The notes under the pieces were generated by a model. It did not search any database, was not told the DNA's origin, and worked only from the letters and a program-made list of their open reading frames with translations. From assembly GCF_050920415.1 (NCBI RefSeq), contig NZ_CP169309.1: a DNA stretch of 64,000 nt. One strand, 5' to 3'. This document shows, piece by piece, positions 1-64,000 of the stretch. The position numbers were made by a program, and so were the translations under genes. Positions within the stretch are counted from its first letter, which is position 1. The number at the start of each line of letters is the position of its first letter. Origin of the DNA: Escherichia coli. Its GTDB lineage: Bacteria > Pseudomonadota > Gammaproteobacteria > Enterobacterales > Enterobacteriaceae.

Positions 1-15285: not shown

Positions 15286-17148
15286 TTAGGATGAGGGTTT
15301 CGTTTCCGGTTCATCCGCTATGTTGCCGGTATGTTTACCTTCTTCGGTGCCCTGCCAGCCATGTCGTTGAATTAATGACAGATGTTCGCGGTCTTCGGTA
15401 ATGATCTCACTTAACATCGCACTGGTGCGTTTATAGACCGCTGCGCGGGCTTTGGTGTCGTTCTCAACTACTGCCATCTCTTCCACCATCTGAATATTAA
15501 AGCGGCGGAATACATCTGCACGCTCCCGCGCTTCATACGGCCCCAGACCTAAACTTTCCAGCGCCAGACGCCCGGTTTTCAGTGCCCCTTCAAAGGTTTC
15601 ACGCTCTGGCTTTTCAACGCCTGCCTGACGCAAACGAATGTAGTGATCGACATCGCGGGCGCGGGCAATAATCTGCAGATGCGGGAAATGTTCTTTCACC
15701 ATCTCCGTCAGTTGCAGGTTGGTTTGAGGATCGTCAATGGCGTTAATCAGCACTTCCGCTTTCGCCGCTCCGGCAGATTCCAGTAAATCCATCCGCGTGG
15801 CATCGCCGTAAAACACTTTCATGCCGAATTTTCGCAGCGTTTCGATATGGTCCGGATCGTGATCGAGTACCACCATTTTCACCCCGCTGGAGAGCAGTAA
15901 ACGTCCGGTGATCTGCCCAAAACGACCGAATCCGGCAATGATTACCCGCGGCTGTTCTTCGTCGATCTCATCGGCTTCACGCGCCTCTTCAGTAGAAGAT
16001 TGCTCAAGGCGATTGAGGATCACCAGCAGAATCGGCGTTGCTGCCATCGACAGCGCCACCGCCAGGGTCAGCGATTTCGCCCACTCCGGCTCCAGCACAT
16101 TCGCCATCTGCGCCGCACCAAATACTACAAAGGCAAACTCACTGCCCTGTCCTAATAACACCGCAAACCAGCGACGCTGTTTATTTGGCACCTGCAACGG
16201 TCGGGCAATCAGCCACAGCATGGCGATTTTGATGATGAGGAAACCGAGCAGCAAAATGACAATGCGCAATGGGTTTTCAATCAGCGTGCCAAAGTCTATC
16301 GACATGCCAACACCGATGAAAAACAGCCCCAACAGCAAACCTTTAAATGGCTCGATATCGCTTTCCAACGCATGGCGGTATTCCGAGCTTGCCAGCAGTA
16401 CGCCCGCCAGAAACGCCCCCATCGCCATCGACAAGCCGACCTCTTCCAGCAGCAAACCAAAGCCAAACACGAGGAATAACGCCACGGCACTAAACACTTC
16501 CCGCAAGCCAGAGCGGGCAACAAAACGCAGCGCCGGACGCGTGACATAGCGCCCCAGCAGTACCACCAGCACCAGTGCACCCGCCACTTTTAACGCCGAG
16601 AGAGCAAATGCGCCCATCGTCGTCGAGGCACTGCTCGCCGCCAGTAGCGGGATCATCGCTACCAGCGGGATCGCGGCGATATCCTGGAACAGCAGCACCG
16701 CAAAGGCGCTACGGCCCATTTGTGTCACCATCAGGTTGCGTTCATTCATCGCCTGCATGGCAATTGCCGTTGATGAGAGCGCCAGTGTCATGCCGATCAG
16801 TTCCGCTACCTGCCAGCGCAGACCAAGGAACATGCAGAACAGCCCCAGCAGGCCGCCGCAAACCACCATCTGTAATGCACCACCACCAAACACTGCCGCA
16901 CGCAACTTCCACAGCCTTTGTGGATCGAGTTCGAGGCCGATAATAAACAGCATCAGCACCACGCCGATCTCGGCAAAGTGCAGAATAGATTCGGCATCGG
17001 TCACCAGTCGCAGCCCCCACGGGCCAATAATGCAGCCGGCGATCAGGTAGCCAAGTACCGATCCCAGACCAAGACGTACCGCAATGGGTACAATCAGCGC
17101 CGCCGAACCGAGATAAATCAGCGCCTGAATCAGCGTATGGCTATCCAT
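15286..17148 (-). CDS. kefC: Glutathione-regulated K+ efflux system protein KefC
   Basis: ORF track 15286..17244; start trimmed to [20 protein letters not shown] (620 aa); 8-bp overlap with kefF. Confidence 0.93.
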
Positions 17149-17671
17149 GATGTGCCTCCTGCCATTCCAGCAGACGTTGCTTATAGTGACGCGCCTGCCC
17201 TTCGAGGGTTTCGTCGTCACAAATAAAGGTACAGTGCATGGCAAACGGTGGCAGCCAGTTCAGCCCGCAGTAGATTGCCGTCGCCTGTAGCGGCTGCGAC
17301 AGCACATCAAAGCCCGGATGTGCACCAATCTCAAAATGGCTTTCCCCGCCGCCGGTCGTCACCGCCCACAGCAAATGTTTACCATGCAGTGCCGTGCCGC
17401 CGTGACCGTAAGCCCAGCCGTGCGAGAAGACTTTATCGATCCAAAGTTTAAGGAGCGGAGGAATGCTGTACCACTGCATCGGGTGCTGCCAGACGATCAG
17501 GTCGGCGCGAGACAACGCCTCCTGCTCGGCAGCAATATCGATATTGAAGTCAGGATAGAGTTGATAAAGAGAGCGAACTTCGACGCCTTCCAGCGTCCTT
17601 GCCTGTTCAAGCATCCGTTTATTCGCATGAGAATGATGCGGATACGGATGCGCATAAATTATGAGGATCAT
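17141..17671 (-). CDS. kefF: KefC ancillary quinone oxidoreductase KefF
   Basis: 176-aa [26 protein letters not shown]...; flavodoxin-like fold; synteny yaaU-kefF-kefC. Confidence 0.93.
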
Positions 17672-17778
17672 AGTTAACTCGCGTGTTTACGCCTTTGTTT
17701 TCCCACAAAGTGTAGTCACATATTCACGCAGCTAATAGTCAATAATATTGATTCAAAAAAGGCAGAAATCTGAATAAA

Positions 17779-19110
17779 TTACCCCATTCGTTGCCTGCGA
17801 ATCGTCATATTGCTGGTCTGGGCCAGCGACATCCCCCGTGTCTCTGGCGCAAACGCAATGGAAATCAACAAACCAAACAGCGAGATACCTGCTCCCATCA
17901 GCATCGTGTTACTGATGCCGTAATTATTGATAAAGATCGGCAGCGCCCAGGTTGAAACAATGGTGCCAATACGGCTTAAGGACATAATAACGCCCACAGC
18001 AGAGGCGCGGATATCCGTCGGGAAGAGTTCATTAGGATAGAGCCACTGCAAATTACCTGGCCCGCCAGAGAAAAAGGCATACACCGCAAATGCCATCACT
18101 ACCAGCCAGATCCCCATATCCGGGATCAGCCCCAAAACCGCCAACGCCAGCGTCATCATGGCAAAGCTGCCAATCAACAACGGACGCCGTCCGGCAGTGT
18201 TTAGCCACAGCATCGGCGGAATACAGCCGAGCATAAAGAACAGGCTAATCACCACGTTCCCCAGTGCCGCGTTTTTGCCAACGCCCAATCCCAGCAGACC
18301 AACTATTTGCGGGCCAAAGGTGTAAATAGCGAACATCGGGATCACCTGGCAGGTCCAGATGGCGGCAACAAACAGAACAAAAGGAAAATGGCGGCGATTA
18401 AACAGATCGCGAAAACGGGTTTGCTGCGGCGGCTCTTCGTCGAAAGCCACCGGCTCACCAAACAGTTTGATCATCATCTCTTCGCACTCTTTCACTCGCC
18501 CTTTGCGTAATAACCAGCGGGGAGATTCTGGCAGTTCGAATCGACCAATCAAAATCAACAAACAGGGGATCGCCGCGCTACCCAGCATCCAGCGCCAGCC
18601 GCCTTCCACATCATAAAGCCAATAGCCGACCAAATCGGCGCAGGTCGCGCCGACATACCACATAGCGGCGATAAAGCTGATTGAAAACGCCCGCTGTCGG
18701 GTGCTGGAGAACTCGGTGATCATCGAAGTCGCGATGGGATAATCCGCACCGATGACAATGCCGATGAGTACCCGCATCACCAGTAGTTCGATGGGGGATG
18801 AGACAAACATCGTTGCTACCGATATCACACCAATGGCGATGATATCAATGAGGAACATTTTGCGCCGTCCGACTTTATCGGAGATATAGCCAAACAGCGA
18901 TGTACCGACAAACAGCCCGGCGAGCGTTCCCGCCCCCAGCAAGCCAATCCAGTCTGCGTCCAGCTTTAGCGCAGGAGTCAGTTGCTCCAGCGCCACGCCA
19001 ATCATTACCAGTACATAACCATCCAGAAACGGGCCACCGCTTCCCCACAGCAAAATGCGGCGGTGAATTGAGGAGAATTTGAGATCGTCAAAGTTTCTGG
19101 ACGGTTGCAT
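17779..19110 (-). CDS. yaaU: MFS transporter YaaU
   Basis: 443-aa hydrophobic multi-helix ORF; position between fixX and kefF. Confidence 0.88.
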   Translation of the reverse strand: MQPSRNFDDLKFSSIHRRILLWGSGGPFLDGYVLVMIGVALEQLTPALKLDADWIGLLGAGTLAGLFVGTSLFGYISDKVGRRKMFLIDIIAIGVISVATMFVSSPIELLVMRVLIGIVIGADYPIATSMITEFSSTRQRAFSISFIAAMWYVGATCADLVGYWLYDVEGGWRWMLGSAAIPCLLILIGRFELPESPRWLLRKGRVKECEEMMIKLFGEPVAFDEEPPQQTRFRDLFNRRHFPFVLFVAAIWTCQVIPMFAIYTFGPQIVGLLGLGVGKNAALGNVVISLFFMLGCIPPMLWLNTAGRRPLLIGSFAMMTLALAVLGLIPDMGIWLVVMAFAVYAFFSGGPGNLQWLYPNELFPTDIRASAVGVIMSLSRIGTIVSTWALPIFINNYGISNTMLMGAGISLFGLLISIAFAPETRGMSLAQTSNMTIRRQRMG

Positions 19111-19168
19111 GGGTTATTCCTGTTTTTTTACAATGAGAGTCAGTACGGCGTTACGTATCAAACCAACA

Positions 19169-19456
19169 TCAGCCGTAACGAAACTCCACACCAAAGGTGC
19201 CGCGCGGGTATTCCCACTGTTCCAGCGCCGACCCCAGCCCCAGAATTCGGCAGGTGCCACACTCCAGACATCCGGCGTAATCGAAACGCACGCTGCCGTC
19301 ATCCTGCTTCTTATACAGACCTGCGGGGCACGCTTTCACCAGCAGCTCCAGCGCCTGTTTATCCGCATCGGCCTTTACAACAATGTGCGGATGCTCTTCA
19401 TCGACATTGAATTTATTGACGCCCAGTTTGACGTCCACATTGACGGGAGAAGTCAT
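19169..19456 (-). CDS. fixX: Ferredoxin-like protein FixX
   Basis: 95-aa ORF with Cys-rich ferredoxin motif (CPAGLY...CLECGTC); 4-bp overlap with fixC. Confidence 0.93.
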   Translation of the reverse strand: MTSPVNVDVKLGVNKFNVDEEHPHIVVKADADKQALELLVKACPAGLYKKQDDGSVRFDYAGCLECGTCRILGLGSALEQWEYPRGTFGVEFRYG

Positions 19457-20739
19457 AAAACGGTCACTCCTTTCATGCCATCCTTGATCAGATTGATGAA
19501 GCCCACTTTCTTGCCGTGGCGGAGGATTTTCTTGCGCATCAGTTCCGGCACGCTGCCGTCAATGGTGAACAGGTCACGCGCCACGCCCACCGCCAGTTCC
19601 GGGTAGCCGCTAAACATGCGTGGGTTATCAAGGAACGTCGGTAGTTTCTGGTACATGCGCATATCGCGCAGTGGGCCACTCTCCAGATGCTGACGATATT
19701 CCGTCAGTTTTTGCTTACTGAAATCGTCGCTTTTCATCGCTGAAAGCACGGTTTTTGCAGCAGCTTCCCCGGCGGCAATCGCCAGATCCATACCGCGAAT
19801 AGTAAAACCGAGGTTCATACACATTCCGGCGGCATCACCGGCAATCAACACGCCGTCACCGACCAGCTCCGGCAGCATGTTGATGCCTGCTTCCGGCACT
19901 ACGTGAGCGGAATATTCCACCAGCTTGCCACCCGCAATCAGCGGTGCAACTGCCGGATGTTGTTTGAAATCTTCCAGCATTTGCGGCACCGATTTTTTTG
20001 CGTCATGCAGATGATGCAGACCGCAAACCAGCCCCAGCGACAGGGTATTTTCATTGGTATAAAGGAAGCCGCCGCCCATCAGGCCATCAGTAGGTGATCC
20101 CGCAAATAAGCAAGCCGCCCCCTGATTACCCTGCAACTGAAAACGGTCTTCGATAACCGACTTCGGTAACTCGATCAGTTCCTTCACGCCAACCGCCACA
20201 TCCGTCGGTTTGACGCGTTTTGCCATCCCCAGCTTTTCGGCAAGGATCGAATTCACTCCGTCAGCAAGGATCACCGTTTTCGCTTCAATCACATCGCCAT
20301 CGGCTTCTACGCCGACAACTTTGCCATCGCGCTGTACGAGGTTATCGACACGAATCCCGGTAATTAACTGCGCGCCCGCCTCTTCGGCCTGCTCCATCAA
20401 CCAGGCATCAAATTTACTGCGCAAAACGGAGTAAGAACGCTGGGATGGCGAGGTTTCGTCGCCATTGCAGTAGTCCATAGTCATCGCTGACTTTTCCGTC
20501 ATAAACGCGAGTTTTTCATGGGTGATCAGGCGTTCTACGGGGGCGGATTCGGCGAAACCAGGAATAATGTGTTCCAGACTGTGGGCATAGAGACGCCCGC
20601 CGGTGACGTTCTTGGCACCTGCGGAATTGCCACGCTCGATAACTAACACTTGCGCACCTTCGCAGGCGAGCACCAGTGCGGCAACCGAACCGGCAAGCCC
20701 TGCACCTACGATGATGGCGTCAAAGATATCTTCGGACAT
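19453..20739 (-). CDS. fixC: FAD-dependent oxidoreductase FixC
   Basis: 428-aa ORF with N-terminal FAD fold (DAIIVGAGLAGSVAAL). Confidence 0.93.
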   Translation of the reverse strand: MSEDIFDAIIVGAGLAGSVAALVLACEGAQVLVIERGNSAGAKNVTGGRLYAHSLEHIIPGFAESAPVERLITHEKLAFMTEKSAMTMDYCNGDETSPSQRSYSVLRSKFDAWLMEQAEEAGAQLITGIRVDNLVQRDGKVVGVEADGDVIEAKTVILADGVNSILAEKLGMAKRVKPTDVAVGVKELIELPKSVIEDRFQLQGNQGAACLFAGSPTDGLMGGGFLYTNENTLSLGLVCGLHHLHDAKKSVPQMLEDFKQHPAVAPLIAGGKLVEYSAHVVPEAGINMLPELVGDGVLIAGDAAGMCMNLGFTIRGMDLAIAAGEAAAKTVLSAMKSDDFSKQKLTEYRQHLESGPLRDMRMYQKLPTFLDNPRMFSGYPELAVGVARDLFTIDGSVPELMRKKILRHGKKVGFINLIKDGMKGVTVL

Positions 20740-20789
20740 AAGAGCTCCCTGTCAGCGGCAGGGCCGAAATGCAGCCCTGCCAGAGTGGA

Positions 20790-21731
20790 TCAACGCGCTA
20801 AAGCGGCGGTCAGCGCCGGAAGGATCTTCACGGCGTCACCAACAATGCCGTAATCCGCGAACTGGAAGATCGGCGCATTTTTATCTTTGTTGATGGCGAA
20901 AATAGTTTGCGACGCGTTAGCGCCAACCATGTGCTGGATCTGCCCGGAGATCCCCACCGCCAGGTACAATTCAGGTTTCAGCATCAGGTTGGAGATACCG
21001 ACATAGCGTTCGTGCTCCATCCATTTTTCGTTTTCCGCCACCGGACGAGAACAGGCCAGCTCCGCACCTATCGCCTTGCAAAGCTGTTCTGCCAGCGCAA
21101 TGTTCTCTTTGCTGCCAATGCCGCGACCGACGCTGACCACCAGACGGGCTTTATCCAGATCGACGCTGTTGCTCTGGCGCGCCTGCGTTGCCGTGCGGGT
21201 AATCGCCACCGCCGGAGCCTGCCACGCCACGGTGTGTGTTTCGCCAGTACGTGACGCGTCTGGCTGAGCCGCATCGAACGTGCCGCTGCTGATGGTCAGT
21301 ACCGCATACGGCGTGGCAATGCGTTCTTCGCCAATCGCCAGACCGCCGTAAACCATGTGTTTCACTGTCGCTTTACCGTCCTGCACGCTAACGGCGCTGG
21401 CATCGTTCGAAACCGCCGCTTTAAGGCGATAACCCAGTTTTGCCGCCAGTAATTTGCCGCGACGAGTATTCGGCAACAGCACCAGACCGTCTGCGCCGTG
21501 CTGGCGAATAGTGTCAGCCATGACACCGGCGTAATCTTCGATCATCCGATCGTCCGGTTTGCCGCTTAATTTCCAGACATGATTAGCGCCAAACTGGATT
21601 GCCAGTGCGCCGTCGGCATCATTGAGGACAAAGGTGTTGATTTGATTAGCTAAAGCCTGCGCACCGTTCATCAGTTCCGGCAGACGAGAAGGGGTATCGC
21701 TGAATACCCAGACTTGAGAAAACGTGTTCAT
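20790..21731 (-). CDS. fixB: Electron transfer flavoprotein alpha-subunit homologue FixB
   Basis: 313-aa ORF; ETF-alpha-like; fixABCX order. Confidence 0.93.
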
Positions 21732-21745
21732 AGCATCCCCTGTAA

Positions 21746-22516
21746 TTAAATGACTTTGCGAAGATTTTCAGCAAATGCGGCGATCTGTTCTTCGCCGTCG
21801 CCTTCAATCACAATGCGCTGACGCTCGCGCTGTTTCGGTGCGGCAACCTGTTGTTCAGACCAGGCTTCCACGGCGTTAAAGCCAATGTCCGCCGCCGACC
21901 ATACCTGGACTGGCTTTTTCGCCGCGCCGAGAATGGCTTTCATTGAAGGAATTTGTGGGGAGTTGATATCAGTGGAAACAGCAACAACCGCAGGCAGCGG
22001 AATGCTTAACGTTTCTGTTTCATCTTCCAGTTCGCGTTCAACGGTGAGGGTATCTGCCGTCAGGGAAATAATTTTGCTGACACCGTTAACGACTGGAATA
22101 TCGAGGATTTCGCCCACCAGCAAACCAACCTGTTGGGCATAAAGGTCGGAAGAACCATCGCCGCAGAGGATCAGATCAAACCCTGCTTTCTGGGCGGCTG
22201 CAGCCAGTGCTGTCGCCGTTTGTTGCGGCAGTGCCTGCTCGAACTGGTCATCAATTACCACAATCAGTTCATCCGGACCGCGCGATAGCACATCTTTACG
22301 CCCTTTGGCATTGGTCAGGGCTTTACCGCCCACACTTAAGGCCGTCACCTGCGCTTCTGCCGCCTGCTGTTTTAACTGACAAGCCGCTTCAATAGCGTTG
22401 AGATCGTATTGGCTTATTTTGGCATCGGCTTTACTGAAGTCTAACGAACCATCAGCATTATTGACCGCAATATCCTGTTCATCAGGCACGCACTTATAGC
22501 AAGTAATAATCTTCAT
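21746..22516 (-). CDS. fixA: Electron transfer flavoprotein beta-subunit homologue FixA
   Basis: ORF track 21746..22579; start trimmed to [15 protein letters not shown] (256 aa). Confidence 0.92.
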
Positions 22517-22599
22517 TGCATCTCCAGAAATCATGAAGGAAACGTCGTTCATATCGGTGGTGTTAATTACAGATATCACGCCCTTTAATTTGGAAATAA

Positions 22600-22745
22600 A
22601 ACTTTAATCACCAATATTGAAAATGTCACACGCAGATAAATCCAACTTTCAATATTGTTAAGTTCCTCACCAATATTGAAAACACGGCGTAGCAAAAAGA
22701 AATTTTCAATATTGTTTTATGGATCACCAATATTGAAAGTCAGAT
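22600..22745. promoter_or_regulatory. Divergent caiT/fixA control region with five copies of the palindromic core CAATATTG (CaiF/CRP-regulated)
   Basis: Seen in sequence: TCACCAATATTGAAAA (22608), TTTCAATATTGTT (22647), CTCACCAATATTGAAAA (22666), TTTTCAATATTGTT (22703), ATCACCAATATTGAAAG (22723). Established knowledge: CaiF binds inverted-repeat half-sites in the cai-fix intergenic region. Confidence 0.7.
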
Positions 22746-22985
22746 GCTATTTTTTTACTCATATCAGAACATAACACACTGATTAATAATCAAAATTAAC
22801 ACAAAAATGCCCTCTATTCACCCGAAACAAAAATGTGATAACAATCACAGAATGCAGCTTGTTGAATACCCATTATGAGTTAGCCATTAACGCGTCCACG
22901 AGGTTAATGATAATTATATTAAATGTTAACAAAAATAAAACAAACGGGAACGCAAAATAAATATTCGTTTTCACAGTGGAATTAA

Positions 22986-24503
<1,518 letters not shown>

Positions 24504-24533
24504 TTAACCCACAAAATATCAAGAGGTTGAAAG

Positions 24534-25676
24534 ATGGATTTTAATTTAAATGATGAGCAGGAACTGTTTGTCGCCGGTATCCGCGAACTGATGGCCAGCG
24601 AAAACTGGGAGGCCTATTTTGCCGAGTGCGACCGTGACAACGTCTACCCGGAACGTTTTGTCAAAGCACTGGCAGATATGGGTATCGACAGCCTGCTTAT
24701 CCCGGAAGAGCACGGCGGGCTGGACGCAGGTTTTGTCACCCTCGCCGCCGTGTGGATGGAATTGGGTCGTTTGGGGGCACCAACCTACGTGCTGTACCAG
24801 TTGCCGGGTGGATTCAACACCTTCCTGCGCGAAGGCACACAAGAGCAGATCGACAAGATTATGGCGTTTCGTGGTACTGGTAAGCAGATGTGGAACTCAG
24901 CGATTACCGAACCAGGGGCTGGCTCTGACGTGGGTAGCCTGAAAACGACTTATACCCGTAGAAATGGTAAGATTTATCTTAATGGTAGTAAGTGTTTTAT
25001 TACCAGCAGCGCCTACACCCCGTACATCGTGGTGATGGCGCGTGACGGGGCTTCTCCGGACAAACCTGTCTACACCGAATGGTTTGTTGATATGAGCAAA
25101 CCGGGCATCAAAGTGACCAAACTTGAGAAGCTCGGTCTGCGTATGGATAGCTGCTGTGAAATCACCTTTGACGATGTGGAACTGGACGAGAAAGACATGT
25201 TCGGTCGGGAAGGTAACGGCTTTAACCGCGTCAAAGAAGAGTTCGACCATGAACGTTTCCTGGTAGCCCTCACCAACTACGGTACGGCGATGTGCGCCTT
25301 TGAAGATGCGGCGCGCTACGCCAACCAGCGCGTGCAGTTTGGCGAGGCTATTGGTCGTTTCCAGTTGATTCAGGAAAAATTCGCCCACATGGCGATCAAA
25401 TTAAACTCCATGAAAAACATGCTGTATGAAGCAGCGTGGAAAGCAGACAACGGCACCATCACCTCTGGCGATGCAGCGATGTGCAAATACTTCTGCGCCA
25501 ATGCGGCATTTGAAGTGGTGGATAGCGCAATGCAGGTGCTGGGCGGTGTTGGGATTGCGGGCAACCACCGCATAAGCCGCTTCTGGCGTGATCTGCGTGT
25601 AGACCGCGTCTCCGGGGGATCTGACGAAATGCAGATCCTGACGCTGGGTCGTGCGGTGCTGAAACAATACCGCTAA
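24534..25676 (+). CDS. caiA: Crotonobetainyl-CoA reductase CaiA (acyl-CoA dehydrogenase family)
   Basis: 380-aa ORF; acyl-CoA dehydrogenase-like; synteny. Confidence 0.95.
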
Positions 25677-25687
25677 GTCCGTGCGCT

Positions 25688-25771
25688 GCCTGATGCGACG
25701 CTACCGCGTCTTATCAGGCCTACGGGAGTACGAATGTAGGCCTGATAAGGCGTTTACGTCGCATCCGGCAG
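25688..25771. repeat. REP/BIME-type palindromic element (caiA-caiB intergenic)
   Basis: Seen in sequence: GCCTGATGCGACGCT...CGTCTTATCAGGCCTAC and GTAGGCCTGATAAGGCG...GTCGCATCCGGCAG, the canonical E. coli REP palindromic units. Confidence 0.75.
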
Positions 25772-25786
25772 TCATGCGCTACATAA

Positions 25787-27022
<1,236 letters not shown>

Positions 27023-27094
27023 ACGCGTGGCGTCAGTCAGCTTGCCTGACTAGCGCCCGCCCAATAACAAACGACTAAAATGGATAGAGGTGCA

Positions 27095-28648
27095 ATGGAT
27101 ATCATTGGCGGACAACATCTACGTCAAATGTGGGACGATCTGGCGGACATTTACGGTCATAAAACGGCGCTGATTTGTGAATCCAGCGGCGGAGTCGTTA
27201 ACCGGTACAGTTATCTTGAGTTAAATCAGGAGATTAACCGCACGGCAAACCTGTTTCATACGCTGGGGATTCGCAAAGGCGACAAGGTTGCTCTACATCT
27301 CGACAACTGCCCGGAATTTATCTTTTGCTGGTTCGGGTTGGCAAAAATTGGCGCGATTATGGTGCCGATTAACGCCCGCCTGTTGCGCGAAGAAAGCACG
27401 TGGATCCTGCAAAATAGCCAGGCGTGCCTGCTGGTGACCAGTGCGCAGTTCTATCCCATGTATCAACAGATTCAGCAGGAAGATGCCACTCAGTTGCGGC
27501 ACATTTGCCTGACAGATGTGGCACTTCCCGCTGATGATGGCGTGAGTTCGTTTACTCAACTGAAAAATCAACAACCTGCCACCTTGTGCTATGCACCGCC
27601 GCTATCGACTGACGATACGGCGGAAATTCTCTTTACCTCCGGTACCACTTCCCGGCCGAAAGGGGTGGTGATTACCCATTACAACCTGCGCTTCGCCGGA
27701 TATTACTCCGCCTGGCAGTGCGCACTACGTGACGATGACGTCTACCTGACGGTAATGCCTGCATTTCATATCGATTGCCAGTGTACTGCGGCGATGGCGG
27801 CGTTTTCTGCCGGAGCCACCTTTGTGCTGGTCGAGAAATACAGCGCCCGCGCCTTCTGGGGACAGGTACAAAAGTACCGCGCCACCGTTACCGAATGCAT
27901 TCCGATGATGATCCGTACCTTGATGGTGCAGCCGCCTTCTGTGAACGATCGGCAACACCATCTGCGGGAAGTGATGTTTTATCTCAACCTGTCGGAGCAG
28001 GAAAAGGACGCATTTTGTGAACGCTTTGGCGTCCGCTTGCTGACGTCTTATGGGATGACGGAAACCATTGTTGGCATTATCGGCGATCGCCCCGGCGATA
28101 AACGACGCTGGCCGTCAATTGGCCGTGCAGGATTTTGCTACGAAGCGGAGATCCGCGACGATCACAATCGTCCGCTCCCGGCTGGTGAAATCGGTGAAAT
28201 CTGCATTAAAGGCGTACCAGGGAAAACCATCTTCAAAGAATATTTTCTTAACCCGCAAGCCACTGCCAGAGTCCTGGAAGCCGATGGCTGGCTGCACACT
28301 GGCGATACCGGATACCGCGACGAAGAGGGCTTTTTTTATTTCGTCGATCGCCGCTGCAATATGATTAAACGCGGTGGCGAGAATGTCTCCTGCGTGGAGC
28401 TGGAAAATATTATCGCCGCACATCCGAAAATTCAGGACATCGTAGTTGTTGGTATTAAAGATTCGATTCGTGATGAAGCTATCAAAGCATTTGTGGTGCT
28501 GAATGAAGGTGAAATATTGAGCGAAGAGGAATTTTTCCGCTTCTGCGAACAAAATATGGCGAAATTTAAAGTGCCCTCTTATCTGGAGATCAGAAAAGAT
28601 CTGCCACGTAATTGCTCGGGGAAAATAATTAGAAAGAATCTGAAATAA
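27095..28648 (+). CDS. caiC: Carnitine/crotonobetaine-CoA ligase CaiC
   Basis: ORF track 27080..28648; start taken at [11 protein letters not shown] (517 aa); AMP-binding motif [11 protein letters not shown]. Confidence 0.92.
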
Positions 28649-28756
28649 ATGAAACGGCAGGGAACTACCCTGCCCGCTAATAATAACGCTCTAAAACAAT
28701 ATGCATTTTTTGCAGGGATGTTGTCGTCCCTGAAAAAGCAAAAATGGAGAAAAGGA

Positions 28757-29542
28757 ATGAGTGAATCATTACATCTGACCCGCAATGGATCAATTCTGGA
28801 AATTACCCTTGATCGCCCAAAAGCGAATGCTATTGATGCAAAAACCAGCTTTGAAATGGGCGAAGTCTTTCTAAATTTCCGTGACGATCCGCAATTACGC
28901 GTCGCCATTATTACCGGTGCCGGAGAGAAATTCTTTTCCGCGGGCTGGGATTTAAAAGCGGCAGCAGAAGGCGAAGCACCTGATGCTGACTTTGGCCCGG
29001 GTGGTTTTGCGGGATTAACCGAAATTTTCAATCTCGACAAACCGGTTATCGCAGCTGTGAACGGCTACGCCTTTGGCGGCGGCTTTGAACTGGCACTGGC
29101 GGCAGATTTTATTGTCTGTGCCGATAACGCCAGCTTCGCCCTGCCGGAAGCCAAACTGGGCATCGTTCCTGACAGCGGCGGTGTGCTGCGTCTGCCGAAG
29201 ATCCTGCCGCCTGCTATCGTCAATGAAATGGTGATGACCGGCAGAAGAATGAGCGCAGAAGAGGCGCTGCGTTGGGGGGTAGTCAACCGCGTGGTTAGCC
29301 AGGCGGAACTGATGGATAACGCCCGCGAACTGGCGCAACAACTGGTTGACAGCGCCCCGCTGGCGATTGCGGCGCTGAAAGAGATCTACCGCACCACCAG
29401 CGAAATGCCGGTAGAAGAAGCGTATCGCTATATTCGCAGCGGCGTGTTGAAACACTATCCATCGGTTCTGCATTCGGAAGATGCCATTGAAGGGCCGCTG
29501 GCGTTTGCCGAAAAGCGCGATCCGGTGTGGAAAGGACGTTAA
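28757..29542 (+). CDS. caiD: Carnitinyl-CoA dehydratase CaiD (enoyl-CoA hydratase family)
   Basis: ORF track 28649..29542; start taken at [12 protein letters not shown] (261 aa); crotonase fold. Confidence 0.9.
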
Positions 29543-29547
29543 CAACC

Positions 29548-30137
29548 GTGAGTTATTACGCCTTTGAGGGGTTAATTCCAGTGGTTCACCCGACGGCGTT
29601 TGTCCATCCCAGTGCGGTCTTGATTGGCGATGTGATTGTGGGAGCCGGTGTCTACATCGGCCCACTCGCCTCACTGCGTGGTGACTACGGGCGGTTGACG
29701 TGCAAGCGGGAGCCAATATTCAGGATGGTTGCATTATGCATGGCTACTGCGACACTGACACCATCGTTGGGGAAAACGGCCATATCGGGCACGGAGCAAT
29801 CCTGCATGGTTGTGTGATTGGTCGCGATGCATTGGTCGGGATGAACAGCGTGATTATGGATGGCGCGGTCATTGGCGAAGAGAGCATTGTTGCCGCCATG
29901 AGCTTTGTCAAAGCAGGCTTTAGCGGCGAGAAACGTCAGTTGTTGATGGGTACGCCTGCCCGCGCTGTACGCAGTGTTAGTGACGACGAGTTACACTGGA
30001 AGCAGTTGAATACCAAAGAGTATCAGGATCTTGTCGGCCGCTGCCATGTAGCGTTACATGAAACGCAGCCGTTGAGACAAATGGAGGAAAATCGCCCCCG
30101 TTTGCAGGGGACGACGGATGTGACGCCGAAACGGTGA
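29548..30137 (+). pseudogene. caiE: caiE split by an apparent 1-bp deletion (frameshift near 29698)
   Basis: Two ORFs in different frames (29527..29817 and 29700..30137) together cover CaiE; the first diverges after GDYGRL and the second resumes at (V)QAGANIQDG. Span is 590 nt, one short of the 591 expected for 196 aa plus stop. Confidence 0.7.
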
Positions 30138-30140
30138 TCT

Positions 30141-30224
30141 TGCCGGATGCGGCGCAAACGCCTTATCCGACCTGGCTGGAGAGCAACCGTAGGCCGGATA
30201 AGATGCCAGCATCGCATCCGGCAA
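30141..30224. repeat. REP/BIME-type palindromic element (caiE-caiF intergenic)
   Basis: Seen in sequence: TGCCGGATGCGGCGCAAACGCCTTATCCGACC...GTAGGCCGGATAAGATGCCAGCATCGCATCCGGCA. Confidence 0.75.
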
Positions 30225-30253
30225 CCAGACCGCACGGTATCAACGAAATTAAA

Positions 30254-30649
30254 TTAACGACGCATACTCTTCGACAACATCATTTGCCACTTCTGCTCGC
30301 GGTTAAGTTCCGTGAGTGGAACGGCAGGAATACGCGGTGTCTTTCTTACGCCGACTAATTTTTCCCGACTGTTATTGCGCAGGCGCGCGTAAATTTGCTC
30401 ATCGATATCGACCACTTTAACCAGTCGCTGACACTGGCATCCCCGCCCTTCCAGCTTATTAGGGATCATCTTAACTTCGCAGCTTATTTCTGTGACTTCC
30501 GACAGAATATAAGTGAGGGTATTAACCGCCTTGCTGTGTTCAATATCGAAATGAATAGAGATCTCTCTTGCTATCACCCACCGATTTTCAGCCATCATCC
30601 ATTCGGCGATTAACAAGTAGAGTGGTTTTTCAACATATCCTTCACACAT
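30254..30649 (-). CDS. caiF: Transcriptional activator CaiF of the cai/fix operons
   Basis: ORF track 30254..30754; start trimmed to MCEGYVEKPLYLLIAEWMMAENRW (131 aa). Confidence 0.9.
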   Translation of the reverse strand: MCEGYVEKPLYLLIAEWMMAENRWVIAREISIHFDIEHSKAVNTLTYILSEVTEISCEVKMIPNKLEGRGCQCQRLVKVVDIDEQIYARLRNNSREKLVGVRKTPRIPAVPLTELNREQKWQMMLSKSMRR

Positions 30650-30828
30650 ACGAACTCCAGTTTCACAAATTAAAAGTCTGGCTATGACTCGTTTTGAAGC
30701 AATTAAACAAGGCCATATTAAAATTGTGGATATATCGATAGTATGCAACTTCACCGTCGATAAGTGTGAGCTAAATCCTGCTTATGTCATCAAAAATATC
30801 GATTCCCCAAAAGATTTACTTAATGGGC

Positions 30829-30858
30829 AAAAAAAAACGGTCCTCATCAGAGAACCGT
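30829..30858 (-). terminator. Intrinsic terminator downstream of carB
   Basis: Seen in sequence (minus strand): ACGGTTCTC-TGAT-GAGGACCG followed by a T9 run (plus-strand A9 at 30829..30837). Confidence 0.6.
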
Positions 30859-30910
30859 ATTAGTTATTCGATCAAATTAGCGGATGAAAAATATCCGCCA
30901 TGACACGCTA

Positions 30911-33900
30911 TTATTTGATCTGCGCGTGCATTTCCTGCACCGAAATTACTTTTTCAGTCGCATCGGCATTCAGCGCCATCGCGGTAGCGAAACCACCGTT
31001 CAGGGTGGTGTCATAATGCACTTTATATTGCAGCGCACTGCGACGAATCACGCGGGAGTCCTCAATCGCACGACGGCCTGACGTGGTGTTGATGATGTAG
31101 GTATATTCGCCATTCTTGATACGGTCCTGAATGTGCGGACGACCTTCATGCACCTTGTTCACCAAACGCGGGTTAATACCTGCTTCGCCCAGCACAATCG
31201 CTGTGCCGTGGGTCGCATCCAGCTCGAATCCCTGTTTCAGCAGTTTTGCCGCCAGGTCAACCACGCGTTCTTTATCGCCTTCACGCACGGAGAGCAACGC
31301 ACGACCGTGTTTCTTCATCGTGGAGTTACTGCCCAGCTGCGCTTTGGCAAACGCTTCAGCGAAGGTGCGGCCCACGCCCATCACTTCCCCGGTAGAGCGC
31401 ATTTCTGGCCCTAACAGCGGGTCAACGCCGGGGAATTTGTTGAACGGCAGCACCACTTCTTTCACCGAGTAATACGGCGGGATAACTTCTTTAGTTACGC
31501 CCTGCTCAGCCAGCGATTTGCCAGCCATCACACGCGCCGCCACTTTCGCCAGCGGTACGCCGGTGGCTTTGGAGACGAACGGAACAGTACGCGCCGCACG
31601 CGGGTTAACTTCAATCAGGTAGACTTCGTTGTTTTTCACCGCAAACTGCACGTTCATCAGTCCGCGCACCTGCAATTCGAAGGCCAGTTTCTGCACCTGT
31701 TGGCGCATCACATCCTGAATTTCCTGACTTAAAGTGTAGGCTGGCAGAGAACATGCGGAGTCACCGGAGTGCACGCCCGCCTGCTCAATATGCTCCATGA
31801 TGCCGCCAATCAGCACCATTTCACCGTCGCAGATGGCGTCCACATCCACTTCTACCGCGTCATCGAGGAAGTGGTCCAGCAATACTGGTGCATCGTTAGA
31901 CACGCTCACCGCCGTCTGGAAGTAGCGACGCAGGTCAGCTTCGTCATAGACGATTTCCATCGCCCGACCGCCGAGAACGTAAGACGGACGCACCACCAGC
32001 GGGTAACCAATCTCTTTTGCCTTCTCAACCGCCATTTCAATAGCGGTAACGGTGGCGTTCGCCGGTTGTTTCAGTTTCAGACGGTCAACCGCATGCTGGA
32101 AGCGTTCACGGTCTTCCGCACGGTCGATAGCATCCGGGCTGGTGCCGATAACCGGTACGCCAGCGGCTTCCAGTGCGCGCGCCAGTTTCAGCGGGGTCTG
32201 ACCGCCGTACTGAACGATAACGCCTTTCGGCTTCTCAATACGCACGATTTCCAGCACATCTTCCAGAGTTACCGGCTCGAAGTAGAGGCGATCGGAAGTG
32301 TCGTAGTCAGTGGAGACGGTTTCCGGGTTACAGTTAACCATAATGGTTTCGTAACCGTCTTCGCGCAGCGCCAGTGAGGCGTGTACGCAGCAGTAGTCGA
32401 ATTCGATACCCTGACCGATACGGTTCGGGCCGCCGCCGAGGACCATGATTTTGTCACGGTCAGATGGGTTGGATTCGCACTCTTCTTCATAAGTGGAGTA
32501 CATATAAGCGGTGTCGGTAGCGAACTCTGCCGCACAGGTATCCACGCGCTTGTAAACCGGGTGCAGGTCATACTGGTCACGCAGCTTACGGATTTCTGCT
32601 TCACGCACGCCCGCCAGTTTTGCCAGACGCGCATCGGCAAAGCCTTTGCGTTTCAGCTGGCGCAGGAAGTCAGCGTTCAGGCCAGTGATGCCCACTTCCG
32701 CTACTTTCTCTTCCAGGCGCACCAGCTCTTCAATTTGTACCAGGAACCAGCGGTCGATATTGGTCAGATTGAAGACGCCGTCTACGGACAGGCCCGCACG
32801 GAACGCATCGGCGATATACCAGATACGCTCTGCGCCTGCGTCTTTCAGCTCGCGGCGAATTTTGGTCAGCGCTTCCGGGTCGTCGAGACTCACTTTCGGG
32901 TCGAATCCAGTCGCACCGACTTCCAGGCCGCGCAGCGCTTTTTGCAGGGATTCCTGCTGCGTGCGACCAATCGCCATCACTTCACCAACCGATTTCATCT
33001 GAGTGGTCAGACGGTCGTTAGCACCAGCGAATTTCTCGAAGTTGAAGCGAGGAATTTTGGTCACCACGTAGTCGATAGACGGCTCGAAGGACGCCGGAGT
33101 ACGCCCGCCGGTGATGTCGTTCATCAGCTCATCGAGGGTGTAACCTACCGCCAGTTTCGCCGCCACTTTGGCAATCGGGAAACCGGTGGCTTTCGACGCC
33201 AGCGCCGAAGAACGGGACACGCGCGGGTTCATTTCGATAACAATCAGGCGACCATTTTTCGGGTTCACCGCAAACTGGACGTTGGAACCACCGGTTTCAA
33301 CGCCGATTTCACGCAGCACCGCCATCGAGGCGTTACGCATGATTTGATATTCTTTGTCGGTCAGCGTTTGGGCTGGCGCGACAGTGATGGAGTCACCGGT
33401 ATGGATGCCCATCGCATCGAAGTTTTCGATAGAGCAGACGATGATGCAGTTGTCGTTTTTATCACGCACCACTTCCATCTCGTACTCTTTCCAGCCGATC
33501 AGCGACTCATCAATCAGCAGTTCTTTGGTCGGAGAGAGATCCAGACCGCGGGCGCAAATTTCTTCAAACTCTTCGCGGTTATAAGCGATACCACCACCGC
33601 TACCACCCATGGTAAAGGATGGGCGAATAATGCACGGGAAGCCCACTTCAGCGGCAACTGCCAGCGCTTCTTCCATGGTGTGTGCGATACCAGAACGCGC
33701 AGTTTCCAGACCGATTTTCTTCATCGCCACGTCGAAACGGCGGCGGTCTTCGGCTTTATCAATCGCATCGGCGGTGGCACCAATCATGGTGACGCCGAAC
33801 TCTTCCAGCACGCCCTGACGCTCCAGCTCCAGCGCACAGTTCAGCGCTGTCTGACCGCCCATCGTTGGCAGCACCGCGTCCGGACGCTCTTTTTCAATAA

Positions 33901-34129
33901 TCTTGCGTACCACTTCCCAGTGAATCGGCTCGATGTAGGTCGCATCGGCCATTTCCGGGTCGGTCATGATGGTCGCAGGGTTGGAGTTCACCAGAATGAC
34001 GCGGTAACCCTCTTCGCGCAGGGCTTTACATGCTTGCGCGCCAGAGTAGTCAAACTCACACGCCTGACCGATAACAATCGGGCCCGCACCCAGAATCAGG
34101 ATACTTTTTATATCTGTACGTTTTGGCAT
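30911..34129 (-). CDS. carB: Carbamoyl-phosphate synthase large subunit
   Basis: 1072-aa ORF with duplicated ATP-grasp halves; synteny with carA. Confidence 0.97.
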
Positions 34130-34146
34130 GGCTCTTTTACTCCTGA

Positions 34147-35295
34147 TTACTTAGCGGTTTTACGGTACTGCTCAATTAACTCGATAAAGTGGTCGAACAA
34201 CGGCGCGGCGTCGTGTGGACCCGGACTGGCTTCAGGGTGGCCCTGGAAGCTGAATGCCGGTTTATCGGTGCGATGAATGCCCTGTAACGTACCGTCGAAC
34301 AGGGATTTATGCGTAACACGCAGGTTTGCAGGTAATGTTGCTTCATCCACCGCAAAACCGTGGTTCTGGGCGGTGATCATCACCACGTTTTTTTCAACAT
34401 CTTTAACCGGATGGTTGCCGCCGTGGTGTCCAAATTTCATTTTGACAGTCTTCGCACCGCTCGCCAGCGCCAGCAACTGATGGCCGAGGCAGATGCCGAA
34501 TACCGGGATGTCGGTTTCGAGGAATTTCTGGATGGCAGTAATAGCGTAATCACACGGTGCCGGGTCGCCAGGACCGTTGGAGAGGAAGATACCGTCTGGA
34601 TTCATTTTCAGTACATCTTCGGCAGATGTTTGCGCCGGAACGATGGTCAGGCGGCAGCCGCGGTCAACCAACATGCGCAGGATGTTGCGTTTGGCGCCGA
34701 AATCATAAGCCACGACGTGGAACGGCAACTCGTCTTCTTTTTTTGCTTCTGGCAAGCCGCCAGTCAGCGTCCAGCTCCCTTGTGTCCAGCTATAGGCTTC
34801 TGCGGTAGTCACTTCTTTTGCCAGATCCATGCCGTTCAGACCTGGGAACGCGCGGGCTTTTTCTAACGCCAGCGCCGCATCCGGGTTATCGCCTGCGATA
34901 ATGCAGCCATTCTGTGCGCCTTTCTCACGCAGTAAACGCGTCAGCTTACGGGTATCGATATCAGCAATCGCCACGATGTTATGGCGTTTAAGGTAAGAAG
35001 AGAGGTCTTCGGTATTACGGAAGTTGCTGGCAATCAGCGGCAGGTCGCGAATCACCAGACCTTGTGCATGTACCTGAGAAGATTCTTCATCGGCGTCATT
35101 AGTGCCGACATTGCCAATATGGGGATAAGTAAGAGTAACGATTTGACGAGAATAGGAAGGATCAGTGAGGATTTCTTGATAACCGGTCATTGAAGTATTG
35201 AAAACGACTTCCCCAACCGCCGAACCTGTTGCCCCTATGGCCCGACCGTGAAACTGGGTTCCGTCTTCCAGAACCAATAGCGCTGACTTAATCAA
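34147..35295 (-). CDS. carA: Carbamoyl-phosphate synthase small (glutaminase) subunit
   Basis: ORF track 34147..35322; start placed at the in-frame TTG giving (M)[16 protein letters not shown] (382 aa), as annotated for E. coli carA. Confidence 0.93.
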
Positions 35296-35450
35296 AACAC
35301 CCTCCAGAGAATATTCACTCACTTTATTTGCATATTAATTCACAATGATGACGTAAATCAATGCAAATCTGCTTACCGACGAATTTCTGGCAAACGGCGG
35401 CATTCTGGAGAGATGAGAGCTAAAAGTCAACTTAATGGTGGTATTTTTTA
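35296..35450 (-). promoter_or_regulatory. carAB control region containing an ARG-box-like operator
   Basis: Seen in sequence: TGAATTAATATGCAAATA on the minus strand (plus 35325..35342), matching the ArgR ARG-box consensus just upstream of carA. Assignment to promoter P2 is from established knowledge. Confidence 0.6.
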
Positions 35451-35750
35451 TATTATTTTGTGGCTCATGCATGTTTTGCAGGCATTAAGCGACAAAAAGA
35501 TCATATAACCCGTTCTGGAAAACGCTTGCGCAGCAAGAAGATTGTATAAAATCAAAACGCGTAGAAAAAAGTGGACCAAATGGTCAAAATTTACATTAAA
35601 ACAACAAAAACAGAAGAGAAAACATGTTATTTTTAGCACGCTATACGCTTTTATAAATAAAAAACTCAAAATAAAAGGGCTAAAAATTAAAGCCCTTTAT
35701 AATCAATAAATTAAATACGTTATTTTTGCACCATCACAAATGTTTTGTGG

Positions 35751-36587
<837 letters not shown>

Positions 36588-36738
36588 TTAATTTGCATAG
36601 ACCGTTTTCAGAGTAACCAGAGCATCGCTACGCCGCCAGCCAAAAACGCTGATAATTAGAAATTAATGATAAACAGGGAGGGATATCAGTGAAAGGCATG
36701 AGTCGATGAATGACTGCATGCCGATAACATGTGACAGG

Positions 36739-37653
36739 TTACGACGCCAGAGCCAGCACCTCAGCCACCCACTGCTGGAAACCTTTCACATCCAGATCCA
36801 GCGCCACCTGCACGTTTGCAGGTTTACTCAGGCAACCATCAATATCAACAACCGTAGTACCTGAGGTAAATTCACCCTGAGTTTCCACCGCCACAAAACA
36901 CGGTTTGAGAGTGAACAAGTCTGGGCGCACCAGCCAGGCGATGGCGCAGAGATCGTGCATACGCAGACCGCTTTGCATACTGCCGCTACGGTAGTGGCTA
37001 AACAGGGCGTGCAACATTTTCCCGGTACGATTCAACTCCGGCAAAGTAGCGAGATAGTCAGGAGTTAATATTGCCTGATTGGTGACATCCAAACCGCACA
37101 TAACGATTTCGATGCCGCTACGGAAGACACAGGCTGCTGCTTCTGGATCGGCAGCGATATTAAACTCGGCGTTTGGTGTGCAGTTGCCGCGACCGGCAGA
37201 ACCGCCCATGATCACCAGACGGCGAATATGCGGTTTGCATTCCGGGCATTGTGAAAGTAACAGCGCAATATTGGTTAACGGGCCGATGGCTACCAGCGTA
37301 ACAGGCTCAGGCGCACGCAGCAGGGCATCACGAATCGCCAGAAATGCGGGTTTGTCCAGTGGGCTTCTGTTGTGCTCGACAAAGTCGTAGCCAGCCATTC
37401 CCGATTCACCGTGCACAGATGCTGCATTACGCGGTGCGCGTACCAGCGGCACAGCGGCTCCCTGGGCGAGCGGAATATCCGCATTCCAGAAATGCAGCAG
37501 TTGCAGGGCGTTGCGGGTAGTTTTCTCAACCGAAACATTACCCGCGACGGTGGTCATCAGTTGCAGGTCGAGTTCGGGGGCAAAAATCGCGGCGGCAATG
37601 GCGACCGCATCGTCAATACCGGGGTCTGTATCGAGGAAGATAGGTAAACGCAT
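36739..37653 (-). CDS. rihC: Non-specific ribonucleoside hydrolase RihC
   Basis: 304-aa ORF with the nucleoside hydrolase N-terminal motif ([12 protein letters not shown]). Confidence 0.93.
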
Positions 37654-37718
37654 GTTTTCTCCATAAAAAATGCCGGTAACAGGACCGGCATTTTCGCATA
37701 ACTTAGGCTGCTAATGAC

Positions 37719-38669
37719 TTAATCGACTTCACGAATATCGACACGCAGCTCTTTCGGCACTTCGAAAACAATGTTTTCTTCACGGCCTTCCAGCGGGATG
37801 GCTTCACCACCGCCCAGCTGCTGCAAACGTGCCACCACATTCTGCACCAGAATATCCGGAGCCGATGCGCCCGCAGTCACGCCGACGCATTTAACCTCTT
37901 TCACCCACTCTTCCTGGATATCTTTCGCATCGTCAATCAAAAACGCGCGTTTGCCCATACGCTGGGCCAGTTCCGCCAGACGGTTGGAGTTGGAAGAGTT
38001 TTTTGAACCAACCACCAGTACTACTTCCGCCTGTTCTGCCAGAGCGCGTACCGCTTCCTGACGGTTAGTGGTGGCGTAGCAAATGTCATCTTTGCGCGGC
38101 CCGACAATTTTCGGAAAGCGTTTACGCAACGCATCGATCACATCAGACGTGTCATCCACCGACAGCGTAGTTTGGGTCATAAAGGAGAGTTTCTCTTCGT
38201 TTTTGACCGTCAGTTTCCACACATCGTCCGGCGATTCGACCAGATACATTCCCCCTTCCGGGTTGCTGTACTGACCCATCGTCCCTTCCACTTCCGGGTG
38301 ACCGGCGTGACCGATAAGAATAGACTCTTCACCACGGCGGCTGGCACGGGCGACTTCCATATGCACTTTGGTCACCAGCGGACAGGTGGCATCAAACACC
38401 GTCAAATCACGGCTTTTCGCTTCGTTACGTACCGCCTGAGAAACACCGTGTGCGGAGAAAATCAGGATCGCGCCGTCCGGGACTTCGCTAATCTGCTCAA
38501 TAAAGATAGCCCCACGCTCGCGCAGGCTATCGACCACGTAGCGGTTATGCACCACTTCGTGACGGACATATATCGGTGCGCCGTAAATGGCCAGCGCGTT
38601 TTCAACAATGCTGATAGCGCGGTCTACCCCGGCACAAAAACCACGCGGGTTGGCCAACAGGATCTGCAT
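37719..38669 (-). CDS. ispH: 4-hydroxy-3-methylbut-2-enyl diphosphate reductase IspH (LytB)
   Basis: ORF track 37719..38753; start taken at [19 protein letters not shown] (316 aa). Confidence 0.93.
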
Positions 38670-38670
38670 G

Positions 38671-39120
38671 TTACGCCTCCAGTGCCGGATCGATTTCCAG
38701 CACTTCAATATCAAAATGAACGGTCTGCCCGGCCAGCGGATGATTGAAATCAACGGTAATGGAGTCGCCGTTAATTTCGCGGATCACGCCAGGCATCTCA
38801 CTGCCATCCATTGCGGTAAAAAGCATGATTGCACCAATTTCTGGCTCGCCTGCATCCATAAACTCACGGCGGGAGAAGTACTGAATCAGGTCCGGTGACG
38901 GCACGCCAAACGCCGCATCTGGCTCCAGCGAGAAGGTGGTTTTATCACCCACTTTCAGCCCCAGCAGGTGTTGCTCCAGACCTTCGGAGAGAGAAGCATC
39001 GCCCAGGCGGAACAGCGCCGGTTTACCGTTGTTGCGGGTAGACTCGGCGGTGGTGCCATCGTCGAGTTTTAGCGTGAAGTGCACCAGGACGGCGCTATTG
39101 CTCTGTACAGATTCAGACAT
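38671..39120 (-). CDS. fkpB: FKBP-type peptidyl-prolyl cis-trans isomerase FkpB (SlpA)
   Basis: 149-aa ORF; FKBP domain; synteny lspA-fkpB-ispH. Confidence 0.93.
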
Positions 39121-39150
39121 GCAGGTTTGCTCTTATATTTTGAGGATTTT

Positions 39151-39220
39151 TGCCGGATGCGGCCTACGATTTCACAGCAATCTGTAGGCCGGATAAGATG
39201 CGTCAGCATCGCATCCGGCA
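39151..39220. repeat. REP-type palindromic element (lspA-fkpB intergenic)
   Basis: Seen in sequence: TGCCGGATGCGGCCTACG...CTGTAGGCCGGATAAGATGCGTCAGCATCGCATCCGGCA. Confidence 0.75.
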
Positions 39221-39227
39221 GGGTTTA

Positions 39228-39722
39228 TTATTGTTTTTTCGCTTTCGAAGGTAAAAAACCTTCCAGCACAATCAGTGCCGCACCGACACAGATAGCAGTA
39301 TCGGCGAGGTTGAAGGTGGCGAAGTGCCAGTCGCCGACGTAGAAGTCGATCATATCGACAACGAAGCCGTGCCACAGGCGGTCGAACAGGTTGCCCAGCG
39401 CGCCGCCAATAATCAGCGCGTAAGCGATATTGTTCAGCTTCTGCGTGGCCTTCGAGCGATACATCATCACTACCAGAATCACGCTAATACCAATCGCAAT
39501 ACCGGCAAAGAACCAACGCTGCCAGCCGCCGCTATCGGCAAGGAAACTAAACGCCGCGCCATAGTTACGCGCATAATGCAGATTAAGCGACGGGAACAGC
39601 GGGACCGTATCCCCCAGAGCAAAGTTCTGGAGGATCAGGTATTTGCTGCCCAGATCGATAATCAGCACGACTACCACCAGCCACAGCCAGCGTAGCCCTG
39701 TTGAACAGATCGATTGACTCAT
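39228..39722 (-). CDS. lspA: Lipoprotein signal peptidase (signal peptidase II)
   Basis: 164-aa hydrophobic ORF; start overlaps the ileS stop. Confidence 0.95.
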
Positions 39723-42538
39723 CAGGCAAACTTACGTTTTTCACCGTCACCGGCGACGTTGCTGACACAGCGGCCGCAGATTTCTGCGTGTTCCGCCACC
39801 TTGCCGACATCCTGGGTGTAGTGCCAGCAGCGTGGGCACTTCTCACCTTCGGCTTTACTCAACGCGACTTTCAGCCCTTTGAGTACTTCGCTCTGCTGAG
39901 CATCAGCAGGGGCGTCGTTATAGTCTGCAACGGTAGCGCCGGAGGTCAACAGGACAAATCGTAATTCATCGCCCAGCGCGGTCAGTTTCGCCGCCAGTTC
40001 CGGTTCTGCATACAAGGTTACTGCCGCTTCCAGCGAGCCACCCACTTTCTTGTCGGCACGTGCTTGCTCAATGACTTTGTTCACTTCGCCACGCACTTTC
40101 AGCAGCTCGTCCCAGAACGCATCGTTCATCGCTTCGCTGTCTGCCAGACCAAACAGGCCTTCGTACCACTCGCCGGTGAAGACGTATTTTTCACGTTCGC
40201 CCGGCAGATAGCCCCACACTTCATCAGCGGTGAAGGAGAGGATTGGTGCCATCCAGCGAACCAGCGCTTCTGCGATGTGATACAGCGCAGTCTGGCAGCT
40301 ACGACGCGCCACGCTGTCCGCTTTCGCGGTGTACTGGCGGTCCTTAATGATGTCGAGGTAGAAAGAGCCCATCTCAACGGAGCAGAAGCGCATCAGACGC
40401 TGTACCACTTCGTGGAAATCGTATGCTTCGTACGCCTTGAGGATGTCTTCCTGCGCCGCTTTCGCACAACCTACGGCCCAGCGATCCAGTACCACCATCT
40501 CTTCCGGTTTCACCATATCTTTTGCCGGATCGAAACCGTTCAGGTTTGCCAGCAGGAAACGTGCAGTGTTACGGATACGACGATAGCTGTCGGCTGCACG
40601 TTTCAGGATCTCGTCAGAAACGGCCATTTCACCGGTGTAGTCCGTTGATGCCACCCACAGACGCAGAATATCCGCGCCCAGTTTGTTCATCACATCCTGC
40701 GGCGAAACGGTGTTGCCGATGGATTTAGACATCTTGCGACCCTGACCATCCACGGTAAAGCCGTGGGTCAGTACCTGACGATACGGCGCTTTGCCTTTCA
40801 TCGCGGTGGAGATCATCAGGGAAGACATGAACCAGCCACGGTGCTGGTCAGAACCTTCCAGATACATGTCCGCTGCGTGACCAGCAAATTCCGGACGCAC
40901 GTCAACAACAGAAGAGTGGGTAGATCCGGAGTCAAACCATACGTCCAGCGTATCCGGCACTTTCACGTACTGATCAGCTTCGTCGCCGAGGATCTCTTTC
41001 GCATCAAGATCCCACCATGCCTGAATGCCATCAACTTCAACGCGTTTTGCCACTTCTTCCATCAGTTCGAGGGTACGCGGATGCAGCTCTTCCGTGTCTT
41101 TGTGCACGAACAGTGACATCGGTACGCCCCAGGTGCGCTGACGGGAGATACACCAGTCAGGACGGTTAGCGACCATCGACTCGATACGCGCCTGGCCCCA
41201 GTCAGGGATCCACTGCACGCCTTTGATCTCTTTCAGTGACTGCGCACGCAGACCTTTCTGATCCATGCTGACGAACCACTGCGGCGTAGCGCGGAAGATG
41301 ATCGGCGTTTTGTGACGCCAGCAGCACGGATAGCTGTGCTGCATTTTCTCAACGTGCAGCAGCGCGCCTTTTTCCTGTAGCAGCGCAACGACGATGTCGT
41401 TCGCTTTGAAGACGTTAACACCATCCAGCGTCGGGTAAGTACCCGGCAGATAAGTACCGTCCGGGCCAACCGGGTTAGCGGTTTCCAGACCATATTTCTG
41501 ACCGATCACATAGTCGTCCGGACCGTGGCCTGGCGCGGTGTGAACGGCACCGGTACCGGCATCCAGCGTAACGTGATCGCCAAGAATTGCCGGAACGTCG
41601 AAGCCCATAAACGGATGGGTAAAGCGCAGCAGCTCCAGCTCCGCACCTTTTACCGTGCCGAGAATGGTGTAATCGGTCACGCCGATACGCTGCATTACGC
41701 TTTCAACCAGATCTTTCGCCAGAATCACGGCCTGACCGTCGATCTGCACCAGCGCATAGTCGAAATCCGGTGCAATGGAGATTGCGCGGTTGGCAGGCAA
41801 AGTCCACGGTGTAGTGGTCCAGATCACCAGCGAGATTGGACCGTTAACGTTGCTTACGCCAAATTTTGCTTTCAGTGCATCCTGATCGACTGCCTGGAAA
41901 GCGACGTCGATGGACGGAGAAGTTTTGTCGTAATACTCAACTTCCGCTTCTGCCAGTGCAGAACGGCAGTCAACGCACCAGTGCACCGGCTTCGCGCCTT
42001 TGTGCAGGTGACCGTTGCCGATGATTTTGCCCAGCGCGCGGATGATGTTGGCTTCAGTTTTGAAGTCCATAGTCAGGTACGGGTGCGACCAGTCGCCCAG
42101 CACGCCCAGACGGATAAAGTCTTTGCGCTGACCGTCAACCTGGGTCGCAGCGTATTCACGGCACTTGGCGCGGAACTCAGCAGCGGTGAATTTCTCACCC
42201 GGCTTACCGTATTCTTGCTCTACTTTCAGCTCGATCGGCAGACCGTGGCAGTCCCAGCCAGGCACATACGGCGAGTCATAACCGGAAAGCCCTTTGGACT
42301 TCACGATAATGTCTTTCAGAATCTTGTTAACCGAGTGACCAATATGAATGCTGCCATTCGCATAAGGAGGGCCATCATGCAGAATGAAGGTTTTTTTGCC
42401 TTTTTTAGCCGCACGGATGATGCCGTACAGATCATCATCAGTCCAACGCGCCAGCATTCCCGGTTCACGCTTGGCGAGATCGCCACGCATCGGGAACCCT
42501 GTTTCCGGCAAATTCAGGGTTGATTTATAGTCACTCAT
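39722..42538 (-). CDS. ileS: Isoleucyl-tRNA synthetase
   Basis: 938-aa ORF with class I aaRS motifs ([20 protein letters not shown]) and C-terminal zinc-binding Cys motif. Confidence 0.97.
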
Positions 42539-42580
42539 CAGATTCTCGGTTCCGTATTTCGGTTTGATTACATAACAGGC

Positions 42581-43522
42581 TTAAGCCGGTTTTGTTAGCC
42601 CAAAAAATTCGCGGGCGGTTAATTCATCACGCGCAATCTGCGCTTTCAGTTCGTCCAGCGACGCAAATCGCTGCTCATTGCGTATTTTTTTACGCAGCAC
42701 TACTTGTATATGGCGACCATACAGGTCCATTGCAACATCTAACAAATGCACTTCCAGCTGCTGGCGAATACCGGCAACCGTTGGGCGTGTTCCGATGTTT
42801 GCCACGCCGGGTAACGGCTTTTCACCGAGGCCCAGCACTTCTACCGCATAAACCCCTTTCACCGGGGAAACCTGACGGCGCAGCGGTACATTCGCCGTCG
42901 GGAAACCTATAGTGCGCCCTAATTCATCACCGTGGACCACACGCCCGGAGATGGCAAACGGGTGCCCCAGTAAACTTTCTGCCAGAGCCAGATTGTCATC
43001 CGCCAGCGCCTGACGTACAGCGGTACTGCTGATGCGCACGCCACCTTCGCAAAAAGTTTGCGTACTGGTGATATCGAAGCCGTATTCCGCGCCAGCTTTC
43101 TGTAATAACAAGAAATCGCCTTCACGACCAGCGCCAAAGCGGAAATCATCACCTACGGCAAGAAATTTTACCCGCAAATGCTTCACCAGAAGGTCACTGA
43201 TGAAATTTTGCGCGGTTAACGCCGCGAAACGCCTGTCGAAACGCACGCACAGCACGTAATCAACGCCACACTCTGCAAGGTAACGCAGTTTTTCCCGCAG
43301 TCGGGTCAGCCGTGCCGGGGCTTTATCGGTAGCAAACAGTTCCAGTGGTTGAGGTTCAAAAAGCATCACCATCACCGGTAAGTTGCGCTTGCGCCCTTCT
43401 TCCTGCAAGCCCTGTAACAGCGCGCGATGACCGCGATGCACGCCGTCGAAATTACCAATAGTCAGCACACACCCTTCTTGCGGGGCCTGGCTGAGATTAT
43501 GTATGCCGCGTATCAGCTTCAT
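42581..43522 (-). CDS. ribF: Bifunctional riboflavin kinase / FMN adenylyltransferase
   Basis: 313-aa ORF; synteny immediately upstream of ileS. Confidence 0.95.
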   Translation of the reverse strand: MKLIRGIHNLSQAPQEGCVLTIGNFDGVHRGHRALLQGLQEEGRKRNLPVMVMLFEPQPLELFATDKAPARLTRLREKLRYLAECGVDYVLCVRFDRRFAALTAQNFISDLLVKHLRVKFLAVGDDFRFGAGREGDFLLLQKAGAEYGFDITSTQTFCEGGVRISSTAVRQALADDNLALAESLLGHPFAISGRVVHGDELGRTIGFPTANVPLRRQVSPVKGVYAVEVLGLGEKPLPGVANIGTRPTVAGIRQQLEVHLLDVAMDLYGRHIQVVLRKKIRNEQRFASLDELKAQIARDELTAREFFGLTKPA

Positions 43523-43529
43523 GTCTGGC

Positions 43530-43748
43530 TCAAAACAGTGAAAATCGTCCGAGTATACCTTGTACAGCGGTCAAGGTTAACCGGCGATTGAGTACCGAAA
43601 TCAGAAAGAAGTGGCTTTTCATTGCCATGCCGCAAATTACGGGAAGAAACAGACCGCCTGCTGCAATTTTTATCGCGGAAAAGCTGTATTCGCACCACGC
43701 AAGCTGGTAGAATCCTGCGCCATCACTACGTAACGAGTGCCGGCACAT
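43530..43748 (-). CDS. yaaY: Small protein YaaY (function unknown)
   Basis: 72-aa ORF at the position of yaaY between rpsT and ribF; little intrinsic evidence beyond synteny. Confidence 0.6.
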   Translation of the reverse strand: MCRHSLRSDGAGFYQLAWCEYSFSAIKIAAGGLFLPVICGMAMKSHFFLISVLNRRLTLTAVQGILGRFSLF

Positions 43749-43829
43749 TAACGGCGCTTATTTGCACAAATCCATTGACAAAAGAAGGCTAAAAGGGCAT
43801 ATTCCTCGGCCTTTGAATTGTCCATATAG

Positions 43830-44114
<285 letters not shown>

Positions 44115-44140
44115 TCGCCAATTTGCTGAAGCTTTGTGAA

Positions 44141-44167
44141 AAAGCCCGCGCAAGCGGGTTTTTTTAT
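44141..44167 (+). terminator. rpsT intrinsic terminator
   Basis: Seen in sequence: AAAGCCCGCG-CAA-GCGGGTTTTTTTAT directly after the rpsT stop. Confidence 0.8.
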
Positions 44168-44599
44168 GTCTGCGGCTTTTGTGATGCCTGAGAGAACACA
44201 ATGGCGATTGCCAGAGAGTCAAAAGTTGCAGGTGCTTGCAGACATGCCGTTACACTCTCTGGACTCTTCGTGGCTTAAAAATCGCAGAACCATCGGCTGA
44301 TACATTCTGAATAAGAATATCTACTCAATCTCCAGACTCCCCTACATAGAATGTGGAGATCGTGATACATATTGAGGTCTTAAACTTAAGATCACTCTAT
44401 TTTTGAATTAAATTCCTATACTCTTTAACCATCCATAAATATCACTTTATTAAATCTAATAAATTATTAACCACAATCAATACAGGTCAAATACTTATTT
44501 ATAATGTACTTATTAAAAACTAATGAGCGATTTTTGATAGTAATCACATATACTTTAAAATAAATTAATAAAAAAACTCATCAAATTCAAGGACTGATA

Positions 44600-53903: not shown

Positions 53904-55397
53904 TTAGCCCCAGGTCACTGCTTCTGGTTTATCACCTCTGGCTTTCATTAGAGAATCATTATCAATATCACTTTTATATTTTAAAAACTTACCATACATC
54001 TGTTTTTCAATATCTGGTTTTTTACCGATCAGATTAAGTGTTTCAAAACGATCAGATTTAAGATTATAGAGATATTTCGGTTTATTATTGCGATCGATAA
54101 TCATCTTCCAGTCACCATCACAGATCGCCCATTCATCGGTTGGATCATCCTGGAATGGCATATCAATCCCGAAAATTAATGGCTTTTCGCGTTTCAATGC
54201 TTTTTGCTCAAGAACAGGAACCAACGATTCGCCATCAAAAGTGCGGTCCGTCGGTAATTTGAAGTTCATCATTTTCGCCAGCGTAGGCATCCAGTCCAGA
54301 CCATAAACGGGAGTATCTGAAACCATTCCCTTTGGAAGATGCTTTCCGTATTTAATAATCGCCGGAACACGGATGCCGCCTTCCCAAAGATTATCCTTGC
54401 GACCACGTAATCCATCAGTTTCCCCTGCCAAATTCAGTTCATAAACTTTACGTGCTTCACGGGTTACTGGGCCGTTATCACTGGTAAAAATAACGATGGT
54501 GTTATCTTCTTCACCCATCGCTTTGATTTTATCCAGTACTTTTCCAACCTGAGCATCCAGATAACTGATGTTGGCATAATATTCCCCCACACCACGCCAG
54601 GGTTTATCCGCCCAGTCGCCATAAAATAAATCAGGATGCTGCTTCTGATACGCGCTCATATATTGTGAGTACATGTCGAGGTATTTTTTGGGCGAAGCCA
54701 GGGGGCTATGCACTTCGGTAAAAGCGACATAAAGGAAGAAAGGCTTACTATCCTTTTTGTTATCCAACCAGTTAACGACTTCCGAACTGACATACTCACC
54801 ACTCATTTTATCGGCACGAGGTGTGGGTTGCCCGTTACGCAACCAACCCGTCGGATACACCATGCCAAAACGGGGACGCTCCTTCGCATTATCCAGAGTA
54901 GCGTCGGTAACAAAACCCGCCGTATTAACCAGTGAGTAATCAAAGCCCATATCTTTTGCCTGAGGCTGATCGGTACGATCGCCGCCTGCATTCAGATGCA
55001 GCTTACCCATCATTGCCGTGTCGTACCCTTGCGCTTTGAGTAGATTAGCAATCGTGAGTTCATTACGCCCTAATGCCACATCTTTTCCCGTTGGTATCCA
55101 TGAACGTATGCCGGTACGAAATGGCATCCGCCCCGTTAATAACCCCGCTCGCGAAGGAGAACTTAAGGGAGCTGGGGCATAGTAGTCAGTAAATTTGACG
55201 CCCTCCTGGGCAAGCCTGTCAATATTGGGGGTTTTAACGATCTGATGACCATATGTTGCTAAATCGCCATAACCTAAATCATCCGCCATAATAATGACTA
55301 AATTAGGTTGTTTAACCTCTGCGGCTAAGGCAGGACTAAAAGCATTCCCTGTGCAAACTGCAAGGCCGATCAAACTGGCCATTAACGTTTTCTGCAT
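53904..55397 (-). CDS. Secreted Ser-type sulfatase (arylsulfatase family)
   Basis: 497-aa ORF with signal peptide (MQKTLMASLIGLAVCTGNAFSPALA); sulfatase signature APAPLSSPSRAGLLTGR with Ser at the formylglycine position; N-terminal metal-binding region (IMADDLGYGDL). Confidence 0.85.
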   Translation of the reverse strand: MQKTLMASLIGLAVCTGNAFSPALAAEVKQPNLVIIMADDLGYGDLATYGHQIVKTPNIDRLAQEGVKFTDYYAPAPLSSPSRAGLLTGRMPFRTGIRSWIPTGKDVALGRNELTIANLLKAQGYDTAMMGKLHLNAGGDRTDQPQAKDMGFDYSLVNTAGFVTDATLDNAKERPRFGMVYPTGWLRNGQPTPRADKMSGEYVSSEVVNWLDNKKDSKPFFLYVAFTEVHSPLASPKKYLDMYSQYMSAYQKQHPDLFYGDWADKPWRGVGEYYANISYLDAQVGKVLDKIKAMGEEDNTIVIFTSDNGPVTREARKVYELNLAGETDGLRGRKDNLWEGGIRVPAIIKYGKHLPKGMVSDTPVYGLDWMPTLAKMMNFKLPTDRTFDGESLVPVLEQKALKREKPLIFGIDMPFQDDPTDEWAICDGDWKMIIDRNNKPKYLYNLKSDRFETLNLIGKKPDIEKQMYGKFLKYKSDIDNDSLMKARGDKPEAVTWG

Positions 55398-55417
55398 AAT
55401 TATTCCCTGATAAAAAA

Positions 55418-56178
55418 TTAGAAATCATAACCAAGCATATAAATCATTTGATCGCCAAAGCCATCGTAGCCCAGCTTATTATCGAAATAACGCCACGTCA
55501 CACTGGCTTTCCAGCGAGGATAGAACTTCCAGGCAATAGTTAAACCGCCATTTAACCCGTTCCGACCAAATTGCTGCTCCGTGTAAGCATCGTTCCTATC
55601 CAGTTCTATTTCATTCCAGTTAGATAAAACAAATTTTTCGTCAAATAACATAAATGGCAATACTGCTGTCCAGCCAACAACATAACCATTCCAACCATTC
55701 GTTTGACCATATTTAGCTGATACGTAGTCACCAGATTGATTATGTAATCCAATATACGGTTTACCCCCCCCCATGAACCATTCCAGCCGAGGTAGCCCAA
55801 ACCATAAAACATATCAAGATCGTCACCCCATGAGTTATCCCATTGACCATAGATCTTGCCAAAGAAAGTCATATCAGAGTCAAAGAGTCTGACATGCGTC
55901 ATTGCTGAAACTGTATGATTTCTCCCTGCTACAGCATGATTGAGTACATTACTTTCATAAAATGAGTAAAATTCTGCTTCTTTAAAATTTACCCCAAAAT
56001 CCGCAGTCACTTTCCATACTTCACCACGGTGAGTGTTTACAAATCCACTATTCCAGTCTGCATAACCCGCATTTATTGAACCAAAGGTTCCTTTATATTC
56101 TAATGAAGAATATGCAGGAAAATGATAGATAGCTGTTATCAGGGTACACGCAATAAGAAGTCGTCTTTTGGCAGACAT
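55418..56178 (-). pseudogene. Tsx-like outer-membrane beta-barrel channel, frameshifted in a G9 homopolymer
   Basis: ORFs 55606..56178 and 55418..55774 in different frames; signal-peptide-like N-terminus (MSAKRRLLIACTLITAIYHFPAYS), aromatic-rich beta-strand composition, C-terminal ...YMLGYDF. The frames meet at the homopolymer at 55764..55772. Lies 20 bp upstream of the sulfatase. Confidence 0.75.
55764..55772. repeat. Homopolymeric tract C9 (G9 on the coding strand) inside the channel gene
   Basis: Seen in sequence: TTA-CCCCCCCCC-ATGAACC. Coding strand reads TCA TGG GGG GGG GTA AAC (out of frame); 10 G would give TCA TGG GGG GGG GGT AAA CCG = S W G G G K P. Confidence 0.9.
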
Positions 56179-56690
56179 ATAATATGTTCTCCATTCATTG
56201 TTTTTATGATTCCATAGGAATTAATACACCAGACAATTCATTTTTATTAAGAATGACCAAGCCAGTATATTTAAAGATGACTATCGAAGCGTGATGAAGA
56301 TCGCAGATTACTTTTGCGAACGGGCGGAGAGATATCGTGTTTCAGAAAATGTGTCTGTTTTAAATATCACCCTTTGATTTATAGGCATTTTTCATGATGA
56401 ACTTAGCATTGACTGCTGAACGTATTTCTTTGTCTCTCTATAGTATTACACTAACCTTTAATAATTAATTTCCTTTAGCTATTCACTTTTGATAGAGGAA
56501 AACACCTTTTTTTTGTGAATCCCTGGATATATTTAAGTTAAATAAATTGATGTATTGAAATATTATTCCGTAAAAATGCGAGGCGTCTTCAGAAAAAGAA
56601 TTGATAAAACAGAAGTGAATTAAAAGCGCTGTATAATAGCGGCGGGTGCTTGAGGCTATCTGTCTCAGGCATTAGCTGAACGGCAGATAG

Positions 56691-56745
56691 AGAAAAGCCC
56701 CGAGTGATATTTTACCATCAACCCGAGGCCCCCTATATGCTGAAC
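56691..56745 (-). ncRNA. sokC: Putative SokC antisense RNA of the hokC locus (approximate)
   Basis: Placed by analogy to K-12, where the ~55-nt sokC overlaps the 5' end of mokC on the opposite strand. Boundaries are not determined from this sequence. Confidence 0.35.
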
Positions 56746-56946
56746 ACATGTAGAGTGCCTCTTACTGACCGTAAGGTCAAGGAGAAGAGAGCAATGAAGC
56801 AGCATAAGGCGATGATTGTCGCCCTGATCGTCATCTGTATCACCGCCGTAGTGGCGGCGCTGGTAACGAGAAAAGACCTCTGTGAGGTTCACATCCGAAC
56901 TGGCCAGACGGAGGTTGCTGTTTTCACGGCTTACGAATCCGAGTAA
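56737..56946 (+). CDS. mokC: MokC, overlapping regulatory reading frame of hokC
   Basis: In-frame upstream extension of hokC (MLNTCRVPLTDRKVKEKRA-MKQHK...); 69 codons sharing the hokC stop. Confidence 0.6.
   Translation: MLNTCRVPLTDRKVKEKRAMKQHKAMIVALIVICITAVVAALVTRKDLCEVHIRTGQTEVAVFTAYESE
56794..56946 (+). CDS. hokC: Type I toxin HokC (Gef), small membrane peptide
   Basis: 50-aa reading frame MKQHKAMIVALIVICITAVVAALVTRKDLCEVHIRTGQTEVAVFTAYESE, the Hok/Gef sequence. Confidence 0.85.
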   Translation: MKQHKAMIVALIVICITAVVAALVTRKDLCEVHIRTGQTEVAVFTAYESE

Positions 56947-57019
56947 GAGCAACGGCGGGGAGTGATCCCCGCCACTTTACAGGTGCTCGCATATCTTCAA
57001 CGCACCCTATTTTTACCCA

Positions 57020-57043
57020 AGCCTGCCCACAGGCAGGCTTTTG
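57020..57043 (+). terminator. Hairpin plus T-run at the 3' end of the hokC transcript
   Basis: Seen in sequence: AGCCTGCC-CAC-AGGCAGGCT followed by TTTT, between the hokC and dnaJ stops. Confidence 0.45.
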
Positions 57044-57049
57044 GGGAGG

Positions 57050-58180
57050 TTAGCGAGTCAGGTCGTCAAAAAACTTCTTCACACCATCAAAGAAGCTCTT
57101 TGAGCGCGGACTGTTGTGCTCGCCGGTTGGGCCACCGAAGCTTTCTTGCAGCTCTTGCAGCAGCTGTTTCTGCTTCTCGTTCAGGCCTACCGGTGTTTCG
57201 ACGACAACGCGGCACAGCAAATCACCCTGTGCGCCGCCGCGGACAGACTTGACGCCTTTACCGCGCATACGGAACAGCTTACCGGTCTGGGTTTCGCCAG
57301 GCACTTTCAGTTTGACGCGGCCATCAAGGGTCGGTACTTCGATTTCGCCCCCCAGCGCCGCCATAGCGAAGTTGATCGGGACTTCGCAATACAGGTTGTT
57401 GCCTTCACGCTCGAAAATCGGGTGCTGTTTAACCTGAACCTGAACGTACAGATCGCCTGCCGGTGCGCCATGCTCGCCCGCTTCACCTTCGCCCGCAAGA
57501 CGGATGCGGTCTCCAGTGTCCACCCCTGCCGGAATTTTAACGGACAGCGTTTTGCTGCGCTCAACACGCCCATGACCATGACATTTGTTGCACGGATCTT
57601 TGATCAGCGTACCGCGGCCCTGACAGTGTGGACAGGTCTGCTGCACAGCAAAGAAGCCCTGGCGCATCTGCACCTGACCAGAGCCATGACAGGTCGGACA
57701 GGTCTGCGGCTGTGTACCTGGTTTTGCACCGCTACCGTGGCAAACGTCACACTCTTCCAGAGTCGGAATGCGGATCTCTTTGGTCACGCCACGTACAGCT
57801 TCTTCGAGGGTGAGCTCCATGTTATAGCGTAAATCAGCACCGCGCGCCGCACGTTGACGACCACGTCCGCCGCCAAAAATATCGCCGAAAACGTCACCAA
57901 AAATATCGCTGAAGTCTGCGCCGCCGCCAAAACCGCCGCCGCCCATGCCGCCTTGCTCAAACGCAGCATGACCATACTGATCGTATGCCGCACGTTTTTG
58001 CGAGTCGGTCAGAACTTCATAAGCTTCCTTGATCTCTTTAAATTTCGCCTCGGCCTCTTTGTCACCCTGGTTACGGTCCGGGTGGTATTTCATGGCCAGG
58101 CGTTTGTAGGCCTTTTTGATTTCACGCTCTTCCGCTGTTTTGGAAACGCCTAAAATCTCGTAATAATCTTGCTTAGCCAT
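57050..58180 (-). CDS. dnaJ: Chaperone DnaJ (Hsp40)
   Basis: ORF track 57050..58210; start at [12 protein letters not shown] (376 aa); J-domain HPD motif, Gly-rich linker, four CxxCxGxG zinc-finger repeats. Confidence 0.97.
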
Positions 58181-58268
58181 CTTTTTTGATTTGCCCCTAG
58201 ATGAATGCACGGGCGGAGAGGAAATTCCCCTTCGCCCGTGTCAGTATAATTACCCGTTTATAGGGCGA

Positions 58269-60185
58269 TTATTTTTTGTCTTTGACTTCTTCAAATTCAG
58301 CGTCGACAACATCGTCATCTTTCGCGTTGTTTGCAGAAGCATCAGCACCGGCAGTCTGCTGCTGGGCATGTTGCTGCTGGGCGATTTCCATCAGTTTCTG
58401 GGAAACCTGTGCCAGTTCCTGCATTTTCGCTTCGATAGCGGCTTTGTCTTCACCTTTCAGAGCAGTTTCCAGTGCAGTCAGCGCAGACTCGATAGCAGTT
58501 TTGTCGTCAGCTGGCAGTTTATCGCCTGCTTCTTCAACCTGCTTACGGGTGCTGTGCAGCAGATGGTCGCCCTGGTTGCGAGTCTGTACCAGCTCTTCAA
58601 ACTTACGGTCAGCTTCGGCGTTCGCTTCTGCGTCGCGTACCATTTTCTGGATTTCATCTTCGTTCAGACCAGAAGAAGCCTTGATGGTGATCTTCTGCTC
58701 TTTACCGCTGTTTTTATCTTTCGCGGAAACGTGCAGGATACCGTCAGCATCGATATCGAAGGTAACTTCGATCTGCGGCATACCGCGCGGTGCCGGGTTG
58801 ATGCCATCCAGGTTGAACTGACCCAGAGATTTGTTATCAGCCGCACGTTTACGTTCACCCTGCAGCACATGGATGGTTACCGCAGACTGGTTGTCTTCAG
58901 CGGTAGAGAACACCTGGCTGTGCTTGGTCGGGATAGTGGTGTTTTTCGCGATCAGCGTCGTCATCACACCGCCCATGGTTTCGATACCCAGAGACAGCGG
59001 GGTAACGTCCAGCAGCAGTACGTCTTTTACGTCACCAGTCAGAACACCACCCTGAACAGCAGCACCGATGGCTACAGCTTCGTCCGGGTTAACGTCTTTA
59101 CGCGGCTCTTTACCAAAGAATTCAGCAACTTTCTTCTGAACCATTGGCATACGAGTCTGACCACCAACGAGGATAACGTCGTCGATATCAGATACGGACA
59201 GGCCAGCGTCCTGCAGTGCAACTTTCAGCGGCTCAATGGAACGGTTTACCAGATCTTCAACCAGGCTTTCCAGTTTCGCACGAGTCACTTTGATGTTCAT
59301 GTGTTTCGGACCGGTCGCGTCTGCAGTGATGTACGGCAGGTTAACGTCGGTCTGCTGAGCGGAAGACAGCTCGATTTTCGCTTTTTCTGCCGCTTCTTTC
59401 AGGCGCTGCATTGCCAGCGGATCGTTGCGCAGGTCAATGCCCTGATCTTTCTTGAATTCTTCAACCAGATAGTTAATCAGACGGCTGTCGAAGTCTTCAC
59501 CACCCAGGTGGGTATCACCGTTGGTTGCCAGAACTTCGAAGGTTTTTTCGCCGTCAACTTCGTCGATTTCGATAATGGAAATATCGAAAGTACCACCACC
59601 CAGGTCATAAACCGCGATAGTACGGTTGCCAGTACCTTTGTCCAGACCATAAGCCAGCGCAGCTGCGGTCGGTTCGTTGATGATACGTTTTACTTCCAGA
59701 CCAGCGATACGGCCTGCGTCTTTGGTTGCCTGACGCTGAGCATCGTTAAAGTATGCCGGTACGGTAATAACAGCTTCAGTTACCGGTTCGCCCAGGTAAT
59801 CTTCCGCGGTTTTCTTCATTTTTTTCAGCACTTCAGCAGAGATCTGCGGCGGTGCCATTTTCTGGCCTTTAACTTCGACCCATGCGTCGCCGTTATCAGC
59901 AGCAATAATTTTGAATGGCATGATGGAAACATCACGCTGTACTTCTTCGTCCTGGAAGCGGCGGCCAATCAGGCGTTTAATCGCAAACAGGGTGTTTTGC
60001 GGGTTTGTCACTGCCTGACGTTTAGCCGGCTGACCAACCAGAGTTTCACCATCCTGGGTATAGGCAATGATAGAAGGCGTGGTGCGATCGCCTTCGGCGT
60101 TCTCCAGCACTCGCGGAGTGGTGCCATCCATAATCGCTACACAAGAGTTGGTAGTACCCAGGTCGATACCAATTATTTTACCCAT
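58269..60185 (-). CDS. dnaK: Chaperone DnaK (Hsp70)
   Basis: 638-aa [24 protein letters not shown]... Confidence 0.98.
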
Positions 60186-60350
60186 CTAAACGTCTCCACT
60201 ATATATTCGGTCATCATGTGGTTGTGAGTCTGTAATAGGGGCGAAACGTCTGGTTTCAACTGCCCAATTTCATTTTTTTGCAGACTCACTCACTGCGGTT
60301 GACTACTAAATGGGGTCGTAACCCACGTCATCAAGGGGGAGATGCAAAAA
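60186..60350 (-). promoter_or_regulatory. dnaK heat-shock (sigma-32) promoter region
   Basis: Minus strand shows CTTGATG...CCCCATTT (plus 60308..60345) and TTGAAAC...CCCCTATT (plus 60234..60259), matching the sigma-32 consensus TTGAAA / CCCCATNT. Confidence 0.7.
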
Positions 60351-60560
60351 TTTTTTGTGCTTTTGCGCAGAAATTTCGCGATATGCCAGAACAAGACACG
60401 AAACTGACAGCAATTTTATTCATATAAAGAATGAATGGCAGCCAAGACATTCATAGAAAAATTGTAATAAAAAGAAAATATTACGTACCTGAATCTTCTC
60501 TTTATCAGCAGTAAACTAGTGGGTATTCATCCCCTACCTCTCCCCACTAAGAGAATACTT

Positions 60561-60965
60561 ATGAAATCCGTTTTTACGCTTTCCGCCAGCCTGGCGATTA
60601 GCCTGCTGCTGTGCTGCACGGCGCAGGCAAACAACCATAAAATCCTCGGCGTCATTGCGATGCCGCGTAACGAAACCAACGATCTGGCGCTGAAACTTCC
60701 TGTTTGTCGCATTGTTAAACGCATTCAACTCACTGCCGACCATGGCGATTTACAGTTAAGTGGTGCATCGGTTTATTTCAAAGCCGCCCGTAGCGCCAGT
60801 CAGAGCCTGAATATTCCTTCAGAAATAAAAGAAGGGCAAACCACTGACTGGATCAACATTAACAGCGATAACGACAATAAACGCTGCGTCTCAAAAATCA
60901 CCTTTTCCGGCCATACGGTGAACTCATCGGATATGGCCACGCTGAAAATTATCGGCGACGACTAA
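60561..60965 (+). CDS. yaaI: Periplasmic DUF2541 protein YaaI
   Basis: ORF track 60519..60965; start at [23 protein letters not shown] (signal peptide; 134 aa). Confidence 0.85.
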
Positions 60966-60990
60966 CGCCAGAATATAGAAGCCACAAAAA

Positions 60991-61704
60991 ATGAATGTTA
61001 ATTACCTGAATGATTCAGATCTGGATTTTCTCCAGCATTGTAGTGAGGAACAATTGGCAAATTTCGCCCGGCTGCTCACCCATAATGAAAAAGGCAAAAC
61101 TCGCCTCTCCAGCGTACTGATGCGCAACGAACTGTTTAAATCGATGGAAGGACATCCCGAGCAACATCGCCGCAACTGGCAGCTGATTGCCGGAGAATTA
61201 CAGCATTTTGGTGGCGATAGTATCGCCAACAAACTGCGTGGACACGGTAAATTGTATCGGGCCATTTTGCTCGATGTTTCAAAACGATTGAAGCTGAAAG
61301 CCGACAAAGAGATGTCTACGTTTGAAATTGAGCAACAGTTACTGGAACAATTTCTGCGTAATACCTGGAAGAAAATGGACGAGGAACATAAGCAGGAGTT
61401 TCTGCACGCGGTCGATGCCAGGGTGAATGAGCTGGAAGAGCTGCTGCCGCTGCTGATGAAAGACAAATTATTGGCAAAAGGCGTGTCGCATTTGCTTTCC
61501 AGCCAATTGACCCGCATTTTACGCACCCACGCAGCAATGAGCGTACTTGGGCATGGTTTGCTGCGCGGCGCGGGGCTGGGAGGCCCTGTAGGCGCGGCAC
61601 TAAATGGGGTTAAAGCGGTCAGCGGCAGCGCCTATCGCGTGACGATTCCAGCCGTACTGCAAATCGCCTGCCTGCGCCGGATGGTTAGTGCCACTCAGGT
61701 CTGA
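60991..61704 (+). CDS. yaaW: UPF0174 protein YaaW
   Basis: 237-aa ORF at the yaaW position between yaaI and satP. Confidence 0.85.
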   Translation: MNVNYLNDSDLDFLQHCSEEQLANFARLLTHNEKGKTRLSSVLMRNELFKSMEGHPEQHRRNWQLIAGELQHFGGDSIANKLRGHGKLYRAILLDVSKRLKLKADKEMSTFEIEQQLLEQFLRNTWKKMDEEHKQEFLHAVDARVNELEELLPLLMKDKLLAKGVSHLLSSQLTRILRTHAAMSVLGHGLLRGAGLGGPVGAALNGVKAVSGSAYRVTIPAVLQIACLRRMVSATQV

Positions 61705-61852
61705 TACCGGAAACCGGGGAAAATTTTCATTTTCCCTTCAAAAGATCGTAGACACTGCCCCACTGGCTGATTATTATGCCGCGCCCTGAAAACACTACAG
61801 TTATTCAGGGAAATTATTTCACCATTCATTCGATGATGATTTTTGAGGAATT

Positions 61853-62419
61853 ATGGGCAACACTAAGTTGGCTAATCCGGCACCGCTGGGCCTGATGGGC
61901 TTCGGCATGACCACCATTCTGCTTAACCTGCACAACGTGGGTTATTTCGCTCTTGACGGTATTATTCTTGCAATGGGCATTTTCTACGGCGGCATCGCGC
62001 AAATTTTTGCTGGTCTGCTGGAGTACAAAAAAGGCAACACTTTCGGTTTAACCGCATTCACCTCTTACGGTTCTTTCTGGCTGACGCTGGTTGCGATTCT
62101 GCTGATGCCGAAACTGGGTCTGACCGATGCGCCAAATGCACAGTTCCTTGGTGTCTACCTTGGTCTGTGGGGCGTATTTACGCTGTTTATGTTCTTCGGC
62201 ACGCTGAAAGGCGCACGCGTTCTGCAATTCGTTTTCTTTAGCCTGACCGTGCTGTTTGCCCTGCTGGCGATCGGTAACATTGTCGGTAATGCCGCGATCA
62301 TCCACTTTGCCGGCTGGATTGGTCTGATCTGCGGTGCCAGCGCAATCTATCTGGCGATGGGTGAAGTACTGAACGAGCAGTTTGGTCGCACCGTTCTGCC
62401 GATTGGTGAATCCCACTAA
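61853..62419 (+). CDS. satP: Succinate/acetate:H+ symporter SatP (YaaH)
   Basis: 188-aa six-helix ORF MGNTKLANPAPLGLMGFGMTTILLNLHN... Confidence 0.93.
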   Translation: MGNTKLANPAPLGLMGFGMTTILLNLHNVGYFALDGIILAMGIFYGGIAQIFAGLLEYKKGNTFGLTAFTSYGSFWLTLVAILLMPKLGLTDAPNAQFLGVYLGLWGVFTLFMFFGTLKGARVLQFVFFSLTVLFALLAIGNIVGNAAIIHFAGWIGLICGASAIYLAMGEVLNEQFGRTVLPIGESH

Positions 62420-62429
62420 TTGTTTTGAG

Positions 62430-62456
62430 ATCCCCCCGCATGGGGGGATTTTTTTA
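62430..62456. terminator. Bidirectional intrinsic terminator between convergent satP and mog
   Basis: Seen in sequence: ATCCCCCCGCATGGGGGGAT (perfect palindrome) flanked by T-run on the plus strand and A-run upstream. Confidence 0.75.
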
Positions 62457-63041
62457 TTCGCTAACTTCGCGTCTTGCACTCTTCGGTCTGAATGCTGCAA
62501 CCACTTCCGGTGCCGTTTCAACGTATGGCCCTTCCAGCAACTGAATGCAGTACGGTACGCTGGCAAAAATACCGTGCACCACAACGTTACCCTCAGCGTC
62601 CTTCACACCTTCCAGCGTCTCTTTAATAGACTTCGGCTGACCGGGTAAGTTAAGGATTAGTGCTTGTTTGCGAATCACGCCCACCTGGCGCGAAAGGATC
62701 GCGGTTGGAACAAAATGCAGGCTAATTTGGCGCATCTGTTCACCAAAGCCTGGCATCTCGCGGTCCGCTACTGCCAGCGTCGCATCGGGCGTGACGTCAC
62801 GACGCGCCGGGCCAGTTCCGCCCGTGGTGAGCACCAGATGGCAACTCATTTCATCCACCAGCTCACACAACGTTTGCTCGATGATCGCCTGCTCGTCGGG
62901 GATTAAGCGGGTTTCCAGTTCAAACGGCGTGGTTAGCGCCGATGTCAGCCATTCTTCCAGCGCAGGGATGCCTTTATCCTGATAAACGCCGCTGGATGCG
63001 CGATCAGAGATGGAAACTAAGCCAATACGTAAAGTATTCAT
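62454..63041 (-). CDS. mog: Molybdopterin adenylyltransferase MogA
   Basis: ORF track 62454..63044; start at MNTLRIGLVSISDRASSGVY (195 aa). Confidence 0.93.
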   Translation of the reverse strand: MNTLRIGLVSISDRASSGVYQDKGIPALEEWLTSALTTPFELETRLIPDEQAIIEQTLCELVDEMSCHLVLTTGGTGPARRDVTPDATLAVADREMPGFGEQMRQISLHFVPTAILSRQVGVIRKQALILNLPGQPKSIKETLEGVKDAEGNVVVHGIFASVPYCIQLLEGPYVETAPEVVAAFRPKSARREVSE

Positions 63042-63155
63042 CAAGATTTTTCCGTTTAAACAGTCTCGTTAAACAGAATGATACACTGCGAAGGGAGTGA
63101 CAGACAGGCTTCAGAAGAGGTAGCGTGACCGACTTCCCGGTCACGCTAAGAATGA

Positions 63156-64000: not shown

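Follow-up and report, generated by a model that had tools for sequence, protein, structure and literature searches.

Five CaiF-box motifs between fixA and caiT of Escherichia coli: two dyads matching the published CaiF sites and a conserved, unpaired candidate box in the fixA core promoter

The control region shared by the divergent fixABCX and caiTABCDE operons of Escherichia coli contains five copies of a short palindromic motif, while the accessible literature describes two CaiF sites, F1 and F2, with CaiF binding reported for both (PMC12083890). The locus raises the question of how five copies relate to two sites, and what a copy that belongs to neither site could be doing. We analyzed a window of 64,000 nucleotides (the whole stretch of DNA under study, to which all coordinates refer unless stated otherwise), in which the region of interest is:

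22517-22988: fixA-caiT intergenic region of E. coli, with the fixA ATG at 22516 (minus strand) and the caiT ATG at 22989 (plus strand)

This region is matched in 5394 of 5426 complete E. coli genomes and is 100% identical to that of strain MFDS1022581. The annotation of the best match places fixABCX on one side and caiTABCDE together with caiF on the other, which, with the ATG positions, agrees with the caiT-fixA divergent promoter named as the location of the motifs in the initial annotation. Two further observations were made in passing. The caiE gene (29548-30137, plus strand) is frameshifted after approximately codon 56, where the N-terminal frame ends in ...GDYGRL and then stops, the rest being found in the open reading frame 29700-30137; it is a frameshifted pseudogene also in the RefSeq annotation of the identical strain MFDS1022581. 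Between apaH and folA of the best-match genome (L082, 1-549) a chromosomal ccdA antitoxin gene adjoins a ccdB pseudogene with an internal stop.

The motif array and the two published CaiF sites

An exact search finds the core CAATATTG at 22612, 22650, 22671, 22707 and 22728, i.e. five times within 124 bp; the count of five agrees with the initial annotation. The full 64-kb window holds 8 cores compared to 1.7 expected from shuffles, and a count of 8 was reached by none of the shuffles. All five boxes contain the exact 11-mer TTTCAATATTG, on alternating strands, and the 64-kb window has no further exact copy of it. The R-type boxes, (A/C)TCACCAATATTGAAA, are found at 22607, 22666 and 22723 with intervals of 59 and 57 bp, and the L-type boxes, TTTCAATATTGTT, at 22647 and 22704, giving the layout R-(L-R)n. 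The alternation of two flank types had thus been read correctly from the sequence, but the even phasing at about 40-60 bp had not: neighboring boxes follow each other at 38, 21, 36 and 21 bp in a two-beat rhythm, and even spacing holds only between boxes of the same type. A 16-mer is common to boxes 1, 3 and 5 (direct-repeat family D2; 100%, 94% and 100%) and the repeat units are approximately 75% alike outside the boxes (direct-repeat family D1). Tandem Repeats Finder reported no array in the region because the units are too divergent outside the boxes.

The three isolated cores in the window (12690, 37266 and 55220) were considered as CaiF boxes and rejected, as none of them is part of an exact 11-mer and their occurrence is consistent with chance; the core at 55220 belongs to a match with one mismatch starting at 55217, and those at 12690 and 37266 carry at least two mismatches. 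Searching for CaiF boxes at the caiF promoter and elsewhere in the 64-kb window gave only intragenic matches with one mismatch (30541, 49745 and 55217).

Each of the sites F1 and F2 is described as a dyad of two 11-bp half-sites, 5'-TTTCAATATTG-N13-CAATATTGAAA-3' (PMC12083890 and PMC3680233, citing Buchet et al. 1999). This pattern occurs exactly twice in the region, and the regulator gene is located further along the window:

22647-22681: CaiF dyad formed by box 2 (TTTCAATATTG, 22647-22657) and box 3 (CAATATTGAAA, 22671-22681), with a gap of 13 bp
22704-22738: CaiF dyad formed by box 4 (22704-22714) and box 5 (22728-22738), with a gap of 13 bp
30254-30649, minus strand: caiF, encoding a protein of 131 amino acids that matches Pfam PF07180 (CaiF_GrlA) with 28.5 bits against a cut-off of 25

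Both dyads show the published half-site, its inverted pairing at 13 bp and a position in the cai-fix region of a genome that carries caiF. We take the dyad 22647-22681 to be F1 or F2, under either label, and likewise its partner 22704-22738. Judged by this sequence match, four of the five motifs are half-sites of the two known CaiF sites and are not extra, since the published site is itself a dyad and half-sites had been counted as sites. The initial annotation was accordingly right in assigning the motifs to CaiF and CRP control of the divergent cai and fix operons, but miscounted in holding that five copies exceed the two described sites, boxes 2+3 and 4+5 being those two. Its suggestion that the extra copies are additional or cooperative sites falls for boxes 2 to 5, and is supported for box 1 by the strong conservation across species described below. 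In RegulonDB and EcoCyc the CaiF sites were re-curated around shorter motifs in 2010, and the fifth box may already be recorded there.

Box 1 in the fixA core promoter

The remaining copy, box 1, has to be seen in relation to the promoters and the CRP sites of the region:

22607-22622, minus strand: box 1, candidate unpaired R-type CaiF box, ATCACCAATATTGAAA, reading TTTCAATATTGGTGAT on the fixA-sense strand, with the core at 22612-22619
22629..22601, minus strand: fixA core promoter, with -35 hexamer GTGACA (22629..22624), 17-bp spacer and -10 hexamer TAAAGT (22606..22601), scoring 9/12 in the promoter scan
22871-22876, plus strand: cai -10 hexamer, CATTAT, with the cai start near 22883
22834-22849, centre 22841.5: CRP site 1, TGTGATAACAATCACA, a perfect match (10/10) to TGTGA-N6-TCACA
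22656-22671, centre 22663.5: CRP-like site in the dyad 22647-22681, TGTTA-N6-TCACC, 8/10
22713-22728, centre 22720.5: CRP-like site in the dyad 22704-22738, TGTTT-N6-TCACC, 7/10

In work from 1998, CRP site 1 was reportedly placed at -41.5 of cai, CRP site 2 at -69.5 of fix and CRP site 3 at -126.5 of fix, with the cai and fix starts reportedly 289 bp apart. We take the centres at 22841.5, 22663.5 and 22720.5 to be these sites 1, 2 and 3, respectively. With a cai start at 22883 and a fix start at 22594 the centres derived from the sequence reproduce all of the reported distances, and since this geometry and the reported distances agree we place the fix start near 22594; both starts are thus estimates from reported numbers and sequence geometry, which we regard as reliable. 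The GTGACA-17-TAAAGT promoter, found by an independent promoter scan, is correctly positioned for a fix start at 22594. The dyad 22647-22681 is then centred at approximately -70 of the fix start and -219 of the cai start, and the dyad 22704-22738 at approximately -127 and -162, respectively.

CRP sites 2 and 3 share their centres with the CaiF dyads, and each CRP-like site overlaps the box cores by 1-2 bp. Among 69 dyads from other species, TG (positions 1-2), TCA (positions 12-14) and C (position 16) of the CRP 16-mer are invariant, TG and C being part of the fixed box cores. Each CaiF dyad would in this way wrap a weak CRP site, with its two cores 21 bp apart, i.e. two helical turns, and on the same face of the DNA. 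Because the cores stand two turns apart and flank the CRP centre, the geometry suggests that CaiF and CRP occupy the dyads together. The two proteins reportedly co-activate. One more CRP-like 16-mer, TATTGAAAATGTCACA at 22615-22630, matches 7/10 of the CRP core with its centre at -28.5 of fix and overlaps both box 1 and the fixA -35 hexamer; this match is probably due to chance.

Box 1 itself sits in the spacer between the fixA -35 and -10 hexamers, at approximately -13 to -28. It carries the published 11-mer as a lone half-site, so that the inverted pair of the F-type dyad is absent: the position expected for a partner at 13-bp spacing (22588-22598) matches the half-site in only 4 of 11 bases, and a position weight matrix built from 212 boxes detected no partner of box 1 in E. 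coli or in species with a single box. We also considered the invariant GGTGA beside box 1 as a CRP half-site and rejected it, as the other half matches in only 2 of 5 bases. The TGA following the core is invariant in 134 R-type boxes, box 1 included. In the dyads this TGA doubles as a CRP half-site, but box 1 has it without a CRP partner half-site, and TGA is therefore probably part of the CaiF recognition sequence, which would then probably be an asymmetric 14-15-mer rather than an 11-mer.

With slightly better than even confidence we favor a composite reading in which all five motifs are CaiF boxes serving the shared control region of the fixABCX and caiTABCDE operons, box 1 being a predicted promoter-proximal activating box. 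A CaiF subunit on box 1 (TTCAATATTGGTGA) would adjoin RNA polymerase at PfixA and make an activating contact close to the promoter, and the upstream CaiF/CRP dyads would be add-on modules that provide cAMP dependence and serve the distant cai promoter. Several points speak against this reading. Only two CaiF sites are described in the accessible literature, and if the footprinting probes of 1999 covered box 1, CaiF alone did not protect it in vitro; furthermore, factors binding between -35 and -10 more often than not act as repressors, and the spacer of 17 bp is already optimal, whereas MerR- or GrlA-type activation typically works on spacers of 18-19 bp.

The position of box 1 has to be weighed as that of a negative operator as well, where CaiF, perhaps without its effector or at high concentration, would block RNA polymerase at PfixA and set a ceiling or a switch on fix. 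A box inside the core promoter is in the classical place for a repressor, and the promoter is reportedly silent when uninduced in spite of its good hexamers and 17-bp spacer. We nevertheless consider a negative operator unlikely in view of the other genera described below. Box 1 is the sole CaiF box in Edwardsiella, Hafnia and Serratia, where activation, if CaiF activates there as in E. coli, must come from box 1, and most genera lack a -35 hexamer beside the box, which fits an activator-dependent promoter.

Conservation of box 1 across enteric bacteria

A comparison of motif number and spacing across enteric bacteria, as proposed in the initial annotation, was based on one genome per species with CaiT, i.e. 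80 caiT loci from other species, approximately 55 of which have a divergent fixA-caiT pair with an intergenic region below 900 bp. Box 1 is conserved in this sample, and the number of dyads varies from 0 to 3. Among the 80 loci box 1 is the most conserved and most widespread box, being found in all but one of the approximately 55 divergent pairs, and it probably is a functional CaiF box, as no other box is equally conserved across enteric bacteria. Its form across genera is atcacCAATATTGaa, located 93-99 nt from the fixA ATG in most of them (Escherichia, Citrobacter, Salmonella, Phytobacter, Pseudocitrobacter, Yokenella, Atlantibacter, Trabulsiella, Pluralibacter, Proteus and Providencia), with distances of 82 and 129 nt in two species. 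No other exact box occurs in Edwardsiella, Hafnia and Serratia sp. H1w, where box 1 reaches a matrix score of 25-28 and the runner-up stays below 4.

In 25 close species the conservation of the box 1 16-mer is 0.99; the intergenic region as a whole reaches 0.75 and the linkers lie at 0.50-0.77, and among the boxes conservation is lowest in box 2. When 19 genus-level representatives are aligned on the box, TTCAATATTGGTGA is kept in at least 80% of them and the flanks diverge; a conserved block AgGTtTTATTTt follows, and approximately 12 nt further on a second one with the consensus c.TG.TA..T.Tatt. Conservation in the Escherichia/Citrobacter/Salmonella clade extends over everything between the fixA ATG and approximately 22632, and in that close clade it is therefore not specific to box 1. 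The -35 hexamer GTGACA is confined to the Escherichia/Citrobacter/Salmonella/Phytobacter clade. Genera outside of it have a conserved TAtTTt block at a distance of 17 bp from the TTCAAT of box 1 (22593-22604 and 22616-22621, minus strand). This suggests an alternative or ancestral promoter there, with TAtTTt as a -10-like element and the box in the place of the -35.

The second block conserved across families corresponds to GTGATATCTGTAATT at 22565-22579 on the minus strand, which would be approximately +16 to +30 in the fixA transcript. Its sequence is TACTCAT or TACTTAT in some genera and there resembles a NarL heptamer, which would fit the reported repression by nitrate. A search of 22400-23100 against Rfam gave no matches, and the conserved fixA leader is thus not a known RNA family. 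Entomohabitans teleogrylli (L036, intergenic 195-229) is the only species with a dyad but without box 1, and the sequence next to its fixA shows no relation to the leader that the other species have conserved.

The presence of the boxes was also compared with that of their presumed regulator. The caiF gene is present in every Enterobacterales locus that extends far enough, and in the single-box species it is located beyond the fix operon; it was not found at the caiT loci of Shewanella, Ferrimonas, Campylobacter and others. The 13-mer CACCAATATTGAA occurs within 1 kb upstream of caiT in 50 out of 50 caiF-positive loci and in none of the 22 caiF-negative ones.

These results bear on the alternative that box 1 is conserved as promoter DNA, i.e. 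as a spacer or -35 surrogate or as part of the leader, free of CaiF and resembling a box because it arose by duplication. TTCAAT could indeed be a -35 hexamer at its distance of 17 bp from the conserved TAtTTt, and the conservation of the entire promoter-leader segment in close species is what such a role would leave behind; this conservation, like the lack of box 1 beside the dyad of Entomohabitans, also counts against an activating box. We still find conservation as promoter DNA quite unlikely. All 14 positions, including those that define the R-type, are kept across families while the adjacent promoter-like hexamers change, and the presence of the box follows caiF strictly. Box 1 matches the other boxes in sequence, is more conserved than its flanks, is strictly associated with caiF and occurs as the sole box in several genera; together with the precedent of GrlA (see below), this instead argues for a bona fide CaiF box.

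Unit number and the proposed role of box 1 in relation to known systems

The dyads found in addition to box 1 number 0, 1, 2 or 3 depending on the genus, which gives 1, 3, 5 or 7 boxes:

No dyad: Edwardsiella, Hafnia and Serratia; Leminorella and Limnobaculum, with stray single boxes elsewhere
No dyad, Budvicia aquatica (L047): two direct R-type boxes at intergenic positions 302 and 329, 27 bp apart, with TTTCAATATTGGTGATnnAGGTATT duplicated
One dyad: Yokenella, Atlantibacter, Pluralibacter, Trabulsiella and two further Enterobacteriaceae
Two dyads: Escherichia, Citrobacter, Salmonella and relatives; Providencia, with a decayed first left half
Three dyads: Proteus, in a strict 38/21/38/21/38/21 pattern

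The doubling in Budvicia aquatica is, from its sequence, of another mode than the multiplication of a 59-bp unit. In each of the 5388 E. coli genomes carrying the 150-bp array its identity is 95% or more, and a K-12 J53 derivative has the identical sequence. A unit-specific 49-mer was found in 5369 genomes compared to 5388 with the flanks, leaving approximately 19 E. coli genomes without the 59-bp unit, and none of the E. coli genomes carried the 49-mer twice. The endpoints were inspected in one of the approximately 19 genomes, derived from EPEC E2348/69 (L081, NZ_LT903847, 2410-2822), which has a precise 59-bp deletion corresponding to 22607-22666 of the window. It joins the TCACCAATATTGAAA copies at boxes 1 and 3, leaving box 1 and one dyad, and GTGACA is gone. 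This precise deletion within E. coli gives the differences in unit number between genera a visible mechanism, namely recombination between R-type boxes, and units of 57-59 bp would have been gained, and would be lost, as direct R-type copies recombine.

A history of this kind could leave box 1 as a neutral remnant, a truncated end unit of a tandem duplication. The form R-(L-R)n is what unit duplication is expected to produce, and loss of a unit is seen within E. coli; a neutral element should, on the other hand, not be the most conserved box, stand alone in several families and keep a nearly fixed distance from fixA, and we regard this explanation as extremely improbable.

The spacing within the array raises another alternative. 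Boxes 1 and 2 are separated by a nearly fixed 38 bp across genera and boxes 3 and 4 by 34-38 bp, and boxes 1 and 2 could form an alternative dyad (CAATATTGAAA-N24-TTTCAATATTG), used in either register or bridged in a filament or loop. The corresponding inverted repeat (I6) has no mismatch over 11 nt. With 38 bp, or 3.6 helical turns, between their cores, however, the two boxes would be on roughly opposite faces of the DNA; holding the dyad and its CRP site at -70 also explains the fixed spacing, and species with box 1 only have no such partner. An alternative dyad is in our opinion very unlikely.

Returning to box 1 as a promoter-proximal activating box, we infer the occupancy by CaiF, the sign of the effect and the contact with the polymerase from the observed sequence, geometry, conservation, co-occurrence with caiF and variation in unit number. 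A more far-reaching version of this reading is that a single asymmetric box of the box 1 type (TTCAATATTGGTGA) is the ancestral and sufficient CaiF operator, activating from within the promoter in a GrlA-like manner, and that the F1/F2 dyads with their nested CRP sites are lineage-specific amplifications (0-3 units of 57-59 bp) which tune the cAMP dependence and the reach to cai. We offer this version tentatively, as a possibility worth considering that falls short of being probable. A 50-bp region overlapping the fix start is reportedly essential for cai transcription, and an ancestral operator in box 1, if true, could also explain this need.

The established regulation of cai and fix is refined by these results and not altered; with four of the boxes already known the addition is modest, and box 1 is best filed as one additional, differently organised predicted CaiF box in a known system. 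A telling change in box 1 would be that of the core from CAATATTG to CAGTACTG with GTGACA and TAAAGT kept. The series of 1, 3, 5 and 7 boxes is a natural series for the effect of activator/CRP modules on promoter logic. Carnitine biosensors with a fix promoter use CaiF as their sensor, and models of how it binds DNA still start from the F1/F2 dyad only (PMC12083890). Should the box embedded in the promoter be the primary contact, box 1 would have to be included in minimal sensor promoters and in models of CaiF-DNA binding.

Compared with the CaiF sites F1 and F2 (Buchet, Nasser, Eichler and Mandrand-Berthelot 1999, Mol Microbiol 34:562, as given in PMC12083890 and PMC3680233), boxes 2+3 and 4+5 are identical, and box 1 has the same 11-mer. 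It differs in having no partner, in lying inside the fixA core promoter and in not being among the two sites described in the accessible literature. MelR and CRP at melAB, and CytR and CRP at deoP2, bind interleaved sites of one upstream region where both regulators are needed; the interleaving is alike here, with the difference that a CRP-like site lies inside the 13-bp gap of a CaiF dyad. Boxes of the PhoB/OmpR type take the place of the -35 element, and a response-regulator dimer binds them as tandem direct repeats. Box 1 of most genera likewise ends approximately 10-13 bp upstream of a -10-like block without a -35 hexamer, but is single. Spacer-binding activators of the MerR family also have their target between -35 and -10, as box 1 does; their promoters have 19-bp spacers, with a dyad bound by a dimer, and CaiF is not a MerR protein.

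The closest likeness within the family is that to GrlA, for which activation of the LEE1 P1 promoter of EHEC through the -35/-10 spacer has been proposed (Islam et al. 2011, Mol Microbiol 79:468, as cited in PMC4730234; see PMC3130263). The spacer of LEE1 P1 is 18 bp long and without dyad symmetry, while the fixA spacer is 17 bp and the core in it, that of the predicted site box 1, is an 8-bp palindrome. Of the features that GrlA- and MerR-like promoters would share, the over-long spacer of 18-19 bp is thus absent at fixA, and the site between the hexamers and a regulator of the CaiF_GrlA family are both found. GrlA and its paralogue CaiF belong to the same family, PF07180, and in both cases the target would lie between the promoter hexamers as a single site and not as a dyad. 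If true, box 1 would be a second example of activation from inside the core promoter for the small CaiF/GrlA family.

Follow-up and report, generated by a model that had tools for sequence, protein, structure and literature searches.

PaaY, the closest characterised relative of the carnitine operon protein CaiE, with which it shares strong sequence similarity (PaaY model TIGR02287, E = 5e-60 for the C-terminal piece described below), is a trimeric, metal-containing CoA-thioesterase with a left-handed β-helix fold that disposes of a dead-end CoA ester with inhibitory effect (PMC9493321). The similarity extends to γ-carbonic-anhydrase-like hexapeptide-repeat proteins in general (TIGR02287; PDB 8gpm, 3vnp, 3tio and 1thj). 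A comparison of CaiE with the PDB returned 68 sequence matches, the best of which was 8gpm (E = 8e-61 over residues 2-183), and other trimeric β-helix structures align with CaiE from residues 1-11 onward. Whereas PaaY is characterised, the activity of CaiE itself is unconfirmed; the sole effect reported is that overproduction of CaiE stimulates CaiB/CaiD activity (PMC2131755), and our literature search found no paper with a proven CaiE activity. By analogy, the likeness to PaaY suggests that CaiE may have a comparable housekeeping role in the handling of CoA esters.

The window, by which we mean the whole 64-kb stretch of DNA analysed here, carries a disrupted copy of caiE. In its setting, this copy resembles that of intact Escherichia CaiE (NCBIfam equivalog NF010150; the 196-aa protein P0017, named ‘MULTISPECIES: carnitine operon protein CaiE’): in both, caiE holds the final place in caiTABCDE, and caiF lies directly downstream on the opposite strand in convergent orientation. 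The divergent fixABCX operon is also present in the window, completing the genomic context expected of CaiE (Table 1). Unlike the intact gene, however, the window copy breaks its frame after residue 50, and neither of the resulting pieces reaches the family cut-off. From the evidence set out below, we consider it very probable that the lesion is a real, inherited and inactivating one-base deletion.

The interrupted caiE reading frame

The original prediction held that caiE is split by a 1-bp deletion within 29690-29705, that the frame switches after GDYGRL and resumes at QAGANIQDG, and that CaiE cannot be made from this copy as one polypeptide. Base-level alignment of the window with four other genomes, including N96, Z0117EC0005 and ATCC 8739, revealed a single gap column at the junction; the intact genomes read TTGATCGTGCAA where the window reads TTGACGTGCAA. 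The missing base is a T between 29698 (A) and 29699 (C), in codon 51, and its loss is the sole indel relative to N96 within 12.8 kb. When the T was re-inserted, the window encoded an uninterrupted 196-aa protein identical to P0017. The alignment and the restored frame bear out the predicted deletion and support the view that no single CaiE polypeptide can be made, and the sequence together with the list of open reading frames confirms the frame switch. The peptide proposed for this site and the predicted sequence TTGATnGTGCAA, with n = C, were also right, the restored protein containing the expected 17-residue stretch.

A frame and stop check of the window showed that the length of caiE leaves a remainder of 2 on division by 3. 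Around the junction, positions 29680-29711 read GGT GAC TAC GGG CGG TTG ACG TGC AAG CGG GAG. The N-terminal ORF begins at the native GTG at 29548, reads ...SLRGDYGRL and then TCKREP..., and ends at a stop at 29817. The C-terminal ORF at 29700-30137 lies in a different frame and reads (M)QAGANIQDG...; an alternative call for it starts at ATG 29736 and gives a protein of 133 aa.

When the two pieces were scored against NF010150, profile positions 1-50 fell on the N-terminal piece (101 bits) and positions 52-196 on the C-terminal piece (295 bits). Summed over both pieces, the model is therefore matched along its whole length, which identifies the gene as a member of this family; each piece alone misses the cut-off of 305 bits, and there is no single uninterrupted ORF. 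The frame break after codon 50 and the two sub-threshold scores thus make this copy a pseudogene of the CaiE family and not a functional member. Pfam Hexapep matches on both pieces further place it in the hexapeptide-repeat, γ-carbonic-anhydrase-like superfamily.

Table 1 Features of the cai/fix region in the window
Feature	Position	Strand	Description
fixABCX	19169..22516	-	Divergent companion operon, intact
caiT, caiA, caiB, caiC, caiD	22989..29542	+	Upstream genes of the same operon, all intact (PGAP annotation of a near-identical record; frame and stop check)
caiE pseudogene	29548..30137	+	590 nt; intact orthologues have 591 nt and encode 196 aa
N-terminal ORF	29548..29817	+	89 aa: 50 native CaiE residues, then 39 out-of-frame residues
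Deletion junction	29698..29699	+	Loss of a single T within GATC, changing TTGATCGTG to TTGACGTG; not in a homopolymer
C-terminal ORF	29700..30137	+	145 aa from a GTG that is the former Val52 codon; CaiE residues 52-196
caiF	30254..30649	-	Transcriptional activator of cai/fix; intact, convergent with caiE (3' ends facing)

Carriers and descent of the deletion

Among 5,426 complete E. coli genomes searched with the caiE region by megablast, one record had the same length at 100% identity, NZ_CP169399.1 from strain MFDS1022581; N96, which came next in similarity, has the extra base in caiE. An exact 70-bp query across the junction was found in one of 5,406 complete E. coli genomes, the other 5,405 being without it. 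In NZ_CP169399.1, the gene (locus ACE00D_RS21370) is labelled by PGAP as ‘carnitine operon protein CaiE, frameshifted’ and as a pseudogene, the whole cai region is identical to that of the window, and the T is missing in the same way. Identity over 12.8 kb suggested that the window and NZ_CP169399.1 might be one and the same; this was ruled out at full length, where the two differ by 6 SNPs and one homopolymer (poly-C) length difference over 64 kb. They are separate isolates or assemblies that share the caiE deletion. Two of the differences, at 20449 and 20664, lie in fixC, where the only amino-acid change is the window-private FixC R26C; at 20664 the window has a private A against G in each of the four further carriers compared, so that its source strain is none of these four.

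The identical junction is present in five distinct assemblies, namely the window, NZ_CP169399.1, AP025751.1, PTRQ01000005.1 and the Logan assembly of SRR25147556. Over 20 kb, the last three are each 1-7 SNPs away from the window, and each contains GGGCGGTTGACGTGCAAGCGGGAG. As the Logan assembly was built straight from the SRA run by an independent pipeline, it is the nearest proxy for read support. Moreover, exact-sequence look-up showed that the truncated products have themselves been deposited. The 89-aa N-terminal piece (P0001) is recorded as a hypothetical protein of Escherichia sp. 10290 and HH154_1D; of the C-terminal pieces (P0002 and P0003), the 145-aa form is recorded for E. coli M863 and the 133-aa form for STEC_7v and 1.2741. 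The 133-aa form is also present in Logan assemblies; in all, it occurred on 59 contigs and in 72 index blocks. The lesion is thus reproduced in five assemblies and in truncated proteins from at least five named strains.

To place the carriers, we built a neighbour-joining tree of an 11-kb caiT-carB core from the five carriers and nine intact relatives. All five carriers group tightly together, separated from one another by 0-2 SNPs. The nine intact relatives branch outside this group, and their distances from the window range over 59-503 SNPs, which is the pattern of a lineage-specific pseudogene with an intact ancestral state. Strains 10290 and 7v have been described as STEC/ETEC hybrids of Escherichia cryptic clade I (C-I), a clade regarded as an emerging pathogen source (PMC10100065); that paper makes no mention of carnitine, cai or pseudogenes. 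The locus tags of the deposited caiE fragments (EsCd1...) fit a placement in clade I. Judged by these sequences, the deletion is apparently specific to one recent clade I sublineage. The T would have been lost once from the GATC at codon 51 in this sublineage, and its descendants, including the source of the window, would have inherited the deletion.

Systematic nanopore errors are known to arise at methylated motifs, and the missing base sits inside a GATC. The original prediction had left sequencing error as the alternative. In that case the genome would truly read GATC and the base would have been dropped during sequencing or assembly; we considered systematic base-calling errors at Dam-methylated GATC in long reads as one possible cause. 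The presence of the junction in just one of 5,406 complete E. coli genomes would fit such an error, and the poly-C tract at which the two closest assemblies differ indicates that data from this lineage do contain errors or variation of the homopolymer type. However, the same junction in five SNP-distinct assemblies from different submitters, one of them the independent Logan build, and the truncated products deposited for M863, STEC_7v and 1.2741 speak against it, and thousands of other assemblies retain GATC at this site. The carriers are also monophyletic, which inheritance predicts and a site-specific error does not. In addition, AP025747.1 is intact in caiE and AP025751.1 is deleted; the two have adjacent accessions and locus tags of one style, which suggests that both come from one project, and their differing alleles argue against a systematic error at the junction. 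A Dam-site long-read artefact was rejected on these grounds (independent assemblies, carrier monophyly and the AP025747.1 and AP025751.1 alleles), and we regard sequencing or assembly error in any form as almost certainly not the explanation. With the frameshift in the window taken as biological, its assembly needs no correction.

An inherited deletion could also have spread because it was beneficial. Loss of caiE might have been selected in the clade I sublineage that contains the STEC/ETEC hybrids, for instance through the handling of CoA esters in the gut. The allele has been sampled in several countries and in dozens of isolates, the clade has been described as an emerging pathogen source (PMC10100065), and cai genes are repeatedly broken in Escherichia (caiC in N96 and ATCC 8739, caiB in SRR25147556). 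Clonal expansion with hitch-hiking nevertheless accounts equally well for the spread, the repeated breaks strike different cai genes and resemble relaxed selection, and the function of CaiE is unconfirmed (PMC2131755). We therefore consider adaptive loss quite improbable; the loss of caiE is ordinary lineage-specific gene decay.

The frameshift is already known in the sense that PGAP flags the pseudogene in RefSeq and that split ORFs have been deposited for several named strains. We found no mention of the lesion in the searchable literature; it is visible in public annotation. Overall, the finding matters little. The 24-nt junction GGGCGGTTGACGTGCAAGCGGGAG could offer a simple means of recognising one recent clade I sublineage, to which the STEC/ETEC hybrids 10290 and 7v belong, and the carrier isolates, as natural caiE knockouts whose carnitine operon is intact in all other genes, are useful for testing the role of CaiE.

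Expected products and consequences of the frameshift

Translation from the native GTG would yield 50 correct residues followed by 39 wrong ones before the stop at 29817, and the remaining 145 codons would be left without an evident ribosome-binding site. By comparison with solved homologues, the first ~50 residues would belong to the left-handed β-helix core of a trimeric γ-carbonic-anhydrase/PaaY-like protein. Because the N-terminal 50 residues are placed in this core, neither fragment is expected to fold or to assemble into trimers, and we infer that the caiE allele is null. As caiE is the final gene of caiTABCDE, its disruption is not polar on any other gene, and the proteins assigned to steps from carnitine to γ-butyrobetaine (CaiT, A, B, C and D) remain encoded. 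The unconfirmed function of CaiE and its place at the end of the operon together point to a small cost, so that the phenotype would be mild and would amount at most to a lowered efficiency of the pathway.

We also weighed whether caiE might still function, through a programmed -1 frameshift or transcriptional slippage, through the split fragments acting together, or through the 145-aa fragment alone. Several features of the locus are compatible with this: both frames are open over 133 nt (29685-29817), the GTG of the C-terminal ORF lies exactly at the junction, no other cai or fix gene is broken, so that the pathway as a whole has not been given up, and dozens of carriers have exactly the same 133 C-terminal residues. 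The scans for recoding or reinitiation signals were, however, negative. No slippery heptamer of the form X_XXY_YYZ was found in the 0 frame within 29685-29817, where the sole XXXYYYZ sequence is GGGAAAA at 29770, in the wrong register; the same interval has no homopolymer run of at least 5 bases; and no Shine-Dalgarno-like motif was found upstream of GTG 29700 or of ATG 29736. An Rfam search at the junction gave no match, and a promoter and terminator scan gave nothing over shuffled expectation there. The site thus lacks what would identify it as one of programmed -1 frameshifting or slippage, and the rescue of caiE by recoding or reinitiation is unsupported. The identity of the C-terminal residues is explained by the very recent origin of the lineage (0-2 SNPs per 11 kb), and the 50 N-terminal residues match positions 1-50 of both the CaiE and the PaaY models, a region that forms part of the β-helix core in solved homologues. 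A functional caiE in these strains is accordingly very improbable, and we retain the reading of an inactivating deletion.

The C-terminal fragment does keep 145 of the 196 residues, including histidines predicted by homology to bind metal, and has a usable GTG start; it might in principle have some residual activity. The carriers, as natural caiE-null strains with otherwise intact cai and fix genes, could show one of two outcomes: either conversion of carnitine to γ-butyrobetaine is normal because CaiE is dispensable, or the 145-aa fragment is active. We put this forward as a speculative and rather unlikely expectation. If the fragment were active, the first two β-helix turns would not be needed, and either outcome, if true, would help to define the function of CaiE.

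Other gene decay and variation in the window

Elsewhere in Escherichia, too, single cai genes are disrupted by point changes where the rest of the operon is complete; like the caiE lesion in this respect, these disruptions differ from it in affecting different genes and in being independent events. In the compared cai region (window 25805-28648), caiC has an internal stop in N96 and a frameshift in ATCC 8739. In the Logan assembly of SRR25147556, a G-to-T change at the counterpart of window position 26462 splits caiB, and GCA_019184625 has no caiC gene call. This recurrent decay in relatives is consistent with weak selection on the carnitine operon. Between caiE and caiF, the intergenic interval 30140-30235 is filled by REP-like palindromic repeats (GCCGGATGCGGCG... 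/ ...CGCATCCGGC).

The six PGAP pseudogenes in the window raised the question of a general load of assembly errors. This was rejected: the CcdB and fimbrial pseudogenes are common to N96 and are thus ancestral, and the other indels relative to N96 are mostly homopolymer differences inside already-degraded fimbrial or ompK-like genes. The first of these pseudogenes belongs to a chromosomal ccdA/ccdB toxin-antitoxin pair at 13978-14528, between apaH and folA, in which the ccdA antitoxin is intact and the ccdB toxin has an internal stop; the same is seen in N96, and ccdB is intact in Z0117EC0005. The fimbrial genes form a degraded chaperone-usher operon at 46316-50111, with a frameshifted chaperone and an usher that is frameshifted, carries a stop and is truncated. 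This degraded operon is common to N96 and 2017-02-2CC, and several A7/G7 homopolymer length differences (47166, 49397 and 49443) separate the window from N96.

In the ompK-like gene (~55183-55943, minus strand), the poly-C/G tract at 55764-55772 has a length of 9 in the window and 8 in MFDS1022581, whose copy PGAP calls frameshifted; a tract of 10 (or 7) would keep the gene in frame. In N96 the sequence at this site is different and intact (GEWGFFKPY). The tract could be phase-variable, or the length difference could be homopolymer sequencing noise. Finally, a transposase fragment and the type III secretion effector gene espY1 lie between rluA and djlA at 4925-5881; both are missing from the otherwise collinear N96.

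Follow-up and report, generated by a model that had tools for sequence, protein, structure and literature searches.

Why is an outer-membrane channel gene of Escherichia coli broken exactly at a run of nine Gs: by a sequencing error, by a surface switch caught in its off phase, or by decay? The stretch of DNA that we analyzed, 64,000 nucleotides in length (the window), reads CCCCCCCCC (C9) on the plus strand at positions 55764-55772, which is G9 on the coding (minus) strand. The next base on the coding strand, at 55763, is a lone T, the remnant of an ancestral T6 run on the 3' side of the Gs. With alleles written by the lengths of the two runs, the window is in the G9T1 state: 10 nt in total, one base short of the 11 nt that intact genes have at the same junction. 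The channel gene (55418-56178, minus strand) is accordingly 761 nt long, against 762 nt and 253 aa in intact orthologues, and is split by the tract into two ORFs. The N-terminal ORF (55606-56178, minus strand, 190 aa) would encode the signal peptide and strands 1-6 followed by an out-of-frame tail. The C-terminal frame (55418-55774, minus strand, 118 aa) begins MGGGKPYIGLHNQ at an ATG overlapping the run, lies in the -1 frame relative to the upstream one, and would encode strands 7-12; gene callers report a 77-aa PF03502 fragment from it. When the run was set to G10 in silico, a single 253-aa ORF reading ...NGSWGGGKPYIGLHNQ... was obtained, and G7 gave 252 aa, in agreement with the initial annotation, which had stated that 10 or 7 Gs would restore one frame of about 255 aa. 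The tract is the sole lesion in the gene, with no further stop or frameshift. It is also the only G9/C9 run in the window. In dinucleotide shuffles such runs averaged 0.13, and at least one was present in 11 of 100 shuffles; a G9 run is therefore unusual, but not impossible, by composition alone, and its significance comes from the comparative data. The longest other runs are A9 (30829-30837), C8 (46019-46026), and T8 (56507-56514); the A9 run lies between caiF and carB and has the same length in MFDS1022581, a near-identical complete genome.

The product of the gene is predicted to be a barrel of the Tsx/OmpK family. The repaired protein matches Pfam Channel_Tsx (PF03502, E = 4e-14, residues 105-253), and in-frame alleles also carry precomputed PF03502 matches. 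An AlphaFold2 model of an intact allele, built with an alignment of 36 diverse homologues, has a pLDDT of 92.7, a signal helix at residues 3-18, and 12 long strands, and the protein ends in an aromatic residue (...GYDF). The top PDB match of this model by Foldseek is E. coli Tsx (1TLW; TM 0.66, E = 1.3e-7). Together with the two ORFs, these matches bear out the earlier description of a Tsx-like channel gene split exactly at the G9 run. The likeness to Tsx and to Vibrio OmpK thus lies in PF03502, the predicted 12-stranded barrel, and the fold match, but the channel is only 15% identical to Tsx, a PDB sequence search with the intact protein gave no match at E <= 0.01, and its score with NCBIfam PRK11528 (115 bits) is below the cut-off of 282. 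In the nearest RefSeq genome the gene is annotated as "outer membrane protein OmpK, frameshifted."

The channel is also unlike Tsx in being linked to a sulfatase. It is the first of three co-oriented genes that form an islet between mokC/hokC and nhaA, followed after 20 nt by a gene for a secreted sulfatase (53904-55397, minus strand; 497 aa, SSPSR motif, signal peptide) and by a 419-aa gene without a Pfam match (52516-53775, minus strand), which is intact in the window's lineage. Of 5426 complete E. coli genomes, 1273 carry the islet, and in these RefSeq names the channel "outer membrane protein OmpK." Because of the sulfatase linkage, the substrate of the channel is probably something other than a nucleoside. 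The two genes are probably co-transcribed. A promoter and terminator scan of 55300-56750 gave little information, with no terminator between them and fewer promoter-like sites than in shuffles. Translation of the G9 allele ends at 55606, with some 210 nt left to the start of the sulfatase gene, so that reduced sulfatase expression through polarity is a possible further consequence of the frameshift. Of additional note, a 90%-identity protein cluster with 253-aa channels also contains 497-aa sulfatases and is represented by a sulfatase. This is presumably a clustering artefact from a fused or overlapping gene call, so that the size of this cluster is not a count of channel genes.

If the G9 of the window were a sequencing or assembly error, the true run would be G10 and the gene intact. 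Several platforms are prone to errors in long G runs, the only indel between the window and the closest complete genome in a 24-kb comparison is in the tract, and a C8 run elsewhere differs in length in one Logan contig. Against these points, the exact 190-aa product of the G9T1 state (P0016) occurs on 55 contigs, in 72 blocks of the public collection, and all 24 of its contigs that were read, from independent NCBI, ENA, and Logan assemblies, are G9T1. They include the complete genome AP025751.1 and AEXD01000004.1 (GCA_000194575.2), the latter being 100% identical, without a gap, to window positions 45601-64000 over 18,395 nt, so that the window probably derives from this genome or from a clone of it. 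Moreover, the same kinds of source (NCBI and Logan) consistently give G10T1 in a sister lineage, so a G10 run can be resolved by such assemblies. The initial annotation had held that the run could equally be a homopolymer sequencing error; with G9T1 in at least 24 independent contigs and 72 blocks, we reject this for the window and consider an error very improbable. Annotators should therefore not "repair" the gene to G10, which in any case is not the wild type, as described below.

The other C8 run deserves a separate remark. Logan contig SRR12406318 (L033) has C7 in place of C8 at 46019-46026, in the 3'-terminal part of an intact gene for 490 aa (44600-46072, plus strand). In the nearest genome this gene is a "hypothetical protein"; a type III effector (EspX1) is annotated in other strains at some point of the matched 24-kb region. 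The C7 form would frameshift the last 15 or so codons of the 490-aa gene. Either a further homopolymer varies in length here, or assemblies of this type now and then get run lengths wrong.

The initial annotation implicitly took G10 as the wild type, but orthologues are intact with G5T6, with GGGGCT6, or with G6T5. Alleles of the ST131 type read TGG GGC TTT TTT AAA (GGGGCT6) and those of the UTI89 type TGG GGG TTT TTT AAA (G5T6), both encoding W-G-F-F-K, while strains 2012C-4221 and GF60 have TGG GGG GTT TTT AAA (G6T5), encoding W-G-V-F-K. E. albertii also has WGFFKP at the tract position, and the wider family is aromatic or hydrophobic there. The ancestor was thus G5T6 or GGGGCT6, coding for WGFFKP, and G10 is not the wild type. 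Among the 1273 complete genomes that have the gene, identity to the window reaches 99% in just one, and a long G run is likewise found in one. With an ST131-type junction query, 932 of 933 matching complete genomes align as the interrupted GGGGCT6, and a scan of JGI metagenomes for alleles with seven or more Gs gave no match. The tract is thus not maintained across the population that carries the gene. The window's own allele is a mosaic: A recombinant patch of about 100 nt (55764-55867, minus strand; gene nt 312-415) is of the UTI89 type within an otherwise ST131-type allele, and the tract lies at the 3' edge of this patch. The uninterrupted G5T6 junction came with this patch.

Draft assemblies of ST131-type alleles also contain products that would result from T6 to T5 at the same junction (P0023 and P0024, on 80 and 73 contigs), as well as other truncated products, namely one with a single-nucleotide deletion some 25 nt upstream (40 contigs) and a form ending at ...GWNG (48 contigs). 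The T5 form was found in none of the 933 complete RefSeq genomes. These T5 products may be draft or long-read errors, and we set them aside as evidence for a hot spot.

How could a long G run arise from two short ones? The predicted products of hypothetical alleles were looked up exactly in a collection of 15 billion proteins, and the DNA was then checked. Every in-frame step is present at the DNA level in public assemblies. For G5T6, each of two protein backbones is represented by at least 1000 contigs. G6T5 occurs on 357 contigs on one backbone and in 34 blocks on another; because it is found on two backbones, it arose at least twice. G7T4 is represented by GCA_024755885.1, G8T3 by the ENA metagenome assembly ERZ926437, G9T2 by 5 contigs, and G10T1 by 11 contigs. 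The exact look-ups returned no G7T1, G11T1/G10T2, G12T1, G6T1, or G13T1, and on the window's own protein backbone they returned no G5T6, G6T5, G7T4, or G8T3. Each step resembles a T-to-G substitution right at the junction of the abutting homopolymers, with the total kept at 11 nt. Short-read base calling can misread a T after Gs as a G. G7T4 and G8T3, with one assembly each, and the distinction of G9T2 from G10T1 are therefore less secure; G6T5 and the alleles with 9 to 10 Gs also occur in complete genomes. Dislocation, or misalignment, mutagenesis as described by Kunkel predicts a substitution at a homopolymer junction. Double slippage also shifts the boundary of adjacent repeats (Lang, Parsons and Gammie 2013, PMC3755907).

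The initial annotation had equated a fixed pseudogene with a uniform G9 in all isolates; when tract length is compared across related genomes, 8, 9, and 10 Gs are found. The long run occurs in two sister lineages, A (the window's) and B. Lineage B is set apart from the window by 5 SNPs per 2.1 kb and diverges sharply beyond about 53725, and the divergence from there onward looks like a recombination block. Its alleles are all in frame, being G10T1 (L010-L013, L038, and L039) or G9T2 (L014-L017). Four of its contigs (L011, L014, L017, and L039) have the 419-aa islet gene split into 201 and 179 aa with the channel in frame, so that A and B have lost different islet genes. Within lineage A, by far the most assemblies are G9T1; as rare states, the out-of-frame G8T1 is found in the complete genome MFDS1022581 and in SRR25278280, the out-of-frame G8T2 in ERR3970463, and the in-frame G10T1 in SRR9018578. 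In the first 50 kb, MFDS1022581 and the window are separated by 5 SNPs without any indel, and in the 24-kb comparison spanning the tract the sole indel is G8 versus G9. Over an 18.4-kb flank, about 12 SNPs but at least four tract events are seen among nine to ten genomes of lineage A, and on and off lengths coexist in genomes separated by 0-5 SNPs per 18 kb. Some rare states, namely G7T4, G8T3, G8T2, the lone lineage-A G10T1, and the distinction of G9T2 from G10T1, come from one or two short-read assemblies each and could be base-calling or assembly artefacts beside a long G run.

Lineage B was used as the outgroup to order the alleles of lineage A. The G8T2 strain is basal and has kept the lineage-B bases at both 55912 and 54122. 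At the latter position, a derived T is common to the window, the other G9T1 genomes, and those with G8T1. SRR9018578, the G10T1 strain, has a derived T at 53596 in common with one G9T1 strain. One reversion from G9 to G10 is therefore a more parsimonious reading than a G10-to-G9 loss that occurred independently two or three times; this draws on a single shared SNP, and parsimony is weak for a hypermutable site. The tract could serve as a fast-evolving marker inside this E. coli lineage. As to what this lineage is, its assignment to cryptic clade I is doubtful, the complete clade-I genomes named in PMC10100065 being only 96.8-97.2% identical to the window over 24 kb. As a further difference among close relatives, AP025751.1 carries a DDE transposase (IS) at 7921-9039, between dnaJ and hokC, which the window is without. 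An IS in this place is also familiar from K-12.

From these data, we suggest a four-step pathway to the allele of the window. The starting point is the TGG GGG TTT TTT AAA form (W-G-F-F-K), with abutting G5 and T6 homopolymers. The boundary between G and T then moved base by base toward the T side with the 11 nt held constant, as the allele series shows, the likely cause being misalignment (dislocation) or double slippage at the repeat junction. Once 9 to 10 Gs are reached, single slips would alter the total length, which would account for the polymorphism seen, with G9T1 (the out-of-frame state of the window), G8T1, G8T2, and occasionally G10T1 again as products. Finally, the off state would have come close to fixation in the window's lineage, where a dispensable gene would be decaying while reversion stays possible. 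We regard it as probable, with some reservation, that the locus is of this kind: a young and revertible pseudogene with a recently born hypermutable tract, a result of mutational decay and not a selected contingency locus.

Several observations speak for decay. In lineage A, off alleles occupy about 72 blocks and on alleles one or two contigs. At positions 138-139 the ancestor has F-F and the poly-G alleles have G-G or G-V; none of 36 homologues has Gly there, position 139 is hydrophobic in 35 of the 36, and P141 is nearly invariant. In the AlphaFold2 model, residues 138-139 are at the start of strand 7 (137-151), after a turn (130-136), which by the standard topology of outer-membrane proteins would place them at the periplasmic rim. 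Owing to this position, the replacement of F138-F139 by Gly might be tolerated, and the in-frame allele has been retained in the sister lineage although F138/F139 is changed to Gly-Gly or Gly-Val. The neighbourhood is eroding as well: The RefSeq annotation of the near-identical MFDS1022581 and our own frame analysis identify pseudogenes of caiE (29548-30137; a frameshift, which is not at a run of 6 or more), ccdB (13978-14292; an internal stop), and a fimbrial chaperone and usher (46900-49049; frameshifts and an internal stop), and islet gene 3 is split in lineage B. Indels in E. coli become exponentially more frequent as a run lengthens, with G:C runs of 8 bp already acting as hot spots (PMC8510543); a run of 9 to 10 Gs is therefore expected to slip whether or not this is useful. 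Against decay, the five T-to-G steps all go in the same direction, which is more orderly than neutral drift predicts, and selection for a mutable tract might lie behind it. Moreover, the frameshift is the only lesion in a protein otherwise identical to the in-frame sister alleles, and on and off alleles are present within one near-clonal background.

These last points are what the main alternative builds on, namely that the locus is phase-variable, with on/off switching of a surface channel under selection and the window caught in its off phase. Tsx-family and OmpK channels are typical phage and colicin receptors. The channel would be a likely phage or colicin receptor and a putative uptake port for the sulfatase substrate, and its stochastic switching would be advantageous. 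The tract is indeed a repeat inside the coding region of an outer-membrane protein in which changes of one unit shift the frame, its growth is directional, the gene is without a second lesion, G8, G9, and G10 are found in genomes with identical flanks with the in-frame G10 strain nested among G9 strains, and the sister lineage is consistently in frame. Of the phase variation raised by the initial annotation, the length variation is real, since G8T1, G8T2, G9T1, and G10T1 are all found among near-identical flanks; the idea of a working switch fares less well, since the off state is overwhelmingly dominant in the window's lineage and the on product introduces Gly at two conserved hydrophobic sites where Gly does not occur in the family. 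In addition, the tract is missing from nearly all of the 1273 complete genomes with the gene, and E. coli possesses mismatch repair and is reported to avoid simple repeats in its coding sequences (PMC3315296). We therefore think selected switching unlikely, though it deserves to be kept in mind. A related but more doubtful proposal is that we see a contingency locus at its birth in a mismatch-repair-proficient enterobacterium, in which boundary migration, with all of its intermediates still to be found in nature, made a switching tract and selection for switchability drove its growth.

It is also conceivable that the G9 allele still gives some full-length channel by recoding, either by -1 ribosomal frameshifting or by RNA polymerase slippage that adds a G. 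The downstream frame is indeed -1, G GGG GGG fits a slippery heptamer of the X XXY YYZ type, and long homopolymers can cause transcriptional slippage. Known bacterial slippage sites, however, are A/T-rich, and a search of the RNA fold downstream of the tract for a frameshift stimulator found no unusual structure (z = -0.26). With in-frame alleles existing beside the G9 allele, nothing requires recoding, and we give it hardly any credence. Our preferred reading remains a young, revertible pseudogene.

A homopolymer frameshift in a surface-protein gene, potentially phase-variable, is a well-known kind of feature, but this instance appears to be undescribed: Our literature search found nothing specific on this E. 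coli OmpK-like gene or on poly-G phase variation in E. coli. If only decay is involved, the locus amounts to a routine pseudogene call. More unusual is that the origin of the tract can be traced stepwise to a pair of short, abutting runs, in a species normally without such loci. The natural series from G5T6 to G10T1 documents how short abutting homopolymers can be converted step by step into a frameshift-prone tract. It is direct population-level evidence for the origin of hypermutable repeats, and potentially of contingency loci, in a species that normally avoids repeats.

The locus recalls several known systems. In Neisseria gonorrhoeae, alleles of pgtA with and without the tract reportedly coexist within the species. 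The poly-G/C contingency loci exemplified by this gene and by those of C. jejuni and Bordetella pertussis (PMC1891110) share with the channel gene an intragenic run of 8-10 Gs in a surface-protein gene, in which one-base changes toggle the reading frame. In contrast to those cases, E. coli is proficient in mismatch repair and is not known to have a repertoire of loci of this type, and the tract here is confined to one rare lineage in which the off state is almost fixed. The C7 tract of M. tuberculosis glpK (bioRxiv 10.1101/717272) is similar in that a single coding homopolymer confers heritable and revertible loss of function, with length polymorphism seen among clinical isolates; it differs in that a phenotype and a selection regime have been demonstrated for the glpK variants. 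For the origin of the tract, the closest likeness is to the double slippage (PMC3755907) and the dislocation mutagenesis mentioned above, in which a "substitution" at the junction lengthens one run and shortens the other while the total length stays constant. The double-slippage paper describes single events in mismatch-repair-deficient yeast, whereas the series described here is a natural one of five steps, from G5T6 to G10T1, that is distributed among lineages of E. coli and has a frameshift-prone run as its end point.

Follow-up and report, generated by a model that had tools for sequence, protein, structure and literature searches.

The 64,000-nucleotide stretch of the Escherichia coli chromosome analysed here (the window, which runs in reverse relative to K-12) very probably carries the chromosomal type I toxin-antitoxin locus hokC/mokC/sokC in its wild-type form, free of IS elements and with the complete set of R1-type hok/sok cis-regulatory RNA elements. 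We observed the anatomy of this locus, its empty IS186 target site, the predicted alternative folds of its mRNA, covariation across the hok family and constraint on the sequence. The configuration is the majority and ancestral state, has been known since 1999, and is ordinary. The features of the locus are listed in Table 1.

Table 1. Positions of the features of the hokC locus in the window
Feature	Position	Strand	Description and basis
-10 box of hokC/mokC mRNA (putative)	56632..56637	+	TATAAT; 6 nt before the presumed +1; direct reading
Full-length hokC mRNA (predicted)	56644..57043	+	about 400 nt; 5' end at RF01794 position 1, 3' end at hairpin/T-run
tac	56644..56655	+	first 12 nt of the mRNA (5' end), GGGTGCTTGAGG / GGGUGCUUGAGG; folding
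sokC antisense RNA (putative)	56687..56745	-	59 nt; homology with annotated K-12 sokC
ucb	56695..56701	+	AAGCCCC; folding
mokC Shine-Dalgarno	56725..56728	+	GAGG; 8 nt before mokC ATG; direct reading
mokC	56737..56946	+	69 aa, same frame as hokC; listed ORF, also annotated in K-12
dcb	56757..56761	+	GCCTC; folding
hokC toxin gene, intact	56794..56946	+	50 aa, MKQHKAMIVALIVICITAVVAALVTRKDLCEVHIRTGQTEVAVFTAYESE; ORF listing and direct reading
GC-rich hairpin, predicted 3' stabiliser	56954..56973	+	GGCGGGGA-GTGA-TCCCCGCC; perfect 8-bp stem
12 bp duplicated around IS186 in interrupted alleles	56958..56969		GGGAGTGATCCC; allele comparison
fbi (fold-back inhibition)	56995..57007	+	CTTCAACGCACCC / CUUCAACGCACCC; pairs with tac; 49 nt after hokC stop; folding
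Terminator-like hairpin and TTTT	57019..57043	+	shared head-to-head with the dnaJ end; direct reading and folding
dnaJ	57050..58180	-	stop codon 57050..57052

The open reading frames, Rfam and Pfam agreed that a hokC/mokC/sokC locus with an intact hokC frame adjoins dnaJ, as the original prediction had proposed. The Pfam model HOK_GEF (PF01848) matched the hokC product with E = 5.5e-24 and covered residues 25-66 of mokC. The product is identical to K-12 HokC, and the coding DNA is likewise identical to the K-12 coding sequence in the allele alignment, which places it among the small membrane toxins of the Hok/Gef type. The NCBIfam Hok models also matched the product, at a score below their curated cut-offs (46.8 bits vs 73). 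RF01794, which is named sok and in fact models the 5' UTR of hok mRNA, gave a full-length match at 56644..56796 with 120.5 bits (gathering threshold 59, E = 3e-28), demonstrating the conserved structured 5' UTR. The overlapping mokC frame is open from upstream of hokC and is preceded by GAGG, an arrangement that by analogy with R1 would couple translation of the two genes. A cis-antisense SokC overlapping the mok start was assigned by homology: it matches the annotated K-12 sokC at 58 of 59 nt, and K-12 has exactly the same 50 nt in front of it (56746..56795, minus strand, containing TTGACC), so that the promoter is the same. The RF01794 score, the HOK_GEF E-value and the z-score of the mRNA fold put the identity of the locus far beyond chance.

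Direct reading gave exactly 103 bp between the stop codons of hokC and dnaJ (56947..57049), the distance originally predicted, while the start of the locus, previously put at 56650, had to be moved to about 56632 at the -10 box or 56644 at the mRNA 5' end. Within the coding sequence, the Tyr47 codon TAC followed by G (56932..56935) forms UACG, the A-to-I editing motif of TadA, and about 9% Tyr-to-Cys editing of hokC mRNA is reported for K-12 (PMC12214031). A tRNA-like TadA substrate hairpin around this motif was rejected, as it was unsupported by folding (z = 0.48).

The TATAAT box is invariant in seven E. coli alleles and E. albertii, and the -35 region of the hokC promoter is weak and polymorphic. 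A consensus promoter scan found no promoter at the locus, and the assignment in Table 1 was thus made from homology and direct reading. Upstream of the box (56593..56631), two haplotypes differing at about 12 of 40 positions were seen, one shared by the window, MS20645 and E. albertii and the other by K-12, O157:H7 and O18; in this segment the window is therefore unlike the K-12 type. The 5' end of the mRNA, placed at the first position of RF01794, was also indicated by the 5' end of the homologous R1-type hok. The 400-nt RNA from this end to the T-run folded with a minimum free energy of -167.9 kcal/mol (z = -8.2); for an RNA of 400 nt, minimum-free-energy and partition-function folding gives a model that takes no account of co-transcriptional folding.

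The hairpin and T-run that had been predicted near 57020..57043 proved to be real. The stem pairs 57019/57020-57027 with 57032-57039/57040 around a CACA loop, with TTTT at 57039-57042, and its folding energy of -21.6 kcal/mol (z = -4.2) was reached by none of 200 shuffled sequences. The consensus terminator scan left this hairpin out because the run contains only four T. As the hairpin lies 7-10 nt after the dnaJ stop and the minus strand folds as well (-21.0 kcal/mol, z = -3.3), it might be the terminator of the dnaKJ operon only, unrelated to hokC. We regard this as quite improbable, because the tail is UUUU on the hokC strand and UU on the dnaJ strand, and because hok loci in other genomic contexts also carry a GC-rich hairpin with a U-run just after fbi. 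The hairpin looks better suited to hokC by its tail and is likely used in both directions.

The full-length fold joined the two ends of the mRNA. All 12 nt of tac paired with fbi (12 pairs, p = 0.94-1.00), and ucb covered the Shine-Dalgarno region of mokC. When the RNA was trimmed to 56976 or 56980, tac paired with ucb instead (p = 0.8-0.97), in agreement with the consensus structure of RF01794, and the mok Shine-Dalgarno region (56725..56729) paired with dcb to form the SokC target hairpin (56725..56761), with a loop complementary to the SokC 5' end. The 5'-3' pairing that the original prediction had put forward for checking by folding was thus recovered with p of at least 0.94. The same procedure applied to the R1-type hok of pMRGN1031 recovered the known tac-fbi helix as a positive control, and the two predicted folds correspond to the published switch model of hok/sok (PMC9841398). 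The closing of tac on fbi was seen in silico in the window, in the R1 control and in 15 of 16 family members, and the pairing of tac with ucb and of the mok Shine-Dalgarno region with dcb after 3' trimming was seen both in the truncated folds and in the Rfam structure. No cis element of the hok paradigm is missing from the window. The second codon of mokC (56741) is polymorphic, being CTG (Leu) in the window, K-12 and O157:H7 and CAG (Gln) in O18, MS20645, Res13 strains and E. albertii; the substitution falls within the loop of the SokC target hairpin as predicted (CUGAACA vs CAGAACA) and alters a YUNR-like motif.

The pairing of the mRNA ends was also found across the hok family. Loci from other species were collected by a DNA-pattern scan of genome contigs, their 5' ends were set with Rfam, and the loci were aligned and folded. 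Pairing of the 5' end with a segment located 48-57 nt past the stop codon was seen in 15 of the 16 loci, which represent at least 12 species. The tac and fbi segments covaried in two classes, GGGUGC:GCACCC and GGCGC:GCGCC, and the differences between the window and the R1-type locus in these segments are compensated in this manner. As MAFFT placed the two fbi classes out of register, pairing was judged from the folds and not from column-wise pair counts. In the fold of the Erwinia locus the tac-fbi pairing was not recovered, although the complementary AAAAGCAC is visible in the alignment.

The R1-type hok/mok/sok locus of pMRGN1031 resembles the window in having a 5' tac, ucb, mok Shine-Dalgarno, dcb and toxin gene in this order, followed by a GC hairpin downstream of the stop codon, by fbi some 50 nt past the stop and by a terminator, and the same tac-fbi pairing is predicted for both. 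The hokC of the window differs in being chromosomal and in its toxin sequence, which diverges from that of R1 hok, and its mokC is in frame with hokC. Post-segregational killing has been demonstrated for R1 hok/sok, not for hokC. An R1-type hok on the IncF plasmid NZ_CP141206.1 (1..267 of the extracted locus) was rejected as the R1-type reference and pMRGN1031 was used instead, as the former is cut by IS150. The IS150 interrupts the 5' UTR near mRNA nt +90 and removes the promoter, tac and ucb, leaving the toxin gene intact.

The predicted 3' stabiliser is the empty IS186 target site. This hairpin begins 7 nt after the hokC stop (-18.5 kcal/mol, z = -5.1), has the form GGGG-N6-CCCC, and has an equivalent after the stop codon of R1-type hok. 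IS186A of MG1655 (NC_000913 15387..16731) lies between dnaJ and hokC, is 1337 bp long and is flanked by the 12-bp direct repeat GGGATCACTCCC; the length of the repeat is 11 or 12 bp depending on the IS ends chosen. Alignment with K-12 located the target at 56958..56969 inside the hairpin, and the originally predicted position of IS186 just downstream of K-12 hokC was borne out by the K-12 sequence and by the literature (PMC3562002, PMC12214031, PMC2654758). When IS186 and one repeat copy were removed, the K-12 locus aligned with the window without gaps and nearly base for base, with four differing positions within the predicted mRNA and none in the coding sequence. The K-12 allele (gef/hokC-sokC) thus resembles the window in its identical coding sequence, its sokC (58 of 59 nt) and the same fbi and terminator on the dnaJ side, and differs by the 1337-bp IS186 and the 12-bp target duplication inside the hairpin.

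In the window itself IS186 is absent and the 103 bp between hokC and dnaJ are contiguous, so that the K-12-type interrupted allele was not found. The stabiliser hairpin, fbi and terminator are all intact, in agreement with the prediction of an uninterrupted 3' region. Deletion or mutation of the 3' element, which would have spoken against that prediction, was not seen: the displaced K-12 copy of the element is the same as that of the window except for two substitutions in the terminator hairpin. The K-12 IS186 separates hokC from the 3' stabiliser hairpin and fbi, and the K-12 fbi lies about 1.35 kb from hokC, on the dnaJ side of the element. The separation of hokC from its 3' element by IS186 is stated in PMC3562002 with reference to Pedersen & Gerdes 1999.

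The strain Res13-Lact-EB12-05 from pig faeces (NZ_CP062908.1) carried IS186 at this very site, flanked by an identical 12-bp repeat, in the opposite orientation (1174..2534 of the extracted locus, compared with 1380..2740 for K-12). The occurrence of both orientations at one site means that IS186 was inserted independently at least twice. The ends of IS186/IS421 also adjoin hokE and plasmid 'hokD' genes at the corresponding position directly behind the stop codon, with junctions 85-90% identical among the matches listed. The GC hairpin that follows hok genes may therefore be a general target of IS186.

The uninterrupted arrangement of hokC and dnaJ was found in 3791 of 5426 complete E. coli genomes (about 70%). 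Most of the remaining complete genomes break at window position 56969 (megablast, query position 410). IS186 in the K-12 orientation accounted for roughly 600-700 records, many of them laboratory K-12 derivatives, and IS186 in the opposite orientation for roughly 500-800; these class sizes are approximate, as they were taken from ranks in a 60-row spread listing, and junction counts at ≥ 80% coverage are inflated by the paralogous junctions of hokE and plasmid 'hokD'. The two orientation classes together make up most of the approximately 30% of complete genomes without the contiguous arrangement, and the 3' hairpin of hokC is a recurrent insertion hot spot of IS186. The uninterrupted arrangement was also present in E. 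albertii, Escherichia sp. E1V33 and another Escherichia genome, indicating that the empty site is ancestral.

The IS-free form was described by Pedersen & Gerdes in 1999, as cited in PMC3562002 and in bioRxiv 10.1101/2025.08.07.668861. The hokC/sokC of natural isolates such as ECOR24 occupies the same place adjoining dnaJ, lacks IS186 and keeps fbi contiguous; judged from its published descriptions, the window shows no difference from it that matters. The window is of little importance beyond correct annotation. It is K-12 that is atypical at this locus, and conclusions on 'inactive' chromosomal hok genes should be applied neither from K-12 to natural isolates nor in the other direction.

When the window was compared with E. 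albertii, the hokC RNA proved far more constrained than nearby neutral sites. None of the 50 third codon positions of hokC was changed, and the 5' UTR and the whole mRNA were 97.3% and 97.0% identical, respectively, compared with 86.4% at third codon positions of dnaJ and 83% in the DNA upstream of the hokC promoter. Judged from these sequences, the difference argues that the locus is probably maintained by selection. Strong constraint on this RNA is expected, as structural, antisense and coding demands overlap in it.

Two findings, the strong conservation of the whole mRNA and the loss of no more than the fbi lock through IS186, bear on the role of chromosomal hok/sok loci. Transcript ends, processing, decay by RNase III, translation coupling and killing were all modelled on R1, and the following course is proposed by that analogy. 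The weak promoter would give the mRNA of about 400 nt, in which tac would pair with fbi and ucb would lie on the mokC Shine-Dalgarno region, keeping the molecule in a closed form neither translated nor bound by SokC. Slow 3' trimming to the stabiliser hairpin would remove fbi, after which tac would pair with ucb and the mok Shine-Dalgarno/dcb hairpin would form. The open RNA would then either be bound by the unstable antisense SokC and destroyed, or be translated from mokC and, by coupling, from hokC to yield the membrane toxin. Where IS186 sits within the hairpin, as in K-12 and many other strains, the transcript would lose the stabiliser and fbi, the toxin gene staying intact.

The view that the complete locus also acts as a toxin system is supported only in part. 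The original prediction took the uninterrupted 3' region as a sign of function; this is plausible for RNA regulation, as the folds indicate, and unproven for the phenotype. The IS-free hokC of ECOR24, the only one tested, reportedly gave neither post-segregational killing nor activation by rifampicin, a result of Pedersen & Gerdes 1999 known here as summarised in bioRxiv 10.1101/2025.08.07.668861. The locus might accordingly be structurally complete and phenotypically inert, with regulated RNAs and HokC never reaching toxic levels upon decay of SokC, as in ECOR24, and the absence of IS186 would then be without physiological consequence. The poor -35 region of the promoter would fit such a locus. 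We nevertheless consider it doubtful, since the whole mRNA is strongly constrained relative to synonymous sites of dnaJ, the HokC coding sequence is toxic when expressed (bioRxiv 10.1101/2025.08.07.668861), and knock-down of sokC is deleterious even in K-12.

The last of these results came from a CRISPRi screen in MG1655, where knock-down of sokC was strongly deleterious (bioRxiv 10.1101/2020.03.04.975888), and suggests that the IS186-bearing K-12 allele retains its toxicity under sokC repression. Inactivation of hokC by IS186, a premise that was also part of the original prediction, is therefore itself contested: several papers (e.g. PMC12214031) state that K-12 hokA, hokC and hokE are inactivated by IS elements, while the CRISPRi phenotype speaks for a toxic K-12 allele. 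PMC11264685 and PMC2887945 contained nothing on hokC with IS186. It is conceivable, though we would not favour it, that IS186 does not inactivate hokC at all, that both alleles kill equally upon loss of SokC, and that only the 3' end or stability of the mRNA differs. In addition to the CRISPRi phenotype, this agrees with the allele alignment, in which hokC, mokC and sokC are undecayed in IS-bearing alleles, and with the folds of read-through transcripts of 400-800 nt from K-12 and Res13, representing both orientations of IS186, in which the 5' end always lay on ucb; this open tac/ucb form is predicted to be translatable and sensitive to SokC. However, the CRISPRi phenotype is from a preprint and may include effects of dCas9 on the transcription of neighbouring genes, the IS is regarded as inactivating in several papers, and by analogy with R1 the stable, inert mRNA on which delayed killing depends should disappear once fbi and the 3' hairpin are lost.

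The simplest reconciliation would be that IS186 takes away the closed mRNA reservoir for delayed killing, not the toxicity. A further-reaching idea, which we put forward only as a speculation and think rather unlikely, is that IS186 rewires hokC from a delayed, fbi-locked module into an always-open, SokC-dependent one, such that populations would be polymorphic for two modes, possibly under selection.

Several other features were noted elsewhere in the window. An insert of about 4 kb between nhaA and hokC (52516..56178) is absent from K-12; the homology with K-12 begins again about 70 bp before the 5' end of the hokC mRNA. It codes for a 421-aa protein with a zinc-ribbon domain of the IS1/IS1595 type, a sulfatase family protein (53904..55397) and a frameshifted OmpK/Tsx-like outer-membrane gene (55418..56178). 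Chromosomal ccdA/ccdB genes lie between apaH and folA (13978..14528), with ccdA intact (14295..14528) and ccdB split by an internal stop into ORFs at 14182..14292 and 13978..14100, in line with the decay of ccdO157 that has been reported for E. coli (PMC2654758). By the annotation of NZ_CP169399.1, a genome with a 100% match, applied with an offset of -1, the T3SS effector gene espY1 and a transposase remnant lie between rluA and djlA (about 4925..5881), a degenerate fimbrial operon in which the chaperone and usher genes are frameshifted lies between rpsT and nhaR (about 44600..50111), and caiE, annotated as frameshifted, is at about 29548..30137. Members of two known sRNA families were also detected on the minus strand, tpke11 in the dnaK-dnaJ spacer (58181..58258, 68.8 bits) and ES003 upstream of carA (35343..35395, 87.4 bits).

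What the first reader, a model, noticed from the sequence alone, without database searches (positions are those of the whole stretch)
61002..61526. Long antisense ORF inside yaaW (htgA/mbiA position)
A 174-codon ORF lies fully within yaaW on the opposite strand, at the position of the disputed K-12 gene htgA/mbiA. I did not call it as a gene, but its conservation is a known curiosity.
Basis: partly seen in the sequence, partly recalled or inferred. Interest (0 to 1): 0.15.

Follow-up and report, generated by a model that had tools for sequence, protein, structure and literature searches.

The report
Known htgA/mbiA antisense ORF in yaaW
The long reading frame on the opposite strand of the E. 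coli gene yaaW is real and is the already described, disputed "gene" htgA/mbiA, but its sequence evolves as if only yaaW mattered, so it is most likely a by-product of yaaW's composition rather than a second protein-coding gene.

Summary
Observation confirmed. A 174-codon ORF (GTG 61526 to TAA 61002-61004, minus strand) lies wholly inside yaaW (60991-61704, +). Its ATG at 61517 is the start of K-12 mbiA/htgA (b0012).

The window is an E. coli chromosome. The ORF is 10 codons longer than in K-12, because yaaW Leu14 is CTC here rather than CTT.

The case is already known (Delaye 2008; Fellner 2014).

The ORF is only mildly unusual. The third positions of the two frames face each other. Stops can arise only at NNY-Tyr or NNT-His/Gln in YaaW. 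Synonymous recodings of YaaW give an ORF of at least 174 codons in 8-20% of trials.

The frame is open only in Escherichia. It carries 3-8 stops in Citrobacter, Salmonella, Kluyvera and Pseudescherichia.

Truncated alleles are common: 161 aa in 1,501 and 145 aa in 248 of 5,426 genomes.

Antisense-frame dN/dS, conditional on yaaW-synonymous changes, is 0.69. That is no lower than in controls without an ORF (about 0.4). yaaW itself has dN/dS of about 0.02.

The product is 24% Ser and 9% Cys, has no family and no relatives outside this locus, and folds at pLDDT 28.

Verdict: already known, most likely non-functional as a protein, low interest.

The parts
61002..61526 (-). Antisense ORF as reported: GTG start at 61526, 174 sense codons, TAA stop at 61004-61002.
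   Evidence: The GTG occurs only in E. coli sensu stricto. It is GTC or GTA in Escherichia sp. E1V33 and E. albertii. The Shine-Dalgarno pairing energy upstream is -0.9 kcal/mol.
61005..61517 (-). mbiA/htgA-equivalent coding frame from the ATG used in the K-12 annotation: 171 codons here, 161 in K-12.
   Evidence: Anti-SD pairing of the 20 nt upstream is -3.9 kcal/mol, within the ordinary range. No Pfam or NCBIfam family. 24% Ser and 9.4% Cys. AlphaFold2 mean pLDDT 28.4.
60991..61704 (+). yaaW, the host gene (237 codons). It is the real protein-coding gene at this locus.
   Evidence: Pfam PF03981 Ubiq_cyt_C_chap (7.7e-16) and PF13099 DUF3944 (1.2e-14). dN/dS is 0.014-0.02 between Escherichia species. 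Orthologues of 714-726 nt occur in Citrobacter, Salmonella, Kluyvera and Pseudescherichia.
61632..61634 (-). In-frame TAG that bounds the open antisense frame upstream. It is made by yaaW Ala214-Tyr215 (GCC TAT).
   Evidence: A stop is present at this position (yaaW nt 644) in 15 of the 16 full-length sequences listed; Salmonella diarizonae lacks it.
61032..61032 (.). Third base of yaaW Leu14. C here leaves the frame open. T (K-12 type) makes an antisense TGA and shortens the ORF by 10 codons.
   Evidence: The T allele is in 1,501 complete E. coli genomes and the C allele in 3,878.
61080..61080 (.). Third base of yaaW Thr30. T makes an antisense TGA, giving a 145-codon allele.
   Evidence: The T allele is in 248 genomes and the C allele in 5,154. 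It is also present in E. albertii.
61602..61609 (-). CCCCATTT, an exact match to the sigma-32 -10 consensus CCCCATNT, about 85 nt upstream of the ATG. No matching -35 element.
   Evidence: The best combined sigma-32 score is 10 of 14, no better than shuffles (48% of shuffles reach it). The motif is present in all 14 E. coli sequences but absent from the three other Escherichia lineages that keep the ORF.

Best explanation
This is the E. coli htgA/mbiA ORF, and its length is most likely a passive by-product of yaaW, not a second protein-coding gene. The two frames are in the 123/213 phase, with third codon positions facing each other. In this phase an antisense stop can arise only where YaaW has NNY followed by Tyr, or NNT followed by His or Gln. 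YaaW has only 3 Tyr. Of its His/Gln residues, 12 follow Glu, Gln, Lys or Trp, whose codons cannot end in T, so only about 10 positions can ever create a stop. In the Escherichia ancestor these positions carried A-, G- or C-ending codons, which opened the frame. Too little time has passed since then for most of them to change. Where a single C-to-T transition suffices (Leu14, Thr30), truncated alleles are already common. Strong purifying selection on YaaW freezes antisense codon positions 1 and 2, so the antisense 'protein' looks conserved without being selected. Shown here: the phase, the at-risk positions, the Escherichia-only distribution, the truncation polymorphisms and the lack of any antisense-frame selection signal. 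Inferred: the protein product, if made at all, has no selected function. Antisense transcription of the locus is reported in the literature and is not contradicted.
For: (1) Phase and stop contexts. Only 11 of the 23 His/Gln/Tyr contexts inside the open stretch can create a stop. P(open) is 0.046 analytically, and an ORF of at least 174 codons appears in 8-20% of synonymous recodings.
(2) The frame is open in all 17 Escherichia sequences over nt 92-527. It is broken by 3-8 stops in that span in 11 outgroup sequences from Citrobacter, Salmonella, Kluyvera, Pseudescherichia and others.
(3) The C-terminus is not conserved. Alleles of 171, 161 and 145 aa occur. The two truncating alleles are in 1,501 and 248 of 5,426 complete genomes. 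Two of the 3 sites where a C-to-T change makes a stop are polymorphic, against 13 of 113 for comparable sites.
(4) No purifying selection shows in the antisense frame. At yaaW 4-fold sites, transversions that change the antisense amino acid occur at 8 of 24 sites. Transversions silent in both frames occur at 4 of 21 sites. Odds ratios of 0.3 or less are rejected at p=0.005. dSN/dSS is 0.69 (bootstrap 0.37-1.26), against 0.39 in the yaaW 3' part outside the ORF and 0.41 in outgroups with a broken frame.
(5) Synonymous change is not suppressed. dS of the overlapped part is 0.55-0.67, against 0.21-0.33 for satP and 0.20-0.77 for yaaI. Polymorphism density is 0.060 per site inside the ORF and 0.059 outside.
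(6) yaaW's dN/dS is lower in Escherichia than in most outgroup pairs of comparable dS, and this holds both inside and outside the ORF span, so it is gene-wide rather than tied to the overlap.
(7) The product is 24% Ser and 9.4% Cys, beyond the maxima of 10% and 3.8% among 44 proteins of the window. This is an extreme form of the Ser-rich composition seen when any gene is translated in this antisense phase. It has no family, no PDB relative and pLDDT 28 with no secondary structure.
(8) Only 6 hits appear among 1.84 billion representative proteins. Those examined are the deliberately annotated cluster P0001 and two fragments called on indel-ridden assemblies of this same locus.
(9) PGAP calls nothing on this strand in the 14 records fetched.
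(10) PMC4182739 states that conservation in this antisense frame 'might be solely an artefact'.
Against: K-12's curated annotation keeps mbiA as a CDS. Delaye et al. 2008 cite cloning, Northern blots, protein labelling and promoter mapping from the original 1993 work. An intragenic promoter in htgA/yaaW was active in vitro (PMC2731890). RNA-seq shows overlapping transcription for yaaW-mbiA (PMC12288877). Fellner et al. 2014 report a phenotype for htgA (mbiA). That paper was not held, so only its title was seen. From memory, they used strand-specific stop mutants and saw altered biofilm formation. The 145-codon core was open in all 17 Escherichia sequences, and none of five possible core-truncating alleles was found in 5,426 genomes. 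My rough neutral expectation for that is about 0.5-1 event, so the absence is uninformative. The selection tests rest on about 45 four-fold sites and can reject strong constraint but not weak constraint (omega above about 0.5).
Confidence: 0.7

Rival explanations
1. mbiA/htgA is a genuine, evolutionarily young overlapping protein-coding gene that arose by overprinting in the Escherichia/Shigella lineage. Its roughly 145-residue core is translated and affects a phenotype, reported as biofilm modification. Selection on it is weak or recent.
For: It is annotated as a CDS in K-12. Delaye 2008 argue for overprinting and for a slower yaaW rate. The Fellner 2014 title reports a phenotype. The core nt 92-527 is open in all 17 Escherichia sequences despite dS of up to about 0.7-0.9 in the overlapped core. 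Zero of five possible core-truncating alleles were found in 5,426 genomes. The ATG has an ordinary SD-like pairing of -3.9 kcal/mol. Antisense transcription is reported.
Against: There is no antisense-frame purifying selection: dSN/dSS is 0.69 against about 0.4 in ORF-less controls, and amino-acid-changing transversions are not depleted. Synonymous rate and polymorphism are not reduced. The lower omega in Escherichia is gene-wide. The C-terminal 10-26 residues are dispensable in 28% and 4.6% of genomes. The composition is extreme and no fold is predicted. No consensus promoter was found, and the sigma-32-like -10 motif is absent from other Escherichia that keep the ORF. Delaye 2008 themselves note that htgA is not sigma-32 induced and that the syn/nonsyn pattern may merely reflect yaaW in this phase.
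Confidence: 0.2
2. The functional entity is a non-coding antisense transcript. It modulates yaaW expression by transcriptional interference or RNase III-type duplex processing (an 'excludon'). The ORF within it is incidental.
For: yaaW-mbiA is listed among divergent excludons seen in at least 50% of E. coli RNA-seq samples (PMC12288877). An in vitro active intragenic promoter is reported (PMC2731890). Northern evidence is cited by Delaye 2008. This reading would reconcile reported phenotypes with the absence of protein-level selection found here.
Against: No Rfam family matches the region even at E up to 1. No sigma-70-like promoter (at least 9 of 12) was found on the minus strand upstream. 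Synonymous sites in the overlap evolve at least as fast as in neighbouring genes, so no extra RNA-level constraint is visible. The excludon listing partly follows from the K-12 annotation itself. Pervasive low-level antisense transcription is common in E. coli (established knowledge).
Confidence: 0.1

Closest known systems
htgA / mbiA (b0012, YP_009518733.1) of E. coli K-12 MG1655, antisense in yaaW (b0011)
   Same: Same locus, strand, reading frame and ATG: K-12 10830 corresponds to window 61517. There are 2 amino-acid differences over the shared 161 residues. The neighbours are the same: dnaK, yaaI, yaaW, satP, mog.
   Different: The allele here runs 10 codons further (171 aa from the ATG, 174 from the GTG). 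yaaW Leu14 is CTC instead of CTT, which removes the K-12 TGA. In the 5,426 complete genomes the allele without that TGA is in 3,878 and the K-12 type is in 1,501.
Experimentally supported antisense overlapping genes of E. coli O157:H7 (nog1/citC, ano, laoB, asa, pop/ompA)
   Same: All are ORFs embedded antisense in an annotated gene, taxonomically restricted, and proposed to arise by overprinting.
   Different: According to their titles and abstracts, those cases rest on RNA-seq plus ribosome profiling and competitive-growth phenotypes. No translation data could be examined here, and the evolutionary tests run here show no protein-level constraint.
Long 'shadow' ORFs antisense to well-conserved or highly expressed genes (for example the 678-codon ORF opposite dnaK in this window)
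   Same: In both, a long stop-free antisense frame is explained by the codon and amino-acid usage of the sense gene. No family, no selection on the antisense frame.
   Different: The dnaK shadow ORF is in the codon-on-codon phase and depends on avoidance of TTA, CTA and TCA codons. The yaaW one is in the third-on-third phase and depends on few Tyr and on which residues precede His/Gln.

Membership tests
htgA/mbiA (E. coli K-12 b0012) orthologue | Located antisense within yaaW, between yaaI and satP, next to dnaK | tested here: met
   the gene order and strands match K-12 in reverse orientation.
htgA/mbiA (E. coli K-12 b0012) orthologue | Same reading frame and start codon as the K-12 CDS 10830..11315 | tested here: met
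   the ATG at yaaW nt 527 is window 61517, and the phase is 123/213 as described in PMC2268670.
htgA/mbiA (E. coli K-12 b0012) orthologue | High sequence identity of the predicted product | tested here: met
   2 differences in 161 shared residues against K-12. [quoted passage not shown]
Functional overlapping (overprinted) protein-coding gene | ORF integrity maintained across the lineage that carries it | tested here: inconclusive
   The core of 145 codons is open in 17 of 17 Escherichia sequences, and none of 5 possible core-truncating alleles occurs in 5,426 genomes. However, the C-terminal 10-26 codons are lost in 1,501 and 248 genomes. By my rough estimate, neutral expectation also predicts about 0-1 core events.
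Functional overlapping (overprinted) protein-coding gene | Purifying selection on the overlapping frame beyond that imposed by the host gene | tested here: not met
   dSN/dSS is 0.69 against 0.39-0.41 in controls. Transversions occur at 8 of 24 sites against 4 of 21. There is no reduction of dS or of polymorphism. Power is limited to excluding omega below about 0.3-0.5.
Functional overlapping (overprinted) protein-coding gene | Own promoter and ribosome-binding site | tested here: inconclusive
   No sigma-70-like site with at least 9 of 12 matches lies upstream on the minus strand. A sigma-32 -10-like CCCCATTT has no -35 partner and is not conserved in other Escherichia. SD pairing of -3.9 kcal/mol is ordinary. 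Consensus scans cannot exclude weak promoters.
Functional overlapping (overprinted) protein-coding gene | Direct evidence of translation (ribosome profiling, peptides) | not testable with these tools
   No expression data are available. The Fellner 2014 paper and the Li 2014 supplement were not held.
Sigma-32 heat-shock regulon member (original htgA claim) | Sigma-32 promoter (CTTGAAA, 13-15 nt spacer, CCCCATNT) upstream | tested here: not met
   the best combined match is 10 of 14, and 48% of shuffles reach it. Only the -10 half is present. PMC2268670 reports that htgA is not sigma-32 induced.

The most novel reading that the evidence does not exclude
The 145-codon core (window 61083-61517, minus strand) is a very young, weakly selected, Ser/Cys-rich disordered protein gene. 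It was born by overprinting in the Escherichia ancestor and has been kept open in all sampled Escherichia. Its C-terminal tail is still free to vary. This would make it a natural snapshot of de novo gene birth inside an existing gene.
Probability: 0.15. Interest if true: 0.45.

Novelty: already known. Interest (0 to 1): 0.1.

Why it matters
It matters little for discovery. The htgA/mbiA-yaaW overlap has been in the literature since 1993 and 2008, and it is a standard example in papers on overlapping genes.

The value of this check is mainly corrective. The ORF's length and apparent conservation are what the third-on-third antisense phase produces from YaaW's own sequence under purifying selection. 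The C-terminus is polymorphic in about a third of E. coli genomes. No protein-level constraint is detectable.

This supports leaving the ORF unannotated in automatic pipelines. It also urges caution in citing it as a proven case of overprinting. If translation and function were nevertheless demonstrated, it would be a useful model of a barely selected new-born gene.

Tried and rejected
(1) Sigma-32 heat-shock gene. Rejected: only a -10-like octamer is present, there is no -35, and it is not conserved beyond E. coli. The literature says it is not sigma-32 induced.

(2) Homologues elsewhere. The word-index search found 4 proteins and the exhaustive search of 1.84 billion representatives found 6. 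Two examined (P0002, P0004) come from E. coli-like assemblies with 12-13 indels in yaaW. Gene callers picked antisense fragments there, so they are artefacts, not independent genes.

(3) Known RNA family in the region: none was found, even at E up to 1.

(4) Structure route. AlphaFold2 on the single sequence gave pLDDT 28 and no secondary structure, so no fold search was attempted. The PDB sequence search returned nothing.

(5) Delaye's argument that the overlap slows yaaW evolution. Re-examined: omega is indeed low in Escherichia. But it is equally low in the 3' part of yaaW outside the ORF, and dS is not reduced, so the effect is not tied to the overlap.

(6) Attempts to read Fellner et al. 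2014 and the Li et al. 2014 ribosome-profiling supplement failed because neither is held. Eleven other papers that cite the pair were opened with a term search. Three gave usable text: PMC4182739, PMC2731890 and PMC12288877. PMC4683798 only lists the pair as a known example, one has only a table row, and the rest cite the pair only in their reference lists.

(7) Searches for five hypothetical core-truncating alleles in 5,426 genomes found nothing. This is uninformative on its own. Four of them need specific transversions, and the queries assume the window's local haplotype.

Full report
**1. What is there.**

- The ORF listing returns an ORF at 61002..61526 on the minus strand: 174 codons with a GTG start. 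It lies wholly inside a 237-codon plus-strand ORF at 60991..61704.
- The 1.7-kb region is 100% identical to E. coli NZ_CP169399.1. It is 95% or more identical to 5,424 of 5,426 complete E. coli genomes.
- The neighbours are dnaK, yaaI, yaaW, satP and mog, in reverse orientation relative to K-12.
- In the curated K-12 record, yaaW (b0011) is at 10643..11356 and mbiA (b0012, 'uncharacterized protein MbiA') is at 10830..11315 on the other strand.
- Coordinate mapping puts the K-12 mbiA ATG at window 61517, the 4th codon of the ORF.
- The open frame runs 209 codons, from a TAG at 61634-61632 to the TAA at 61004-61002.
- K-12 has an extra TGA at yaaW nt 44, because Leu14 is CTT there and CTC here. 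Its ORF is therefore 161 codons from the ATG, against 171 here.

**2. Is it more than chance?**

- The two frames are in the 123/213 phase, with third positions opposite each other (also stated in PMC2268670).
- In this phase an antisense stop needs a sense NNY followed by a Tyr codon, or NNT followed by a His or Gln codon.
- YaaW has 3 Tyr. Of the 23 His/Gln/Tyr contexts inside the open stretch, 12 follow Glu, Gln, Lys or Trp, whose codons cannot end in T. That leaves 11 at-risk positions.
- With the window's codon usage, the probability that all stay open is 0.046.
- Redrawing synonymous codons for the fixed YaaW protein gives an ORF of at least 174 codons in 8% of 20,000 trials. Permuting yaaW's own codons gives 20%.
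- In the same 64 kb, 13 antisense ORFs of at least 174 codons lie inside 45 proxy genes. One is a 678-codon ORF opposite dnaK.
- The ORF is therefore at the favourable tail of what YaaW's composition allows, but it is not an outlier that demands selection.

**3. Distribution.**

- A genome-contig scan with YaaW returned 17 loci.
- The antisense frame is open in E. coli, a divergent 'E. coli' SCPM-O-B-8794 lineage, Escherichia sp. E1V33 and E. albertii. E. albertii has a TGA at nt 92.
- The frame carries 3-8 stops between nt 14 and nt 527 in three Citrobacter species, Salmonella enterica diarizonae, four Kluyvera species, Pseudescherichia vulneris and two further Enterobacteriaceae. This agrees with Delaye et al. 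2008.
- The GTG at 61526 exists only in E. coli proper.
- The ATG is also present in 7 of 11 outgroups whose frame is broken. It is made from YaaW Arg175(CGC)-Ile176.

**4. Population data.**

- Among 14 E. coli strains, the ORF from the ATG is 171 aa in 9, 161 aa in 4 and 145 aa in 1.
- I used 41-mers centred on the variable base. Megablast needs a 28-base exact word, so a central mismatch is not found.
- The TGA-at-nt-44 allele is in 1,501 genomes and the open allele in 3,878.
- The TGA-at-nt-92 allele is in 248 genomes and the open allele in 5,154.
- Five hypothetical alleles that would truncate the 145-codon core were found in no genome: Gly54 GGT, Gly84 GGT, Leu138 CTT, Ser166 TCT and Ser171 AGT.
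- That absence has little weight. In 14 strains only 5 of 56 purine four-fold positions carry any transversion, and only 13 of 113 synonymous pyrimidine positions are C/T polymorphic. From these rates I infer that roughly 0.5-1 event would be expected.
- By contrast, 2 of the 3 sites where a single C-to-T change makes a stop are polymorphic. Stop-creating changes are clearly tolerated.

**5.

- yaaW is under strong purifying selection. dN/dS is 0.014-0.020 between Escherichia species.
- For the antisense frame I conditioned on changes that are synonymous in yaaW.
- (a) At yaaW four-fold sites within nt 92-527, transversions that change the antisense amino acid occur at 8 of 24 sites. Transversions silent in both frames occur at 4 of 21 sites. 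An odds ratio of 0.5 or less is disfavoured (p=0.036) and 0.3 or less is rejected (p=0.005).
- (b) An OLGenie-style estimate gives dSN/dSS = 0.69 (bootstrap 0.37-1.26) in the ORF core. The same statistic is 0.39 in the part of yaaW outside the ORF and 0.41 in outgroups whose frame is broken. The baseline produced by transition bias is thus about 0.4, and the ORF is not below it.
- (c) Dual coding should depress synonymous change, but it does not. dS of the overlapped part is 0.55-0.67, against 0.21-0.33 for satP and 0.20-0.77 for yaaI. Polymorphism density within E. coli is 0.060 per site inside and 0.059 outside.
- (d) Delaye et al. argued that yaaW evolves more slowly where htgA exists. I do see a low omega in Escherichia: 0.015-0.033, against 0.024-0.063 in outgroup pairs of similar dS. 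The 3' part of yaaW outside the ORF shows a similarly low omega (0.012-0.037 against 0.04-0.16). The counts are only 2-5 changes. The effect is therefore gene-wide, not overlap-specific.
- PMC4182739 makes the general point that conservation in this antisense frame can be an artefact of selection on the sense frame.

**6. Signals and product.**

- No sigma-70-like site with at least 9 of 12 matches lies on the minus strand upstream of the ORF.
- An exact sigma-32 -10-like CCCCATTT sits at 61609-61602, but without a -35. The combined score of 10 of 14 is reached by 48% of shuffles.
- That motif is present in all 14 E. coli sequences but replaced in the other three Escherichia lineages that keep the ORF.
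- Delaye et al. record that htgA is not sigma-32 induced and that its existence is controversial.
- SD pairing before the ATG is -3.9 kcal/mol. The median is -3.5 for proxy gene starts, and 19% of random 20-mers reach -4.0. Before the GTG it is -0.9.
- The product is 24% Ser, 9.4% Cys, 9.4% Arg, 1.2% Gly and 0% His. The maxima among 44 window proteins are 10% Ser and 3.8% Cys. This is an exaggerated version of what any gene yields when translated in this phase, where Ser averages 16%.
- The product has no Pfam or NCBIfam family and no PDB relative. AlphaFold2 gives pLDDT 28.4 with no secondary structure. This was a single-sequence run, so it is weak evidence.
- Only 6 hits appear among 1.84 billion representatives. 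Those examined are the deliberately annotated cluster and fragments called on indel-ridden assemblies of the same locus.
- The 14 PGAP-annotated E. coli records fetched have no gene on this strand.

**7. Evidence on the other side.**

- The literature reports an in vitro active intragenic promoter in htgA/yaaW (PMC2731890).
- RNA-seq shows overlapping transcription of yaaW-mbiA in at least half of the analysed samples (PMC12288877).
- The original work included cloning, Northern blots and protein labelling, as summarised.
- Fellner et al. 2014 report a phenotype. I saw only the title and the paper is not held. My recollection is that they used strand-specific stop mutants and saw altered biofilm formation.
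- These points keep two rivals alive: a weakly selected young gene (0.2) and a functional antisense RNA (0.1). Neither translation nor function could be tested with the tools available.

**8. Verdict.**

- The finding is real and correctly interpreted, and it is already known.
- The best-supported explanation (0.7) is that the ORF is a passive shadow of yaaW. It was opened by chance in the Escherichia ancestor, looks conserved because YaaW is conserved, and is already decaying from its 3' end.
- Interest is low.

Noticed in passing
window 60991-61704 (+), yaaW; RefSeq records: RefSeq/PGAP names yaaW 'msyB: acidic protein MsyB' in every row listed and in all 14 PGAP records fetched. The NCBIfam equivalog NF007593 (PRK10236.1), titled 'acidic protein MsyB', matches YaaW over its full length (520 bits, 237 of 237 positions). 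The true MsyB (b1051, 124 aa) instead matches NF008544 'MysB family protein'. The model name looks mislabelled, and the error propagates to RefSeq genome annotations.
   Followed up: yes
window 58191-60227 (+), opposite dnaK (58269-60185, -): A 678-codon ORF lies antisense to dnaK and is longer than dnaK itself (638 codons). It is in the codon-on-codon phase. The whole dnaK antisense frame is stop-free (639 codons), so dnaK uses no TTA, CTA or TCA codons. It is a classic shadow ORF produced by strong codon bias, and it fooled a longest-ORF gene proxy.
   Followed up: partly
window 60991-61704 versus L004-L006: Between Escherichia species, yaaW has a much higher synonymous divergence (dS 0.6-1.0, highest in its 3' third at 0.8-1.2) than its immediate neighbour satP (0.21-0.33). 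The YaaW protein is nevertheless 97-98% identical. In the GTDB 'E. coli' representative SCPM-O-B-8794, yaaW is 88.9% identical in DNA while yaaI and satP are 93%. This may reflect codon-bias differences or local recombination.
   Followed up: partly
window 60991-61704 (+): YaaW matches Pfam PF03981 (ubiquinol-cytochrome c chaperone, E=7.7e-16, residues 58-220) and also DUF3944 (residues 5-39). This fits K-12's product name 'putative enzyme-specific chaperone YaaW'.
   Followed up: no
summary; hit H30 NZ_CP114792.1: Three of the 5,429 matching places for this chromosomal locus are on records typed as plasmids. One genome (strain T2) matches in two places with only 78% coverage, which suggests a disruption near yaaI. 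Two of the 5,426 genomes have no match at all.
   Followed up: no
L033 (ENA ERZ11448917 contig_355) and L034 (GCA_002230715.1 NLPH01000021.1): Both are E. coli-like assemblies with 12-13 indels across yaaW. In L033, satP and dnaK are also split into fragments. In both, gene callers emitted antisense fragments of yaaW as 'proteins'. This shows how error-rich assemblies seed protein databases with spurious htgA-like entries.
   Followed up: partly
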